A DNA stretch of 64,000 bases from Candidatus Omnitrophica bacterium UBA6215 (lineage in GTDB: Bacteria; Omnitrophota; Gorgyraeia; Pluralincolimonadales; Pluralincolimonadaceae). The notes under the pieces were generated by a model. It was not told the origin of the DNA, ran no database searches, and saw only the letters and a program-made list of their open reading frames with translations. Made by a program: the position numbers and the translations under genes. Location: positions 78,092-142,091 of the forward strand of contig DISH01000005.1 of the NCBI GenBank assembly GCA_002421665.1. The letters are read 5' to 3'. Shown piece after piece: positions 1 through 64,000 of the stretch. The stretch's first letter is position 1, and each line of letters begins with the position of its first letter.

Positions 1-114
1 TTTGCCATGGTCATGGCGGGAGCAGTGGTAGCGACCTTGCCCGTCCTTATCGTGTTTATTGCTTTCCAGAAGTATTTCATAAAAGGAATAGCGCTTACAG
101 GGTTAAAGGCCTGA
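1..114 (+). CDS. Carbohydrate ABC transporter permease, C-terminal fragment (MalG/UgpE-like)
   Basis: Frame 1 translates to FAMVMAGAVVATLPVLIVFIAFQKYFIKGIALTGLKA* (stop at 112-114), which is the characteristic C-terminal tail of sugar ABC inner-membrane permeases. The 5' end is truncated by the window edge. Confidence 0.75.
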   Translation, partial: FAMVMAGAVVATLPVLIVFIAFQKYFIKGIALTGLKA

Positions 115-140
115 AAAGCCTTGAAGTTGCCCTATGGGAT

Positions 141-154
141 TGTTATCGCTAACA
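141..154 (+). promoter_or_regulatory. LacI/CcpA-type palindromic operator TGTTATCGCTAACA
   Basis: 14-bp near-palindrome matching the LacI-family/cre consensus TGWNANCGNTNWCA at every constrained position. It abuts the -35 box of the lacI-GH2 promoter. Confidence 0.5.
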
Positions 155-183
155 TTGACAAAGCACGGTTAATCGTGTAAACT
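155..183 (+). promoter_or_regulatory. Putative sigma70 promoter (TTGACA-N17-TAAACT) for the LacI-GH2 operon
   Basis: Perfect -35 hexamer TTGACA at 155-160, a 17-nt spacer, then TAAACT at 178-183, about 20 nt upstream of the lacI ATG at 205. Confidence 0.45.
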
Positions 184-204
184 TTATCGAAGGGTCAAGA
201 GACC

Positions 205-1230
205 ATGAAACGTTTCGAAAAGTCCAGTATAACTATAAAAGACATAGCCAAAAAGGCCGGTGTCGCGCACTCTACCGTCTCTCTTGTTATGAACGACCGT
301 GAACACGTGTCGCCCAAGCTGCGCGAAAAGATACTGAAGATAGCCAATGAGATGGGCTATATGCCTAACATGGTAGCCCGCAGCCTTATAAGCAAGAAAT
401 CCTCCACGGTGGGCGTAGTCTTTCCCGAGAACCCGCATTTTTTCACCATAACGTACTTCCTTATGATAATCGAGGGTATACAGAATGCCTGCAAGAAATA
501 TAATAGGGCGCTTATGTTCTTCAGCCTTGACCAGACCAAGGGCGAGTCATATTACCAGATCTCCAGAAAGTGGCTCATCGACCTCATGATAATAATGAAC
601 GTAGACTATACCAGGGACATCTCCAAGGACATCCAGGACTTGAGGGATAACGGCATTTACTTCTCTTTCCTGACTAAGTATCTCGGGAAAGAAAAGGTCA
701 ATTCGGTATGCGTGGATAATTATGAGGGCGTCAGGATGGTGCTTGAGCATCTTGCCTCGCAGGGCCATAAACGAGTAGGTTATATCGCGGGTAATCCTAA
801 TTCGGCCGACGGTCCCGAGAGGACCCAGGCATACAAGGCCTTATATAAGAAGATGGGTTTAGACCAGGACGAGGAACTCATTGTCCAGGGTGATTTTACC
901 TTTGAGAGCGGAGAGAGGGAAGCCCCTAAGCTCCTGGACCTCAAGAAGCCCCCTACCGCGATATTCGCCGCTAGCGACTATATGGCGATAGGCGCTATGA
1001 GGGTGATCAAGGAACGCGGACTTTCCATACCGGGAGATATCGCAGTTATGGGTTTCGACAACACCCTGGAAGCTGCTTACGTTGAGCCTGCCCTTACCAC
1101 CATAAGGCAGCCGCTGCAGGAGATGGGAGAGAAAGCCGTAGACCTGGCTATACGTTCCATGAATGACGAGAGTTTTGAACCGCAGTCACTTGCCATTAAA
1201 CCGGAGCTCATAAAGAGACAATCATGCTGA
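205..1230 (+). CDS. LacI-family transcriptional regulator
   Basis: N-terminal HTH IKDIAKKAGVAHSTVSLVMN followed by a periplasmic-binding-protein-like sugar-binding fold. The stop overlaps the start of the downstream GH2 gene. Confidence 0.9.
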   Translation: MKRFEKSSITIKDIAKKAGVAHSTVSLVMNDREHVSPKLREKILKIANEMGYMPNMVARSLISKKSSTVGVVFPENPHFFTITYFLMIIEGIQNACKKYNRALMFFSLDQTKGESYYQISRKWLIDLMIIMNVDYTRDISKDIQDLRDNGIYFSFLTKYLGKEKVNSVCVDNYEGVRMVLEHLASQGHKRVGYIAGNPNSADGPERTQAYKALYKKMGLDQDEELIVQGDFTFESGEREAPKLLDLKKPPTAIFAASDYMAIGAMRVIKERGLSIPGDIAVMGFDNTLEAAYVEPALTTIRQPLQEMGEKAVDLAIRSMNDESFEPQSLAIKPELIKRQSC

Positions 1231-4200
1231 AAAAAATCTTTAGCCAAGCGGTGTATCATGTCCTTTTAGCCCTTATTTTATCTTCCGTGCCGGCATTCGC
1301 AGCGGCCCAGCCCGAGGCCGAAGAAAAGACGCAACCGCCCACTTTTGAGATAAAACAGATAGACGAGGTCTTTGTCCCCTTCCAGAACGGCATACCATAT
1401 CCTTCATGGGAAAGGCAGGAGCGTGAATATATAGACCTGGACGGGCAATGGAGATCGCAGCGCCAGGCAGTAGACCATAAACTTACCCTTTCCGAGAGGA
1501 CCTCGGAGGGTATAACCAGGGTGGAACAGGAGGGCGCGGGAAGGCAGAAACCGGATTATGACGATAAGGCATGGAATGACAAAACCATCCCCGGGGTGGA
1601 GAATCCCGCTCCCGATAGATATATGGACGGCGTCTGGTACAGGCGTCATTTCGAAGTGCCTGCGGATGCCGCGGGCAAATACGTCAAGCTTATGTTCGAA
1701 GCCGCCAACTATTTTACCGACGTGTGGGTCAACGGGAAATGGGTAGGCTGCCACGAAGGCGGGTATACGCCGTTCGCTTTCGACGTAAGCAAATACCTGA
1801 ATTACGGCAAGGATAACGTTATCGCGGTAAGGGTAGATAACATCCCCTGGATACCTCACGGCGACAGTTCATCGGAGGCGCAGAGGACCAACGGGCATAA
1901 CATAATCCCGTATGCGACTTGCGACTGGTGGAATTACGGCGGCATAACCAGGGATGTCTATCTTGAGATCTCCCCCGCAGTCTCGGTCGTCCGCGCCGAC
2001 ATAAAGGCAAAGCCGGCCGGCGAGAAGGATTCAGAGGTCAACGTAAACGTTACCGTCTATAACAACGGCGATTCGGAAATAACCGTCCCGGTCTCTATCA
2101 GGGTCCTCGGCACCAACATGAGGCAGAAGGACATAGAGACCGTTAATGCCAAAAAATTATCATCGAACAGGACAATGTCGGTAAAAGGCGATACTTCCAG
2201 GGAGATAACGCTCAAGCCCGGCGAGGCACGGGCGGCAAGTTTTTCGCTTACTTCCGGTGCGCTGAAGTTCTGGTCGCCTGAATCCCCGGAGCTCTATGTC
2301 CTGCAGGTTACGTTAGGCGATAAAAAGAGGAAACTGGATGATTTCTATACGCAGTTTGGGATCAGACAGGTCCAGGTTGACAAGGCGAGTTCAAAGATAC
2401 TCCTTAACGGGAAAGAGATATTCCTGCGCGGTATCGCCAGGCATGAGGCTTTCTACGGAGAGCCCGGCCCTCCGGATTTCGGCCCTTTAAGGGTGGCCGG
2501 GGATTTCGGGTTTGTTAAGGAAGCGAACGCGAATTTTGTCAGGACCGCCCATTACCCTAACCAGCAGCAGACGTATGTGATAGCTGACAGGATGGGATTG
2601 CTTATATGGGAAGAGATCCCGGTCTTCTGGTTCGGAGGACCCGAATTCATGATGCAGAAGAACGTGCGCGGTATCGCCAGGCAGATGTGGCTTGAGATGA
2701 TATACCGTGACTACAACAGGCCGTCCATAATAATACTGGGTACATGCAACGAATGCAGCTGGCAGAAAGAGAGGGCCGACTTCATAAAGGACCTCAAGGA
2801 CAACGCCTCGAAGGTCGACGGCACCCGCCTCGTTGCCCAGTCTGCTTCGGGCAGTGATCCTACGGACGCGACCCAAAAGGAATGCGACGTGATCGGTTTC
2901 ACCACTTATTATGGGATATTCTACGGCAGCTCTTATTATACGGACACGAAAGAGGCCCTCGAAAAGACGCATAAGGCCTTTCCCGGTAAACCTATCGTAT
3001 CCACCGAATACGGCATATGGTCGGCCTATGGGGATGTCCCGCAGGAGAGGATGCAGGTCGATGTCGCGAAAGACACTTTCGCGGCGTTCGCCGAACTTCC
3101 TTTTGTGGCCGGCTCCGCCTGGTGGACCCTTGCCGATTGGCATACTATGATAACCGAGCCCCAGCACATGGGACTCTTGACCATCGACAGGAAGTCGCAA
3201 AAGCCCGTTTATTTCCAGATCCAGAAGCAGCATGCCACCCTTTTGGGCGACCTCTCGGTGAACCTGAAGGAGCCGAAGGATGACGATACCGTAAAAGGCA
3301 AGATACGTATATCTGCGGAAATAAAAGGCAAAGAGAAGCCGCAATTTATAGATCTTATAGTCGAAGGCAAGGAGCTCGGCAGGCTTTCTCAGAAGAAAGA
3401 TATCTCCCAGATGGATTTAGATACATCCAAGCTGCCTGACGGTCCGAATACGCTTATAGTGCGCGCAAAGAGCAAGCAGGGATATTACGTCTCGGATTTT
3501 GTCAGGATAAATGTTGACAATAACGATGAACCTCCGGTCCTGGATATAACCGTTAAGGACGGCGACCTTGTTATGGGGCGTGTAGCGCTTAGCGCGATAG
3601 CTTCAGACGACAGGGATACCCCGAAGGTCACTTACTCTATAGACGGGTCGGAACCCAAGAGAATGTCCAACCCCTCTGAGAATTCTTACCAGGCGGAATG
3701 GGACGCATCCGGGCTCGCTGACGGGTCGATGCATGAATTGACCTTTACCGCCGCGGACTCGTCCGGGCAGACTGTCGAGAAGAAAGTTACCGTTAAGATC
3801 GATAACAAGCCCGGAAGGTATGTTGAGCTGCCCTTCGACCACGACTGGATATCAAACAACGGGAAATATACGGACGGGACGGGATGGGATTTCGCGGCTG
3901 AAGACCTGCCTGCTTCGAATTCGGAATTTATCTTCAACGGCGCTGATAAGGTAAAATTCAAGTTCGGCGACAAGGCCGACGGCGCGTTGAACAATGTTGA
4001 ATGCGCGAAGCAGAAGATATCTTTCTCGCCCGGATATTACAGCAAGGTCTATATACTCGGGTCGATGCATGACGGCGGCGCCAGGTGTCCGTTCCTGCTC
4101 AATTATACCGACGGGACCCAAGAGAAAGTCCTTGCCGGATTCTCTGACTGGTGGGGCGGAAACCCGGTTTTCGGCGAGGCCGTTGCGATAAAGACCACCC

Positions 4201-5813
4201 ACCATCATGAGGCCAGCGGCGAAAGGAAACCGGGCTCAGGGATATACATGCAGACGATCGAGCCTGACAGCAAGAAAGTCCTGTCTTCAATAATACTGCC
4301 TGCCGAGCCGAAATTGCACGTATTTGCCATGACGCTTGAAGGGGAAGAGTGCAATGACGCTGTACCGGAGCCTTCCATACTTGAGCCCCGGGCGAACGCG
4401 TCGGTCGGGGATATCGTCAGGATAGTTGCCGAAGATACGGAGAGCGATATATCAAAGATGGAATATTCGGTAGATTCCGGCGAATGGCTGCCTATGAAGG
4501 CTGAAGCCGAAGGAAAGTATACCGCGGAATGGGACACGACAAAAACCGGCCGCATAGAACACTCGATAAAGATCAAGGCTACGGATAAGATAGGCCAGAT
4601 AAGCGTAAAAGGCATAGATGTAAGGGTCATAAACCGCGTTACCATAATATTCCCGTTCGAGGGTGCCAGTATCTATAAGACCGCGAACATAATGGTAGAG
4701 CCGAGAGCCAACAGGGAAGCGGAGAAGATCGAATTTTCGGTGGATAACGGGGTTTTTGTCGCCATGCCCCTTTCAGGGATGGGTCTTTATACAGCGGAAT
4801 GGGATACGCAAGGATATAAACCGGGTTCAAACCATTTGCTCGTGGTCAGGGAGTATGAAAAAGGCGGCGCCGTTACGATAGATACCGTAAAGGTAAGCAC
4901 GGATTCCATAAACGTCCTGATAGCAGAGCCGATAAAGGGCCATTCCATAAAAGTGGATAAGAATATCCGGGACTGGGTAGGGGTGCCTTCGGAACAGGAG
5001 AACACGGCCACGGTAAATAACGGTGAATTTATCTGGAAAGACGCCAAGGATGACGATACCGGCAACGGTCATTACACCTATCCCACCAATAAAGCGCTCA
5101 AGAAAGGCTGCGACCTTAAGGAGTTCAGGGTCACGTTCGACGATAATAACCTGTATTTATTGATCAAGGCGGACAGGCCCGGAGATTTCTGGGCGCCTTA
5201 CAGGATAATAGGCATAGACACCGACGGGGCCAAAGGGGGCAAAGGCGGGACACAGGTCCTTGCTGAAGGGGATATGGACGATGTAGGTCCGGACAGGGGT
5301 TCATACGGAGAGATAAAGGTTGCCCCGGAACTGGCCTGCGAATATGTCATAGGTATCTATAATTCATATAAGGGCAGGATATGGGAGGCGGGGAAAGACG
5401 GCACGGGTAAATTGATCGCCCGCAAAGAAGCACAGCCGGATGATACGAAGGGTTTCAAGGTGGATGATTGCAACTGGAGCTCTGTTGAGGTCGCCATCCC
5501 CTGGAAATTGCTGGGCGGGGTGCCTTACGGGCAGACATGGAGATTTATTGTAGGGATAGGCCAGCAGGACAACGACACTTTCAGGGAAATAGAGAAGGAT
5601 GCGTCGGAATGGCGCGGCGGCGGCGGCGAATCCAGCGATATCTTCGGGCCTGATCCCGATGTGTATGATATAGCCAGCCCGGACAAGAAAACCCAGGAGT
5701 TCGAGCTACGCGGTTATGATCCGCAAAGCGATCCCGGCGATCCCGAAGGATTTGCCACTATAACAAAATCATATCTGGTTGTGACCTTCAGCGAAGCGCA
5801 GCAGAAACAATAG
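1224..5813 (+). CDS. Secreted multidomain glycoside hydrolase family 2 (beta-galactosidase/beta-glucuronidase-like) with Ig-like repeats and a C-terminal domain shared with the downstream paralogs
   Basis: Signal peptide at the N-terminus. GH2 motifs include NGKWVGCHEGGYTPFAFDVS and the TIM-barrel region HYPNQQQTYVIADRMGLLIWEEIP. Three Ig-like repeats each carry an AEWD motif (YQAEWDASG, YTAEWDTTK, YTAEWDTQG). The last ~295 aa (from GHSIKVDKNIRDW) are homologous to the ORFs at 5829, 6841 and 7831. Confidence 0.9.
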   Translation: MLKKIFSQAVYHVLLALILSSVPAFAAAQPEAEEKTQPPTFEIKQIDEVFVPFQNGIPYPSWERQEREYIDLDGQWRSQRQAVDHKLTLSERTSEGITRVEQEGAGRQKPDYDDKAWNDKTIPGVENPAPDRYMDGVWYRRHFEVPADAAGKYVKLMFEAANYFTDVWVNGKWVGCHEGGYTPFAFDVSKYLNYGKDNVIAVRVDNIPWIPHGDSSSEAQRTNGHNIIPYATCDWWNYGGITRDVYLEISPAVSVVRADIKAKPAGEKDSEVNVNVTVYNNGDSEITVPVSIRVLGTNMRQKDIETVNAKKLSSNRTMSVKGDTSREITLKPGEARAASFSLTSGALKFWSPESPELYVLQVTLGDKKRKLDDFYTQFGIRQVQVDKASSKILLNGKEIFLRGIARHEAFYGEPGPPDFGPLRVAGDFGFVKEANANFVRTAHYPNQQQTYVIADRMGLLIWEEIPVFWFGGPEFMMQKNVRGIARQMWLEMIYRDYNRPSIIILGTCNECSWQKERADFIKDLKDNASKVDGTRLVAQSASGSDPTDATQKECDVIGFTTYYGIFYGSSYYTDTKEALEKTHKAFPGKPIVSTEYGIWSAYGDVPQERMQVDVAKDTFAAFAELPFVAGSAWWTLADWHTMITEPQHMGLLTIDRKSQKPVYFQIQKQHATLLGDLSVNLKEPKDDDTVKGKIRISAEIKGKEKPQFIDLIVEGKELGRLSQKKDISQMDLDTSKLPDGPNTLIVRAKSKQGYYVSDFVRINVDNNDEPPVLDITVKDGDLVMGRVALSAIASDDRDTPKVTYSIDGSEPKRMSNPSENSYQAEWDASGLADGSMHELTFTAADSSGQTVEKKVTVKIDNKPGRYVELPFDHDWISNNGKYTDGTGWDFAAEDLPASNSEFIFNGADKVKFKFGDKADGALNNVECAKQKISFSPGYYSKVYILGSMHDGGARCPFLLNYTDGTQEKVLAGFSDWWGGNPVFGEAVAIKTTHHHEASGERKPGSGIYMQTIEPDSKKVLSSIILPAEPKLHVFAMTLEGEECNDAVPEPSILEPRANASVGDIVRIVAEDTESDISKMEYSVDSGEWLPMKAEAEGKYTAEWDTTKTGRIEHSIKIKATDKIGQISVKGIDVRVINRVTIIFPFEGASIYKTANIMVEPRANREAEKIEFSVDNGVFVAMPLSGMGLYTAEWDTQGYKPGSNHLLVVREYEKGGAVTIDTVKVSTDSINVLIAEPIKGHSIKVDKNIRDWVGVPSEQENTATVNNGEFIWKDAKDDDTGNGHYTYPTNKALKKGCDLKEFRVTFDDNNLYLLIKADRPGDFWAPYRIIGIDTDGAKGGKGGTQVLAEGDMDDVGPDRGSYGEIKVAPELACEYVIGIYNSYKGRIWEAGKDGTGKLIARKEAQPDDTKGFKVDDCNWSSVEVAIPWKLLGGVPYGQTWRFIVGIGQQDNDTFREIEKDASEWRGGGGESSDIFGPDPDVYDIASPDKKTQEFELRGYDPQSDPGDPEGFATITKSYLVVTFSEAQQKQ

Positions 5814-5828
5814 CTTGGAGGCGGTATT

Positions 5829-6812
5829 ATGGCGGTTTTGTTCTTTGTCCTGTTTGTCGTTTTTTCTGGTCCGTGCTTTGCGCAGTCGGGATCAGATGCA
5901 GTAAAAGGCATGTCTCCCGAAGAAGCGGGCAATATAGCACTGTCCGGCCATAAGATAGAGGTTGATAAATCCCTCTTTGACTGGAAGGGCATACTGCCCG
6001 ATGAAGAGAACAGCGCTGCCGTCAACAACGGCGAATATATCTGGAGGGATGCTTCAGGGGACGACACCGGCAACGGCAGATATACATATCCTTTGGACAG
6101 GCAATTGAGGAAGGGGGCGGACCTCAAGGAATTCCGTATCACCTTCGATGAAGACAACCTGTATTTTTTCATAAAAACTAACAGGCCCGGAGATTGGTGG
6201 GTCCCGTACAGGATAGTCGGCATCGATACAGACGGAGCTTCCGGAGGCAAGGGCGGTACGGAAGTCCTGGCCCAGGGAGACATGGATGATTACAGCTTTG
6301 ATTCTGGAACGTTCGCCGAACTCAAAGTTGCCCCGGAACTGGCCTGCGAATACGTAGTGGCCGTATCTTCCACCTACAAGGGCAGGATATGGGATGCCTC
6401 GCAGGCAGGCGCATGCAAGCTTGTCGCCCTCAGGGACGACAGCCCTGACGATACACCAGGCTTCAGGATAGCGGATATGAATTGGAATACGCTGGAAGTG
6501 GCCATCCCGTGGTCGTTGATAGGCGGACGGCCCGAGAATAAGGCATATAGGTTCATAGTGGCAGTGGGCCAGCAGGATTATGATGTAGCCAGGGAGATAG
6601 AGGAAGTCGCTAACGAATGGCACGGAGGAGGTGGTGAGTCGAGCGAGGCCAATGGTGTCGACCCGGATGTCTTTGACCTGGCGGGCGCCGATAAGGCTAC
6701 CCAGGAGAGGGAACTTGGGAGCTTTAAGATGAGTGCGTCTCCGGGCGATACGCAAGGGTTCGCTACGATTGACAGATCATACCTTACGGTGAACTTCGGT
6801 CCAAAACAGTAG
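5829..6812 (+). CDS. Secreted protein, paralog A of the GH2 C-terminal domain family (uncharacterised; possible glycan-binding domain)
   Basis: Signal peptide MAVLFFVLFVVFSGPCFAQS. Conserved blocks NNGEYIWRDASGDDTGNGRYTYP, DLKEFRITFDEDNLYF, IVGIDTDGASGGKGGTEVLAQGDMDD and EWHGGGGESS are shared with the GH2 C-terminus and the two downstream ORFs. An SD sequence lies upstream. Confidence 0.85.
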   Translation: MAVLFFVLFVVFSGPCFAQSGSDAVKGMSPEEAGNIALSGHKIEVDKSLFDWKGILPDEENSAAVNNGEYIWRDASGDDTGNGRYTYPLDRQLRKGADLKEFRITFDEDNLYFFIKTNRPGDWWVPYRIVGIDTDGASGGKGGTEVLAQGDMDDYSFDSGTFAELKVAPELACEYVVAVSSTYKGRIWDASQAGACKLVALRDDSPDDTPGFRIADMNWNTLEVAIPWSLIGGRPENKAYRFIVAVGQQDYDVAREIEEVANEWHGGGGESSEANGVDPDVFDLAGADKATQERELGSFKMSASPGDTQGFATIDRSYLTVNFGPKQ

Positions 6813-6840
6813 CTTAATAATAAAAGAGGAGGTGGGTTAG

Positions 6841-7770
6841 ATGGGAAGAGTGTTGACAGTGCTGGTAGCTGTATTGGCGTTGTCATCGGTATGCTTCGCG
6901 GATGATGCCGTTAACGGCCATAAGATAGCCGTTGACGATAAGTCCGTACGCGACTGGAAGGGTACGGCGCCGGAACAGGAGAATACGTTCGTTGTAAGCG
7001 AAGGTGAGTACATCTGGAAGGATGCTTCCGGGGACGACACCGGCAACGGCAAGTATGTTTATCCGGAGAACAAGGCGCTCAAGAAGGGTGCCGATTTGAA
7101 AGAGTTCAGGGTAACTTTCGACAACGATAACCTGTATATGCTGTTCAAGACAGACAGGCCCGGAGATTGGTGGGTCCCGTACAGGATAGTCGGCATCGAT
7201 ACAGACGGAGCTTCCGGAGGCAAGGGCGGTACGGAAGTCCTGGCCCAGGGAGACATGGATGATTACAGCTTTGATTCTGGAACGTTCGCCGAACTCAAAG
7301 TTGCCCCGGAACTGGCCTGCGAATACGTAGTGGCCGTATCTTCCACCTACAAGGGCAGGATATGGGATGCCAAGGGTAAGTTGATTGCCCGCAAAGAAGC
7401 CCAACCGGACGATACTCCCGGTTTTAAGGTCGGTGACTACAACTGGAACGCCGTTGAAGTTGCTATTCCGTGGGAGCTCATCGGAGGTAAACCGGCCGAA
7501 GGCACCGCTTGGAGGCTGGTTGTAGCTACCGGTCAGCAGGATAACGACCTGGCGCGTGAAGTAGAAGAAGAAGTAAGCGAATACCGCGCCGGCGGCGGAG
7601 AGTCGAGCGAGGACAACGGTGTCGACCCGGATGTCTTTGACCTGGCGGGCGCCGACAAGGCTACCCAGGAGAAAGAACTTGCAAGCTATAAGGCTGACGG
7701 TGAGCCTGGCGACGCCAACAGCTTCGCCGTTATAAGTAAGTCGTTCCTGACTGTGAAATTCGGCAAGTAA
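6841..7770 (+). CDS. Secreted protein, paralog B of the same domain family
   Basis: Signal peptide MGRVLTVLVAVLALSSVCFA and the same conserved blocks. Nucleotides 7156-7375 are identical (about 220 bp) to 6181-6400 of paralog A. Confidence 0.85.
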   Translation: MGRVLTVLVAVLALSSVCFADDAVNGHKIAVDDKSVRDWKGTAPEQENTFVVSEGEYIWKDASGDDTGNGKYVYPENKALKKGADLKEFRVTFDNDNLYMLFKTDRPGDWWVPYRIVGIDTDGASGGKGGTEVLAQGDMDDYSFDSGTFAELKVAPELACEYVVAVSSTYKGRIWDAKGKLIARKEAQPDDTPGFKVGDYNWNAVEVAIPWELIGGKPAEGTAWRLVVATGQQDNDLAREVEEEVSEYRAGGGESSEDNGVDPDVFDLAGADKATQEKELASYKADGEPGDANSFAVISKSFLTVKFGK

Positions 7771-7789
7771 TATAGAGATAATTAAACCA

Positions 7790-7819
7790 CAGGAGGGGCC
7801 GTGATCCCGGCTCCTCCTG
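7790..7819 (+). other. GC-rich stem-loop (about 12 bp stem) between paralog B and C, immediately upstream of the paralog C SD
   Basis: CAGGAGGGGCCG ... CCCGGCTCCTCCTG pairs as an inverted repeat. No T-tract follows it. GAGG then lies 8 nt before the ATG at 7831. Confidence 0.4.
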
Positions 7820-7830
7820 AGAGGTATAAA

Positions 7831-8790
7831 ATGATAAAGAGATCGGCATTCTTCGCGTTACTTGTATTGTTTGTCGTGTATTTAGGCCCTGTATTTTCTT
7901 ATATAGGCGTAGGGTCATTATCCGGCCATTCTGTACGGGTAGACGGCTCGGTTGCAGACTGGGTCGGGACCCCTCCAGAAAAATATAATACCGCCATAAT
8001 AAGCAAAGGCGAGTATATATGGAAAGACGCCCTTAATGATGATACCGGTAACGGAAGATATACCTATCCGAAGAATCCCGCTTTCGCGAAAGCTGCCGAC
8101 CTGGAAGAATTCCGGATCACATGGGACTCAAAGAATATGTATTTTCTAATAAGATCGTCGCGTCCCGGCGACTGGTGGTCTCCCGTAAGGCTTATAGCCA
8201 TAGATACGGACGGGATGGGCGGGGGCAGGAGGGGAATGAAGGTCATACAGCAGGGCGACCTCAACTCCCTTGATGCCGATACCGGGACATTCGGGGAGCT
8301 TAGGGTATCTAATTCGCTTGCGGCGGATTATATCATATGTATCGCGGGAACCTATAAAGGCCGCATATGGGACGCGAAAGGCAATCTTGTAGCTAAGGCC
8401 ATAGGCGAAAAAACAGACACCAGGGGATTCAAGATCAAGGATTCCAATATGTGTGCCGTCGAGGTCCAGGTCCCGCTGAAGATACTCGGTAATCCGGCGG
8501 GTAAGACCTGGAGGTTCATAGTGGCAATGGGCACAGAGGACAAGGAACATCTCAGGGAGATACATAAAGAAGCCGATGATTGGTACGGCGGCGGCGGGGA
8601 AGATACTTTCTCCGAAGATGGCGTGGACCCCGATTACTATGATCTGGCGAGCCCCAGCCAGACGACGCAGGAGATAGAGCTATCGAGTTATAAGCCGAAC
8701 GCGCCGGCAGGCGATACGTCGGCTTTCGCGGTCATAGAGAAGTCATATCTTCAGGTCAAATTTTCCCCCTACTTGCAGGTTACTAAATAA
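7831..8790 (+). CDS. Secreted protein, paralog C (more divergent) of the same domain family
   Basis: Start taken at MIKRSAFFALLVLFVVYLGPVFS (signal peptide). The ORF-track start at 7801 reads through the upstream hairpin. Blocks GEYIWKDALNDDTGNGRYTYP, DLEEFRITWDSKNMYF, IDTDGMGGGRRGMKVIQQGDLN and DWYGGGGED are conserved. Confidence 0.8.
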   Translation: MIKRSAFFALLVLFVVYLGPVFSYIGVGSLSGHSVRVDGSVADWVGTPPEKYNTAIISKGEYIWKDALNDDTGNGRYTYPKNPAFAKAADLEEFRITWDSKNMYFLIRSSRPGDWWSPVRLIAIDTDGMGGGRRGMKVIQQGDLNSLDADTGTFGELRVSNSLAADYIICIAGTYKGRIWDAKGNLVAKAIGEKTDTRGFKIKDSNMCAVEVQVPLKILGNPAGKTWRFIVAMGTEDKEHLREIHKEADDWYGGGGEDTFSEDGVDPDYYDLASPSQTTQEIELSSYKPNAPAGDTSAFAVIEKSYLQVKFSPYLQVTK

Positions 8791-8808
8791 GACAGATTCT
8801 TATCTAAC

Positions 8809-9822
8809 ATGAAGAAAGTCACTTTTAAAGAGATATCGAAGATCGTAGGGGTTTCCCCTATGCACGTCTCCCGGGCCCTGGCAGGGCATCCTTATGTAAA
8901 GGAAGACCTGAGGAAGAAGATATTCAAGGTCGCTAAGGAGCTTAACTACAGCATCAATCCTTTCGGCAGGGGCCTGTCCAAGAATATACAGATGAAGGCG
9001 CGGATGATATGCCTTCTTACAAACTATGATAATTTTTTTAGGACCGAATATTTCATAGATCTCATAGATTCCATAAGCGAGAATTGCAGGTCGAAAGACT
9101 GTGACGCCATAATAGTCAGCCTTACCGACGATAAACGCGATAACGTCAACAGGCTCAAGAACCTGGTCAATTATTACAAGGCGGGTATAATAGAAGGGTT
9201 CGTATTTATAGCTCCCGACCTCGGTTCGCAGGAGGGGCTTTTCCTTTGCTCGGAAAAGGTCAACTTTGTTTGTGTCGGCAGCAGGATAGACCCCGAGACA
9301 AAATACGTGGATATAGATAATTTCAAGGCGGGCTTTGATGTCGGCGAATACCTCGCGGGGCTCGGCCACAGGAGATTTGCATTCATCAAAGGGGCGGAGA
9401 ACCGTTTCGATACCCGCGAAAGGATGCAGGGGTTCTCAACTGCCTTGGGCATGAAGGGCCTGGAGATAGACCCCGACCTTATAGTAAAAGGCGATTACAA
9501 GATAGCCGGCGGGAAGAAGGCGACCGCATCGGTTTTTTCGCGCAACAAGAAACCCGACGCGATATTCTATGCGAACGACCTGATGGCTTACGGGGGGATG
9601 GAGTTTTTTAAGGAGAAGAAGATCGATGTGCCCGGGGACGTGTCTATAGTAGGTTTTGACGACCTTGCGGCTTCGGCAAATTGCCGCCCGCCGCTTACCA
9701 CGGTAAGACAGCCTTACGCGGAGATGGGTGAGGCGGTAATGGAAGCCGTCTTTGACCGTAATTTTACTGCAATGAAGATACCGGGTGAACTTATAATAAG
9801 AAAAAGCTGCGGGAGGTTATAA
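8809..9822 (+). CDS. LacI-family transcriptional regulator (second copy)
   Basis: HTH FKEISKIVGVSPMHVSRALAG at the N-terminus, followed by a PBP-like domain. Confidence 0.85.
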   Translation: MKKVTFKEISKIVGVSPMHVSRALAGHPYVKEDLRKKIFKVAKELNYSINPFGRGLSKNIQMKARMICLLTNYDNFFRTEYFIDLIDSISENCRSKDCDAIIVSLTDDKRDNVNRLKNLVNYYKAGIIEGFVFIAPDLGSQEGLFLCSEKVNFVCVGSRIDPETKYVDIDNFKAGFDVGEYLAGLGHRRFAFIKGAENRFDTRERMQGFSTALGMKGLEIDPDLIVKGDYKIAGGKKATASVFSRNKKPDAIFYANDLMAYGGMEFFKEKKIDVPGDVSIVGFDDLAASANCRPPLTTVRQPYAEMGEAVMEAVFDRNFTAMKIPGELIIRKSCGRL

Positions 9823-9830
9823 AGGAGACC

Positions 9831-12800
9831 ATGATGAGCACCAGCGCGGTATACAGGATAGGCGATGACAACGAATTCATTATAGAGAACTATAACCATT
9901 CCAAAGCGTTTTCCAGCTTTCTGCCGGGGATCGCCGGCCTGGACGGAATACCCATGTGGACCTTTTATGTCAACAGGAACCAGGCCGTATGCAGTTTCGG
10001 CATAGAGGGAAAAGACCGCTCTATGATGGAGTTCTTTCCCGCAAACTTCGCCTACCAACTTGTAGGATCGCAGGGTTTCAGGACATTCATCAAGTTATCC
10101 TCGAAAGACGGCTATATTTATTACGAACCTTTCCGTACTTATGAGAAGGAAGAGAAATATATTCCTTCTCAGACTATGGTGATAAGGCCCTATTCCGTGA
10201 CCATAATGGAAGAGAACCGCAAGCTTGGCCTGGACGTGAAGATAGAATATTGTAACCTGTCAGGCAGGCCTTTCCCCGGACTCATGAGAAAGGTTGAGGT
10301 CAGGAATACTTCACGCAAACAGGTTTCGTTCGAGATCATAGACGGTATGCCGCAGGTAGTCCCGTTCGGAATGGATGATTTCAGCCTCAAGAAGATGAAA
10401 TACCTGGTGAAATCTTTTAGTTTTGTGGAGAACCTGGAAAAGAAGATCCCTTATTTCCATATCAAGACGACGCATGAGGACGGCCCCGAAGTGGCGATGG
10501 TCAAGAAGGGGCATTTTTACGCCTGTTTCAGGACAAAAGGCGCTAAGATGGAACTACTCAGGCCTATGGTTGACGTATCGCAGGTATTCGGGGCAAGGAA
10601 AGATTTCATATATCCGTCCGAGTTCAACGTTAAGAAAAAGTTCTCCTATGACGCCAAGAATGAATTAAAGAGCGGGGAATTCGCCTGCGCGATGTGCTAC
10701 CAGGACGTGAAGCTGGGCCCTTCAGGGTCACTGGTCCTTACGTCGGTTTTTGGCACCCTGGATTCGCTGGATGGGACATCGAAAGTGGCGCGCACGGTTA
10801 CGGCCGACCTCATGGAAAAGCAGCTTACGAAGAACAGGGAGCTCATCGAATCCATAATGGCCAGGTCGCTTGTCATAAGCGAAGACCGCAGGTTCGACAG
10901 GTATTCCCTGCAAAATTACCTCGATAATGTCCTCAGGGGCGGGCTTCCCATAACGGTGACGAAGGACAGGAGCAAGGTTTTTTACGTATATTCAAGGAAG
11001 CACGGGGATCTTGAGCGCGATTACAACCAGTTCTATACCTCCCCGACCGAATATTCGCAGGGAGATTCCAATTACAGGGACGTAAACCAGAACAGGCGCA
11101 ACGACCTTTTCTTCAATCCCGATGTCGGGATGACGAATATAGTAAATTACGTGAACCTTATACAGCTTGACGGGTTCAACCCGCACGGTGTAGGAGGAAT
11201 TACGTTCAGGTATAAAGGGGACGAGGAAACGCTCAGGTCGCTTTTTGGCCCGAGCGCGGCAGGTGCGAAGGCTTTCTTCGGCAAGCCATTCGCCCCGGGA
11301 GACATCTTCAAATTGCTTGACGCCGGGAAGGTAAAAACCGGTTTATCCAAGGAAGAACTTCTCTTGAGGATACTTGAAAGGTCCGAGGCGGTACAGAATT
11401 CCAAGCACATCGAAGGTTACTGGACCGACCATACTTTTTATAACATAGACCTCATAGAAAGTTTCATCTCGATATTTCCCGACAGGAAGAAGGAGCTCTT
11501 TTTCGATAACACGGGGTTCACCTTCCATGACAGTATGTACGTGGTGATGCCGAGGGAGGACAAGTATATACTTTGGGACGGAAAACCCATGCAGGCGGGA
11601 AGCGTCAGGCTTGACGAAGAAAAGAAACAGATGATAACGGACCGCGCCAGTGACAATACCCTTGTGCGCAAGGAGAACGGCAAGGGTGAGGTCTACAGGA
11701 CCAACCTTATAACGAAACTTTTCATACTCGCGGTCAATAAAATCAATTCCATAGCCCCGGACGGTTGCGGGCTGGAGATGGAGTCGGATAAGCCCAACTG
11801 GTGCGATGCCTTGAACGGGCTTCCCGGAATGTTCGGCTCGTCATCGAACGAGACATTCGAGCTCAAGAGGCTGGTATCCATGGTCTCGGATAACCTCGGC
11901 GCCGCCCAACTCGAAATCCCGGAGGAAGTCGCGGATATTGTTTCCGCGTCAAAAGATATTTTAAACGCCTATCTTTCCGGGGGCCTCGACGATCATGCCG
12001 CCTGGGACAAGCTTACAACCCTTAAAGAGGAATTCAGGGCGAGGACGAAGTTCGGCATAACGGGCCGCATGGTCAGCCTTAGCGCCGAAGATGCTTCGGG
12101 ATACCTTAACCTTGCATCCAAGAGGGTGCAGTCCGCGATAGACAAGAGTTTTAACGGGAATTCCGGGTTGTTTTCCGGGTATTTTATAAATATCCCGGTT
12201 GATTACGAGAAGATAACTTTTACCGATGATAAGGGCAGGGAAGTTCCAAGGACAAACCATAAGGGGCTCCCCTGCATAAAGGTCAAGAAGTTCGAGTCGA
12301 AGGCGCTTCCTCTCTTCCTGGAGGCGCAGGTTCACGCGATGAGGACGGAGAAAGACATATCGCTCAAGGCGCGGCTTCACGGAAATCTCATGAAGAGCGG
12401 GCTGGTGGACAAGAAGCTGAAGATGTTCTTCGTCAACGACTCCATTGCCAATGAGCCGTACGAGATAGGCAGGATCAAGACGTTCAATCCGGGCTGGCTG
12501 GAGAACCAGTCGATATGGCTGCATATGGAATACAAATATATGCTCGAACTCCTAAGGGGAGGCCTTTATAAGGACTTCTTCAGGAACATGAAGAACGTGT
12601 TGGTGCCGTTCCTTCCCGCCGAGGTATACGGCAGGAGTGTATTTGAGAACTCGTCCTTCATTGCCAGCAGCGCACATCCGGATAAGAAGGTCCACGGGCA
12701 GGGGTTCTACGCGCGCCTGTCCGGCTCCACAGCGGAATTCATACATATGTGGCTTATCATGATGACCGGCGGCAGGCCGTTCGGGTTAGACGGCAGCGGC

Positions 12801-13124
12801 AAGCTTATATTCAAGCTTTGTCCCGTGATAGAGGCGAGGATGTTCCTTAAAAAAGACCGCAAGGTGAGCTATTACCTGCCGGACGGGACCTTGAAGACCG
12901 AAACGGCCGGGAAGGGAACGCTGAAATTCATGTTCCTCGGAAGCATTCCCGTTACATATGTCAATGCTTCAGGTAAAGATATATCAGGGGACAACGGCAA
13001 GACGCGCTATGAAGTTACCATGGATGACGCCACCGTCAAGTTTTTTGACGGGGAAGTCCCCGAACCGTATTCAGCCATGATCAGGCAGGGGAAAGCCCGG
13101 GAGATAAAAGTTTACTTTAACTGA
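9831..13124 (+). CDS. Large cytoplasmic protein, putative glycoside hydrolase/phosphorylase of an (alpha/alpha)6-barrel-like family (family unassigned)
   Basis: 1097 aa with no signal peptide. It lies between a LacI regulator and a GH35 gene. The N-terminus (YRIGDDNEFIIENYNHSKAFSSFLPGIAG) loosely resembles GH94/GH65-type phosphorylase N-termini. The C-terminal region ENQSIWLHMEYKYMLELL is reminiscent of six-hairpin glycosidases. The family cannot be assigned by eye. Confidence 0.5.
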   Translation: MMSTSAVYRIGDDNEFIIENYNHSKAFSSFLPGIAGLDGIPMWTFYVNRNQAVCSFGIEGKDRSMMEFFPANFAYQLVGSQGFRTFIKLSSKDGYIYYEPFRTYEKEEKYIPSQTMVIRPYSVTIMEENRKLGLDVKIEYCNLSGRPFPGLMRKVEVRNTSRKQVSFEIIDGMPQVVPFGMDDFSLKKMKYLVKSFSFVENLEKKIPYFHIKTTHEDGPEVAMVKKGHFYACFRTKGAKMELLRPMVDVSQVFGARKDFIYPSEFNVKKKFSYDAKNELKSGEFACAMCYQDVKLGPSGSLVLTSVFGTLDSLDGTSKVARTVTADLMEKQLTKNRELIESIMARSLVISEDRRFDRYSLQNYLDNVLRGGLPITVTKDRSKVFYVYSRKHGDLERDYNQFYTSPTEYSQGDSNYRDVNQNRRNDLFFNPDVGMTNIVNYVNLIQLDGFNPHGVGGITFRYKGDEETLRSLFGPSAAGAKAFFGKPFAPGDIFKLLDAGKVKTGLSKEELLLRILERSEAVQNSKHIEGYWTDHTFYNIDLIESFISIFPDRKKELFFDNTGFTFHDSMYVVMPREDKYILWDGKPMQAGSVRLDEEKKQMITDRASDNTLVRKENGKGEVYRTNLITKLFILAVNKINSIAPDGCGLEMESDKPNWCDALNGLPGMFGSSSNETFELKRLVSMVSDNLGAAQLEIPEEVADIVSASKDILNAYLSGGLDDHAAWDKLTTLKEEFRARTKFGITGRMVSLSAEDASGYLNLASKRVQSAIDKSFNGNSGLFSGYFINIPVDYEKITFTDDKGREVPRTNHKGLPCIKVKKFESKALPLFLEAQVHAMRTEKDISLKARLHGNLMKSGLVDKKLKMFFVNDSIANEPYEIGRIKTFNPGWLENQSIWLHMEYKYMLELLRGGLYKDFFRNMKNVLVPFLPAEVYGRSVFENSSFIASSAHPDKKVHGQGFYARLSGSTAEFIHMWLIMMTGGRPFGLDGSGKLIFKLCPVIEARMFLKKDRKVSYYLPDGTLKTETAGKGTLKFMFLGSIPVTYVNASGKDISGDNGKTRYEVTMDDATVKFFDGEVPEPYSAMIRQGKAREIKVYFN

Positions 13125-13137
13125 TGCGGAGGATGTC

Positions 13138-15906
13138 GTGGACAAGAAGGTGATCTCTTTCGACAGCAAGAGCATGATGGTAAACGGCAGGCGTGTCATG
13201 CTCTACGGCGGGGAGTTCCATTATTTCCGCGTTCCGAACGAATTATGGGAAGACAGGCTGCAGAAGATGCGGTCTGCCGGACTGAACCTGGTCGTTACGT
13301 ATATACCGTGGAATTTCCACGAGACGGAAGAAGGCAAGTTCCTGTGGGACGGCGACAGGGACCTCGATAAGTTCATTACCCTTACCCAAAAGTACGGTTT
13401 TTACCTGATAATTAAACCGGGCCCGTATATTTGCGCGGAATGGGATTTCGGCGGTTTCCCGGATTGGCTGCTTGGCAAGGAGATAAACCTGCGCGAAGAC
13501 GACCCGGTATATATGAAGTTGATCGCGAGGTATTACAAGGAGATAGCGGGTATAATCAGGCCGCATCTTATCACGAGGGGAGGCAACATAGTACTCTTCC
13601 AGGTCGAGAACGAGTATGACCACCTGATAGCCTATACCGGTATAGAGAGATACAGGAAGGGAGCGCTTAAATACCACCTTAAGCTCCTTGAAATGGCCAG
13701 GAAAGAAGGCATAGATGTTCCCGCCTTTACGGTCGAAGGCAGCTTCCTCAGGAAAAGCGAGATAATCGACGCCCGCACCTATTATCCCAACATACCCTGG
13801 ATATGGCTCTGGGAGTTCAACGATTTTGACAAGGCGATAAGGGACTCGGTCGCGGCCCAGCCCTCAAAGCCCCTCATGATCATGGAGCTCGAGACGGGAT
13901 GGTTCGCCCAGTTCGGAAAGCCGCTCTACCAGATAGAGCCGGAGGTTACCAGGGCGATACTCAGGACCGTCATTGCCGAAGGAGCTTCCGTGATGAACCA
14001 TTTCATGTTCATAGGAGGCACGACTTTCCCGTACTGGAACTGCAAAGGCGATTACGGCGGGATAGGGACCTGTACCACATACGACTTCGGCCACTCCCCG
14101 GTAAGGGAATGGGGAGAGGTATCGCCCACAAAGTACCATATGGCCCGCAATACCGCCCAATTCCTCGACTCATTCGAGGATGAACTGTTCTCCTCCGAGA
14201 AAAAAGAAGGTGCCGCTAAATTCGCCAAGGGAGGCGAGACCGTAGCGCTTATCGACGGCAGGAATGCTGTCCCGAACCCGGATTTCTCCGGGACATTCGA
14301 GAATGTTGAGGTTCTTGAAAGATACGGGAAGAAGGGCGGGTTTGTCATGGCCCGCAACCTTACCGAGGATACGCATAAAGTGCGTATATCGTATTTCTCC
14401 CCGCTGGAAGGCAGGCAGATGGTCATGCCGGCGGCCCAGGACCTTAAACTCGCGTCGAGGTCGTCGTTCCTCTTTCCGGTGGATATAACGGCAGGAAAGA
14501 AGGGCGTTGTCATAAGGTATTCCACATGCGAGCTTGTGCTAAGGAAGAAGATAGCCAACGAAAATTTCATCTTCCTGTCGGGCAGGCCGGAAGTACCAGC
14601 GGAGACATTGATAAAATGCCCATCGAAGCCCTTGACACTGGAAGGGAAATTTGGCGTAGAAAAAGTGAAGGGCGGATATCTTGTGACGAATGAGAACGAC
14701 GGCACGGGCATATTGAAGGCAGGCGGGGTCTTCTTCGTTTTTCTCGACGACAAGACCGCGTCAAAGGTCTGGGACCGGCATGATACCGTGGTGATAAGTG
14801 ATTACTATTATATAGAGGATATTTTTAATAACGGCAAGAGCATTGATATTTGCGCTCAGGTGAAGAACGGTTGCAACCAGCGCACCAGGATATTCACGGG
14901 CCTTAGGCCGCGGTCGGTCACGATAAACGGCGAGAAAACCGCGTTCAAGTATGACAGGCGGACGAAGTCCGCCAGGTTTGAATTCGATTGCGCCGTAGAG
15001 GAACTGCCCAAGGTAACCTGGCTTGACGCGCCGCGGTTCGCTTCGGACGTCGAGGAGAAGGGGCCGGATTATGAAGATTCCTCGTGGAAAAAAATAAAAC
15101 TGCCGAATTCCCTCGAGAAGGCGGGCCTGCTGGAACACGGTTTCCTGTGGTACAGGAAGAAGTTTGAGCTAAAGGGGAAGCCTTCCAAGTGCGTACTCAA
15201 AATAGAGACCGGCGAAATGGACCGTTTCTATGTTTATGTCAACGGCCGGTTCGTCTGGAGAGGCATAGAGAACAAGGACCTGGATATAACGCGATTCGTC
15301 AGGAAGGGCGATAACCTGCTTGCCGTCAGGTATGAGAATGCCTACCATACTAAGGCGCACCCGCACGAAGGGGCGATCAAAAAATTCAGCGGCATACTAA
15401 ATCCGGTAAGGGTATCCGGAAAGATATCCGGAAGGGAGTTTAACATTATCCTGGATAACCTGCTTGTCCGCGAAAAGGCGGGAGGCCTGCTAAAAGGTTA
15501 TCACGAGCCTGACTGCATTGAGGTCTCGTGGAGGAGGACGCCTCCGGCCAGGAAGTATGTTATTCCCGAGGAGATGGGGGAGTTGGTGTGGTACAGGAGG
15601 AAATTTCGTTTCCTCACGCGAAAAGGCGGCGTATGCGCGCTTAAACTGACCATAGACCATGCTTTCGAAAGGTGCATAATCTACCTTAACGGCAAGGCCC
15701 TCGGTAAATATGAGTCAGTGGGCCCGCAAAACGATTTTTATATTCCGGAGACATTCCTTCGCTCGGAAAATACCCTGGCAATACTGCTTGAAGGTCCGGG
15801 GGTCCATCCCGTAAAGGAGTTTGGATTCGTGCCGCCGGTTCTCAAGGATCCCAGGATAGGATTTTATTACAGCGCCAAAAAGATACTGGCAAGGATATCC
15901 CGGTAA
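13138..15906 (+). CDS. Glycoside hydrolase family 35 beta-galactosidase
   Basis: Hallmark GH35 N-terminus FHYFRVPNELWEDRLQKMRSAGLNLVVTYIPWNFHE ... GPYICAEWDFGGFPDWLL and the catalytic-region motif QVENEY. Confidence 0.9.
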   Translation: MDKKVISFDSKSMMVNGRRVMLYGGEFHYFRVPNELWEDRLQKMRSAGLNLVVTYIPWNFHETEEGKFLWDGDRDLDKFITLTQKYGFYLIIKPGPYICAEWDFGGFPDWLLGKEINLREDDPVYMKLIARYYKEIAGIIRPHLITRGGNIVLFQVENEYDHLIAYTGIERYRKGALKYHLKLLEMARKEGIDVPAFTVEGSFLRKSEIIDARTYYPNIPWIWLWEFNDFDKAIRDSVAAQPSKPLMIMELETGWFAQFGKPLYQIEPEVTRAILRTVIAEGASVMNHFMFIGGTTFPYWNCKGDYGGIGTCTTYDFGHSPVREWGEVSPTKYHMARNTAQFLDSFEDELFSSEKKEGAAKFAKGGETVALIDGRNAVPNPDFSGTFENVEVLERYGKKGGFVMARNLTEDTHKVRISYFSPLEGRQMVMPAAQDLKLASRSSFLFPVDITAGKKGVVIRYSTCELVLRKKIANENFIFLSGRPEVPAETLIKCPSKPLTLEGKFGVEKVKGGYLVTNENDGTGILKAGGVFFVFLDDKTASKVWDRHDTVVISDYYYIEDIFNNGKSIDICAQVKNGCNQRTRIFTGLRPRSVTINGEKTAFKYDRRTKSARFEFDCAVEELPKVTWLDAPRFASDVEEKGPDYEDSSWKKIKLPNSLEKAGLLEHGFLWYRKKFELKGKPSKCVLKIETGEMDRFYVYVNGRFVWRGIENKDLDITRFVRKGDNLLAVRYENAYHTKAHPHEGAIKKFSGILNPVRVSGKISGREFNIILDNLLVREKAGGLLKGYHEPDCIEVSWRRTPPARKYVIPEEMGELVWYRRKFRFLTRKGGVCALKLTIDHAFERCIIYLNGKALGKYESVGPQNDFYIPETFLRSENTLAILLEGPGVHPVKEFGFVPPVLKDPRIGFYYSAKKILARISR

Positions 15907-15920
15907 TGGCACATTGTATC

Positions 15921-15948
15921 TTGACAAATATATCCCATATGATATAAT
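15921..15948 (+). promoter_or_regulatory. Near-consensus sigma70 promoter TTGACA-N16-TATAAT upstream of gltB
   Basis: TTGACA at 15921-15926 and TATAAT at 15943-15948, both perfect hexamers, in the 120-nt intergenic region before gltB. Confidence 0.55.
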
Positions 15949-15981
15949 TATTACACCTAAAACGACTTAGGAATAGACGAG

Positions 15982-16025
15982 GACGTCTTCTATATATCTT
16001 TAATAATAGAAGGCGTCTTTTTTTA
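15982..16025 (+). terminator. Terminator-like hairpin plus U-tract in the gltB leader (possible attenuator)
   Basis: GACGTCTTCTAT (15982-15993) pairs with ATAGAAGGCGTC (16006-16017) as a 12-bp stem with one G-U pair, followed by TTTTTTT. It sits between the putative promoter and the gltB start at 16030/16042. Confidence 0.45.
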
Positions 16026-16029
16026 TCAG

Positions 16030-19000
16030 TTGGTTAAACAAATGAGAGAGAACGGGACCATATTAAACCATCTGCCCGAAAAACAAGGGCTCTATGATCC
16101 GCAATTCGAGCATGACAGTTGCGGCGTAGGATTCGTCTGCGATATAAAGGGCCGCAGGTCACACGGTATCGTCGAAAAGGGTGTTCTTGCGCTTGAGCAC
16201 CTGATGCACAGGGGCGCTACGGGTTCCGACCCGAAAACGGGCGACGGCGCCGGCGTTCTTATCCAGGTACCGCACGAGTTCTTCCGGAGGGAATGCCCTA
16301 AATCGGGAATATCGTTGCCCGGCGCGGGAGATTACGGGGCGGGGCTTGTTTTTCTTCCTACCGAAGGCAGGGACAGGAAATTCTGCGAAGATAATTTCAG
16401 GAAGATAGCAGAGGAAGAGGGCCTCATCTTTTTGGGCTGGCGTGATGTACCCGTCGATGATTCCATGATAGGCAAGACGGCCCGTGATGCCGAGCCGGTG
16501 ATAAAGCAGGTCTTTATCGGAAAACCTTCCTCGATAAAAGATGAACTTACATTTGAGAGGAAACTCTTTGTAGCGCGCAGGCGCGCAGAGAACCTGGTCC
16601 GGGGCTCGAAGATAGCGCAGAAAAAATATTTTTATGTAACGGGCCTTTCCTGCCGTACGGTAAGCTATAAAGGCCTTTTGATGTCCACCCAGCTCAAGGA
16701 GTATTTCCTCGACCTCAAGGACGAGAGCATCAAAAGCTCGTTTGCCCTTATCCATGCCCGTTACAGCACGAATACTTTCCCTACATGGGACCTCTCGCAG
16801 CCGTTCCGCTACCTGGCGCACAACGGCGAGATAAATACCCTGCGCGGAAATATCAACTGGATGGCCGCCAGGCAGGGCCTCTTCAAGAGCGGTATGTTCG
16901 GAAAGGATATAAAGAAGATATTCCCCGTCATCGTCCCAGGCGGCAGTGATTCGGCGATGCTGGATAATGCCCTCGAGATGCTCATTCTTAGCGGCCGCCC
17001 GTTGCACCATGTGATGATGATGCTCATCCCGGAAGCATGGCAGAGCAATAACCAGATAGATTCCCGCAGGAAGGATTTCTACGAATACCACGCCTGCCTT
17101 ATGGAGCCATGGGACGGACCCGCCGCCGTCGCGTTCACCGATGGAAGGTATATTGGCGCTACGCTTGACCGTAACGGATTGAGGCCGGCGCGTTATGTTG
17201 TGACGAAAGACGATATGGTAGTAATGGCCTCGGAAGTCGGCGTGCTTGATATTCCCGCCGAGAATATACTGGTCAACGGTCGGCTTAAACCGGGCAGGAT
17301 GTTCCTTATCGACACGGTCGAGGGGCGCATTATCGACGACAAGGAGCTCAAGGACAAGATTGCCTTTGAAAAACCCTACGGGAAGTGGCTGAAAGACAAC
17401 CTCGAGACCCTCGAGGATGTCAAGGCGCCTAAAAAAGTAAAAGCGCCCGCGATAAAGGATATATTAAGCCAGCAGAAGGCATTCGGGTACACCAAAGAAG
17501 CCCTGAAGACGATAATAAGGCCGATGGCCGAGACCGGCGCCGAACCTACCGGCTCGATGGGCGACGACACCCCGCTTGCGGTCCTTTCCGAGAAACCGAG
17601 GATATTCTACGATTATTTCAAGCAGTTGTTCGCGCAGGTCACGAACCCGCCGATAGACCCTATCCGCGAGGAACTCGTGATGACCCTTGATACTTACCTC
17701 GGGCGCGAGAAGAATATTTTGGAAGAGACCCCGGACCACTGCCACAGGCTCAAGGTCGGTAATCCCGTGCTCACCGACGAAGAGCTCGCAAGGATAAAGC
17801 ATATAAAGAACAGGACTTTCAGGACGAAAGTGATATCCACCTTGTTCGAGGTAAAGAAGGGCAAGACAGGGTTCAGGAAATCGCTCGACAGGATACGCAG
17901 GGAATCTTCGGCCGCGATAAAGGCCGGATACAGTTTCATTATATTGAGCGACAGGGGAGTAGATGGAAAACGCGCAGCGCTTCCCGCGCTTTTGGCCTGC
18001 GCTTCGGTGCACCATCACCTTATTCGCGAGGCGACGCGCACCCAGGCGAGCATAATCCTCGAGAGCGGAGAGCCGAGGGAAGTGGCGAATTTCGCGCTCC
18101 TGTTTGGTTACGGGGCCGATTGCGTAAATCCATACCTGGCGTACAGGTCTATAGAAGAGCTGATAAAGTCCGGTGAACTCGACAAGGATTTCAGGACCGC
18201 GCAAAAAAATTACATACACGCCCTGACGCACGGGATAATGAAGATACTCTCGAAGATGGGCATTTCGACGATACAAAGCTACCGCGGCGCGCAGATATTC
18301 GAAGCGCTGGGCCTGAACGGCGAGATAATAGACGAATGCTTTACCGGCACGGTATCGAGGATAGGCGGCGTGGGCCTTGATGTCATAGCGCAGGAGACCA
18401 TAGCCAGGCACGACGACGCTTTCCCGTCGCGGCCAGGCAGGGAGCCGCAGCTCGACAACGGCGGCCTTTACCAGTGGCGCCGCGACGGAGAGTTCCACCT
18501 TTGGAACCCCGAATCGATAGCCGCCCTGCAGGATTCCGTCCGCAATAATGATTTTGAAGCCTTCAAGAGGTTCAGCGGTCTCATCAATAACCAGGAAAAC
18601 CACCTTTGCACTTTACGCGGCCTCCTGAAATTCAAGGAGACGCAGGCTATACCCATAGGGGAGGTTGAGCCCGCCTCCGAGATAGTAAAGCGTTTCGTGA
18701 CGGGTGCCATGAGCTTCGGCTCCATCAGCAAGGAAGCCCACGAGGCGATGGCCACCGCGATGAACCGCATGGGCGCCAAGTCCAATTCCGGAGAGGGCGG
18801 CGAAGACCCTATGAGGTTTATCCCGCTTCCCAACGGCGACAGTTTGCGCTCTGCCACTAAGCAGGTGGCCTCCGGCAGGTTCGGTGTCACGAGCAACTAT
18901 CTTGCCAATGCCGACGAACTCCAGATAAAGATAGCCCAGGGTGCCAAGCCGGGCGAAGGCGGCCAGCTTCCAGGGCACAAGGTAAGCGTTACGATCGCGA

Positions 19001-20592
19001 AGGTCCGCCACTCCACGCCGGGGGTGACCCTTATCTCGCCGCCTCCGCACCATGACATTTATTCGATAGAGGACCTGGCGCAGCTCATATTCGACCTAAA
19101 GAACGCGAATCCACGCGCGAGGGTAAGTGTAAAGCTCGTCTCCGAGATAGGCGTTGGTACCATAGCCGCCGGTGTAGCTAAAGGCCATGCCGATATGATA
19201 CTCATCTCGGGCGGAGACGGCGGCACGGGCGCCTCGCCCATAAGTTCGATTAAGCACGCCGGTCTTCCGTGGGAACTCGGCATATCCGAGACGCACCAGA
19301 CGCTCGTCCTTAACGATCTAAGGAGCCGTGTCAGGCTGCAGACCGACGGGCAGATGAGGACGGGCCGAGATATCGTCATAGCGGCTATCCTCGGCGCCGA
19401 GGAGTTCGGGTTCGCTACGGCCGCGCTGGTAGTCCTCGGATGTATGATGCTCAGGCATTGCAACCTGAATAATTGCTCGGTCGGTGTAGCTACCCAGGAT
19501 GAGATATTAAGGAAGAGGTTCAGCGGCAAAGCGGAATACCTGCAGTCGTATTTCACGTTCGTGGCGGAAGAGGCGCGCGCCATAATGGCGCAGCTTGGCG
19601 TCAAGGGCATAGACGAGCTTGTCGGCCGCACCGAATTGCTCGAGCCGAACAAGGCGATACTTAATTGGAAAGCGAAGGGCGTAGATTTTTCGAATATCCT
19701 TTATAAGCCGGAGGCCGGGGAGGGCGTCGGTACGCGCTGCCTAATGAAGCAGGACCACGGCATAGATAAGATCCTTGACCTGAAATTGATCGAAGCGGCG
19801 AAACCCGCGCTTGACAACAGGGAAAAAGTCTCCGCCGAACTGGCGATAAATAACACCGACAGGACCACAGGGGCGATGCTAAGCGGCGAACTCTCAAAGC
19901 GCTACGGCGAGGACGGCCTGCCGGATGATGCTATTCGTTTCAAGTTCAGCGGAACCGCAGGCCAGAGCTTCGGCGCGTTCCTGGCCAGGGGTATAACTTT
20001 CGAGATAGAGGGGCAGTCGAACGATTATGTCGGAAAGGGCCTCTCGGGAGGAAAGATCATCGTCTATCCGTCGAAGAAGGCGCGGTTCGATCCTTCGGAG
20101 AATATAATAATCGGTAATACCACTTTCTACGGTGCCACGTCGGGCGAGGCATATATCCGCGGCGCGGCCGGTGAGAGGTTTTGCATCCGCAATTCCGGCA
20201 TCCTGGCCGTTGTCGAGGGTGTCGGCGACCACGGTTGCGAATACATGACAGGCGGGCGCGTGGTCATCATCGGAAGGACCGGGCGCAACTTCGCCGCGGG
20301 CATGTCGGGCGGTATCGCTTATGTTTACGACGAGGACAAAAAATTCAAGTCTCGCTGCAACATGGGAATGGTGGAGTTCGACGCCCTTGACGATGACGAC
20401 AGGTTCGCCATCCGCGCGCTCCTGAAGAACCATGTCCAGTATACAGGAAGCGCCAAGGCGAAGAAGATACTGGATAGCATAGAGAGTGAAATTAAGAGTT
20501 TCGTTAAAGTAATGCCGACCGAATACAAGAAGGTCCTTGCGGGCGGTATAGTCAAGAAGAAGCCTGTTTTTTCAGAGGTCAGCGATGGGTGA
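16030..20592 (+). CDS. gltB: Glutamate synthase large subunit
   Basis: N-terminal amidotransferase Cys1 motif [11 protein letters not shown], then FMN/TIM-barrel and C-terminal GXGXG domains. 1520 aa. The real start may be the ATG at 16042. Confidence 0.95.
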
Positions 20593-22021
20593 CGTAAAGG
20601 GTTTCCTGAAGATCAAACGCGGCCATTCGGATTACCGTCCGGTCTCCGAGAGGGTCAAGGACTATAAAGAAGTTGCCGTCCTGCGCCCGGAGGCTAAGTC
20701 CCGCGACCAGGGTTCGCGGTGCATGGACTGCGGTGTCCCGTTCTGCCATTGGGGCTGCCCGTTAGGCAATTACGTCCCCGAATGGAACGACCTCGTCTAT
20801 CGCGGGCATTGGAAGAAGGCTATGGAGTCCCTTTCATCGACGAACAACCTGCCTGAAGTTACCGGCAGGATATGTCCGGCTATCTGCGAATTTGCCTGCG
20901 TCCTCGGCTATAACGACGATCCCGTCACCATACGCGAGAATGAACTGGATATCATCGAACACGCTTTCAAAAAAGGCTGGATAAAGGCCAACCCTCCGAA
21001 AAAACGCACCGGCAAGAAGGTGGCTGTCATAGGCTCGGGCCCGTCGGGCCTCGCCTGCGCCGCACAACTCAACAAGGCCGGGCACAAGGTGACCGTCTTC
21101 GAGCGCGACGAGAAGGCCGGCGGTATTATGCGCTTCGGCATACCGGATTTCAAACTGGACAAGTCGGTCCTCGACAGGCGCATCAAGATATGGAAGAAAG
21201 AGGGTATAATCTTCAAGACCTCTACCGAAGCGGGCGCCGATTACAAGGCCTCGCGGCTAAAGAAAGATTTTGACGCCATAGTCCTCGCGGGCGGAAGCCG
21301 CGTCCCGCGCGACTTGACCATACCGGGCCGCGAATTGGGCGGGATACATTTCGCCATGGATTACCTCATGCAGTCCAACAGGAGGGTTTCCGGCAAGAAG
21401 ATAGGTCTTAGCGAGCTGATAGACGCGAAGAACAAGAAGGTCGTCGTCATCGGCGGCGGCGATACCGGCTCGGACTGCGTGGGCACGGCCCACAGGCAGG
21501 GCGCCTCAAGTGTGACACAGATAGAACTTCTCCCCCAGCCTCCGGAATGCCGCACGAAAGCTTTTCCCTGGCCGAAATATCCCATGCTCCTTAAGACTAC
21601 GACGAGCCATGAGGAAGGCGGGGCGCGCTATTGGTCGGTCTCGACCAAGAGGTTCGAGGGCGCGGGAGGCAAGTTAAAGAAACTTATCTGCGTCAAGGTT
21701 GAGCTGGGCCGCGACGACAAAGGGTGCATGCTTATCAAAGATGTCCCCGGAAGCGAGTTCGAGATAGAGGCCGACCTGGTCGTGCTGGCTCTCGGGTTTC
21801 TCCACCCCGAAAAAGGGCTCCTTGGCCAACTGGGTATCGAGCTTGATGCCCGCGGCAACGTCAAGACAGGCGCGGACAACGCCACATCCGTAAGGAAGAT
21901 CTTTGCCGCCGGCGATATGAGAAGAGGCCAATCGCTGATCGTCTGGGCCGTCTCCGAAGGCCGCCGCGCCGCCCACTTTGTCGATAAATTCCTCATGGGC
22001 TCCACCCGACTGCCGCTTTAA
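20585..22021 (+). CDS. gltD: Glutamate synthase small subunit (NADPH-dependent)
   Basis: Fe-S cysteine cluster [10 protein letters not shown]...CP, FAD/NAD Rossmann motif [17 protein letters not shown] and second dinucleotide motif [13 protein letters not shown]. Overlaps the gltB stop. Confidence 0.95.
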
Positions 22022-22171
22022 AGTACAAAAACCCACAAATTACGAATCTCATCAGCGATTTATCGTGTTAAAAATCATCTTTCGTATGCTATACTTAAAA
22101 ATAAGGTAGCGGAAAGTGCCATAAAAAGCGAATTCGTATAATATATGTTAGAATAGGATAATAATAGAAAA

Positions 22172-22585
22172 ATGATGGATGTAAAAAATAGATTAGAATT
22201 CATAAATAGCCATGTAAAACGGACTTTTACAGATAAAACATGGATGTATTTGGTTTTACTTATTTCGCTCATATTTAATATATTTTATTCGATAAAAGTA
22301 TTGAATATCGTATTAGTTATTTGGTTTTTGTTGCTAGCCTTTGATTTACTTTTTAAAGCAACGGAAGCAAGCGATTTAATGAAATCTAAACCTACAGCCA
22401 ATGTTGCAAAACTGATTTACCTTTTAATAGGCCTTAGTATCTTGCTGATATTTATAGTAGCAACGAATCATTTTGTATTTGCTATTTTCACATTAGTATT
22501 TCACTATTTGTTATATTCGTTTATTTCTATTGTAGTATGTCGAAACATAGGAATATATTTGCAAAAAATCGCGGCTTTATTTTGA
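22172..22585 (+). CDS. Small integral membrane protein (about 4 TM helices), hypothetical, inside the low-GC island
   Basis: 137 aa, very hydrophobic (LVLLISLIFNIFYSIKVLNIVLVIWFLLLAF...). AT-rich codon usage differs from the flanking genes. Confidence 0.5.
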   Translation: MMDVKNRLEFINSHVKRTFTDKTWMYLVLLISLIFNIFYSIKVLNIVLVIWFLLLAFDLLFKATEASDLMKSKPTANVAKLIYLLIGLSILLIFIVATNHFVFAIFTLVFHYLLYSFISIVVCRNIGIYLQKIAALF

Positions 22586-22723
22586 ATATAAAATTATTCT
22601 AATAAATGTTATGCGAAAATAATTATTTTTTAACACTTACAAATATGAATTTCTTCTCAAAATGGTTTAAAAAACAAAGTAATACTGTTAAATGATGCGA
22701 AATTTCGAGATATCGAAAAGAAA

Positions 22724-23209
22724 ATGACAAACGATCCAGAAGTCAAAAAAATAGGCGAACGTATGCGGTTGATTGCTCTTGGAACAGTGCTTGGGCAATC
22801 AGGAAAATTTGATGGCGCTATCAAAGCTTTAAAAGAGGCAATCAAAATAAGCCCTGACGCAATGGAAGCCTATATTCCCTTAGCAATGGCATATAGAGGT
22901 AAAAACATGCTTGATGAGGCGCTCGAAATTTTGCATCAAGTCGAAGAGAAAAAAATATCGAATAGCGAAGACCCCAGTGTTATGGACTTTGACCTGTATT
23001 TTACGTTTGCTACTATTTATGTTCGTAAAGACGACAGACCTAACGCAGTTAAGTATGCAAAAAAAGCAATCAAAGCAAATGATAATCCAGTAACGAAAAA
23101 GGAAATTGACGAAGCAATTAAATTTGGAGTTATAAATAGTGGCGAACCCGATCGCACACCTATGATAGAAGGACTAAGAGAACTCATTAAAGAATACGAA
23201 GAAGAGTAA
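22724..23209 (+). CDS. TPR-like helical repeat protein, hypothetical (low-GC island)
   Basis: 161 aa with TPR-like A/Y-rich helical pairs (AIKALKEAIKISPDAMEAYIPLAMAYRGKNMLDEALEIL) and an acidic C-terminus. Confidence 0.5.
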   Translation: MTNDPEVKKIGERMRLIALGTVLGQSGKFDGAIKALKEAIKISPDAMEAYIPLAMAYRGKNMLDEALEILHQVEEKKISNSEDPSVMDFDLYFTFATIYVRKDDRPNAVKYAKKAIKANDNPVTKKEIDEAIKFGVINSGEPDRTPMIEGLRELIKEYEEE

Positions 23210-23283
23210 AAAATAATTATCATCGCACAGGGAGCACTATGCGGCTGTACTCCTTTCAGCTGCTCATATTTACTGCACTAATA

Positions 23284-23343
23284 GGGGACGCGTCAAAAAG
23301 GGACAGGTCAAACAAACAGAGTGTCCCAAAATGACACGTCCCC
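23284..23343 (+). repeat. GC-rich nested inverted repeat (structured element) in the low-GC island, upstream of the HEPN-like gene
   Basis: GGGGACGCGTCA ... TGACACGTCCCC forms a 12-bp imperfect inverted repeat. An inner GGGACA ... TGTCCC pair lies between the arms. Confidence 0.4.
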
Positions 23344-23376
23344 AATGAATGTGCTGATGAAACCGGGGTATCAATT

Positions 23377-23952
23377 TTGACTCCAAGCAAGAAAAAAATT
23401 AGAGAAATAACTGGATTTACATTCGACAAACAGGGACGTGACCCTGAAAACTGGTTTAATATTGCCCGTTCGTTTTATGAAGCAGCTATTCTGCTAAATA
23501 GCAGTTCAAAAAATAGCCCCTCAATCCCTTACTATTATAATGCAGGTCTATCCATCGAGCTACTTCTGAAAGCGATTATTTTATCTAAACACAAAAGTTT
23601 TAAAATCGACCATAACCTTGTTCAGCTATCTAAGGATTCAGGGGCCAATCTTACAAAAGATCAAGAGCACACATTAAAGCTTCTTTCCGAGATAATCATT
23701 TGGAGAGGACGCTATCCAATCCCAAAAACAAAGGGTCAATGGAATAATTACATGGATGTGATACTTGAGAAGCATATTGTTAAGGAAAGGGCCGGTAACA
23801 CTCATAGAACCCTCGTTCATAGAGGGCGTTTCCCGTCAATAGAGAATTATAAAAAAATATGGAATATCTGTGAAATTGAATATAAAAATCAGCATAACAA
23901 TTCACTCCAGCGGAGGCTCGTTCCACTCGCACCCGCTGAGTTCAAATGTTAA
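23377..23952 (+). CDS. HEPN-like domain protein (putative RNase/abortive-infection or toxin component), hypothetical
   Basis: 191 aa, predicted all-helical. An R-x4-H motif (KERAGNTHR, R138..H143) follows helices such as YYYNAGLSIELLLKAIILSK. Located in a low-GC island. The assignment is tentative. Confidence 0.4.
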   Translation: MTPSKKKIREITGFTFDKQGRDPENWFNIARSFYEAAILLNSSSKNSPSIPYYYNAGLSIELLLKAIILSKHKSFKIDHNLVQLSKDSGANLTKDQEHTLKLLSEIIIWRGRYPIPKTKGQWNNYMDVILEKHIVKERAGNTHRTLVHRGRFPSIENYKKIWNICEIEYKNQHNNSLQRRLVPLAPAEFKC

Positions 23953-24006
23953 ATACCATTAACAGCAAAGGTTGGCTTGTCCCCCAAATTATGCTAAACT
24001 ATCCCC

Positions 24007-24612
24007 ATGGACAACCATTCAAACGAAGCGCTTAACGTTATCTACCGGCGCCACAGCATAAGGCAGTTCCAGGACAAACCGGTCGATGACACACTCATCA
24101 AGACCATCCTTGACGCTGCGAACCGCGCGCCTTCCGCGCACAACCAGCAGTCGTGGAAATTCATCGTCATAAAAGGTGACAAGAAACGCCAGCTTGCCGA
24201 ACTCGTCACCGGGCAGGCGGCGAACTTCCCCAAGCCGTCCTCATCCATATTGCGCATGGCCGCGCGCAGTATAATCAGCGCCCCGGTGGTGATAGCGGTA
24301 ATGAATACCGGAACGCTTATAGCGCACGGCACCGAGCTCTTCAGCATAGAAAAAGATAAAGCCGCCGATTTCTTCCGCACGATGGAGATACAAAGCTCCG
24401 CCGCGGCCGTCGAGAACCTTTTGATCTCCGCGACGTCCCTCGGGCTCGGCAGTGTGTGGCTCGGGGTCCTTTTCCTTATAAAGGACCGGGTGCTGGAATT
24501 CTTCGGAGAGGCGAAGGGGGAGTTCATGGCCGTTATACCCCTCGGATACCCGATAGAAGCGCGCGAGGGCCCGAAGAAGAAGTCGCTCGAATATGTCGTA
24601 AGGTACCTCTAA
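24007..24612 (+). CDS. Nitroreductase family protein (NAD(P)H-flavin oxidoreductase)
   Basis: RHSIRQFQDKPVDDTLIKTILDAANRAPSAHNQQSWKFIVI is the classic nitroreductase N-terminus. Confidence 0.8.
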   Translation: MDNHSNEALNVIYRRHSIRQFQDKPVDDTLIKTILDAANRAPSAHNQQSWKFIVIKGDKKRQLAELVTGQAANFPKPSSSILRMAARSIISAPVVIAVMNTGTLIAHGTELFSIEKDKAADFFRTMEIQSSAAAVENLLISATSLGLGSVWLGVLFLIKDRVLEFFGEAKGEFMAVIPLGYPIEAREGPKKKSLEYVVRYL

Positions 24613-24613
24613 A

Positions 24614-24820
24614 GTGGCATTCATGAGGCCTTCCGTAAAATTTGCCGCGGTTATCGCGGCAGTTTTAATAGCAACTTCAGGCTGCGGTAAAATTAAGTCA
24701 TGGGTGGACGAGCAGGAGTCTTTCGTTGAACGCAGCGGCGAGGCCGTACACGGGGATCTCGATAAAGTAATAGACGCGGCCAACAGACACAACGGTGACC
24801 TTGAAAGGGAAATGAAATGA
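24614..24820 (+). CDS. Small lipoprotein, hypothetical
   Basis: Signal peptide with lipobox LIATSGC, 68 aa. ATGA overlaps with both neighbouring genes. Confidence 0.4.
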   Translation: MAFMRPSVKFAAVIAAVLIATSGCGKIKSWVDEQESFVERSGEAVHGDLDKVIDAANRHNGDLEREMK

Positions 24821-25242
24821 TGACCAAAGAGCAGATCATAAAACTGATAAATTCGCACTTGTCGTGCCACCTTGCCACCTTAGATGAGAACAACCAGCCT
24901 CGCGTCCGCGGAATGCTCGCTTACCGCGCCGATGACGACGGCATAATATTCCATACGGGCAGTTCAAAAGATCTTTTTAAACAGGTCCGCGATAACCCCC
25001 TTGTCGAGGCGTGTTTCTATGACAGGGACAGCCAGACGCAGATAAGGGTCTCGGGAAAGGCGGCGATCGTATATGACGACAACCTGAAACGTGAGATAGT
25101 CGCCTCGAGGACTTTCCTGAAGCCGTGGGTGGAGGAACTGGGACTCGACGTGATCGCCGTTTTCCGCATTACCGAATGCGTTGCCTCGGTGTGGACATTC
25201 GAGACAAACTTTGCCCCAAAAGAATACATTAAGCTTACCTAA
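24817..25242 (+). CDS. Pyridoxamine 5'-phosphate oxidase-like FMN-binding protein
   Basis: The pattern HLATLDENNQPRVRGMLAYRADDDGIIFHTGSSKDLFKQVRDNPLVEACFYD is typical of the PNPOx/general-stress split-barrel family. Confidence 0.65.
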   Translation: MMTKEQIIKLINSHLSCHLATLDENNQPRVRGMLAYRADDDGIIFHTGSSKDLFKQVRDNPLVEACFYDRDSQTQIRVSGKAAIVYDDNLKREIVASRTFLKPWVEELGLDVIAVFRITECVASVWTFETNFAPKEYIKLT

Positions 25243-26161
25243 TGTTATCCTCGCCCCAATGGCGGGGATAAGCGACCTCCCTTACCGCATGCTGAACCGC
25301 AGGTTCGGCGTAAAGTTCGCTTTTACTGAGATGGTCAATGCCCGTTCCCTGAGCTATAACAACGTAAAGGCAATAGAGCTGCTCGGATCCGCCAAGGACG
25401 ACAGGCCGTTGGGTGTCCAGATTGTCGGGAGCGAACCCGAATACATCTGCCGCGCCATAGAGAAACTCCATAAATACAAGTTTGACGTGCTGGATTTCAA
25501 CGCCGCCTGCCCCGAACGAAAGGTTGTCGCGAAGGGGGAGGGCGCCGCGCTGCTCAAGGACCTCAAGAAACTAAAACGCCTCTTGAAGATATTTGTAAGG
25601 GAATCGAAATGGCCGGTCACGGTCAAGATCCGCGCGGGCTGGGACAAAAACACTATTATTGCCGCGGACGCAGCGCTTTGTGTCGAAGACGCGGGCGTCT
25701 CGGCGATATTCGTCCACGGCAGGACCAGAAATCAGCTTTACAGCGGCACGGTTGATTACCGCGTAATAAAAGAAGTAAAGGACGCCGTTAAAGTTCCCGT
25801 GATAGGCAGCGGCGACGTCCTCTCCGCGCCGCAGGCAAAGAAGATGTTCGATGAGACCGGTTGCGACGGCATACTCATCGCCCGCGGCGGCCTCGGCAAC
25901 CCGTGGATATTCCGCGAGATAGAGTCTTACCTGGCGGACGGCAGCGTGCCCGCGCGCCCCTCGATAAAAGAGGTGAAAAAGACGATGACTGCCCACCTTG
26001 AGGCGTCTATTAAATGTTTCGGTATCAAGAGGGCGGTCCCGTCATTCCGGAAATTCTTCAGCTGGTATACCAGAGGGCTCGATAACGTTCGGCCCTTAAG
26101 GGTAAAGGCATGTTTTGCATCGACGAAGAAAGGCATGCTCGAGGTTATAGGTGAGATATAA
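25181..26161 (+). CDS. dusB: tRNA-dihydrouridine synthase
   Basis: ILAPMAGISDLPYRMLNRRFG...FTEMV Dus N-terminal motif and TIM barrel. The true start is probably internal (for example TTG at 25211), because the ORF-track start overlaps the upstream gene. Confidence 0.8.
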   Translation: MPRCGHSRQTLPQKNTLSLPNVILAPMAGISDLPYRMLNRRFGVKFAFTEMVNARSLSYNNVKAIELLGSAKDDRPLGVQIVGSEPEYICRAIEKLHKYKFDVLDFNAACPERKVVAKGEGAALLKDLKKLKRLLKIFVRESKWPVTVKIRAGWDKNTIIAADAALCVEDAGVSAIFVHGRTRNQLYSGTVDYRVIKEVKDAVKVPVIGSGDVLSAPQAKKMFDETGCDGILIARGGLGNPWIFREIESYLADGSVPARPSIKEVKKTMTAHLEASIKCFGIKRAVPSFRKFFSWYTRGLDNVRPLRVKACFASTKKGMLEVIGEI

Positions 26162-26684
26162 GCTCGGAGCGCTTGTAAGACTGCCGATCGTCCTGTTCTT
26201 CGCTTATCTCCTCGTAAGATACATAGGTGATAGCTCATACAGCAGCATCTTTGACGGGGTCAATTATGCCGTCCATGAATTTGGCCATGTTCTCTTCTCG
26301 TTTTTCGGGCAAACCATGCATATCGCGGGCGGCTCGATATTCGAGATCATCGCGCCGGTCATAGTAATGATAGGATTTCTTAGACAACGCGATTATTTCG
26401 CGGTATCGTTCGCGTTCGGATGGCTGGCAACCGCATTTTACAATGTCGCGATATATGCGGCCGATGCCAGGGCGATGGAGCTTGAACTCATCGCTCCGTG
26501 GGCTTTCGGAGCAGATGACGTAATACACGATTGGAATTATTTATTATCGTATTTTAATATGCTACAATATGATTCGGCGGTTGCGTTTGCGCTCAGGTGC
26601 ATGGGACTGCTCTCGATGGTCGTTTGTATTGTAGCCGGTTTTTGGGTTATATGCCTAATGATAAGGAGAAAGGATGAGGATTAA
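26151..26684 (+). CDS. Membrane protein with HExxH motif, hypothetical
   Basis: 177 aa, multi-TM, containing YAVHEFGHVLF. Confidence 0.45.
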   Translation: MRYKLGALVRLPIVLFFAYLLVRYIGDSSYSSIFDGVNYAVHEFGHVLFSFFGQTMHIAGGSIFEIIAPVIVMIGFLRQRDYFAVSFAFGWLATAFYNVAIYAADARAMELELIAPWAFGADDVIHDWNYLLSYFNMLQYDSAVAFALRCMGLLSMVVCIVAGFWVICLMIRRKDED

Positions 26685-27765
26685 AAGGATAGCTGTACTT
26701 ACCGGCGGAGGGGACTGCCCCGGCCTTAACGCCGTTATCCGTGCCGTAGCGAAGATGGCCATGGGTGAGGGCGGAGAGGTCATAGGTATCGAGGACGGAT
26801 ATGAAGGCCTTGTAACGGGAAGGATGAGAAAACTGGAGAATCGGGATGTTTCCGGCATATTGACCCTTGGCGGGACCATCCTCGGCACCTCGAATATCGC
26901 CAATCCCTACCGTTACGCGGTAGAGGGGAAGGGCTGCAAGATTACCTTTAGGGATTATCACAAGCGCGCGATAGACAATTTCAAAAAACTCAAGGCAGAT
27001 GCACTTGTTGCCATAGGCGGGGACGGCACCCTTTCAACGGCTTACAGGCTCAACAGGGACGGCATCCCGGTGGTCGGCGTCCCTAAGACTATAGATAATG
27101 ATATCGTCGGCACGGACGTCACATTCGGGTTCGACACAGCGGTGTCGATCGCGACAGAGGGGATAGACCGCATACACACTACCGCGCAGTCCCACCACCG
27201 CGTAATGATAGTCGAGGTCATGGGCCGCACGGCAGGATGGATAGCCCTTCATTCCGGTGTAGCCGGCGGAGGGGATATAATACTCATCCCGGAGATACCT
27301 TACGATGTAAACGTGGTCGTAAAGAAGATAAAAGAGCGCCATGGCAGGGGAAAGAGGTTCAGCATTATCGTCGTCGCCGAAGGTTCGAAGCCGAAAGGCG
27401 GGGATGTAGTGGTGCAAAGGGTTGTAAAGGAGAGTACGGAAGCCGTGCGCCTTGGGGGCATCGGATTCGTGCTCGGCAACCAAATAGAAAAGATGACCTT
27501 CATAGAGACGCGAACCGTTGTCATGGGCCACTTGCAGCGCGGAGGTTCTCCTACTCCTTTCGACAGGGTCCTCGCTACGCAGTTGGGCACTACTGCCATG
27601 GAATTGATAGACAAGGGGGCGTTCGGGCATATGGTAGGCGTTCGTAACAATGAGTTCGTCAAGGTCCCGCTGAAGGAAGTCGCGGACGGTAAGAGGCTGG
27701 TCCCGAAAGACCATCCGTTGGTCATCTCGGCGCGGGCGGTAGGGACGTGTTTTGGCGACAGGTAA
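26674..27765 (+). CDS. pfkA: 6-phosphofructokinase
   Basis: RIAVLTGGGDCPGLNAVIRAV and GGDGT motifs. PFK fold over 363 aa. Confidence 0.9.
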   Translation: MRIKRIAVLTGGGDCPGLNAVIRAVAKMAMGEGGEVIGIEDGYEGLVTGRMRKLENRDVSGILTLGGTILGTSNIANPYRYAVEGKGCKITFRDYHKRAIDNFKKLKADALVAIGGDGTLSTAYRLNRDGIPVVGVPKTIDNDIVGTDVTFGFDTAVSIATEGIDRIHTTAQSHHRVMIVEVMGRTAGWIALHSGVAGGGDIILIPEIPYDVNVVVKKIKERHGRGKRFSIIVVAEGSKPKGGDVVVQRVVKESTEAVRLGGIGFVLGNQIEKMTFIETRTVVMGHLQRGGSPTPFDRVLATQLGTTAMELIDKGAFGHMVGVRNNEFVKVPLKEVADGKRLVPKDHPLVISARAVGTCFGDR

Positions 27766-27780
27766 CCGGAGGAGGAAGAG

Positions 27781-28146
27781 ATGTCTCTTAAAATAAACGT
27801 AGACAAGAAGCCGGGGGACGTTTTTGTTTTCAGTATCAACGGGTCGATCGACACCGATACTTATAAAGAACTTGATGACAGGGTAAGCCCTTTGCTCAGT
27901 TCCGGAGCGAAAGTTATCATCTTTGACATGGAAGGCGTTGAATATGTCAGCAGTATGGGCTTAAATACCATATTCAAAGTGCAGCGTGCGCTTGATAAGA
28001 CCTCCGGGACTTTTATGATGACCAACATACAACCCCAGGTCAAGAAGGTCTTCGAGATAGTCAAGGCCCTTCCTAACATGAAGGTATTTGAGAGCATAGA
28101 GGAGGTCGACGCCTACCTCTACAAGATACAGAAGGGGGACATATGA
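27781..28146 (+). CDS. STAS-domain anti-sigma factor antagonist
   Basis: 121 aa. FSINGSIDTDTYKELDDRV ... FDMEGVEYVSSMGLNTI matches the SpoIIAA-like fold. Confidence 0.7.
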   Translation: MSLKINVDKKPGDVFVFSINGSIDTDTYKELDDRVSPLLSSGAKVIIFDMEGVEYVSSMGLNTIFKVQRALDKTSGTFMMTNIQPQVKKVFEIVKALPNMKVFESIEEVDAYLYKIQKGDI

Positions 28147-28406
28147 AGAAGTCCATCCTGATAGCGCTTTTAAGGACGAGGAGCAAGTCGGCCGTAAAGT
28201 TCCAGAAAGTCCTGACGAAGTACGGCTGTATAGTCAAGACCCGGCTGGGTATCCATGACGGCGTCGGGGGGATCTGTTCCGACACGGGTCTCATAATCCT
28301 CGAGCTGGTCGGAGACAGGAAGGATATCGGCGCCCTAGAGAAGAAACTGAACTCAATAACAGGCGTATCGGCGAAGCTCGTAGAAATATCCCTGAAGGAC
28401 AAATGA
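28143..28406 (+). CDS. Small hypothetical protein (87 aa)
   Basis: Operonic with ATGA overlaps to both neighbours. No recognisable motifs. Confidence 0.4.
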   Translation: MKKSILIALLRTRSKSAVKFQKVLTKYGCIVKTRLGIHDGVGGICSDTGLIILELVGDRKDIGALEKKLNSITGVSAKLVEISLKDK

Positions 28407-28870
28407 AAAGGAACTTCATGCTGCTTGCCGTCAGACAGGCGGCCAGAAACCTTAAGAAACCCGACGGCGGGCCTTTTGGCGCATGCATCGTAAGAAAAGG
28501 GAAAGTGGTAGCTGTCGGCCGCAATACCGTCCTTAAGAACGATGCCACCTGCCATGCCGAGATAAACGCCATCCGTGCCGCCTCGCGCAAGCTTAAGACA
28601 TTCGACCTCTCCGGATGCGAGATATACTCTACCACAGAACCCTGTCCCATGTGTTTCTCCGCCATACATTGGGCGCGTATCGGCAGGATAATCTTCGGCA
28701 CCACTACAAAAGACGCGAAAAAGATAGGGTTCAACGAACTTGTGATAACAGACAAGAAACTTAATTCCCTCGGAAAAAGTAAAGTAAAGATAACCTCAGG
28801 CTTCATGCGTAAAGAATGCCTGGAGCTATTCAGGAGGTTCAATGCCCTTCCATACAAGGAACTATACTGA
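28403..28870 (+). CDS. CMP/dCMP-type deaminase (tRNA adenosine deaminase TadA or guanine deaminase-like)
   Basis: Zinc-binding CDA motifs CHAEINAI and TEPCPMCFSAI. Confidence 0.8.
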   Translation: MKRNFMLLAVRQAARNLKKPDGGPFGACIVRKGKVVAVGRNTVLKNDATCHAEINAIRAASRKLKTFDLSGCEIYSTTEPCPMCFSAIHWARIGRIIFGTTTKDAKKIGFNELVITDKKLNSLGKSKVKITSGFMRKECLELFRRFNALPYKELY

Positions 28871-29384
28871 CCGCCGCAAAGGAAGGTCCTGGGTAAGGAT
28901 ATACCTTTGGGCCGTCGCGATATCAGCAGTTGCCTATTTCGGCTTTAATCTTGCCCGCGACATATTCGGCGGAGAAGAAGCCAAGGTCCGTAAATTTATA
29001 ATGCAGGGCAAATCCCGCATCGAGAAGAAAGATATCATAGGCCTCTCTGACATGGTCTCGGCCGATTATAGGGACAAATACGGCAACGACAAGATGACGC
29101 TGGTATACGGCGCAAAATCCTTCCTGGCTTATTATAAGGACATCTTTGTCAACATCGAGAAGGCGGACATTTCCCTTAACGGCCCCAAGGACGGCGCCGA
29201 AGCCGAGGTCACCGCGCTTATTATCGGTAAGACAAAGGACGGGAAGTCGGATACGATAATGGAAGGCCTTGAAGGCGAAAAAGACAAATTCAGGTTAAAG
29301 CTCAAAAAAGAAAAAGACGGTTGGAAGCTTCTCGAGCTCGAGTTCCTCCAGCCGCTTAATATTATGGGCGAGAGGGTAGGTTAG
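28842..29384 (+). CDS. Membrane-anchored hypothetical protein
   Basis: N-terminal TM segment IYLWAVAISAVAYFGF followed by a soluble domain. Confidence 0.4.
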   Translation: MPFHTRNYTDRRKGRSWVRIYLWAVAISAVAYFGFNLARDIFGGEEAKVRKFIMQGKSRIEKKDIIGLSDMVSADYRDKYGNDKMTLVYGAKSFLAYYKDIFVNIEKADISLNGPKDGAEAEVTALIIGKTKDGKSDTIMEGLEGEKDKFRLKLKKEKDGWKLLELEFLQPLNIMGERVG

Positions 29385-30789
29385 ACTTAAAGCCGGCCTT
29401 TTTCTTTATTTCGTTATACCAGGTCATCGAAGCGTAAAACTGCTTTTGCGCCAGCAGCAATTCCTTGAATTTATCCTTTTCCTCCTGGAATTTCTTTTCG
29501 TCTATCGGTATCAGGGCATCCAGTTTTATCACTGCGTATCCGTCGTGGACCCTGATCACCCGGTTGAATATTTCTCCTTCTTTCATTGAAAGGGCCGCGT
29601 CGGCGAATTCATTGGATATGCCTATGCCCTCAATATACTGGCTGCGCGTAAAAGGCCCGGTCCTTTTTTCGGTGAGCAAAAGCTTCTTGGCCACTCCATC
29701 GAATTTGGCCTTTTCTTTTTTTACCTCGGAGAGGGCCTCTTCAGCCTTAGCCTTAGCCACATCGCCGGCTTTTTCCGCTTTTACCGCGGCGCGGACCCTG
29801 TCTTTCACGTCGACAAATTCAGCGGCTTTCTCCTCGACCTTTTCTTTGACCCTTATGATATAGATCCCTTTGTCCGTTTCAAACGGTTTGCTCAAAGTTC
29901 CCGCATCGAGCGCGAAAGCAGCACCTGCGAATTTCATGTCAAAACCGACCCCCGGGATGTTAGCTTCCTTGCTGAATAAACCCGTCTCTTTTACTTCGAG
30001 GGAGAATTTCTTCGCGACAGAATCCAGATCAGTATTGCCGGCAAGCTCGTAGGAGACATCGAGCATTTCTTTGCGCACTTTTTCCCTGGATTCATCTTTT
30101 GTATCGGGGAAAGTTTTTACTATATATTCGACGTTGACCCGCTCGGGGATTACAAACATATCCGCTTTCTTGTCGAAGAACGCTTTTACCTCTTCGTCTG
30201 TTACGGAGACCTGCCCCAGGTAGTCGGAGCTCTTCGCCAGTATGTAGTCTACTTTAGCTTTTTCGTGCGCCAGCTTGTATTGTTGCAGGACATCTTCATC
30301 CGAGACGGAAACATCCTCGATGTTCTTGTCTATAAGCTTCCTTATTTTTAGATCGTCCCTTACGATATCCTCGAATTGTACCGGCGTAAGCCCGAAGTTA
30401 TATTTGAGTATATCCTCGTAGAGGCGCCTGCTGAAGGCCCCGTTCTTGTCGTTGAAGACGCCCATTGCCTGGACAAAACCTGCTATGTCGCGGTCGCTTA
30501 CCTTTATACCTTCTTTTTTTGCCTCATAGAGCAGTATTATCCTGTCCCAGGTCTGTTCCTGGAGCGAGGCTTCCAGCTGTTCGCTGCGCGGGAGTTCGCC
30601 GTACTTCATTATCATCTGGGTCCTTGTGGCGACGTAGGCGTTTTGGAAATCTCCCATCGATATGTTCTTGCCGAAGACCCTTCCCGCCGGAGGGGCGGTC
30701 TCATGGCTGCTTATAGCATAGAGGCCTATGAAGGCGGCTATAAGGATGTAAAGCGGTATTCTCGCGTTTTCTCTTATTTGTTTGAGCAT
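29362..30789 (-). CDS. Periplasmic peptidyl-prolyl isomerase chaperone (PpiD/SurA-like, parvulin domain)
   Basis: N-terminal membrane anchor, a SurA-N-like region and a parvulin domain (FSKEANIPGVGFDMKFAGAAFALDAGTLSKPFETDKGIYIIRV). Confidence 0.7.
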   Translation of the reverse strand: MLKQIRENARIPLYILIAAFIGLYAISSHETAPPAGRVFGKNISMGDFQNAYVATRTQMIMKYGELPRSEQLEASLQEQTWDRIILLYEAKKEGIKVSDRDIAGFVQAMGVFNDKNGAFSRRLYEDILKYNFGLTPVQFEDIVRDDLKIRKLIDKNIEDVSVSDEDVLQQYKLAHEKAKVDYILAKSSDYLGQVSVTDEEVKAFFDKKADMFVIPERVNVEYIVKTFPDTKDESREKVRKEMLDVSYELAGNTDLDSVAKKFSLEVKETGLFSKEANIPGVGFDMKFAGAAFALDAGTLSKPFETDKGIYIIRVKEKVEEKAAEFVDVKDRVRAAVKAEKAGDVAKAKAEEALSEVKKEKAKFDGVAKKLLLTEKRTGPFTRSQYIEGIGISNEFADAALSMKEGEIFNRVIRVHDGYAVIKLDALIPIDEKKFQEEKDKFKELLLAQKQFYASMTWYNEIKKKAGFKSNLPSRP

Positions 30790-30909
30790 TTTTGGTTCTC
30801 CTTTGAGGAAATTTAATGTATTATAACAAGAAAAGCTTCCGCGGGCAATCCCATTTTGAGGTAAACCTTTTGCCTTTGGAGACGTCTAACATGATAAAAG
30901 GAGGGTCCT

Positions 30910-31302
30910 ATGAAAGGATATATGGCGGTATTGGCTGTTGTGCTTATACTGGTGGTGGCTTTGATAGCGGGAGCAACCGGTTTTACCATAGGCAAGACGC
31001 AAGCCCGCAGGGCGATATTCAGGGAGGCCTGTGAGCGCGGTCCTATGATGTTGCACGGCGGCGATATGATGCCCGATATGCGCAGGGCCGAAAGGTTCCA
31101 CCGCTTCCGCGATTTTGCGAAGAATCGTCCTGAAGACATGAAGGAAATGATGGCCGAGAGGAAAGACCAGATACGCGAACGTCTTACCGACCTCAAGAAG
31201 CGGGACCCGGATAAGTTCCGCGAGGTCATGCAAAGGATGGATATGCTAGAGGACAATATATCTTCTCTGCGCAGGGAGTTGGAAGCCGAACCGGTAAAAT
31301 AA
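30910..31302 (+). CDS. Membrane-anchored periplasmic protein, possible CpxP/Spy-like stress protein
   Basis: TM anchor followed by a charged helical region. Sits upstream of an ECF sigma factor. Weak call. Confidence 0.35.
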   Translation: MKGYMAVLAVVLILVVALIAGATGFTIGKTQARRAIFREACERGPMMLHGGDMMPDMRRAERFHRFRDFAKNRPEDMKEMMAERKDQIRERLTDLKKRDPDKFREVMQRMDMLEDNISSLRRELEAEPVK

Positions 31303-31314
31303 CGGTATAGCCAA

Positions 31315-31887
31315 GTGGATCCGGAACTCAGGCTTATAGAGCGCGCCAGGAACGGCGATCGCGAAGCGTTCAATCTACTTGTAGATCTTTACAGGGAAAG
31401 GGCGTTTTCCGTTGCTTTTGGTTTTACCGGGAACACCGAGGACGCCAAGGACGCCCTTCAGGAAGCTTTCGTCAAGGCGTATATAAGCATCATAAATTTC
31501 AGGGGATCCTCGAGTTTTTACACCTGGTTTTACAGGATACTGGTGAACCAGTGTAAAGACCTTCTCCGCAAGAGAGGGATAATAAAAAGGGTTTTTTCCG
31601 CCCCTCTGCCCGGTCCCTACGGCGAAGAACCTGCCGTAGAGGCGGTTGATACCTCCCGGGGCCCGTTTGACAGGGTCCTTGACCTGGAAACGAAACGTCT
31701 TATTGGTGAAGCTGTCGACAAGTTGCCGGCTAAGCAGAAGTCCGTATTTATATTGAGGCACATAGAGGGGATGAAGATGGATGAGATCGCCCGGGTGGTC
31801 GGATGCAGTGAATCTACCGTAAAAGTCCACCTTTTCAGGGCAGTAAGGGGGTTGAGATGCCGACTGACGAAAAGTTTATCGATCTGA
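31315..31887 (+). CDS. ECF-subfamily RNA polymerase sigma factor (sigma-24 type)
   Basis: Region 2 (FNLLVDLYRERAFSVAFGFTGNTEDAKDALQEAFVKAY) and region 4 ([27 protein letters not shown]). Confidence 0.9.
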   Translation: MDPELRLIERARNGDREAFNLLVDLYRERAFSVAFGFTGNTEDAKDALQEAFVKAYISIINFRGSSSFYTWFYRILVNQCKDLLRKRGIIKRVFSAPLPGPYGEEPAVEAVDTSRGPFDRVLDLETKRLIGEAVDKLPAKQKSVFILRHIEGMKMDEIARVVGCSESTVKVHLFRAVRGLRCRLTKSLSI

Positions 31888-32231
31888 TATCGAAGGCCAG
31901 GAAGGCGCCCGTGATGTCCAAGGGTTTTTGGGCGAAATTTGACGCGGAGCTTGGCGCTAAACTTAATGCCGCGGAAAAGAAAAGGATTTCCCTGCCTTTG
32001 GCGGTATTTGAAGCCGTCGAAGATATGGCCGCCGTCTTAAGGAATGTCGAATTCAAGCGTGCCCTGGCTACTGCTTCCGTTGCGGTCACGGTCATCGGTT
32101 TTAGCATCATATTCTCCATGAGGGGAGGTCCGGGGCTCTATTCGGTCTCATCGCTTACCAACGACGAGCTTATCGATGAGATAGTCATTCTGGGTACCTG
32201 CGGTTCCGGCGAAAATATGATTGACTTTTAG
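31857..32231 (+). CDS. Putative anti-sigma factor (single TM)
   Basis: Overlaps the 3' end of the sigma gene. 124 aa with one TM segment ([18 protein letters not shown]). Confidence 0.45.
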
Positions 32232-32256
32232 CCCCTTTGAATATAAAATAGGGGCC

Positions 32257-33132
32257 ATGTCAAAGCTAAAGATAGGACTACCAAAGGGTAGCCTGCAAGA
32301 GGCTACCTTTAAGCTGTTTAAAAAGGCCGGGTTTTCCTTGTCCGGCTCGGAAAGATCCTACTTTCCTTCCGTAGACGATAAGGAGCTTGAACCTGTACTG
32401 CTCAGGGCCCAGGAGATGTCCCGTTACGTGGAGCAGGGGATACTCGATTGCGGTATAACCGGCAACGACTGGGTGCTGGAGAACGGTTCCAATGTCGTCC
32501 GCGTAGACGAGCTTACCTACGCAAAACAAAGCCTAAACCCCGTGCGGTGGGTCTTGGCGGTCCCCGAGAGTTCGGGTATCCGCAGTATAAAGGACCTTAA
32601 CGGCAAGAGGGTAGCCACGGAACTGGTAAATTTCACTAAAACATATCTTAAGAAGAAGAATATAAAGGCAGATGTTGAGTTCTCATGGGGCGCTACCGAG
32701 GCCAAGGTCTATTCGGGCCTGGTAGATGCCATAGTGGAGCTGACGGAGACCGGTTCTTCGCTCAAGGCCCATAACCTTAAGATCGTCGAGACCCTTTGTA
32801 CTTCCACCACGCAGCTTATTGCCAACAAGAAGTCCTGGAAAGACAGTTGGAAGAAGTGCAAGATAGAACAGATAGCGCTGCTGTTGAAAGGTGCTATAGC
32901 CGCGGAAGAAAAAGTCGGGCTGAAGATGAACGTTTCCGAGAACGACCTGGACAAGGTCCTCAAGACGTTACCGGCCATGCGCAGGCCGACCATATCGCAC
33001 CTGAGCGTAAAAGGATGGGTTGCCGTTGAGACGATCATCGACGAGAAACAGGTCCGCGAGCTCATACCTAAATTGAGATCAGCCGGTGCGGAAGGTATAA
33101 TAGAATATCCGCTTAACAAGGTAATATACTAA
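32257..33132 (+). CDS. hisG: ATP phosphoribosyltransferase (long form)
   Basis: [23 protein letters not shown]...[12 protein letters not shown] and a C-terminal regulatory domain. Start taken at the ATG at 32257 (MSKLKIG); the track starts at TTG 32221. Confidence 0.8.
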
Positions 33133-33149
33133 AGGAGGGGAGTCGCAAG

Positions 33150-33239
33150 ATGCCGTGCGGTAAGAAGCGTAAAAGAAGAAAGATACGTACGCACAAGAGA
33201 AAGAAGAGACTCCGCAGGGACAGGCACAAGAAGAAGTAG
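33150..33239 (+). CDS. 29-aa hyperbasic peptide MPCGKKRKRRKIRTHKRKKRLRRDRHKKK (possible ribosomal protein bS22-like)
   Basis: Consensus SD AAGGAGG lies 8 nt upstream of the ATG. The composition and the HKRKKRLRR core resemble bS22 of mycobacteria and Bacteroidetes. Below the ORF-track size cutoff. Confidence 0.4.
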   Translation: MPCGKKRKRRKIRTHKRKKRLRRDRHKKK

Positions 33240-33248
33240 CAGCTTCCT

Positions 33249-34757
33249 GTGAACCTGACTTCTTATCACGTGAAAAGGTATTTGGTCTTATCTGTGATAG
33301 GGGTGGCCCTTTTTGTCATGATAAAAGGGTCACCTCTATATTCCAAGTCCACCGAAGGGAACTCCGCCACTAAGGCGTATGCCCATTTCCTTATGGGTAC
33401 CGTTCTCGATGGAGAGGGGAAATTTGACGCTGCCCTGGATGAGTACAAGCTTGCCCTTAAGCTTGATCCGGCGTCCTCTACGACAAACACGAGGATAGCC
33501 CTTGACTACATAAGGATCAATGATACGGCCGCGGCCTCCAGGTATCTCGATACGGCCATAGCCATAGATCCCGACGACACCAAGGCGCGTTTCATACTCG
33601 CCCTTCTTTATACTATAAACAAGGAATCCGACAAGGCCGCGGCCCAGTACGAAGAGATAGTAAAAAGGGACCCGCATGACATAAAGGCCCTCGCTTCCCT
33701 GGCTGATCTTTATGTGATACAGCAAAAGATAGAAGAGGCCGCCAGGATCTATGAGGACATCCTCAAAGAGGGCACGGATACGAGCCTTATCCATTTTACG
33801 TTAGGGATCTTTTACAGCAAGCTCGAGAAATACGACCAGGCCCTCGAACATTTCAACGAGGCCCTTAAGCTTGACCCTGATTATACCGAGGCACGCTTGA
33901 GCAGGGCCATACTCTATGAGCTAAGGGGTGATTATTCAAAGGCGATAGAGGATTACAAGAAGATCCTCGATTCCGAACCGCTTAACATTAAGATATACAA
34001 GTTGCTTGCTCATGCCTATTACAGGGACAAAAAGCCCGGCGAGGCGATAAAGACCTTCAAGCTTGTTATAGACCTTGAACCGGACAAGGCGGACGGTTAT
34101 CTTGACCTGGCTTATCTGTACCTTGACGACAAAAAGCCCGACGAGGCGATAAAAGTCCTCGATAAGGCGGCGATATTGAAAGACGTAAAAGATATAAGCG
34201 TGATATATATTGTCAAGGGAATGGCGTATTCGCAGAAGAAGATGAAAGAACAGGCCCTTGATTCCTATAAGAGGGCAGTCGAGTTATCCCCAAAAGACGC
34301 GGAAGGGTATTTTTACCTGGGCGCGGCCTACGAACGCCAGGGGGAGCGCAAGCTTTCGGAAGAGAACCTTAGGAAGGCCATAGAACTTAACCCGAAGCAT
34401 GCCGATGCACTTAATTACCTTGGGTATATGTATGCCGAGGACGGCGTTAAGCTTGACGAGGCTATAGTACTTATAAAACGCGCCTTGGATATAAGTCCGA
34501 ACAACGGGGCTTATATAGACAGCCTGGGATGGGCCTATTACCGTAAGGGCATGATCGATGAGGCGGAAATAGAGCTCAAGAAGGCCATAGAGATCTACGG
34601 GAAAGACCCGGTGCTATACGACCATATGGGGGATGTGTATTACAAGAAGGGCTTGACGGACAAGGCGAAAGAATTCTGGAAGAAATCCCTGGAGATTGAC
34701 CCCGACCAGAAAGGGATAAAAGAGAAGCTCGAAAAAGCCGAAAGAACAGACAAATAG
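33249..34757 (+). CDS. TPR repeat protein (membrane-anchored or secreted)
   Basis: N-terminal hydrophobic anchor followed by at least 10 tandem TPR motifs (e.g. AYAHFLMGTVLDGEGKFDAALDEYKLALKLDP). Confidence 0.8.
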   Translation: MNLTSYHVKRYLVLSVIGVALFVMIKGSPLYSKSTEGNSATKAYAHFLMGTVLDGEGKFDAALDEYKLALKLDPASSTTNTRIALDYIRINDTAAASRYLDTAIAIDPDDTKARFILALLYTINKESDKAAAQYEEIVKRDPHDIKALASLADLYVIQQKIEEAARIYEDILKEGTDTSLIHFTLGIFYSKLEKYDQALEHFNEALKLDPDYTEARLSRAILYELRGDYSKAIEDYKKILDSEPLNIKIYKLLAHAYYRDKKPGEAIKTFKLVIDLEPDKADGYLDLAYLYLDDKKPDEAIKVLDKAAILKDVKDISVIYIVKGMAYSQKKMKEQALDSYKRAVELSPKDAEGYFYLGAAYERQGERKLSEENLRKAIELNPKHADALNYLGYMYAEDGVKLDEAIVLIKRALDISPNNGAYIDSLGWAYYRKGMIDEAEIELKKAIEIYGKDPVLYDHMGDVYYKKGLTDKAKEFWKKSLEIDPDQKGIKEKLEKAERTDK

Positions 34758-35585
34758 ATGAACAGACCCAATGTAGACCAGCTTAAGGATATCGCGAAAG
34801 AGATAAGGAAGGATGTGCTGACGATGCTTTCGGAAGCGGGTTCCGGGCACACATCCGGATCGCTGTCATGCATCGAGATCGTAGTAGCGCTCTATTACTA
34901 TAAACTGCAGAACGACCCCAAGAACCCTAAGTGGGCCGAGAGAGACAGGTTCATACTCTCGAAAGGGCATACTTGCCCGACCCTTTACGCGGTCCTGGCG
35001 CGCAGGGGATTTTTCCCGTGCGAAGCCCTTATGACGCTCAGGAAACGCGGTTCGATATTGCAGGGACACGCCAGCTTATGCACGCCCGGTTGCGAGGCAT
35101 CTACCGGTTCCCTCGGGCAGGGCCTTTCTATATCCAATGGCGTAGCGCTTGCCGGACGCCTGGATTTCAAGGATTACAGGGTATATTGCCTTATGGGAGA
35201 CGGGGAACAGGATGAAGGCCAGGTCTGGGAGGCGGCGATGACCTCGGCCCATTACAAGATAGATAATCTTTGCGCCATAGTTGATTATAACAAGCAGCAG
35301 ATAGACGGATGGCTTAGTGACGTAAAGAATATAGAGCCGCTGAAAGACAAGTGGGCGGCTTTCGGCTGGCATGTCCTTGAGGTTGACGGACATGATTTCA
35401 AGCAGCTTATGGATGCTTTTGACAAGGCCGAGATGGTCAAGGGCAAACCAACGGTGATAATAGCCCATACCGTAAAAGGAAAAGGCGTATCATATGTCGA
35501 GAAGAACTCGGTAGGTTTCCACGGCACCACACCCAAGAAGGCAGATCTTGAAAAGGCCTTAAAAGAAATAGAAGAGGGTCTATAA
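34758..35585 (+). CDS. Transketolase, N-terminal (TPP-binding) subunit of split enzyme
   Basis: GSGHTSGSLSCIEIVVALYY and the GDGEQDEGQVWEA TPP motif. Confidence 0.9.
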   Translation: MNRPNVDQLKDIAKEIRKDVLTMLSEAGSGHTSGSLSCIEIVVALYYYKLQNDPKNPKWAERDRFILSKGHTCPTLYAVLARRGFFPCEALMTLRKRGSILQGHASLCTPGCEASTGSLGQGLSISNGVALAGRLDFKDYRVYCLMGDGEQDEGQVWEAAMTSAHYKIDNLCAIVDYNKQQIDGWLSDVKNIEPLKDKWAAFGWHVLEVDGHDFKQLMDAFDKAEMVKGKPTVIIAHTVKGKGVSYVEKNSVGFHGTTPKKADLEKALKEIEEGL

Positions 35586-35589
35586 ATAT

Positions 35590-36531
35590 ATGGCAGACTT
35601 AAAACCAACCCGTGACGGTTTCGGAGAAGCTCTGGTGGAACTCGGAAAGACCAACGAGGAAGTTGTCGTACTTTCGGCCGACCTTACCTCCTCCGTAAGG
35701 GCCAACTGGTTCAGGGAGAAGTACCCCGAAAGGTTCTTTGATTTCGGCGTTGCCGAGCAGGATATGATGTCGACCGCGGCGGGTTTTGCCCTCTGCGGCA
35801 AAATACCTTTTGCGACGACGTTCGGTATATTCGCCTCGGGCAGGGCATGGGACCAGATAAGGCTGTCAATTTGCTACATGAACCTTAACGTCAAGGTAGT
35901 GGGAAGCCACGGCGGTATCTCGGTAGGCCCCGATGGTGCTTCGCACCAGGCCCTTGAGGAGATAACGCTGATGCGCGTGCTGCCTAACATGACAGTTATC
36001 GTTCCGTGCGATTCCGAAGAAGCCAGGGTGGCTACCATAGCGGCTGTTTCCCATAAAGGGCCGGTATACTTAAGGCTGGGGCGTGAGCCTTTCCCCATAA
36101 TAACTAATTATAAAGGCGATTACAGGATCGGCAAGGCCGTTACGATGGCGGACGGCTCGGACCTGACCATAATAAGCACCGGCATAATGGTCCAGGAGGC
36201 TATGAAGGCCTGCGAAGAACTTAAGAAGCAGGGCATATCGGCCAGGGTCATCAACCTTCATACGGTAAAACCCATAGATAAGGATGTTATTGTAAAAGCC
36301 GCTAAAGAGACGGGCGCCATAGTTACTGCCGAGGAACATACTGTAGTAGGCGGAATGGGAAGCGCGGTAGCTGAAGTGCTTGCCGAGAATTTTCCTGTCC
36401 CCGTAAAGATGGTGGGAATGAAAGACCGTTTCGGTGAATCCGGAGAAGCCAGGGACCTTATGAAGTATTTTGGTCTTACTTCCGAAGGTATAAATGCGGC
36501 TGCCCTGGAAGTCCTGAAGTTGAAAAAATAA
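35590..36531 (+). CDS. Transketolase, C-terminal (pyrimidine-binding) subunit
   Basis: FFDFGVAEQDMMSTAAGFALCGKIPF and the C-terminal transketolase domain. Confidence 0.9.
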   Translation: MADLKPTRDGFGEALVELGKTNEEVVVLSADLTSSVRANWFREKYPERFFDFGVAEQDMMSTAAGFALCGKIPFATTFGIFASGRAWDQIRLSICYMNLNVKVVGSHGGISVGPDGASHQALEEITLMRVLPNMTVIVPCDSEEARVATIAAVSHKGPVYLRLGREPFPIITNYKGDYRIGKAVTMADGSDLTIISTGIMVQEAMKACEELKKQGISARVINLHTVKPIDKDVIVKAAKETGAIVTAEEHTVVGGMGSAVAEVLAENFPVPVKMVGMKDRFGESGEARDLMKYFGLTSEGINAAALEVLKLKK

Positions 36532-37394
36532 TGCCTGAAGTCATCCTGAAATCTCCCGCGAAGATCAACCTTTACCTGAAGGTGCTCGGCAAGAGGCCTG
36601 ACGGCTACCATGACATAGAGACCGTATTCGAACGTATAGACCTTTGCGATGAATTGTCGTTTAAGGCCATAACCGATGAAATTGTGATCAAGTGCGATAA
36701 CCCCCAAGTCCCTTGTGACCGCCGCAATCTGGTATACAAGGCTGCCCAGATGCTTAAAGAAAGGTACGCGATACCTTCCCTCGGGGTCGAGATAAACCTT
36801 AAAAAGAATATTCCTGTGGCCGCAGGCCTGGGGGGGGCGAGTTCAAATTGCGCCTATGCCCTGCGCGGTTTGAGCCAGTTATGGGGGTTGAAGGTCAGCA
36901 GGGAAGAGCTTTTTGAAATAGGCAGCGCCATAGGCGCCGACGTGGCTTTTTTCCTCATGGATGCCGGCCGGGCCGTAGGCAAAGGAAGAGGCGAAGTCCT
37001 GGAGGCGGCGCCCCAGGGTAATGGTTTCTGGTACCTTCTTGTCAATCCGGGTTTCCCGGTCTTTGCAAAAGACGCCTACCAGGGCCTAAATTTGGGCTTG
37101 ACACCCACCCCGGCCCATAGTACAATTGACCCTGCCTGCCTTAAGGACATCAAATTTGATGCGCTTAAGGGATTTGTCTTTAATAGTTTAGAAGACCCGG
37201 TAGTTCGCTTGCATAGTGCCATCTCCGAGATCAAATCTGAAATAATCAGATCCGGGCTTAAAGTTGTTATGATGAGCGGAAGCGGGCCCACTGTTTTTGG
37301 CGCAGCTTCGAGCAGAGAGGAAGCGCTCGACGCCAAAAATAAGCTCGTTCTTAGAGAAGGCTGGCAGGCTTTTATCGCGACAACATTGTGGTAA
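36531..37394 (+). CDS. ispE: 4-diphosphocytidyl-2-C-methyl-D-erythritol kinase
   Basis: [25 protein letters not shown] and the GHMP kinase motif [12 protein letters not shown]. Confidence 0.9.
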
Positions 37395-37437
37395 TAAGCC
37401 GGCCGCTTTTCGTCTATGCATAAAAGGAGCGGTTGAG

Positions 37438-37872
37438 ATGGTTATCACAGAAGTAAGGGTCTTTCTTAAGGAGGGCCAGGACAAGAAGTTAAAGGCTTAT
37501 GCTACCGTGACTTTCGACAACTGTTTTGTCGTCAGAAATATAAAGGTAATAGAAGGGCAGAAGGGGCTTTTTGTGGCGATGCCTTCAAGGAAGATGAAGG
37601 AGGCGTGCCCGAAATGCAGGTTCAAGAACGTAGTAAGATCAAAATATTGCAATAATTGCGGGAACAGCCTCGACGGTATTGTACGCCCGGCCGCTAAATC
37701 GCCGGAAGAAGAAGCTTCCGCACGCCAGTCGGAACATAAAGATATAGCCCATCCAATAACTCTCGAATTCAGGGAGCTTATCCAGAAGAAGGTCCTGGAC
37801 GCTTTCGAAGTAGAGAAGAAAAAGGGCCTTTCCCCCGTCAGAGGGGGAGATTACGCAGAAGAAGAGGACTAG
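37438..37872 (+). CDS. spoVG: SpoVG-family protein with C-terminal zinc-ribbon extension
   Basis: [52 protein letters not shown] is the SpoVG core, followed by [22 protein letters not shown] and an acidic tail. SD AAGGAG lies before the ATG at 37438; the track ORF has an unsupported N-terminal extension. Confidence 0.8.
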
Positions 37873-37883
37873 CCCTCACGGGC

Positions 37884-37936
37884 AGGCCTTCCCTTTCCAC
37901 TAAAGGAAGGGCCTAATCCAAAGGTTTATTTTCTTC
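37884..37936 (+). terminator. Putative intrinsic terminator after spoVG
   Basis: AGGCCTTCC ... GGAAGGGCCT forms an imperfect stem, followed by the T-rich tract TTTATTTTCTTC. Confidence 0.4.
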
Positions 37937-38010
37937 TGCCCGGTAGTGTAAAGGTAGCACACGAGAATTTGGATCTCGGCGTTGAGGTTCGAATCCTCAC
38001 CGGGCAACCA
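37937..38010 (+). tRNA. tRNA-Gln (anticodon UUG)
   Basis: 74-nt cloverleaf. Acceptor stem TGCCCGG/CCGGGCA with the U1-A72 pair typical of bacterial tRNA-Gln. D-stem GTGT/GCAC. Anticodon stem CGAGA/TCTCG with loop ATTTGGA. T-arm GAGG-TTCGAAT-CCTC. Discriminator A followed by CCA. Confidence 0.85.
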
Positions 38011-38026
38011 GTGCGAGAAAATTAAT

Positions 38027-39268
38027 ATGGCAGAGAGATGCTCGTTTTGCGGGAAATCCCGCGAAAAAGTCAAAAAGCTTTTTTCGGGCCAAGGCGCTTA
38101 TATTTGTGAGAGTTGCGTCAGGCTTTGCAGCCAGATACTGTCCAGCGACGAGGAAGAAGAGCTTAAGCTAAAACGCGAGAACAAGGTCAAGGAACTCCTC
38201 AAACCTGCCGAGATCAAGCGTCAGCTCGACCAGTATATCATAGGCCAGGAGCGCGCCAAGCGCCAGCTTTCCGTGGCCGTTTATAACCACTACAAAAGGA
38301 TAGTAACGCAGATACAGAACCGTGACGTAGAGTTCGAGAAATCGAACGTTCTGCTCATCGGGCCTACGGGTTCCGGAAAAACCCTCCTCGCGAGGACCCT
38401 CGCCAGGGTCCTGGATGTACCTTTTGCGCTTTGTGATGCGACCCCACTTACCGAAGCCGGATATGTAGGCGAAGACGTCGAGAACGTATTGTTGCGCCTG
38501 TTGCAGGCGTGCAATTACGATGTCAAGCGCGCCCAGTACGGCATAATTTATATCGATGAGATAGACAAGATAGGCAAGACCCAGGACAACGTATCGGTGA
38601 CCAGGGATGTTTCCGGTGAAGGCGTACAGCAGGCCCTCTTGAAGATATTGGAAGGTACCATAGCAAACGTGCCTCCGCAGGGTGGCAGGAAACACCCGCA
38701 GCAGGAGTATATACAGATAGACACATCAAATGTCCTTTTTATCTGCGGAGGGACTTTCTCGGCCCTGGACAAGATAATAGAGCGCCGCGCAGGAAGGAAG
38801 ACGATAGGTTTCAGCGCCCAGGAAGAGAAAGCCAGGAAGCTCGGCGATGTGCTTTCTCAGGTAGAACCCGAAGACCTCTTGAAATTCGGCATGATACCGG
38901 AGTTCGTGGGAAGGTTCCCGGTGATCGCAACCCTTAATGCGCTTGACGAAAAAGACCTTATGGAGGTCCTGGTACGCCCGAAGAACTCGCTTATTAAACA
39001 GTATACAAAATTTTTTGAGATGGAGAACGTGAAACTCTCGTTTCCCGACGAAACCCTCGCGGCCATAGCCAAAAAAGCGATGCATAAAGGCACAGGCGCC
39101 CGCGCGTTACGTTCCATACTTGAAGAAGTAATGTTCGAGGTAATGTACGATATCCCGTCCCAGAACGAAATAGCGGAATGTGTCATTACCCCCGAATGTA
39201 TCACGCGCGGAGTAAAGCCAATACTTATAGCGCGCAACGAAGATAAAGATAAACGTAAAATAGCATAA
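38027..39268 (+). CDS. clpX: ATP-dependent Clp protease ATP-binding subunit ClpX
   Basis: N-terminal Zn-finger CSFCGKS...CESC, Walker [12 protein letters not shown] and sensor motifs. Start at [10 protein letters not shown] (38027); the track start at 37982 overlaps the tRNA. Confidence 0.95.
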
Positions 39269-39284
39269 AAGAGCCAGGTCGGAA

Positions 39285-40559
39285 TTGAGCGGTTTTGGTT
39301 GCATAGTCCTTGCCGCCGGCAAGGGAACACGTTTTTACTCGGATACCCCGAAAGTCCTGCATGGTCTGCACGGAAAGCCGATACTGCAGCATGTCCTCGA
39401 GACAGTCAGGTCTGTGGGTTTTAAACGTCCGGTAGTGGTGATAGGCCACAAGGCCGGCGAAGTCGAGAGGTTTCTCAAGGGTCAGGGCGCAATCCCCGTT
39501 GTTCAGAAGCTGCAGCTCGGCACGGCTGATGCAGTCAGATGCGCCGAAAGCGAACTGTCCGTATATGATGATATAACCGTCCTTTATGGGGACGTTCCGT
39601 TGGTCAGGGAAGAGACCCTCAGGTCTTTGATCGGTTTTCATAAGTCGTCCGTTGCTTCGTGTACGGTATTGACCGTGGATATGGCGGACCCTTCCGGCTA
39701 CGGCCGTATAATACGCGGCATCTCCGGGAATGTTGAGGCGATAGTCGAGGAGAAAGAGGCTACCGCAGAAGAAGCCCGTATAAAAGAGATAAATGTCGGA
39801 CTTTATTGCTTCGACCGCAGGGACCTTTTTTCGGCGATGAAGAAGATACGCAGGTCGAAAGTCAAAAAGGAATTTTATCTTACTGATGCCATAGAGATAC
39901 TTATTTCCGAGGGCAAATCCGTAAGGGCTTATAAAACCGGCGACCCGGATGAATCGATAGGCATGAACTCGAGGACTGATTTGGCAAAGGCATATTCAAT
40001 AATAAGCAGGAGAAAGGCCGAGGAACTCAATAAAGACTGCGTGACGGTGCTTGATCCCTCGACCACGTTCATCTCTCCCGACGCTAAGATAGGCAGGGAC
40101 ACGGTTATCTATCCGTTTACCGTCATAGAGAGGGATGTAAAGATAGGCAGGGGATGCTCCGTAGGTCCCTTTTGCAGGCTTAGGCCTGGCACGGTGCTTG
40201 AGGACGGTGCCGAAATCGGGAATTTTGTGGAAGTCGTCCGGACGAAGGTCGGGAAAGGGTCAAAGGCCAAGCATCTTACATACCTGGGGGACTCGGTGCT
40301 GGGCAAGAATGTCAATATAGGATGCGGCACCATTACCGCTAATTACGACGGCAAGAAAAAGAGCCTGACCTTTATAGGGGACGGGACGTTCATTGGAAGC
40401 GGGACAGTTCTTATCGCCCCTGTCAAGGTAGGTAATGGCGCGGTAACCGGAGCAGGAAGCGTGGTCTTGAAGGACAGGGATATACCGGCCCATAGGACGG
40501 CTGTAGGCGTACCGGCAAGGATATTGGACACATCAAAAAACAAAAAGGGTAAAAGATGA
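39285..40559 (+). CDS. glmU: Bifunctional UDP-N-acetylglucosamine pyrophosphorylase / glucosamine-1-phosphate N-acetyltransferase
   Basis: IVLAAGKGTRFYSDTPKVLH, DPSGYGRII and the C-terminal LbH region GNFVEVVRTKVGKGSKAKHLTYLGD...NIGCGTITANYDG align with GlmU. Confidence 0.85.
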   Translation: MSGFGCIVLAAGKGTRFYSDTPKVLHGLHGKPILQHVLETVRSVGFKRPVVVIGHKAGEVERFLKGQGAIPVVQKLQLGTADAVRCAESELSVYDDITVLYGDVPLVREETLRSLIGFHKSSVASCTVLTVDMADPSGYGRIIRGISGNVEAIVEEKEATAEEARIKEINVGLYCFDRRDLFSAMKKIRRSKVKKEFYLTDAIEILISEGKSVRAYKTGDPDESIGMNSRTDLAKAYSIISRRKAEELNKDCVTVLDPSTTFISPDAKIGRDTVIYPFTVIERDVKIGRGCSVGPFCRLRPGTVLEDGAEIGNFVEVVRTKVGKGSKAKHLTYLGDSVLGKNVNIGCGTITANYDGKKKSLTFIGDGTFIGSGTVLIAPVKVGNGAVTGAGSVVLKDRDIPAHRTAVGVPARILDTSKNKKGKR

Positions 40560-41512
40560 AAATAAACGGGAACCTGCTCGTATTTTCGGGAAATGCCAAT
40601 CGTGCTCTCGCGAAGAAGATTTGCAACTACCTGAAGGTCCCCTTGGGCAATGCCTCCGTTGACAGGTTCAACGACGGTGAGATAAGGATAAAGATCGAGG
40701 AGGACGTCAGGGGCAAGGATGTGTTTATCGTCCAGCCTACCTGTTCCCCGGGCAATGACAACCTGATGGAACTCCTGATAATGATAGATGCGATAAAACG
40801 TTCTTCGGCGCGCCGCATAACCGCGGTAATGCCGTATTACGGATACAGCAGGCAGGACAGGAAAGACCGTCCCAGGGTCCCTATAACGGCAAAACTTGTT
40901 GCCAACCTTATAACGGTTGCCGGCGCCAGCAGGGTGCTTACGATGGACCTGCATGCCGGACAGATACAAGGGTTCTTTGATATCCCCCTGGATAACCTTT
41001 TTGCCGTTAACACGTTCATGAAGTATTTTGAGAAAAAGCACCTACCTAACCTTGTGGTGGTCTCGCCCGACGTCGGCGGGATCAAGATGGCCCGCGCATA
41101 TGCCAAGAAATTCAAGACCGGGCTTGCCGTTGTCGACAAGAGGCGCATAAGCGATAAGCAGGCGGAAGTGATGAATATAATGGGTGAAGTAAGAGGCAAG
41201 AATGTCTGCCTTATCGATGACCTGGTTGCCACCGCAGGTACTCTCGTAGAGGCGGTCGCGGCACTTAAGAAAGCCGGCGCCAGGAAGGTTTTCGCGGCGG
41301 CCACCCACCCTGTATTGTCAGGGCCTGCCATAGAAAGGATACGTAATTCCGAGCTCGAAGAGCTTATAGTGACCGATACCATACCCATACCGAAAGAGAA
41401 GATGATCCCGCAGATAAAGGTCTTGTCAGTCGGCCCTCTTCTCGGGCAGGCTATAACGAGGATACACAACGAACAATCGATAAGCATATTATTCGATAAG
41501 GTGTACCAGTAA
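40556..41512 (+). CDS. prs: Ribose-phosphate pyrophosphokinase
   Basis: LLVFSGNANRALAKKICNYL...FNDGEIRIKIEEDVRGKDVFIVQ and the PRPP-binding loop. Confidence 0.95.
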   Translation: MKINGNLLVFSGNANRALAKKICNYLKVPLGNASVDRFNDGEIRIKIEEDVRGKDVFIVQPTCSPGNDNLMELLIMIDAIKRSSARRITAVMPYYGYSRQDRKDRPRVPITAKLVANLITVAGASRVLTMDLHAGQIQGFFDIPLDNLFAVNTFMKYFEKKHLPNLVVVSPDVGGIKMARAYAKKFKTGLAVVDKRRISDKQAEVMNIMGEVRGKNVCLIDDLVATAGTLVEAVAALKKAGARKVFAAATHPVLSGPAIERIRNSELEELIVTDTIPIPKEKMIPQIKVLSVGPLLGQAITRIHNEQSISILFDKVYQ

Positions 41513-41562
41513 AGCAATGATATGCTCCGTAATGGAGCTCATTCAGAAAGGAAAAAGAAGAA

Positions 41563-42276
41563 ATGGAACAGGTAAAACTGGAAGCCAGGGTCAGGAAAGA
41601 TCTGGGGAAATCGGCAGTAAAGCATGAACGCGAAAAAGGCATAATACCTGCTATTGTCTATCGCAAGGGCGAGAATGCCATGCCGATATACCTTAACAGG
41701 AAATCTATGGAATTGGCTCTCCATACATCCGCCGGAGAGAATGCCCTTATCAACCTCAAGATAGAAGGGGATGACAAGGCGAAATCCAAGACGTGCATAA
41801 TCAAGGAGATACAGCATGATCCCTTGAGCGGGAGCATGCTCCATATCGATTTCAACGAGATATCACTTACGGAAGAGATCAAGGTTGACGTTCCCCTTGC
41901 TCCTAAGGGTGAATCTATCGGCGTTAAGCAGGATGGAGGCGTCCTGGAGCATCTTCTCTGGGAGATACAGGTCGAGTGCTTGCCTACCGCTATACCCGAA
42001 AAGCTTGAGATAGATGTAAGCGGATTGAAGATAGGTGATGCCTTGTTCGTCAAGGACATAGTGGCTCCTGATGGCGTCAAGATACTCAATGACCCTGAGG
42101 TCAGGATATTCGCGGTCGAGAAGCCGGTAGAGATCAAGCCTGAGGAGGCTGCTGCCGAGGCCGAAACCGCGCCTTCCGAACCCGAAGTATTGAAACAGAA
42201 GAAGCCTGAGGAGATAGCCGCCGAGGAAGAAGCCAAGGCCAAGGCGAAGGAGAAGGAGAAGGAGAAGAAGGAATAA
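41563..42276 (+). CDS. rplY: 50S ribosomal protein L25 / general stress protein Ctc
   Basis: RVRKDLGKSAVKHEREKGIIPAIVYRKGE and an acidic/lysine-rich C-terminal tail. Confidence 0.9.
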   Translation: MEQVKLEARVRKDLGKSAVKHEREKGIIPAIVYRKGENAMPIYLNRKSMELALHTSAGENALINLKIEGDDKAKSKTCIIKEIQHDPLSGSMLHIDFNEISLTEEIKVDVPLAPKGESIGVKQDGGVLEHLLWEIQVECLPTAIPEKLEIDVSGLKIGDALFVKDIVAPDGVKILNDPEVRIFAVEKPVEIKPEEAAAEAETAPSEPEVLKQKKPEEIAAEEEAKAKAKEKEKEKKE

Positions 42277-42285
42277 TACGGCCCT

Positions 42286-42876
42286 ATGAAATTGATCGTA
42301 GGCTTGGGCAATCCCGGAGGCAAGTACGAGGCAACGCGGCATAATGTAGGATTTATGGTCGCCGAGACATTGGCCGCAAAGCATGGAATAAGATTGCGAA
42401 CCAGGGCATACGATTCGATAGCGGGAAAAGGCAGGATAGCGGGAGAGGACGTGGCGATCATCCTTCCGCAGACATATATGAACAGGTCGGGGCAGGCTGT
42501 CAAGGCTTTCTCCGCCAGGAATAAAGTAATGCCGGGGGAGATACTTGTGGTATGCGACGATGTGAACCTGTCCCTCGGGGTGATAAGGTTGCGCCGGACG
42601 GGATCAGCAGGCGGGCATAACGGCCTGGCTTCTATCATAGAATCCCTGGGGAGCGCGGATTTCGTCAGGCTGCGTGTCGGCATAGGCAGGAAAGATTCCG
42701 GAAGGGAAGTTGGAGGCCCTCAGCTGAGCGGATATGTCCTTTCGGTTTTTTCAAAGAAAGAGGCCGAAGAGCTTGAGTGCATAGTAGAGACCGCGGCGGA
42801 ATGCTGCGAAACATGGATCAGGAACGGCGCCGAACGCGCCGCAAACCTGTTCAACGCAAAGAATAGAAAGGAATGA
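42286..42876 (+). CDS. pth: Peptidyl-tRNA hydrolase
   Basis: MKLIVGLGNPGGKYEATRHNVGF and the GHNG motif. Confidence 0.95.
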   Translation: MKLIVGLGNPGGKYEATRHNVGFMVAETLAAKHGIRLRTRAYDSIAGKGRIAGEDVAIILPQTYMNRSGQAVKAFSARNKVMPGEILVVCDDVNLSLGVIRLRRTGSAGGHNGLASIIESLGSADFVRLRVGIGRKDSGREVGGPQLSGYVLSVFSKKEAEELECIVETAAECCETWIRNGAERAANLFNAKNRKE

Positions 42877-43169
42877 AGATGAAGAAATACGAAGGTCTGT
42901 TCATACTTAAATCGAACCTTACCGATGAGGAGAACGGCAAGCTTGTGAACTCTATCCTGGATGTTGTAGCCAAGAACGGCGGAAAGGTTGATGCAAAAGA
43001 AGACCTTGGGACCCGCGATCTGGCTTATAATATAAAGAAAGAGAAGAAAGGCCGCTACCTGCTGGTATATTTCACCGCAGAGGCCTCAGCCATAGCTTCC
43101 ATGGAAAAGACTTATAAGATAAACGAGTCCATATTAAGGACAGTAGTATTTATTAACGAAGCAGCATAG
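42873..43169 (+). CDS. rpsF: 30S ribosomal protein S6
   Basis: KYEGLFILKSNLTDEE; 98 aa. Confidence 0.85.
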   Translation: MKMKKYEGLFILKSNLTDEENGKLVNSILDVVAKNGGKVDAKEDLGTRDLAYNIKKEKKGRYLLVYFTAEASAIASMEKTYKINESILRTVVFINEAA

Positions 43170-43180
43170 GAGAATTCGTT

Positions 43181-43597
43181 ATGGCAAGTCTGAACAAGGT
43201 TTTTCTCATTGGTAACCTTACCCGTGACCCGGAATTGCGTTATATACCGAGCGGCAGCGCCGTTACTACGTTCACGGTAGCGGTGAACAGGGTCTATACG
43301 CAGCAGGGAGAGAAGAAAGAGGAAGTGTCTTACATAAGGGTTGTTGTCTGGGCGAAGATGGCCGAGACCTGCGGCGAGTACCTTTCTAAGGGCAGCCCGG
43401 TTTTCGTTGAAGGCAGGATACAGAGCAGGAGCTGGGAGACGCCTCAGGGCGAAAAGCGCTCTACGATCGAGGTAATAGCCGAAAGGGTGCAATTCCTCGG
43501 AAAGACAAAGGGCGGAAAGCAGGACCTGCCGGCCCCGGACGCAGAGACGCCCGATGCGCACCAGAGCGGTCCTCAGGACGATGGCGTACCGTTTTAA
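43181..43597 (+). CDS. ssb: Single-stranded DNA-binding protein
   Basis: OB-fold N-terminus LNKVFLIGNLTRDPELRYIPSG with a DDGVPF C-terminal tail. Confidence 0.95.
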   Translation: MASLNKVFLIGNLTRDPELRYIPSGSAVTTFTVAVNRVYTQQGEKKEEVSYIRVVVWAKMAETCGEYLSKGSPVFVEGRIQSRSWETPQGEKRSTIEVIAERVQFLGKTKGGKQDLPAPDAETPDAHQSGPQDDGVPF

Positions 43598-43639
43598 TCG
43601 AATAGAGATAAAATCCAAACAGGAGAAGACAGGAGCGAA

Positions 43640-43870
43640 ATGGAAAGAAGAGAGAAGAGGGTTTTCAGGAAAAAGGTATGCAAGTTTTGCAGCGAGAAGA
43701 TAAACGCGATCGATTATAAGGACACGGTAAAACTGTCCAAGTTCATAACCGAGCGCGGTAAGATAATACCGTCAAGGATATCAGGGAATTGCGCGAAGCA
43801 TCAGCGCATGCTGGCCAAGGCCATAAAGAAGGCCCGGTTGGCCGCGTTCATTCCCTACACATCCGTCTAA
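43640..43870 (+). CDS. rpsR: 30S ribosomal protein S18
   Basis: [43 protein letters not shown]. Confidence 0.95.
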
Positions 43871-43901
43871 CAGGATACACGAAAATATAAGGGGTTATAC
43901 G

Positions 43902-44351
43902 ATGTCCGCAAAGGTCATATTGTTGAAAGATGTCGCCGGCCTCGGAAAATCCGGGGATGTTGTATCGGCCAGCGACGGTTACATGAGGAATTACCTGTTT
44001 CCCCGAAAGTTGGCGCTCCCGGCGACCGAACAGAACATAAAGGTAGCGGAAACCAATAAGAAATTGAGGCAGGAGGCGCTTGAGAAAGAAAAAGAGGAAG
44101 CCCTGAAACTCGCGGATGCTATATCCAAAGCATCGATAACCATCGCGATGGAGGCGGGCAAGGATGACAAACTTTTCGGTTCCGTTACAAGCGCTGATAT
44201 ACACAAGGCGATGGAAGCCGAAGGGATATCCGTTGACAAGAAGAAGATAGACCTGAAGGAGCATATAACCCAGATAGGTATATTCCAGGTGCCTGTCAAG
44301 CTGCATCCTGATATAAACGCTTCTCTCAAACTTTGGGTGGTCAAAAAATAA
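43902..44351 (+). CDS. rplI: 50S ribosomal protein L9
   Basis: MSAKVILLKDVAGLGKSGDVVSASDGYMRNYLFPRKLA. Confidence 0.95.
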   Translation: MSAKVILLKDVAGLGKSGDVVSASDGYMRNYLFPRKLALPATEQNIKVAETNKKLRQEALEKEKEEALKLADAISKASITIAMEAGKDDKLFGSVTSADIHKAMEAEGISVDKKKIDLKEHITQIGIFQVPVKLHPDINASLKLWVVKK

Positions 44352-44352
44352 G

Positions 44353-45717
44353 ATGGCCCAAGGCAAGGAAGGTAAAGATATCGCCTTAGAAAAGCTCCCC
44401 CCGCAGAACTTGGACGCGGAGATGGCGGTCCTCTGTTCCATGCTTATAGAGGAAGAAGCGATATCCCATGCTTTCGAGATACTCTCGGAGGATGCCTTCT
44501 ACAAACAGGCCCACCGCCTTATATTCAGGGCCATGGTCGGCCTTTACAGCAATAGCAAAGCCGTAGATCTTGTTACGCTCGCGGAAGAGCTCAGGAAAAA
44601 AGGAGAGTTGGAAGATGCGGGCGGCATAAATTACCTGACCTCGCTCAGCACGTTCGTCCCTACCGCGGCGAATGTCCGGCATTATGCCAAGATAGTCAAG
44701 GACAAGAGCATGCTGAGGAACCTCATAGCTACCGCTACTACCATATTATCGGAAGCGTATGACGGACAGGACGACGCCAGGGAACTTCTCGACAAGGCGG
44801 AAAGGCTTATATTCGAGATATCCTCCAAGAAGACAGAGGGAGGTTTCGTTTCGCTCAAAGAGATAATAAAAGATTCCATAGAGACGATAGATTCCCTTTA
44901 CCAGAGGAAGACGAATATAACGGGCCTGGCGACAGGGTTCGATGATTTCGACAAGATGACATCCGGCCTGCACGAGGGAGAGCTTATAGTAGTGGCAGGC
45001 AGGCCTTCAATGGGAAAGAGCGCCCTCGCATGCTGCATAGCCGAGCACGCGGGTATAGTCCTTAAGCAGCCCGTGGCGATATTCAGCCTTGAAATGTCGA
45101 AGGAATCCCTCGCCCAGAGGATGCTTTGTTCCCACGCGAGGGTAGACGCCAGCCGTGTAAGGACGGGTTTTCTTTCGCAATCAGACTGGCCCCATCTTGT
45201 CAATGCTGCGGGAAAATTCTCAGAGGCACCTATATTCATAGACGACACCTCGGCACTTTCCGCCCTTGAGTTGAGGGGGAAAGCCAGGAGGCTGAAGTCA
45301 CAGCACGACCTTAAGCTCATCATAGTAGATTACCTCCAACTGATGGAAAGCCCTTCGATGCGTTCCGAAGGCAGGCAACAGGAGATAGCGGACATATCGA
45401 GGTCCCTTAAGGCCCTGGCAAAAGAGATAAATGTGCCTCTTATAGCCGTAAGCCAGCTCTCGAGGAAGCCGGAGGGAAGGGACGATAAAAGGCCGCAGCT
45501 TGCGGACCTTAGGGAATCGGGCGCCATCGAACAGGATGCCGACCTCGTACTGCTTTTGTTCAGGGAAGAGTTCTATACTCCCACGGAAGAGAACAGGGGT
45601 ATAGCCGAGCTGATGGTCGCGAAACAGCGTAACGGCCCGACGGGACCCATAAAACTGGCGTTCATCAAAGAACTGACAAGATTCGAAAATCTTTCCGTGA
45701 GACAGGAAAGCTACTAG
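44353..45717 (+). CDS. dnaB: Replicative DNA helicase
   Basis: N-terminal DnaB domain and the Walker A motif GRPSMGKSALA within the RecA-like fold. Confidence 0.95.
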   Translation: MAQGKEGKDIALEKLPPQNLDAEMAVLCSMLIEEEAISHAFEILSEDAFYKQAHRLIFRAMVGLYSNSKAVDLVTLAEELRKKGELEDAGGINYLTSLSTFVPTAANVRHYAKIVKDKSMLRNLIATATTILSEAYDGQDDARELLDKAERLIFEISSKKTEGGFVSLKEIIKDSIETIDSLYQRKTNITGLATGFDDFDKMTSGLHEGELIVVAGRPSMGKSALACCIAEHAGIVLKQPVAIFSLEMSKESLAQRMLCSHARVDASRVRTGFLSQSDWPHLVNAAGKFSEAPIFIDDTSALSALELRGKARRLKSQHDLKLIIVDYLQLMESPSMRSEGRQQEIADISRSLKALAKEINVPLIAVSQLSRKPEGRDDKRPQLADLRESGAIEQDADLVLLLFREEFYTPTEENRGIAELMVAKQRNGPTGPIKLAFIKELTRFENLSVRQESY

Positions 45718-45782
45718 GCCGTTACAATTTGCTTTACTTTATGTTATGCGTATGTTAAATTAATTCTTTAAATGAGGATTTT

Positions 45783-48152
45783 ATGAAGATCTTCCCTAGA
45801 ATATTCCTGGTCATTCTGCTTACCCTTGGGGTTATAGGCCCCGTTTTCTCAGAGGAGGCCCCTGCCGTTACTGAGGTTGCCGTTGAACCGGCTGCCACGG
45901 ACCAGCCTGCGCCTTCCGCTGCGTCCGTACCTGCGGAAAAGAGCGTCAAGAGCGTACTTATAGTCGGGAATAAGACCATATCGTCATCCCTGGTCCTTTC
46001 CAAGGTCAAGACAAAGCCCCAGGAGGCCTACAAAAAGACCACGGTTGACGAAGACATAAAACGCATATACGGTCTCGGCTATTTCTCGGACGTGAAAGCG
46101 GAGGTAAAGGAATTTTCCGATGGCATAGAAGTTGTTTTTATCGTTACGGAAAAACCCCCTATAGGCCAGATAGTTTTTGCGGGCAATAAGGCCTTTCGCG
46201 ATGAAAGACTGAAGAAAGAACTCAAGATAAAACCCGATGAGATACTTGACGAGAGGCAGCTCAAGGAAGGAATCAGGGCCATCAGGGAGATGTATTACAG
46301 GAAAGGGTATACGCATTCAAAGATAGATTACGCTATCAGGCTTGATCCGACGACCAACAGGGCCGTGGTTACCATTATGATAGAGGAAGGCAAAAGGGTC
46401 AAGATACGCAAGATAACCTTTGAAGGGAACAAAGCCTTCAAGTCGGATGTGCTGTTAAGGCTCATGTCCACAAAGACTGCCTGGTGGTTCTTCAGGTCAG
46501 GTATTTTCAACGAGGACGCTTTCGATTCCGACCTGGATAAATTAAGGGCTTTCTACGGCGATAACGGATATCTCGATGCCAAGATGGAGCCGGAGTTGAA
46601 GTATGACGATGACGGTAAGTTCCTTTTCATAAATATAAAGATAGATGAAGGCAAACAATACCTGGTCAATTCCATAGGCATATCCGGAAATGCCGTTATA
46701 TCGGAAAAAGATATCCGCAAGACGCTTAAGATGACTGTAGGCAAGGCCTTCAGCAGGAACGGCCTAAGGGAAGATGCGGATGCTATACAGGGTCTTTATT
46801 TCGATAAGGGTTATATATACGCGGTGGTCAAGACAGATACGGCTATCGACCCTGCCAGCGGCAATATAGATGTTAAATATTCGATAACCGAGAATGATTT
46901 GACCTTTGTCGGGAGAATAGATATCCGCGGCAACGTCCGCACTAAGGACAAGGTAATAAGAAGGGAATTGAGGCTTCGTCCGGGACAGCCTTTCAGCGGA
47001 GAAAAATTGCAGCGTTCCAAGGAGCGTCTGTATAATCTGGGCTATTTCGAGGATATAACTTTCGATACCGAGAAGACCCCGGAGCCCAACAAGGCCAACC
47101 TGCTTGTCGATGTCAAAGAGACAAAGACCGGCGAGTTTTCTTTCGGCGGCGGTTTTTCGACCGTGGATAAACTTGTAGGTTTTGTCCAGGTTACACAGAG
47201 AAATTTTGACATTATGAATTGGCCTACCTTTACGGGCGGCGGGCAACAGCTTGTACTAAGGGCCGAGGTCGGTACATCCAGGAGGGACTACCAGTTAAGC
47301 TGGACCGACCCGTGGATATTCGATTACCCGTACCTGTTCGGTTTTGACATATACCAGAACACAAGGTTATCGTCGAGCAGTACCGGTTACGGTTACGATG
47401 AGCGCAGGAGAGGCGCGGACCTAAGGTTCGGCAAGGAGTTCGATGATTTCGACAGGGCCGACCTTACTTACAGGCTGGAAGAGGTAAGGATATCCAATGT
47501 TGATGATGGTGCCACCAATGACCTTAAGAAAGAAGCGGGAACGAATAATATCTCAAGCCTCCTCTTGGGCCTTACCAGGGATACGAGGGATTCTAATTTC
47601 AGCCCGACCAAAGGTTACCTGCTCTACGGTTCCGTAGAAGGCGCCGGCGGTCCGCTGCAGGGCGATAAGGATTTCCTGAAATGGTACGGGTCGGCTTCCG
47701 TATATTTTTCCCCGATAAATAAGCAGGTCCTGGAACTTAGCACGCGGTTGGGTGCGGTGGGCGCTTTCGGGGATTCCGACGGTGTCCCGATATACGAAAG
47801 GTTCTTTGCCGGCGGCGCGGATTCGGTCCGCGGTTACAAGGAAAGAGGGCTTGGTCCCAAAGATCCCGCTACCAATGATCCGTTGGGCGGCGAAGCCATG
47901 ATAGTGGCGAGCGCGGAATATACATTCCCGGTCATTGAATTTTTGAAAGGCGCCGTATTTTTCGATGCCGGTAATGTCTGGGAAAAAGAAGGGGATTTCG
48001 GGCAGGGAGGTTACAAGTATTCGACAGGCGCCGGCGTAAGGGTCAAGACGCCCGTCGGTCCGGTCAAGCTGGATTACGGTTTTCCGCTCAAGACTGACCC
48101 GGGAGAAAAGAAGAAGGGCCGGTTCCATTTCAGTTTGAGCAGAGCTTTTTAA
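45783..48152 (+). CDS. bamA: Outer membrane protein assembly factor BamA
   Basis: Signal peptide, five POTRA-like repeats, and a C-terminal Omp85 beta-barrel ending in F. Confidence 0.9.
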   Translation: MKIFPRIFLVILLTLGVIGPVFSEEAPAVTEVAVEPAATDQPAPSAASVPAEKSVKSVLIVGNKTISSSLVLSKVKTKPQEAYKKTTVDEDIKRIYGLGYFSDVKAEVKEFSDGIEVVFIVTEKPPIGQIVFAGNKAFRDERLKKELKIKPDEILDERQLKEGIRAIREMYYRKGYTHSKIDYAIRLDPTTNRAVVTIMIEEGKRVKIRKITFEGNKAFKSDVLLRLMSTKTAWWFFRSGIFNEDAFDSDLDKLRAFYGDNGYLDAKMEPELKYDDDGKFLFINIKIDEGKQYLVNSIGISGNAVISEKDIRKTLKMTVGKAFSRNGLREDADAIQGLYFDKGYIYAVVKTDTAIDPASGNIDVKYSITENDLTFVGRIDIRGNVRTKDKVIRRELRLRPGQPFSGEKLQRSKERLYNLGYFEDITFDTEKTPEPNKANLLVDVKETKTGEFSFGGGFSTVDKLVGFVQVTQRNFDIMNWPTFTGGGQQLVLRAEVGTSRRDYQLSWTDPWIFDYPYLFGFDIYQNTRLSSSSTGYGYDERRRGADLRFGKEFDDFDRADLTYRLEEVRISNVDDGATNDLKKEAGTNNISSLLLGLTRDTRDSNFSPTKGYLLYGSVEGAGGPLQGDKDFLKWYGSASVYFSPINKQVLELSTRLGAVGAFGDSDGVPIYERFFAGGADSVRGYKERGLGPKDPATNDPLGGEAMIVASAEYTFPVIEFLKGAVFFDAGNVWEKEGDFGQGGYKYSTGAGVRVKTPVGPVKLDYGFPLKTDPGEKKKGRFHFSLSRAF

Positions 48153-48169
48153 CTAGAAAGGAGAAAAAA

Positions 48170-48697
48170 ATGAAAGCAGTTTCAAGGTTTTTGGTCATAG
48201 CATTATTTATGACCATATCTTTTGCGGCTGCGAATTCGGTTTTTGCCGCAGCGGAAAAGATCGGTTATATGGATTTTGCCAAGGTTTTTGATGAATATAA
48301 CAAGACCAAGGACTTCGACAAACAGCTCGAGGCTAAAGGAACCGCCAAGCAGGGAGAAAGAGACAAGCTCGTCACAGAGATAAAGAAGCTTAAGGACGAA
48401 GCGGACCTTGCTTCGGACAGGGACAGGGCCAAGAAGCAGGCTGTTGTCGACGACAAGATAAAGAAATTAGGCGAGTTTGACAGGGATTCAAGGGAAGCCC
48501 TCAGGAAAGAGCGCGATGATATGGCCCGTGCCATATTCAAGGAGATCAAGGAAGTCGTGGATGATATAGGCAAGAAAGAAGGCTACAAATATATCATCGA
48601 TTCCAGGATGGTCCTTTACGGCAACGCCAGTGACGATCTGACGGACCGCGTGCTCAAGATCCTGAACGACAAATATATGGTGAAGGGAAAGAAATAA
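48170..48697 (+). CDS. skp: Periplasmic chaperone Skp (OmpH)
   Basis: Signal peptide followed by a coiled-coil K/E/D-rich region of OmpH family size, in the conserved bamA-skp-lpxD order. Confidence 0.75.
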   Translation: MKAVSRFLVIALFMTISFAAANSVFAAAEKIGYMDFAKVFDEYNKTKDFDKQLEAKGTAKQGERDKLVTEIKKLKDEADLASDRDRAKKQAVVDDKIKKLGEFDRDSREALRKERDDMARAIFKEIKEVVDDIGKKEGYKYIIDSRMVLYGNASDDLTDRVLKILNDKYMVKGKK

Positions 48698-48721
48698 GCG
48701 GTGTCCGAGGAAGGTCCTTCT

Positions 48722-49786
48722 ATGCGCAAGACCCTTAAAGAGATTGCGCAGTTAATAGACGGCGAAGTAATAGGCGACAGCGGCATAGTCATAACAGGCA
48801 TAAGCGGTATAAGGGAGGCGGAAGAGGGAGACCTCTCTTTTCTGGCCAACCCGCGTTATGCGCCGCTTATGGAGATAACGAAAGCAGCTGCCGTTATAAC
48901 GTCCCGGGAGATAGATTCCGCCCCGAAGCCGATCATAAGGACCGATAATCCTTCGTTGGCTTTTTCGAAGATAATTTCCATGTTGTTGCCTAATAGCCAG
49001 CAGTATCCTTCCGGTATACATCCCGCGGCGGTAATAGGCAAGAATGTAAAACTCGGCCGCGATATTGCAGTACAGGCCTATGCCGTTATAGACGACGGCG
49101 CCGTTATCGGCGACAGGACGATAATTTATTCCGGCTCGTATATAGGATATAATGCGAAAGTCGGGTGCGATTGCCTTATATATCCCAATGTAGTGCTGCG
49201 AGAGAATGTCGTTATCGGCGACAGGGTCATAATACATTCCGGGACATGTGTCGGGAGCGACGGTTTCGGGTTTGCCACCATTAACGGCGAACACCATAAG
49301 ATACCGCAAATAGGGACAGTGGTAATAGAAGACGATGTTGAGATAGGCGCTAACGTAACCATAGACAGGGCGCGTTTCGGTAAGACGGTCATCGGCCGCG
49401 GCACCAAGATCGACAATCTTGTCCAGATAGCTCATAATGTTGTCATAGGCGAGAATTCGATAATAATAGCCCAGGCCGGTATATCCGGCTCTACCGTAAT
49501 AGGCAAGAATGTTACCATAGCCGGGCAGGCGGGGCTAGTGGGCCATATAACTGTCGGAGATAATGCGGTCCTTGCAGCCCAGGCCGGTGTGACAAAATCT
49601 GTTCCCGCAAATATATGCGTATCAGGTTACCCGGCTAAACCGCACGATGAGGCTAAAAGGCTTAACGCTTTTATTTCACGTCTTCCCCAGATAGCCGAAG
49701 ACATAAAGAATCTAAAGGAAAGAATAACCCAGTTGGAGAACAAAATATCAGATGGAACAACAGCTGACGATAAAAAGCGCGGTTGA
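48722..49786 (+). CDS. lpxD: UDP-3-O-acylglucosamine N-acyltransferase
   Basis: The N-terminus aligns with LpxD ([22 protein letters not shown]) and is followed by hexapeptide repeats. A GTG at 48701 is an alternative start. Confidence 0.9.
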
Positions 49787-51083
49787 GATAGAGGGCGTAG
49801 GGCTCCATACGGGTGCCAAAACCCGGATGCGGCTGCTTCCCGCCGAACAGAATGCGGGAATAAGTTTCGTGCGCGTAGACCTGCCGGGCAAACCCGTGAT
49901 AAAAGCTAATATAGCCAATGTCATGGAGTCCAGCCGTAAGCTCAGGAGGACGTCGTTGGCTTTTGATGACGCTGAGATCCATACGATCGAGCACCTTATG
50001 TCCGCGCTAAGCGGCATGGCTATCGATAATATAACCATAGAGATCAACGGTCCAGAGATACCCGGACTTGACGGATCAGCCGCTTCTTTCGTAGAGCTGA
50101 TCAAGAAGGCGGGGCTAGAGCGCCAAGCGGAGCAGAGGAAGTCCTTTACCGTAAAAGAACCTATATGGCTGGAAGAGGACGATACCGTGCTTGCGATACT
50201 GCCCGATTCTGAATTTAAGATATCCTATATGTTGAGCTATGACCACCCGATGCTGAGGTCGCAGTATGTTTCAGTAGTTATCAATCCCGAAACATACGAA
50301 AAAGAAATAGCGCCGACCAGGACTTTCTGTCTTGAAGCGGAAGCCGAGGCGCTCAGGACGCAAGGGCTTGGCAAAGGAGCGAATTTCGACAACACGCTTG
50401 TCGTTGGAAAGGACGGCGTAATAAAGAACAAACTGAAGTTCGATGATGAATTCGCCCGTCACAAGATATCCGATCTCATAGGCGACCTCTACCTTCTCGG
50501 TATGGCGCTTAAAGGCCACGTTATAGCCGTAAAGTCCGGGCATCCGCTTAACATCAGGCTTCTACAAAAGATCAGGCAGCAGCAGGAACGTATGCGCGCA
50601 GGCGCCATGGAAAGCAAGGGCCCGGGAATAGTAGGCACTCCCCTGGATATAAACGACATAAAGAAGATCCTTCCCCACCGCTATCCATTCCTTTTAGTGG
50701 ACAGGGTCATAGAGCTGGAAGAGGACAAGAGGGCGGTAGGGATAAAGAACGTGACCATGAACGAATTCTATTTCCCCGGGCATTTCCCTGATATGCCCAT
50801 CATGCCAGGCGTGCTTATCATGGAGGCCCTGGCGCAGGTTGCCGGCGTCATGATGCTTAACAAGAGGGACAACAAGGGTAAATACGCTTTCTTCATGTCG
50901 ATGGATAAGGTCAAGTTCCGCAAGGCGGTAGTGCCCGGCGATCAGCTTATCCTTGAGACAGAGGTGCTTAAACTGAGGTCGAAGACCGTCCAGGTAAGGG
51001 CTGTTGCCAGCGTGGACGGCAAGGTAGCCGCCGAGGGCGAACTGATGTTCGCGCTTGTAGGCGGGGAAGAGGCGTCGGAGTAG
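49752..51083 (+). CDS. lpxC: Bifunctional UDP-3-O-acyl-N-acetylglucosamine deacetylase / 3-hydroxyacyl-ACP dehydratase (LpxC-FabZ fusion)
   Basis: The N-terminus aligns with LpxC ([20 protein letters not shown]). The C-terminal ~150 aa form a FabZ hot-dog fold ([14 protein letters not shown]...[23 protein letters not shown]). Confidence 0.9.
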
Positions 51084-51099
51084 TTTCGGAATATAGACG

Positions 51100-51870
51100 A
51101 TGAAGATACATCCTACAGCGGTAGTGGATAAAAAGGCAGAATTGGCCGACTCGATCGAAGTCGGCCCTTATGCTATTATCGGACCCAGCGTGAAGATAGG
51201 CGAGGGGACGATAGTTGGAGCGCATGCGGTCATCGACGGTTATACGACCATAGGAAAGAACAACAAGATATTCACGGGTGCAGTCATCGGTTCCATAACT
51301 CAAGACCTGAAATTCAAAGGCGAAAAGAGCTACGTCAGGATAGGCGATAATAACATAATACGCGAATATGTGACCGTGAATATGGGTACCGACAAGGACT
51401 CTTCCACGGTCATCGGCAATAATGTGCTTTTGATGGCGTACTGTCATGTAGCGCATGATTGCGTGATCAAGGACAGGGCGATAATAGCCAATTGCGGGAC
51501 TTTCGCCGGATATGTTATCGTAGAAGAGAGGGCCGATATCGGAGGGCTAACCGGGGTCCACCAGTTCGTGCGTATAGGCAAGCTTTCCATAATAGGCGGA
51601 TGCTCAAAAGTGACCCAGGACGTAGTGCCTTATTCGATGAGCGACGGACATCCCCTGAAGATATACGGACTTAATACGGTCGGCCTCGAAAGAGCCAAGG
51701 TCCCGCAGGAGTCCCGCAATGCCCTCAAAAAGGCCTTCAAGTTGCTCTTCAATTCAGGGCTTACCGTATCCCATGCTTTGGAAGAGATAAGGTCGGAGGT
51801 CCCGAAATGTCCCGAAGTCGATTATCTTGTCGAATTTGTCACCGCTTCAGAACGCGGCATCGCTAAATAG
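51100..51870 (+). CDS. lpxA: Acyl-ACP--UDP-N-acetylglucosamine O-acyltransferase
   Basis: MKIHPTAVVDKKAELADSIEVGPYAIIG and LbH repeats. Confidence 0.9.
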   Translation: MKIHPTAVVDKKAELADSIEVGPYAIIGPSVKIGEGTIVGAHAVIDGYTTIGKNNKIFTGAVIGSITQDLKFKGEKSYVRIGDNNIIREYVTVNMGTDKDSSTVIGNNVLLMAYCHVAHDCVIKDRAIIANCGTFAGYVIVEERADIGGLTGVHQFVRIGKLSIIGGCSKVTQDVVPYSMSDGHPLKIYGLNTVGLERAKVPQESRNALKKAFKLLFNSGLTVSHALEEIRSEVPKCPEVDYLVEFVTASERGIAK

Positions 51871-51876
51871 AAAAAT

Positions 51877-52683
51877 ATGGACACAATAGGTCTGATCGCA
51901 GGTAAGAGTGATTTTCCGCTTATTTTTGCCCGCGCGGCTAAGGCCAAGGGTTACAGCGTTGTGGCGGTAGGTATAGAGGGTGAGACGAAGCCCGAAGTTG
52001 AAGCCCTTGCCGATAATTTCCGTTGGGTAAGCCTGGGAGAACTTTCGAAAGTTCTCGATTTTTTCAAGGCGGAGGGCATAAAGAAGGCTGTTATGGCCGG
52101 GGGTATAACCAAGTCCAGGATATTCAACGAGGCCCTTAAAATAGACGGATTGATGAAATCTATCTTGGTAAAGGCCCTCGACAGGAAGGACGATACCCTC
52201 CTCTCCATGATAACATCTACGTTGAGGTCTTCCGGGGTCGAACTGCTCGATTCAACCCTTTTCTTGGAAGATTTGCTTCCGGCAGCGGGCTTGTTGACCT
52301 CCGTCAGACCTTCCCCGTCCCAGGAGGACGACATAAGGTTCGGCATTCCAATAGCCAAAGAGATCGCCGGGATGGATATAGGCCTTTCAGTGTTTATCAA
52401 GGACAAGGCCGTTATAGCAGTCGAGGATATCGAAGGCACCGATGCCATGATAAGGCGCGGCGGAAGACTTGCCGGTCCGGGAGGAACGGTCGTGAAAGTC
52501 GCGCGGCCTAAGCAGAGCATGAAGTTCGACCTGCCCGTGATAGGCCCGCAGACTATAGCCTCGATGGCGGAAGCGAAAGCCGGTTGTATTGCCATAGAAG
52601 CAAAGAAGACCCTGATCATAGACAAGGAGGAGACCGTGCGGCTTGCCGATGGAAAAGGCGTCGCCGTAACGGCCATAAAATAA
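51877..52683 (+). CDS. lpxI: UDP-2,3-diacylglucosamine hydrolase LpxI (DUF1009 family)
   Basis: IGLIAGKSDFPLIFARAAKAKGYSVVAVGIEGETKPEVEALAD is the LpxI-type N-terminus. Position directly after lpxA matches the known synteny. Confidence 0.65.
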   Translation: MDTIGLIAGKSDFPLIFARAAKAKGYSVVAVGIEGETKPEVEALADNFRWVSLGELSKVLDFFKAEGIKKAVMAGGITKSRIFNEALKIDGLMKSILVKALDRKDDTLLSMITSTLRSSGVELLDSTLFLEDLLPAAGLLTSVRPSPSQEDDIRFGIPIAKEIAGMDIGLSVFIKDKAVIAVEDIEGTDAMIRRGGRLAGPGGTVVKVARPKQSMKFDLPVIGPQTIASMAEAKAGCIAIEAKKTLIIDKEETVRLADGKGVAVTAIK

Positions 52684-52684
52684 A

Positions 52685-53368
52685 ATGAGCGGTATACTGC
52701 TCTTGGGCTCGGAAGATGAAGGCCTTAAACGCGCCAGGAAGGCGCTTAAGGAATCGGATTACCGGGTGCATTTCTCGGATGAGACCATTGACGTAAAAAC
52801 AGCATACGAGGAAGCCCTCAGCCGCCGTCCGGACGTGATCATCCTGGATTTCACCTCACCGAAAGTGTTTGACGCCCAATCAGCTTATCGCGCCTTTAAG
52901 AAAGACAGATTCCTTAAGGAGACGCTCCTTTTTGCCGTCCTGCCTGCTGACGGCATCCAGGTCCTCGATAATATACCCGCTATAGGAGATTTTATATTTG
53001 AGCCTTTTAATCCTTCCGAGCTGGTTACGAGGGTGAAGGTGCTTCTCAAGAAGGCCATACCTACCGATTCGGAAGACATGATAAAGGCCGGGGATCTTAT
53101 AATAGACGTATCCAGGTATGAGGTGACCCTGAGCGGGAGCAAGCTTGAATTGACCTTCAAGGAGTATGAGCTCCTTAAGTTCCTTGCCTCCAACAAGGGC
53201 CGCGTATATTCCCGCGACCAGCTCCTGGACAAGATCTGGGGCTATGACTATTACGGCGGGACCAGGACGGTAGATGTACATATCCGCCGTTTGCGCAGCA
53301 AGATAGAGGACCGAAGGCACGCCTTCATAGAGACAGTCCGCAATATCGGCTACAAATTCATCGCATAA
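52685..53368 (+). CDS. Orphan OmpR/PhoB-family response regulator with degenerate receiver domain (GlnR-like candidate)
   Basis: C-terminal winged-helix trans_reg_C region LTFKEYELLKFLASNKGRVYSRDQLLDKIWGYDYYGGTRTVDVHIRRLRSKIE. The receiver keeps an Asp in IILDF, but the conserved Thr/Ser and Lys positions appear substituted (FAVLPA and EPFNPSEL in place of KPF). No kinase gene is adjacent. Confidence 0.8.
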   Translation: MSGILLLGSEDEGLKRARKALKESDYRVHFSDETIDVKTAYEEALSRRPDVIILDFTSPKVFDAQSAYRAFKKDRFLKETLLFAVLPADGIQVLDNIPAIGDFIFEPFNPSELVTRVKVLLKKAIPTDSEDMIKAGDLIIDVSRYEVTLSGSKLELTFKEYELLKFLASNKGRVYSRDQLLDKIWGYDYYGGTRTVDVHIRRLRSKIEDRRHAFIETVRNIGYKFIA

Positions 53369-53400
53369 TCCCTTCCCGTATCCTTCCTGAAATTAATCGA

Positions 53401-53445
53401 GATTTAACCTGCGCGTAACACAGATTTAACATCCATCCGTATACT
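53401..53445 (+). promoter_or_regulatory. Triple direct-repeat operator GATTTAAC-n6-GTAAC-n6-GATTTAAC followed by TATACT -10 box (putative OmpR-family activator site)
   Basis: Three xTAAC half-sites at 11-bp periodicity (53401-53430), with TATACT at 53440-53445. The same arrangement recurs at 58160-58205 upstream of glnA. Confidence 0.5.
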
Positions 53446-53478
53446 CTTTTGTGTAAACAATAGAAACGGGAGTCGCTT

Positions 53479-53652
53479 GTGAAAGGGAAAGAGCCAGCAA
53501 GTAAGTACCGGTGCGCTAAGTGTGGATACATCACACAACGTACGGCGCCCCCTAAGAACTGCCCGATATGCAGGGCCGGTTCGGAAACGTTTGACGACAT
53601 CGGAGTCGATAGGTCATCGAAGATCAAGGCGATCTATAAAACCCGAAGTTGA
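53479..53652 (+). CDS. Small zinc-ribbon protein (57 aa; CxxC...CxxC), hypothetical
   Basis: GTG start with GGGAG SD. Translates to VKGKEPASKYRCAKCGYITQRTAPPKNCPICRAGSETFDDIGVDRSSKIKAIYKTRS. Below the ORF-track cutoff. First ORF downstream of the repeat operator. Confidence 0.45.
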   Translation: MKGKEPASKYRCAKCGYITQRTAPPKNCPICRAGSETFDDIGVDRSSKIKAIYKTRS

Positions 53653-53678
53653 TTTTACGTTAAAAAGGAGGCAGTAAA

Positions 53679-54458
53679 ATGAAAAAGCTGGCGAGTTTGT
53701 TAGTTTTAGTTTCATTATTGTGGGTTCCTTCCCTGGTTTTCGCAACAGCCACCACGCATATCTGGGCCCCATCAACCGATGTCCAGGCTTACGGTGTCAT
53801 GCATATAACCGGTGATATGTACCTTCCTACCGGAAGGGATTCAGCCGGTAACAGGCCGTCAACGGTCACCAACGAAGGCCTTACGGTCGGCGTCCTGCCG
53901 TTCGAGAAGTTCAATATCGAGGCCGGTTTTGACCACAAGACCGGTTTTGGCGACCTGGATGATTATCCCATGTATTTCAACGCTAAAGGCGGGATCCCGG
54001 AAGGCGCTTTCGGTGAATATTTCCCAGCTTTGGCCGTGGGCGCCTATGATATCGGCACAAAGAAGAACGCCACGAACTATAACATAGTTTACGGCAAAGC
54101 GGCCAAGACGTTCAAGGCGGGTGATTTTGACCTTGGAAGAGTATCCGCCGGTTATTTTTACGGGAACGACAAACTGCTTCTTGACCAGAACGGCAATAAG
54201 GACAACGACGGTTTCTTCGGCGCTTGGGAAAGAACGATGTCGGAGATATCTGACAAGCTCTGGCTTTGTGTTGAGTACCAGGGGACCAAGAGCGCTTACG
54301 GATGCTGGAACTTCGGCGGTTCGTGGAAATTTTCCGACAATGTCTCAATGCTCGTCGGTTTCGACCGTTACAACAACAGGAACCTTGCCGATACGGTTAC
54401 GGTCCAGTTCGATATAGACTTCGACGTATTCAGCAAAATGTTCAAGAACAATAAGTAG
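53679..54458 (+). CDS. Secreted/outer-membrane porin-like protein, hypothetical
   Basis: Strong SD and signal peptide MKKLASLLVLVSLLWVPSLVFA. Aromatic-rich alternating strands suggest a beta-barrel. Sits immediately upstream of amt. Confidence 0.45.
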   Translation: MKKLASLLVLVSLLWVPSLVFATATTHIWAPSTDVQAYGVMHITGDMYLPTGRDSAGNRPSTVTNEGLTVGVLPFEKFNIEAGFDHKTGFGDLDDYPMYFNAKGGIPEGAFGEYFPALAVGAYDIGTKKNATNYNIVYGKAAKTFKAGDFDLGRVSAGYFYGNDKLLLDQNGNKDNDGFFGAWERTMSEISDKLWLCVEYQGTKSAYGCWNFGGSWKFSDNVSMLVGFDRYNNRNLADTVTVQFDIDFDVFSKMFKNNK

Positions 54459-54467
54459 AGGTGACCC

Positions 54468-55835
54468 ATGTTTAAAAAACTAGCGTTAATACTCGCGGTA
54501 TTCGCGATAACAGTCGGGACTTCGTGTCTGGCGTTTGCCCAGGACCCGAGCGGCGCCGAGACCCTTGCACAAAACCCGAATTCACCGGTCGATTACGTGT
54601 GGGTCCTTGTATGCGGATTCCTCGTCTTCTTTATGCAGGCAGGATTCGCGATGGTTGAAGCCGGGTTTTGCAGGGCCAAGAACGCGACAAACCTAATGGC
54701 GAAGAATACGATAGACTTTACTTTGGCTTCGCTCATCTTCATGGCTTTCGGGTTCGCGTTCATGATGGGTAATGATTACAACGGCATAATAGGTACTTCC
54801 GGATGGTTTCTCCACGGCGATAACTATGATGTAGGCCGTTACCTCATGTTCTTCTGGCAGCTGGTATTTGCCGGGACGGCGGCGACGATAGTCTCGGGTG
54901 CTGTAGCCGAAAGGCTCAAGTTCAAGGCCTATTTCCTTTACAGTATCCTGGTAACCGCCCTTATATATCCGTTGTATGGACACTGGGTATGGGGCGGCGG
55001 ATGGCTTTCTAAACTGCCCTTCGGAGTCGGCCACGTTGATTTTGCCGGTTCCGGAGTCGTTCACACTATCGGCGGCTTCGTCGGTCTCGCCGGTGCGATA
55101 GTCCTGGGGCCGCGCTTCGGGAAGTTCGATAAGAACAGGAAGCCGAAGGCCATACCGGGCCACAGCATTACTCTTGCGGCGCTTGGTACCTTTATCCTCT
55201 GGTTCGGATGGTTCGGGTTCAATCCCGGATCCACGTTTTCCGCCCATCAGTTGAGGATAGCGGTGATCGCGGTCAATACCAACCTTGCCGCTGCCGCAGG
55301 TGCAGCTGTCGCCTTGTTGCTTGTCTTCATGAAGACGAAGAAGTGGGATGTAGGCATGATGCTTAACGGTTGCCTGGCCGGCCTCGTGGCCATTACCGCG
55401 CCGTGCGCGTGGGTAGAGGCGTGGGCAGCTGTTGTTATAGGCGCCATAGCCGGTGCATTGGTGGTTGTTGGCGTCTATTTCTGGGAAAACCGCGGCATCG
55501 ATGATCCTGTCGGTGCTGTAAGTGTCCACGGCATAAACGGTGTGTGGGGCCTTATAAGCGTCGGTCTTTTTGCCGACGGCACCTATGGCTTAGGCTCAAC
55601 TTCCGAACCCTTCGTTAAAGGACTGTTCTACGGAGGCGGTTCCGGGCAGTTGATCGCTCAGCTCATAGGCGCTGCTGTGTGCGTTTCGTGGGCGTTCATA
55701 CTCGGTTTTGCAGGTTTCAAGTTAATGGATAAGATGTTCGGTATAAGGGTTTCCCCGCACGAAGAGCTCAAGGGTCTGGACATCCCGGAGCACGGGACTC
55801 CCGCTTATCCTAATTTCTATACGTACAGTAATTAA
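54468..55835 (+). CDS. amtB: Ammonium transporter (Amt family)
   Basis: Signal peptide, 11 TM segments, and Amt signatures DFAGSGVVHTIGG and GFNPGS. Confidence 0.95.
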   Translation: MFKKLALILAVFAITVGTSCLAFAQDPSGAETLAQNPNSPVDYVWVLVCGFLVFFMQAGFAMVEAGFCRAKNATNLMAKNTIDFTLASLIFMAFGFAFMMGNDYNGIIGTSGWFLHGDNYDVGRYLMFFWQLVFAGTAATIVSGAVAERLKFKAYFLYSILVTALIYPLYGHWVWGGGWLSKLPFGVGHVDFAGSGVVHTIGGFVGLAGAIVLGPRFGKFDKNRKPKAIPGHSITLAALGTFILWFGWFGFNPGSTFSAHQLRIAVIAVNTNLAAAAGAAVALLLVFMKTKKWDVGMMLNGCLAGLVAITAPCAWVEAWAAVVIGAIAGALVVVGVYFWENRGIDDPVGAVSVHGINGVWGLISVGLFADGTYGLGSTSEPFVKGLFYGGGSGQLIAQLIGAAVCVSWAFILGFAGFKLMDKMFGIRVSPHEELKGLDIPEHGTPAYPNFYTYSN

Positions 55836-55843
55836 AGAGGGCC

Positions 55844-56188
55844 GTGAAAATGAAAAAAATAGAAGCGGTTGTTCGAGTCGAGAAGCTTGAGGAGATCACC
55901 GAGGCCCTGGATAAGTTCGGCTATCCCGGAATGATGATAACGCACATTGAAGGGCATGGCCGCCAGAAGGGGCTCTCGGAGCAGTTCAGGGGAAGGGAGT
56001 ATAAGGTGAATTTCCTTCCGAAGATCAAGATCGAGATCGTCGTAAAGGATGGCGATGTCGAGAAATTGGTAAAGGCCATATCGGGCATAGCCAGGACCGG
56101 CGAGATAGGAGACGGGAAGATATTCATATACCCCGTCGAAGATACTATCAGGATACGCACCGGAGAGAAAGGCGAGGGCGCGATTTAG
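55844..56188 (+). CDS. glnK: Nitrogen regulatory protein P-II
   Basis: MKKIEAVVRVEKLEEITEALDKFGYPGMMITHIEGHGRQKG ... T-loop RGREYKV. Confidence 0.9.
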   Translation: MKMKKIEAVVRVEKLEEITEALDKFGYPGMMITHIEGHGRQKGLSEQFRGREYKVNFLPKIKIEIVVKDGDVEKLVKAISGIARTGEIGDGKIFIYPVEDTIRIRTGEKGEGAI

Positions 56189-56191
56189 GCC

Positions 56192-56371
56192 ATGTTCGAC
56201 AAGGAACTGATAGAGAAGATACGCAGGCTGAAGGAAGACAAGGGCTATACTCTCTATGATCTGGCGAAAAGGGTCGACATTCAGCCGTCGACCCTGGAGC
56301 GCTGGTTCAAGACCAACCGCATAAACAAGGTGTACGCGGGCGTTGTAAAAGAGAGGCTGGGCATAAAATAA
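56192..56371 (+). CDS. Small HTH protein (59 aa), hypothetical
   Basis: MFDKELIEKIRRLKEDKGYTLYDLAKRVDIQPSTLERWFKTNRINKVYAGVVKERLGIK contains a helix-turn-helix. Lies between glnK and the second amt gene. Below the ORF-track cutoff. Confidence 0.4.
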   Translation: MFDKELIEKIRRLKEDKGYTLYDLAKRVDIQPSTLERWFKTNRINKVYAGVVKERLGIK

Positions 56372-56433
56372 TTTTTTGTGCCCGATTTATGTCAGTTGGA
56401 TACACAATTGAGGCAAAAGGAAAGGAGAGGTAA

Positions 56434-57792
56434 ATGGCGAAAGTCTTGAAAAGTCCGCCGTTCTGGTTCTTTGCGGTATTCCTGCTTTTTACTGTGATAG
56501 CAACGGTCGTTGCGGCAGAGGAGGTCGCGCCTTCCGCGGCGGCGCCCTCAGAATTAGCCCAGGTTGATACAGGGGATACCGCATGGTTGCTGACTTCGGC
56601 AGCCCTTGTCCTGGTCATGACGCCGGCACTGGCTTTTTTCTACGGAGGGCTTGTCCGCAGGAAGAACATCCTGTCCATACTGATGCAGTGTTTCATGCTC
56701 ATGTGCATAATAACCATACAATGGGTGCTGTTCGGGTATTCGCTTTCATTTGGTCCGGATATCAAGGGGATTATAGGAGGATTGGGGTGGTTTGGCCTTA
56801 AGAACGTCGGCCTTGAGCCCAACCCGGTTTACGCCGCTACGGTCCCTCACCAGGCGTTCATGATATTCCAGGCTATGTTCGCTATCATAACCCCGGCCCT
56901 TATCCTGGGCGCTTTTGCCGAAAGGATGAAATTCTCGACCTTCTGCGTATTTTCCGTATTGTGGGCTACGATAGTCTATGATCCGGTCTGCCATTGGGTA
57001 TGGGGGGCGGGAGGATTCCTCAGGGCCGACGGAGCGCTCGATTTCGCCGGAGGCACCGTTGTGCATATTAACGCCGGTATAGCCGCGCTTGCCAGCGCGC
57101 TGGTGCTGGGCAAAAGGCAGGGCTATCCGCACAAGATATCGCCTCCGCATAACCTTCCTTTTGCCGTTCTGGGTGCGGGGTTGCTCTGGTTCGGATGGTT
57201 CGGTTTTAACGGAGGCAGTGCCCTTGGTTCGGGTGCCTTGGCAACGAATGCTTTTGTGGTCACGCATATTGCCGCCGCGGCAGCCGGACTTACGTGGGCC
57301 ATGCTTGACTGGATATTCAATTCCCGGTCCACCGTTTTGGGCATAATAACCGGAGCGGTTGGCGGCCTGGTAGCCATAACCCCCGCATCGGGTTTCGTGA
57401 ATCCGATAGGCGCTATCTGGATAGGGATAGGTGTCTCGGTGCTTTGCTACATATCTGTTGCAGTCCTGAAAGTGAAATTCGGCTACGACGATTCACTAGA
57501 TGCATTTGGCGTCCATGGAGTGGGAGGAATATGGGGAGCGCTTGCGACGGGGCTTTGGGCCACGAAGGCGGTCAATCCCGCCGGAGCGGACGGCCTTTTC
57601 TACGGGAATCCCGCCCAGTTCTTTATACAGTTCAAAGCGGTTATAATTACGGCTGCCTATTCGTTCGTTGTGACATTTGTCCTGCTCAAGATATTGGATG
57701 CGATCATGGGTTTGCGCGCCAGCGAACAGGATGAGAAGATAGGTCTTGATTTGACCCAGCACCGTGAAGCCGGTTACACGGTACTAGATTAA
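56434..57792 (+). CDS. amt: Ammonium transporter (second Amt paralog)
   Basis: DFAGGTVVHINAG and GFNGGS signatures; 452 aa. Confidence 0.95.
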   Translation: MAKVLKSPPFWFFAVFLLFTVIATVVAAEEVAPSAAAPSELAQVDTGDTAWLLTSAALVLVMTPALAFFYGGLVRRKNILSILMQCFMLMCIITIQWVLFGYSLSFGPDIKGIIGGLGWFGLKNVGLEPNPVYAATVPHQAFMIFQAMFAIITPALILGAFAERMKFSTFCVFSVLWATIVYDPVCHWVWGAGGFLRADGALDFAGGTVVHINAGIAALASALVLGKRQGYPHKISPPHNLPFAVLGAGLLWFGWFGFNGGSALGSGALATNAFVVTHIAAAAAGLTWAMLDWIFNSRSTVLGIITGAVGGLVAITPASGFVNPIGAIWIGIGVSVLCYISVAVLKVKFGYDDSLDAFGVHGVGGIWGALATGLWATKAVNPAGADGLFYGNPAQFFIQFKAVIITAAYSFVVTFVLLKILDAIMGLRASEQDEKIGLDLTQHREAGYTVLD

Positions 57793-57798
57793 GGAGGA

Positions 57799-58146
57799 AT
57801 GATAATGAAATATTTAATTGCCATTGTACAGCCTGACCGGCTCGATGAAGTGCTCACCAGGCTCGAAGAGAAGGAGATACATCTTGTGACCGTCACTCCG
57901 GTCATGGGACGCGGCCGCCAGAAGGGTATTTCGGAGGTCTACAGGAGCCATAAAGAGGCAGGCAGCCTTCTTAAGAAGGCAAAACTTGAGATCGCCGTCA
58001 ACGACGATTTCGTTAAGCCTGCCATAGACGCGATACTGGAAGGCGCCCGCACAGGACATGTCGGAGACGGAAAGATATTTGTCCTGGATATGCCCGAATG
58101 CATAAGGATAAGGACGGGCGAGAAAGGCTGTCCGGCAATAGGATAA
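57799..58146 (+). CDS. P-II family nitrogen regulatory protein (second, divergent copy)
   Basis: KYLIAIVQPDRLDEVLTRLEEKEIHLVTVTPVMGRGRQKG shows the PII fold. Immediately downstream of amt. Confidence 0.85.
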   Translation: MIMKYLIAIVQPDRLDEVLTRLEEKEIHLVTVTPVMGRGRQKGISEVYRSHKEAGSLLKKAKLEIAVNDDFVKPAIDAILEGARTGHVGDGKIFVLDMPECIRIRTGEKGCPAIG

Positions 58147-58159
58147 AACCGCCCCCGGA

Positions 58160-58205
58160 GATTTAACATTCCCGTAATATGGATTTAACAATAGGGTTGT
58201 ATACT
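58160..58205 (+). promoter_or_regulatory. Second copy of the triple direct-repeat operator GATTTAAC-n6-GTAAT-n6-GATTTAAC plus TATACT, upstream of glnA
   Basis: GATTTAAC at 58160-58167 and 58182-58189 with GTAAT in between, then TATACT at 58200-58205. Identical architecture and spacing (within 1 nt) to the site at 53401. Confidence 0.5.
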
Positions 58206-58235
58206 TTTTCCACAAAATAAAAGGAGGAAGCCAGC

Positions 58236-59738
58236 ATGGCAAAGAAGAAGGAAGTAAAGGAAGTCAAGACAGCCAATCCGTTGGCGAACGGCTCGTTCAA
58301 TGAGAAAGCCGCCCGCGACGTGATAAAGTTGATCAAGGAAAAAGACATCAAGATGGTCGACCTGAAGTTCAACGACCTTCCCGGTCTTTGGCAGCATTTT
58401 ACTATACCCGCCTCAGAGATAAAGGAGATGGACGATATCACCCACTCCATATGGGTCGATGGTATAGGTTTCGACGGTTCCTCGATACGCGGTTTCCAGA
58501 AGATACAGGAATCCGACATGATCCTTATCCCGGACCCGACGAGCGCGGTGGTAGATCCCGTCTGCGAAGTACCGACGGTCAGCATACTTTGTGATATTTA
58601 TGACCCGCTTACGCGCAAGCCGTATTCGCGCGACCCGCGTTATATAGCGAGGAAAGCGGAGAAGTACCTCAAGGATACCGGAATAGCCGACAGTATCTAT
58701 TTTGGGCCGGAAGCCGAATTCTTCCTTTTTAACGACGTGCGTTTCGACCAGAACGAGAATTCAGGCTATTATTTCGTGGATTCCAACGAAGGTGACTGGA
58801 ATACCGGACGCAAGGAAGAACCGAACCTTGGATACAAGATCCGTTACAAGGAAGGATACTTCCCGGTCCCGCCGCATGACACCCTGCAGGACCTGAGGAG
58901 CAGGATGATACTCAAGATGAAGGAAGCCGGTGTCAACATCGAGGTCCATCATCATGAGGTTGCGACTGCCGGCCAGTGCGAGATCGACATAAAGTTCGAT
59001 AAGCTCACCAAGATGGCCGACAGCCTGCTTATGTATAAGTACATAATCAAAAACATGGCCAGAAAGGCCGGCATGGTGGCTACTTTCATGCCTAAACCGC
59101 TCTTTGCCGATAACGGTTCCGGTATGCACTGCCATCAGAGCTTATGGAAGAACGGCGTTAATCTGTTCTATGACAAGAACGGCTACGCGCTCCTGAGCCA
59201 GACCGCCAAGTATTACATCGGCGGGTTGCTCAAGCACGCGAACAGCCTTATGGCATTCTGCGCCCCGACCACAAACTCTTATAAGAGGCTTGTCCCGGGC
59301 TACGAAGCGCCTGTTAACCTTGTATATTCCGCCCGTAACCGTTCTGCCGCAGTACGTATCCCCATGTACAGCGACAGCCCGAAATCCAAGAGGATCGAGT
59401 TCAGGCCTCCGGACCCGTCATGTAACGGCTATATCGCGTTCGCTGCCATGCTCATGGCCGGTTTGGACGGTATCCAGAACAAGATCGATCCGGGCAAGCC
59501 TACCGACAAGGACCTCTTTGAGTTGGGAGAGGAAGAGATGTCCAAGATACCGACCGTCCCGTCATCGCTGCGCCGTTCCATTGATGCGCTTGAGGCGGAC
59601 CACGATTATCTGCTCAAGGGCGGTGTCTTTACCAAGGATGTGATAGACATCTGGATCGAATACAAGAGGAAGAAGGAGATAGACGCCGTCAGGATGCGTC
59701 CGCATCCCTACGAGTTCTACCTTTACTTCGATATCTGA
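58236..59738 (+). CDS. glnA: Glutamine synthetase type I
   Basis: Beta-grasp N-terminal domain ([14 protein letters not shown]) and catalytic domain motifs ([31 protein letters not shown]). Confidence 0.95.
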
Positions 59739-59741
59739 TAG

Positions 59742-60494
59742 TTATTCGAGAGGCGGATTATAGGGGCGGTTCTGATAAGGGCTTGCTGGCTCCTCACCTT
59801 TAACAGGTGGCGGGACCGTCCCTGATCCACTCCCGGAAAAGGCGAGATAACCTATGAATACCAGATTAACTACAGGAACCAGCATTAGAAGCGCTAAAAT
59901 CCCCGGCTTGCCCCTTGCCTCAGAGATCCTGTACCACATGTAGATAATTATTGCTACATCCAGCAACGGTACGAGGAGGACAAGCAGCCACAAGTAGTTC
60001 AAGCCCCCTATTTTGCACATGAGAAAAAGGTTTGCTATCGGTATCCATGCCAGCCAAGCGGGCTGCGTGCCGGTTTTTATGGCTATCAATTGAAGGCATA
60101 AAGCGGAAAAGATATAATAAAACAGAAAGATCGCAAGTATTATACCCAGCAAGACTACGAGAAAAACCGCCGATTCTTTAGTTGTTATTGTTCGGGTATC
60201 TTCAGAGCGCAGTTCTTCTGTCTGTGCGGGGGCAGCTTTGACCTCAGGAGCGGTAATCTCAGCAGGTTGCAGGGTTTTTGGTTCGACCTTTACAGGTTCG
60301 CCGTTTATCGATTCTATTTCGGACAGGTCGTAGGTCATTTCGGTGACGCCGTATATCTCCATAGTAACGGTATCGCCGGCGATAGATTTGATGTTACCAT
60401 CAACCGTCTTTCCCGATTTAAAAATAACCGTATCCGCCCAAAGATTTGTGCTGAAGAGTATAGATACAACCGAAAGAATGACTATTTTTTTCAT
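59742..60494 (-). CDS. Membrane protein, hypothetical (signal peptide, periplasmic domain and C-terminal multi-TM region)
   Basis: 250 aa, convergent with glnA. Has a hydrophobic C-terminal half and a Pro-rich tail. Confidence 0.5.
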   Translation of the reverse strand: MKKIVILSVVSILFSTNLWADTVIFKSGKTVDGNIKSIAGDTVTMEIYGVTEMTYDLSEIESINGEPVKVEPKTLQPAEITAPEVKAAPAQTEELRSEDTRTITTKESAVFLVVLLGIILAIFLFYYIFSALCLQLIAIKTGTQPAWLAWIPIANLFLMCKIGGLNYLWLLVLLVPLLDVAIIIYMWYRISEARGKPGILALLMLVPVVNLVFIGYLAFSGSGSGTVPPPVKGEEPASPYQNRPYNPPLE

Positions 60495-60557
60495 GTGAGT
60501 ATCCTTTTTTGGTGATTTTATACGTTTTTGGCGCGGAAATCAACAAAATTTCTTTAC

Positions 60558-60585
60558 TTGCTTTTTAACGCTTTTTTGGTATAAT
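60558..60585 (+). promoter_or_regulatory. Putative sigma70 promoter TTGCTT-N16-TATAAT for nadE-glnA2
   Basis: TTGCTT at 60558-60563 and TATAAT at 60580-60585, about 20 nt before the nadE start. Confidence 0.4.
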
Positions 60586-60604
60586 AAAAGGCCAAATTAG
60601 AGAG

Positions 60605-62323
60605 GTGAAAATGGACCCGATCCGCTTTGCCATGGCCCAGGTCAACCCTACCGTGGGCGACCTTCAGGGCAATAAGGAAAAGATCATTAAATCCATAAGT
60701 GATGCAAGATCATTGGGTTGCGACGTTGTTATCCTCCCTGAACTGGTATTAACAGGGTATCCTCCCGAAGACCTGCTTTTAAAGCCCCAATTCGTAGATG
60801 ACGCCATGAAGGCCCTCAACGATATAGCGCATAAGGCGGATAATATAATAGTAATAGTCGGCTGCCTCGACAAGGGCAAGGATGGTATTTACAATTCGGC
60901 TGCTCTTATACGCGATAAGGAACTGCTCCATATATACCACAAAATACTCCTCCCGAATTACGGTGTTTTTGACGAAAAACGCTATTTTGATGCCGGGAGC
61001 GAGACATTCGCTTTCAAGCTGGAAGGGCTTAAGATAGGCGTAAATATATGCGAAGATATATGGGAAGGCGCAGGGCCGGCCAATTTCGCGGCCATGGAGA
61101 TGGGTGCCCAGGTGATCATAAATATATCCGCTTCCCCGTATCATTCAGGCAAGCTGCAGGAACGCGAGAATATGCTGGTCGAACGGGCTCGCGAGACCTC
61201 TTCCATAATATTCTATAACAACCTTGTCGGCGGACAGGACGGGCTGGTTTTTGACGGCGGAAGCATGATAATAGGCTGGAAAGGGTCCGTTCTTGCCAGG
61301 GGCAAGCAATTTGAGGAAGATATAATCCTTTTTGACCTCAATGCGGAAGAATACCTCAAATACAGGAAATCTCCGAAAAAGAAGAACGGTGTCCCGGCAT
61401 ATAAGACCAGGGAATTGTCCGTTAAAAGGTGTGAGGTCAAGATCCGCCCTCCGTTCCCTCCGCACAGGACCGAGAAACTTGGCAGTGTAGAAGAGATCTA
61501 CAAGGCTCTGGTGGCAGGGACAAGGGATTATGTCCTCAAGAACGGTTTTAAAAAAGCCGTTCTTGGCATCAGCGGGGGCATAGATTCCGCCCTTGTCGCA
61601 TGCATAGCCGCCGATGCGATGGGAAAAGACAATGTGGCTGCGGTTACCATGCCCTCGATGTATACAAAGGAAGAGACCCGCGCCGATGCCATAGCTGTTG
61701 CCAGGCACCTTGGATTGAAAGCCATAACTATCCCCATAAATGTATTATACCAGTCATATATGAGGCTCCTTAAAAAAGAATTCAAGGATGCCAAACCTAA
61801 TATAGCGGAGGAGAACCTTCAGGCCAGGATACGCGGCAATATGCTCATGGCCTTATCAAATAAGTTCGATTGGCTGGTGCTTACCACCGGCAACAAGAGC
61901 GAAATGTCCACCGGATATTGCACTCTTTACGGGGACATGGCCGGAGGATTTGCGGTATTGAAGGACGTACCGAAGATGACCGTCTACCAGCTTGCGGAAT
62001 ACAGGAATGCCGTGGCAAGGAAAGAGATAATACCGATTACTACTATCAAGAGGCCTCCTACGGCCGAGCTCAGGCCCAACCAGAAGGACCAGGATTCCCT
62101 GCCGCCGTATCACGTCCTCGACGCCATACTCAAGCTTTACGTAGAAGAGGACAGGTCCGCAAATGAGATAATCGCCCAGCGTTTTGACCCGAAAGTGGTA
62201 AAGAAGGTCATTAACATGGTCGACAAGAACGAATACAAGAGGCGCCAGAGCCCCCCCGGTGTCAAGATAACCCCTAAGGCTTTCGGCAGGGACCGTAGAA
62301 TCCCGATAACCAACAGATATTAA
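60605..62323 (+). CDS. nadE: Glutamine-dependent NAD+ synthetase (nitrilase domain plus NAD synthetase domain)
   Basis: N-terminal CN-hydrolase domain (FAMAQVNPTVGDLQGN) and C-terminal PP-loop ATPase SGGIDS. Confidence 0.9.
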   Translation: MKMDPIRFAMAQVNPTVGDLQGNKEKIIKSISDARSLGCDVVILPELVLTGYPPEDLLLKPQFVDDAMKALNDIAHKADNIIVIVGCLDKGKDGIYNSAALIRDKELLHIYHKILLPNYGVFDEKRYFDAGSETFAFKLEGLKIGVNICEDIWEGAGPANFAAMEMGAQVIINISASPYHSGKLQERENMLVERARETSSIIFYNNLVGGQDGLVFDGGSMIIGWKGSVLARGKQFEEDIILFDLNAEEYLKYRKSPKKKNGVPAYKTRELSVKRCEVKIRPPFPPHRTEKLGSVEEIYKALVAGTRDYVLKNGFKKAVLGISGGIDSALVACIAADAMGKDNVAAVTMPSMYTKEETRADAIAVARHLGLKAITIPINVLYQSYMRLLKKEFKDAKPNIAEENLQARIRGNMLMALSNKFDWLVLTTGNKSEMSTGYCTLYGDMAGGFAVLKDVPKMTVYQLAEYRNAVARKEIIPITTIKRPPTAELRPNQKDQDSLPPYHVLDAILKLYVEEDRSANEIIAQRFDPKVVKKVINMVDKNEYKRRQSPPGVKITPKAFGRDRRIPITNRY

Positions 62324-62338
62324 AAAAGGAGACGTAAA

Positions 62339-63679
62339 ATGCCAGCAAGAATAGTCAAGGACAAGGAATATGTGTTGAAGATGGCCAAAGAGGCCAACGT
62401 AAAATTCATCAGGCTCTGGTTTACGGACATCCTGGGGTTTGTAAAGTCTTTCGCCATAACCGTCGAGGAACTTGAAGGGGCCCTCGAAGAGGGTATGGGT
62501 TTCGACGGTTCTTCGATAGAAGGTTTTGCGCGCATAGACGAATCTGACATGATGGCCAGGCCCGATCCGAGCACCTTTGTTTTGCTTCCATGGAGGCCGA
62601 AGGATGAGTTTGCCGTTGCCAGGATGTTTTGCGATATCGTCAGGCCCGACGGGACCCCGTTCACCGGCGACCCGAGATATATCCTAAAACAGAACCTGAA
62701 ACGCGCCGCAAAGCTCGGATTTACTTTCTACGTGGGCCCGGAGCTGGAATTCTTCTATTTCAAGGACAACAACGGGACGGAGCCTCTCGATGCCGGCGGG
62801 TATTTCGACTTGATCCCGCCCGATCCGGCTGCCGACCTGAGACGTGATACCGTTCTGATGCTTGAGGCAATGGGGATCGGGGTGGAATACAGCCACCACG
62901 AGGTGTCCCCCAGCCAGCATGAGATAGACCTCAGGTATACCGATGCCCTGACTATGGCCGATGCTGCCATGACTTACCGTGTAGTTGTAAAGGAAGTTGC
63001 CCAGCGTTTCGGCGTATACGCGACTTTCATGCCGAAACCCGTTTTTGGCATGAATGGTTCCGGTATGCATGTCCACCAGTCATTGTTCAAGGGAGACAAG
63101 AACGCCTTTTTTGATGCCAAGGATAAATTCCATCTTTCAAAGATCGCAAAGTCCTATATCGCGGGGCTTCTCAAGCATTCGCGCGAGATAACAGCAGTTA
63201 CCAGCCAGTGGGTCAATTCTTATAAGAGGCTTGTCCCGGGCTACGAAGCGCCTGTTTATATAGCTTGGGCGAAGAAGAACCGTTCCACGCTTGTCAGGAT
63301 ACCTGAATATAAGGTTGGAAAAGAAAAGGCAACGCGCGTGGAGTACCGCTCTCCGGACCCGGCCTGCAATCCGTATCTTGCCTTCAGCGTGATGCTTGCC
63401 GCCGGGCTTGAAGGTATCGAAAAGAACTATGAATTGATCCCTCCGACAGAAGAGAATGTTTTTGAGCTCACTCCGGACGAGAGGGCTAAGAGGGGGATAA
63501 GGCCGCTTCCGGGCGATTTGTATGAGGCTATCCTCGAGACCGAGAAGAGCTCTGTAGTAAAGAAAGCTCTCGGGGACCACGCCTTCACCACATTTATCGA
63601 AAATAAGAAGATAGAGTGGGACAAATACAGGGCTCGGGTCACGGACTACGAAATAAAGGAGTACCTGTCTATACTATGA
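62339..63679 (+). CDS. glnA: Glutamine synthetase (second copy, type I-like)
   Basis: GFDGSSIEGF, KPVFGMNGSGMHVHQSLF and [13 protein letters not shown]. 446 aa. Confidence 0.9.
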   Translation: MPARIVKDKEYVLKMAKEANVKFIRLWFTDILGFVKSFAITVEELEGALEEGMGFDGSSIEGFARIDESDMMARPDPSTFVLLPWRPKDEFAVARMFCDIVRPDGTPFTGDPRYILKQNLKRAAKLGFTFYVGPELEFFYFKDNNGTEPLDAGGYFDLIPPDPAADLRRDTVLMLEAMGIGVEYSHHEVSPSQHEIDLRYTDALTMADAAMTYRVVVKEVAQRFGVYATFMPKPVFGMNGSGMHVHQSLFKGDKNAFFDAKDKFHLSKIAKSYIAGLLKHSREITAVTSQWVNSYKRLVPGYEAPVYIAWAKKNRSTLVRIPEYKVGKEKATRVEYRSPDPACNPYLAFSVMLAAGLEGIEKNYELIPPTEENVFELTPDERAKRGIRPLPGDLYEAILETEKSSVVKKALGDHAFTTFIENKKIEWDKYRARVTDYEIKEYLSIL

Positions 63680-64000
63680 AGCGCAAAACTGCGGCAAGGG
63701 CACAGAAGCCATCGGCTTACGAGAGGCACATAGAGGCCCTCTCCAAGATAAGCCAGACGATAACCTCTAACCTTTATCTTGAAGATATACTCAAACTTAT
63801 TGTTATGGTTACCGCCGAGCTTATGGATTCCAACATATGCTCGCTCATGCTTGTTGATGAGCAAAAAGGCGAACTGGTAATCCGTGCTACCCAGAGCGTA
63901 AGTGAGGCATATAATAAGAAGCCTAACATAAAAATAGGCGAGGGTATAGCCGGGATGGTGGCTAAAGACGGGAAACCGATAGTCGCTTCCGATGTTCGCG
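63676..64000 (+). CDS. GAF-domain protein, N-terminal fragment (possible NifA/NtrC-like regulator or PtsP)
   Basis: ILKLIVMVTAELMDSNICSLMLVDEQKGELVIRATQS and IGEGIAGMVAKDGKPIVASDV form a GAF fold. ATGA overlap with the glnA2 stop. Truncated by the window edge. Confidence 0.5.
   Translation, partial: MKRKTAARAQKPSAYERHIEALSKISQTITSNLYLEDILKLIVMVTAELMDSNICSLMLVDEQKGELVIRATQSVSEAYNKKPNIKIGEGIAGMVAKDGKPIVASDVR

What the first reader, a model, noticed from the sequence alone, without database searches (positions are those of the whole stretch)
53401..58205. Conserved triple direct-repeat operator shared by two nitrogen-assimilation promoters (GlnR/PhoB-like box)
Upstream of the Zn-ribbon/porin/amt/glnK operon (53401-53445) and again upstream of glnA (58160-58205), the same architecture occurs: GATTTAAC, 6 nt, GTAAC or GTAAT, 6 nt, GATTTAAC, then 9-10 nt, then TATACT. 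That is three xTAAC half-sites phased at 11 bp abutting a -10 hexamer with no recognisable -35 box. This is the classic layout of class-II activation by an OmpR/PhoB-family winged-helix regulator (pho boxes). The a-n6-b-n6-a geometry is also strikingly like the GlnR boxes (gTnAc-n6-GaAAc) that control amtB and glnA in actinobacteria. The gene content here points to a Gram-negative diderm, so this would be an undescribed nitrogen-control regulon of the GlnR type outside the Actinobacteria.
Basis: partly seen in the sequence, partly recalled or inferred. Interest (0 to 1): 0.85.

Follow-up and report, generated by a model that had tools for sequence, protein, structure and literature searches.

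The report
GlnR-type nitrogen operator in Omnitrophota
Two promoters for ammonium uptake and glutamine synthesis in an uncultured Omnitrophota bacterium carry the same phased (G/T)TAAC repeats, and the gene next door encodes a close relative of the actinobacterial nitrogen regulator GlnR, so this control system, thought specific to actinobacteria, probably also runs in Omnitrophota and Chloroflexota.

Summary
TTAAC-n6-GTAA(C/T)-n6-TTAAC, then 9-10 nt, then TATACT occurs exactly twice in 64 kb (0.15 expected). One copy lies upstream of the Zn-ribbon/OM-protein/amt/glnK operon and one upstream of glnA. Neither promoter has a -35 box, although other promoters in the window do.

The adjacent orphan regulator (52685-53368) is an OmpR-family protein with a pseudo-receiver. 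Its best solved relatives are actinobacterial GlnR (8HML/8HIG/8HIH). All four base-contacting and all eleven phosphate-contacting GlnR residues are identical. The published GlnR half-site is GTAAC or t/gTAAC, spaced by 6 nt.

The geometry matches the GlnR-RNAP cryo-EM complex: sites at about -60/-49/-38/-27, with the proximal site downstream of -35.

The boxes are conserved at both promoters in at least 10 Omnitrophota species genomes, while the flanks diverge. Chloroflexota-type homologues (40-60% identical) are followed by GTAAC-n6-TTAAC-n6-GTAAT-n6-G(A/T)AAC-n10-(-10) and then amt-glnK-glnA (52 arrays observed, 1 expected).

I found no paper describing this outside actinobacteria, and databases label these proteins PhoP or generic response regulators.

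This is a new member of a known kind in new phyla. Binding, activation and the nitrogen signal are untested.

The parts
52685..53368 (+). GlnR-like orphan OmpR-family regulator (227 aa): pseudo-receiver plus winged-helix DBD; its start lies 1 nt after the lpxI stop
   Evidence: Pfam Trans_reg_C 101 bits with no significant Response_reg hit. Best PDB relatives are GlnR 8HML/8HIG/8HIH. GlnR_1st (PF21695) scores 13.9 bits here and 27.5 bits in the 80%-identical orthologue P0003, against a cut-off of 27. The AF2 model shows a (beta-alpha)5 domain plus wHTH, mean pLDDT 80.
53393..53397 (+). Site 1, distal (fourth) half-site TTAAT, about -59..-55
   Evidence: In phase, 11 bp before the next site. 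Conserved in L004, L005, L019, L101 and L123 but replaced by AATGA in L001/L003.
53404..53408 (+). Site 1 half-site TTAAC, about -48..-44
   Evidence: Conserved in all 12 distinct Omnitrophota amt-operon promoters.
53415..53419 (+). Site 1 half-site GTAAC, about -37..-33 (takes the place of a -35 box)
53426..53430 (+). Site 1 proximal half-site TTAAC, about -26..-22 (downstream of the -35 position)
   Evidence: The position matches the b2 site of the GlnR-TAC.
53440..53445 (+). Predicted -10 hexamer TATACT of the amt-operon promoter (TSS predicted near 53452)
   Evidence: It was not part of any search pattern, yet it is invariant at a fixed 9-nt distance in 12 of 12 orthologous promoters.
53479..53652 (+). 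First gene of the operon: 57-aa rubredoxin-like Zn-ribbon protein
   Evidence: Pfam RUBY_RBDX. Syntenic in all orthologous loci.
53679..54458 (+). 259-aa secreted protein with no family match (putative outer-membrane channel)
   Evidence: No Pfam or NCBIfam hit. A signal peptide is visible in the translation. 77-97% identity in orthologous operons.
54468..56188 (+). amt (54468-55835) and glnK (55844-56188), first pair
   Evidence: Pfam Ammonium_transp and P-II.
56192..56371 (+). 59-aa HTH protein followed by a terminator-like hairpin at 56358-56384
   Evidence: Weak HTH_26/HTH_3 hits, terminator scan, conserved in orthologues.
56434..58146 (+). amt (56434-57792) and glnK (57799-58146), second pair
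   Evidence: Pfam.
58163..58167 (+). Site 2 half-site TTAAC, about -49..-45
   Evidence: Conserved in 11 distinct Omnitrophota glnA promoters.
58174..58178 (+). Site 2 half-site GTAAT, about -38..-34
58185..58189 (+). Site 2 proximal half-site TTAAC, about -27..-23
58200..58205 (+). Predicted -10 hexamer TATACT of the glnA promoter (TSS predicted near 58212)
   Evidence: TA(T/C)ACT lies at a fixed 10-nt distance in 11 of 11 orthologous promoters.
58236..59738 (+). glnA, type I glutamine synthetase (500 aa)
   Evidence: Pfam Gln-synt_N/C. NCBIfam TIGR00653 681 bits.

Best explanation
The two repeat arrays are operators for the regulator encoded at 52685-53368, a GlnR-type regulator: an orphan OmpR/PhoB-family protein with a pseudo-receiver domain. 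Three protomers (at glnA) or four (at the amt operon) bind head-to-tail to (G/T)TAA(C/T) half-sites spaced 11 bp apart. The sites are centred at about -57, -46, -35 and -24. The proximal protomer sits between the -35 position and the -10 hexamer TATACT. The bound array replaces the missing -35 contact and recruits sigma-70 RNA polymerase, as in the Mycobacterium tuberculosis GlnR transcription-activation complex. This switches on ammonium uptake (Zn-ribbon/OM-protein/amt/glnK/amt/glnK) and glutamine synthetase when nitrogen is scarce. Shown here: the sequence architecture, its conservation, the homology of the regulator, and the identity of its DNA-contact residues. Inferred: binding, the direction of regulation (activation), the position of the TSS, and the nature of the nitrogen signal, which is also unknown for actinobacterial GlnR.
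For: (1) The motif is exact, occurs only twice in the window and sits at two nitrogen-assimilation promoters.
(2) There is no -35 box at these promoters, while gltB, nadE and bamA in the same window have one.
(3) The regulator's DBD scores 122 bits against S. erythraea GlnR, compared with 90 for RegX3, 86 for VicR and 70 for PhoB. A profile of 27 family members gives the same ranking.
(4) GlnR base contacts R186, V190, R193 and R194 and all 11 phosphate contacts listed in PMC10235972 are identical in the alignment.
(5) Published GlnR sites fit: GTAAC; t/gTAAC-n6-Gc/aAAC in M. smegmatis, usually on the coding strand, with A4 irreplaceable; three of four sites suffice.
(6) In the GlnR-TAC the scaffold spans -64 to +13 and the b2 site lies downstream of -35. 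The geometry here is the same.
(7) All four Omnitrophota loci found through the protein alone that have an adjacent amt operon keep the box. Both of those with glnA in range keep the glnA box. At least 10 GTDB species genomes carry it, and only at these two promoters. The flanks diverge and the -10 is invariant.
(8) A Dehalococcoidales MAG has gltS genes, a regulator 47% identical, then GTAAC-n6-TTAAC-n6-GTAAT-n6-GTAAC-n10-TATCCT, then amt-glnK-glnA.
(9) Of 78 metagenomic homologue loci, 23 have such an array within 400 bp after the regulator gene and 15 of these are followed by amt or glnA. In total there are 52 arrays against 1.0 in shuffles.
(10) The receiver is degenerate: the Asp is kept, DD becomes SE, Thr becomes a hydrophobic residue and Lys becomes Glu. 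No histidine kinase is found anywhere in the 64-kb window. Orthologues reach the Pfam GlnR_1st threshold.
(11) A neighbour-joining tree of DBDs places Sae/Mtb GlnR as sister to the Omnitrophota plus Chloroflexota clade.
Against: There is no binding, footprint, TSS or expression data, so everything is comparative. The window protein itself is below the Pfam GlnR_1st cut-off (13.9 against 27 bits), and its N-terminal half aligns only weakly with GlnR. The DBD tree has few outgroups and no support values. Most Omnitrophota box instances were found with a pattern that forces the half-sites, which is an ascertainment bias; only L001-L005 and the metagenome set are independent. More distant Omnitrophota orthologues (60-66% identical; L006-L008) also follow lpxI but have no boxes or amt genes nearby, so the conserved linkage of the regulator is to the lpx operon rather than to amt. 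Only 23 of 78 homologue loci show an array. A proximal site between -35 and -10 could also act by repression. In actinobacteria other OmpR-family proteins (PhoP, MtrA) bind at or near GlnR boxes, so a second regulator cannot be excluded.
Confidence: 0.75

Rival explanations
1. The boxes are real operators, but another OmpR/PhoB-family regulator encoded elsewhere binds them, or also binds them. For example a PhoP/MtrA-like protein could cross-regulate nitrogen genes, and the neighbouring regulator would then serve the lpx operon it is co-transcribed with.
For: TTAACA-type direct repeats at 11-bp phasing also resemble PhoP boxes of Bacillus (own knowledge, not tested). In Streptomyces, PhoP and MtrA bind at or beside GlnR boxes (reference list and text of PMC10704036). 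The regulator gene is always fused to lpxI, even where amt is not adjacent. Databases label it PhoP.
Against: The DBD and its DNA-contact residues are of GlnR type. The order regulator gene, then array, then amt/glnA recurs in unrelated Chloroflexota-type contigs that have no lpx genes. The protein has neither a canonical receiver nor a partner kinase. No pst or pho genes are nearby.
Confidence: 0.1
2. The neighbouring GlnR-like protein does bind the boxes, but it acts as a repressor. It would occlude the spacer and -35 region when nitrogen is plentiful, rather than act as an activator.
For: The proximal half-site lies between -35 and -10, a classic position for repression. Actinobacterial GlnR represses some targets (agl3 operon).
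Against: The promoters lack any -35 element, so they should be weak without help. Spacing to the -10 is fixed at 9-10 nt across phyla. The same geometry in the solved GlnR-TAC is an activation complex. amtB and glnA are activated targets in actinobacteria.
Confidence: 0.1
3. The repeats are not a protein operator. They would be chance similarity, a duplicated promoter fragment, or part of a transcribed RNA leader or riboswitch.
For: The two sites share GATTTAAC twice each, which a local duplication could in principle produce.
Against: Expected frequency is 0.15 per window. The spacers between half-sites differ between the two sites and between species, while the half-sites and the -10 stay fixed. 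The same half-site array with different spacers appears in another phylum. No Rfam family matches. The array lies upstream of the conserved -10, so it is not transcribed.
Confidence: 0.03

Closest known systems
Actinobacterial GlnR (OmpR/PhoB-family orphan regulator) and its GlnR boxes (S. coelicolor, M. smegmatis/M. tuberculosis, A. mediterranei, S. erythraea; PDB 8HML, 8HIG, 8HIH)
   Same: Winged-helix DBD 55-59% identical, with all listed DNA contacts identical. Pseudo-receiver that keeps the Asp but lacks the phospho-transfer quintet, and no partner kinase. The 5-nt half-site is (G/T)TAAC, spaced by 6 nt, in head-to-tail arrays of three to four sites on the coding strand. The proximal site lies downstream of -35. 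The targets are amt-glnK and glnA.
   Different: The host is a diderm of Omnitrophota, with relatives in Chloroflexota, rather than an actinobacterium. The N-terminal domain is strongly diverged (13.9 bits to Pfam GlnR_1st). TTAAC is the commonest half-site, and the GaAAC b-site is seen only in the Chloroflexota-type loci. The gene is the last cistron of the bamA-ompH-lpxD-lpxC/fabZ-lpxA-lpxI operon. gltBD in this window is not a target.
PhoB / PhoP pho boxes (E. coli PhoB; B. subtilis PhoP TT(A/T/C)ACA repeats)
   Same: Same protein superfamily. Direct repeats with 11-bp periodicity replace the -35 box, and sigma region 4 is contacted (mentions 3T72). TTAACA-like repeat units (own knowledge).
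   Different: There is a canonical phosphorylatable receiver with a cognate kinase PhoR, and the targets are phosphate genes. The array ends at the -35 position rather than downstream of it. The DBD of the window protein scores 70 bits to PhoB against 122 to GlnR.
Other bacterial nitrogen regulators: NtrC/sigma-54, cyanobacterial NtcA (GTA-n8-TAC), Bacillus TnrA/GlnR (MerR family), AmtR (TetR family), NrpR
   Same: They control the same target genes (amt, glnK, glnA).
   Different: The protein families and operator types are unrelated. There is no sigma-54 -24/-12 element and no NtcA palindrome at either promoter. An NrpR-like gene does sit beside the GlnR-like clusters of Dehalococcoidales-type loci, but none was found among the annotated ORFs of the window.

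Membership tests
GlnR (actinobacterial OmpR-type nitrogen regulator) | C-terminal OmpR/PhoB winged-helix DBD closest to GlnR, with the GlnR DNA-contact residues (R186, V190, R193, R194 and 11 phosphate contacts, Sae numbering) | tested here: met
   PF00486 101 bits. 8HML scores 122 bits against 90 for the next family. The profile search gives the same ranking. All 15 contact residues are identical. DBD identity is 59% to Sae and 55% to Mtb.
GlnR (actinobacterial OmpR-type nitrogen regulator) | Atypical, unphosphorylated receiver: Asp retained, the rest of the phospho-pocket not conserved (Pfam GlnR_1st, PF21695) | tested here: inconclusive
   The pseudo-receiver character is met: D55 is kept, DD becomes SE, Thr becomes a hydrophobic residue and Lys becomes Glu, and the domain has a receiver fold. 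The GlnR_1st score is 13.9 bits against a cut-off of 27 for the window protein, while orthologue P0003 scores 27.5 and P0133 27.3.
GlnR (actinobacterial OmpR-type nitrogen regulator) | Orphan: no cognate histidine kinase gene nearby | tested here: met
   No HisKA/HATPase protein is found among the annotated ORFs of the 64-kb window. The neighbours are lpxI and a Zn-ribbon gene.
GlnR (actinobacterial OmpR-type nitrogen regulator) | GlnR boxes: 5-nt (g/t)TnAC / GaAAC sites separated by 6 nt, two to six sites, upstream of amtB-glnK and glnA | tested here: met
   The sequence is present at both promoters and conserved. Consensus taken. Physical binding was not tested.
GlnR (actinobacterial OmpR-type nitrogen regulator) | Activation geometry: protomers from about -60 to about -22, with the proximal one downstream of the -35 position | tested here: inconclusive
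   The geometry fits if TATACT is the -10, given the 9-10 nt gap conserved across phyla and the comparison. The TSS is not mapped.
GlnR (actinobacterial OmpR-type nitrogen regulator) | Specific DNA binding and nitrogen-limitation-dependent activation | not testable with these tools
   This needs EMSA or footprinting, a reporter assay, or transcriptomics.
GlnR (actinobacterial OmpR-type nitrogen regulator) | Occurrence in Actinomycetota, as the family is described in the literature | tested here: not met
   The host is Candidatus Omnitrophota and the relatives are in Chloroflexota/Dehalococcoidia. This is the novelty, and it is not a functional criterion.
PhoB/PhoP phosphate regulators (pho box) | Canonical receiver (DD-D-T-K), adjacent phoR kinase, phosphate-regulon targets | tested here: not met
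   Response_reg E = 0.086. T and K are lost. There is no kinase in the window. The targets are amt and glnA. NCBIfam PhoB scores 136 bits against a cut-off of 296.
NtrC / sigma-54 nitrogen promoters | A -24/-12 element (TGGCAC-n5-TTGC) and an upstream enhancer | tested here: not met
   There is no match within either intergenic region.
NtcA (CRP family) operators | GTA-n8-TAC palindrome centred near -41.5 | tested here: not met
   None of the 12 matches in the window lies in 53369-53478 or 58147-58235.

The most novel reading that the evidence does not exclude
GlnR-type control is not an actinobacterial speciality. On this reading it is an old, cross-phylum system shared by Actinomycetota, Chloroflexota (Dehalococcoidia and others) and a clade of Omnitrophota. 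The half-site is the same, the 4-site/11-bp array is the same, and so is the unusual architecture with a protomer downstream of -35. It would then be the first predicted nitrogen regulator for two large, mostly uncultured phyla. The long-sought input signal of the orphan pseudo-receiver could be sought by comparing three phyla. In Omnitrophota the regulator is additionally hard-wired as the last gene of the lipid A (lpx) operon, which may couple envelope synthesis to nitrogen status.
Probability: 0.5. Interest if true: 0.65.

Novelty: new member of a known kind. Interest (0 to 1): 0.55.

Why it matters
The nitrogen regulators of Omnitrophota and Dehalococcoidia are unknown. Annotation pipelines call these proteins PhoP or a generic response regulator. 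If the prediction holds, a well-studied actinobacterial regulator, with crystal and cryo-EM structures of its DNA and RNAP complexes, becomes a ready-made model for nitrogen control in uncultured diderm and Chloroflexota lineages. The regulon can then be read directly from metagenomes with a simple phased-half-site search. The GlnR activation mode, described as unique, would be shown to be ancient or horizontally mobile. Cross-phylum conservation in the pseudo-receiver could narrow down how GlnR senses nitrogen, which is still an open question in actinobacteria ('unknown nitrogen signal(s)').

Tried and rejected
(1) A 2-mismatch hit at 45732-45758 (- strand), between dnaB and bamA, looked like possible autoregulation of the operon that carries the regulator. 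Alignment with five orthologous regions shows that the conserved bases are the bamA promoter (-35 CTTTAC, extended -10 TGTTAAAT) read backwards, and the middle half-site is not conserved. Rejected.

(2) There are no boxes at gltBD (canonical promoter), at nadE-glnA2 or upstream of the second amt. With up to 3 mismatches nothing else in the window stands out (5 hits against 8.6 expected).

(3) Sigma-54 and NtcA-type elements are absent at both promoters.

(4) Rfam finds nothing in the region.

(5) The strict-motif scan of 185,579 species genomes gave 114 loci. About 70 would be expected by chance for 17 specified bases (my estimate). All Omnitrophota hits fall at the two known promoters, so no further regulon members were found this way. 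Most hits outside Omnitrophota are not near nitrogen genes. The exception is L071, which has four half-sites upstream of amt-glnK.

(6) The Foldseek search of the AF2 model returns the whole OmpR family without singling out GlnR. It confirms the fold but says nothing about subfamily.

(7) More distant Omnitrophota orthologues (L006-L008) have no boxes within reach.

(8) Five literature searches for an OmpR-type GlnR in Chloroflexi or Omnitrophota, or for nitrogen-assimilation genes in Omnitrophota, found nothing relevant. The library does not cover most subscription journals.

Full report
OBSERVATION. Site 1 reads GATTTAAC(53401-53408)-CTGCGC-GTAAC(53415-53419)-ACA-GATTTAAC(53423-53430)-9 nt-TATACT(53440-53445). 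Site 2 reads GATTTAAC(58160-58167)-ATTCCC-GTAAT(58174-58178)-ATG-GATTTAAC(58182-58189)-10 nt-TATACT(58200-58205). Each site therefore has three xTAAY half-sites with 11-bp phasing. Allowing up to 2 mismatches, the pattern occurs only at these two places in the 64 kb, both exact, against 0.15 expected. All four GATTTAAC octamers in the window lie in these sites. Neither promoter has a -35 box. The gltB, nadE and bamA promoters of the same window have normal -35/-10 pairs.

CONTEXT. The window comes from a Candidatus Omnitrophota genome; P0001 is 99% identical to the regulator. The gene order is dnaB, bamA, ompH, lpxD, lpxC-fabZ, lpxA, lpxI, regulator (52685-53368), [site 1], Zn-ribbon, 259-aa secreted protein, amt, glnK, small HTH, amt, glnK, [site 2], glnA (500 aa), DUF5684 (- strand), nadE, second glnA. 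gltBD lies at 16030-22021. No histidine kinase was found among the annotated ORFs of the window.

THE REGULATOR. Pfam finds only the OmpR-type winged helix. The N-terminal half folds as a (beta-alpha)5 receiver in an AF2 model, with pLDDT 85-90 over most of the domain. It aligns only weakly with canonical receivers and lacks most of the catalytic quintet: DD becomes SE, the Asp is kept, Thr becomes a hydrophobic residue and Lys becomes Glu.

The best solved relatives are actinobacterial GlnR. For the DBD alone, 8HML (S. erythraea GlnR DBD-DNA) scores 122 bits, 8HIH (M. tuberculosis GlnR in the transcription-activation complex) 115, RegX3 90, VicR 86 and PhoB 70. A profile of 27 family members ranks them the same way. 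The paper that describes these structures (PMC10235972) lists the residues that read the DNA: R186, V190, R193 and R194 contact bases, and eleven others contact phosphates. In the alignment all fifteen are identical in the window protein.

Pfam has a model for the GlnR N-terminal domain (PF21695, GlnR_1st). The window protein scores below its threshold (13.9 bits). Its 80%-identical orthologue P0003 and Dehalococcoidia relatives reach it, at 27.3-27.5 bits against a cut-off of 27. A small neighbour-joining tree of DBDs puts Sae/Mtb GlnR as sister to the Omnitrophota plus Chloroflexota clade. That tree has few outgroups and no support values.

THE OPERATOR COMPARED WITH GlnR BOXES. The published consensus is GTAAC for both a and b sites, gTnAc-n6-GaAAc in S. 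coelicolor, and t/gTAAC-n6-Gc/aAAC in M. smegmatis. Sites are usually on the coding strand, the A at position 4 is irreplaceable, and a 5-nt box is the basic unit. Typical promoters have four sites separated by six bases, of which three are essential.

In the cryo-EM complex the amtB scaffold runs from -64 to +13. Four protomers bind head-to-tail, and the proximal one binds 'downstream of the -35 element', touching the beta flap and sigma region 4. With TATACT as the -10 hexamer, the half-sites here fall at about -59/-48/-37/-26 for site 1 and -49/-38/-27 for site 2. This is the same geometry.

CONSERVATION. Loci found through the protein, and therefore independently of the motif, are the fairest test. 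L001 and L003 (79% identical regulators) keep both boxes. L004 and L005 (70-76%) keep a four-site box upstream of the Zn-ribbon/amt operon. The sequence upstream of the boxes is unrelated between species.

A scan of 185,579 species genomes with TTAAY-n6-GTAAY-n3-GATTTAAC found the motif in at least 10 Omnitrophota species genomes, always at one of these two promoters. In 12 distinct amt-operon promoters and 11 distinct glnA promoters the -10 hexamer was not part of the search pattern. It is nevertheless invariant or nearly so, at a fixed 9-nt or 10-nt distance (information 2.0 and 1.86 bits). The upstream flank carries 0.33 and 0.83 bits. The half-site scores in that set are inflated by ascertainment, because the search pattern forces them.

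BEYOND OMNITROPHOTA. The next tier of homologues (40-60% identity, also without a Response_reg hit) is from Chloroflexota/Dehalococcoidia. In a Dehalococcoidales MAG the order is gltS genes, regulator, GTAAC-n6-TTAAC-n6-GTAAT-n6-GTAAC-n10-TATCCT, amt, glnK, glnA.

I fetched 80 metagenomic loci with the family profile. Of 78 with enough downstream sequence, 23 have a high-scoring phased array within 400 bp after the regulator gene, and 15 of these are followed by amt or glnA on the same strand. Several others end before a gene could be seen. In total there are 52 arrays against 1.0 in shuffles. The typical form is GTAAC-n6-TTAAC-n6-GTAAT-n6-G(A/T)AAC-n10-TAnnnT. Its proximal GAAAC is the actinobacterial b-site.

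MECHANISM PROPOSED. GlnR-like dimers, held by the pseudo-receiver, occupy three to four head-to-tail sites. They substitute for the absent -35 contact and recruit RNA polymerase to transcribe the ammonium-uptake operon and glnA under nitrogen limitation. The steps shown are the architecture, its conservation, the homology and the contact residues. The steps inferred are binding, activation rather than repression, the TSS and the signal. I put this at 0.75.

The rivals are three. Another OmpR-family protein may bind the boxes (0.1), since PhoP and MtrA do this in Streptomyces and the regulator's most conserved linkage in Omnitrophota is to lpxI rather than to amt. The protein may act by repression through occlusion (0.1). 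The repeats may be chance, a duplication or an RNA element (0.03).

KNOWN OR NEW. Functionally and by homology this is a GlnR system. Literature searches found no description of an OmpR-type GlnR in Chloroflexi or Omnitrophota. Reviews treat it as actinobacterial. Databases name these proteins PhoP or a generic response regulator. I therefore rate it a new member of a known kind, in new phyla including a diderm, with moderate interest (0.55).

LIMITS. There are no experiments and no mapped TSS. Only one contig of the genome is available, so regulon size is unknown. The literature library lacks most subscription journals. The phylogeny is minimal.

Noticed in passing
window 15923-16030: gltB has a canonical TTGACA-n17-TATAAT promoter (15923-15950). 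It is followed by a leader that folds into a long hairpin ending in a U-run (-25.3 kcal/mol, z = -5.7). This looks like an intrinsic terminator or attenuator in front of gltBD. No Rfam family matches it.
   Followed up: partly
window 51877-53368; L001, L003-L008: In every Omnitrophota locus examined the GlnR-like gene is the last cistron of the bamA-ompH-lpxD-lpxC/fabZ-lpxA-lpxI cluster. It overlaps lpxI by 4 bp or, as in the window, starts 1 nt after the lpxI stop. This holds even in lineages where amt is not adjacent; in L006 an Rrf2 gene and a Nar/Nxr-like molybdopterin complex follow. The reason for coupling a nitrogen regulator to lipid A genes is unexplained.
   Followed up: partly
L009 11982-12977; L137 5895-6899: NrpR-like genes (PF08461 + PF01995 in L009; a homologous 334-aa ORF in L137) sit beside the GlnR-like/amt/glnK/glnA clusters of Dehalococcoidales-type contigs. 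These organisms may therefore combine two nitrogen regulators.
   Followed up: no
L019 (- strand, near 7189) and L101 near 2798: In two Omnitrophota genomes a second array lies between the Zn-ribbon gene and the secreted-protein gene: TTAAC-n6-TTAAT-n6-TTAAT-n6-GTAAY-n9-TATACT. This is an extra internal promoter of the same type.
   Followed up: no
L167 near 9360; L175 near 393: An array GTTACyCCGATTTAACyC...GTGA...GTAAC-n10-TAnnnT precedes a short ORF that encodes only a winged-helix DBD with no receiver, downstream of the GlnR-like gene. It may be a truncated paralogue under the same control.
   Followed up: no
L011, L087, L098 (Ignavibacteria); L033, L093, L097, L107, L109, L111, L116, L117 and L017, L043, L048, L079 (Clostridia); L012 (Nitrospirales); L034, L044, L118: Phased TTAAC/GTAAC arrays of four or more half-sites recur in near-identical form within several other lineages. 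They are not next to amt, glnK or glnA homologues. Their regulators and targets are unknown.
   Followed up: no
L071 4950-5010: An unclassified marine MAG (ERR599008_bin.45) has TTAAC-n6-TTAAC-n6-GTAAC-n6-TTAAC(-n6-GAAAT) directly upstream of amt-glnK, with no GlnR-like gene within the 8 kb held.
   Followed up: partly
window 53679-54458: A 259-aa protein with a clear signal peptide and no family match is conserved (77-97% identity) as the second gene of the ammonium-uptake operon in all Omnitrophota orthologues. It may be an outer-membrane channel for ammonium.
   Followed up: no
window 56192-56384: A conserved 59-aa HTH protein is encoded between the two amt-glnK pairs. It is followed by a terminator-like hairpin (56358-56384). 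The second amt-glnK pair has no recognisable boxes or promoter of its own.
   Followed up: no
L016/L072 (CAZYUB010000005.1) and L058 (CAZAEH010000001.1): Two GTDB records that carry this Omnitrophota-type locus are titled 'uncultured Planctomycetia bacterium'. L058 is 97-100% identical at the protein level to the window. The label is probably a taxonomic mis-assignment.
   Followed up: no
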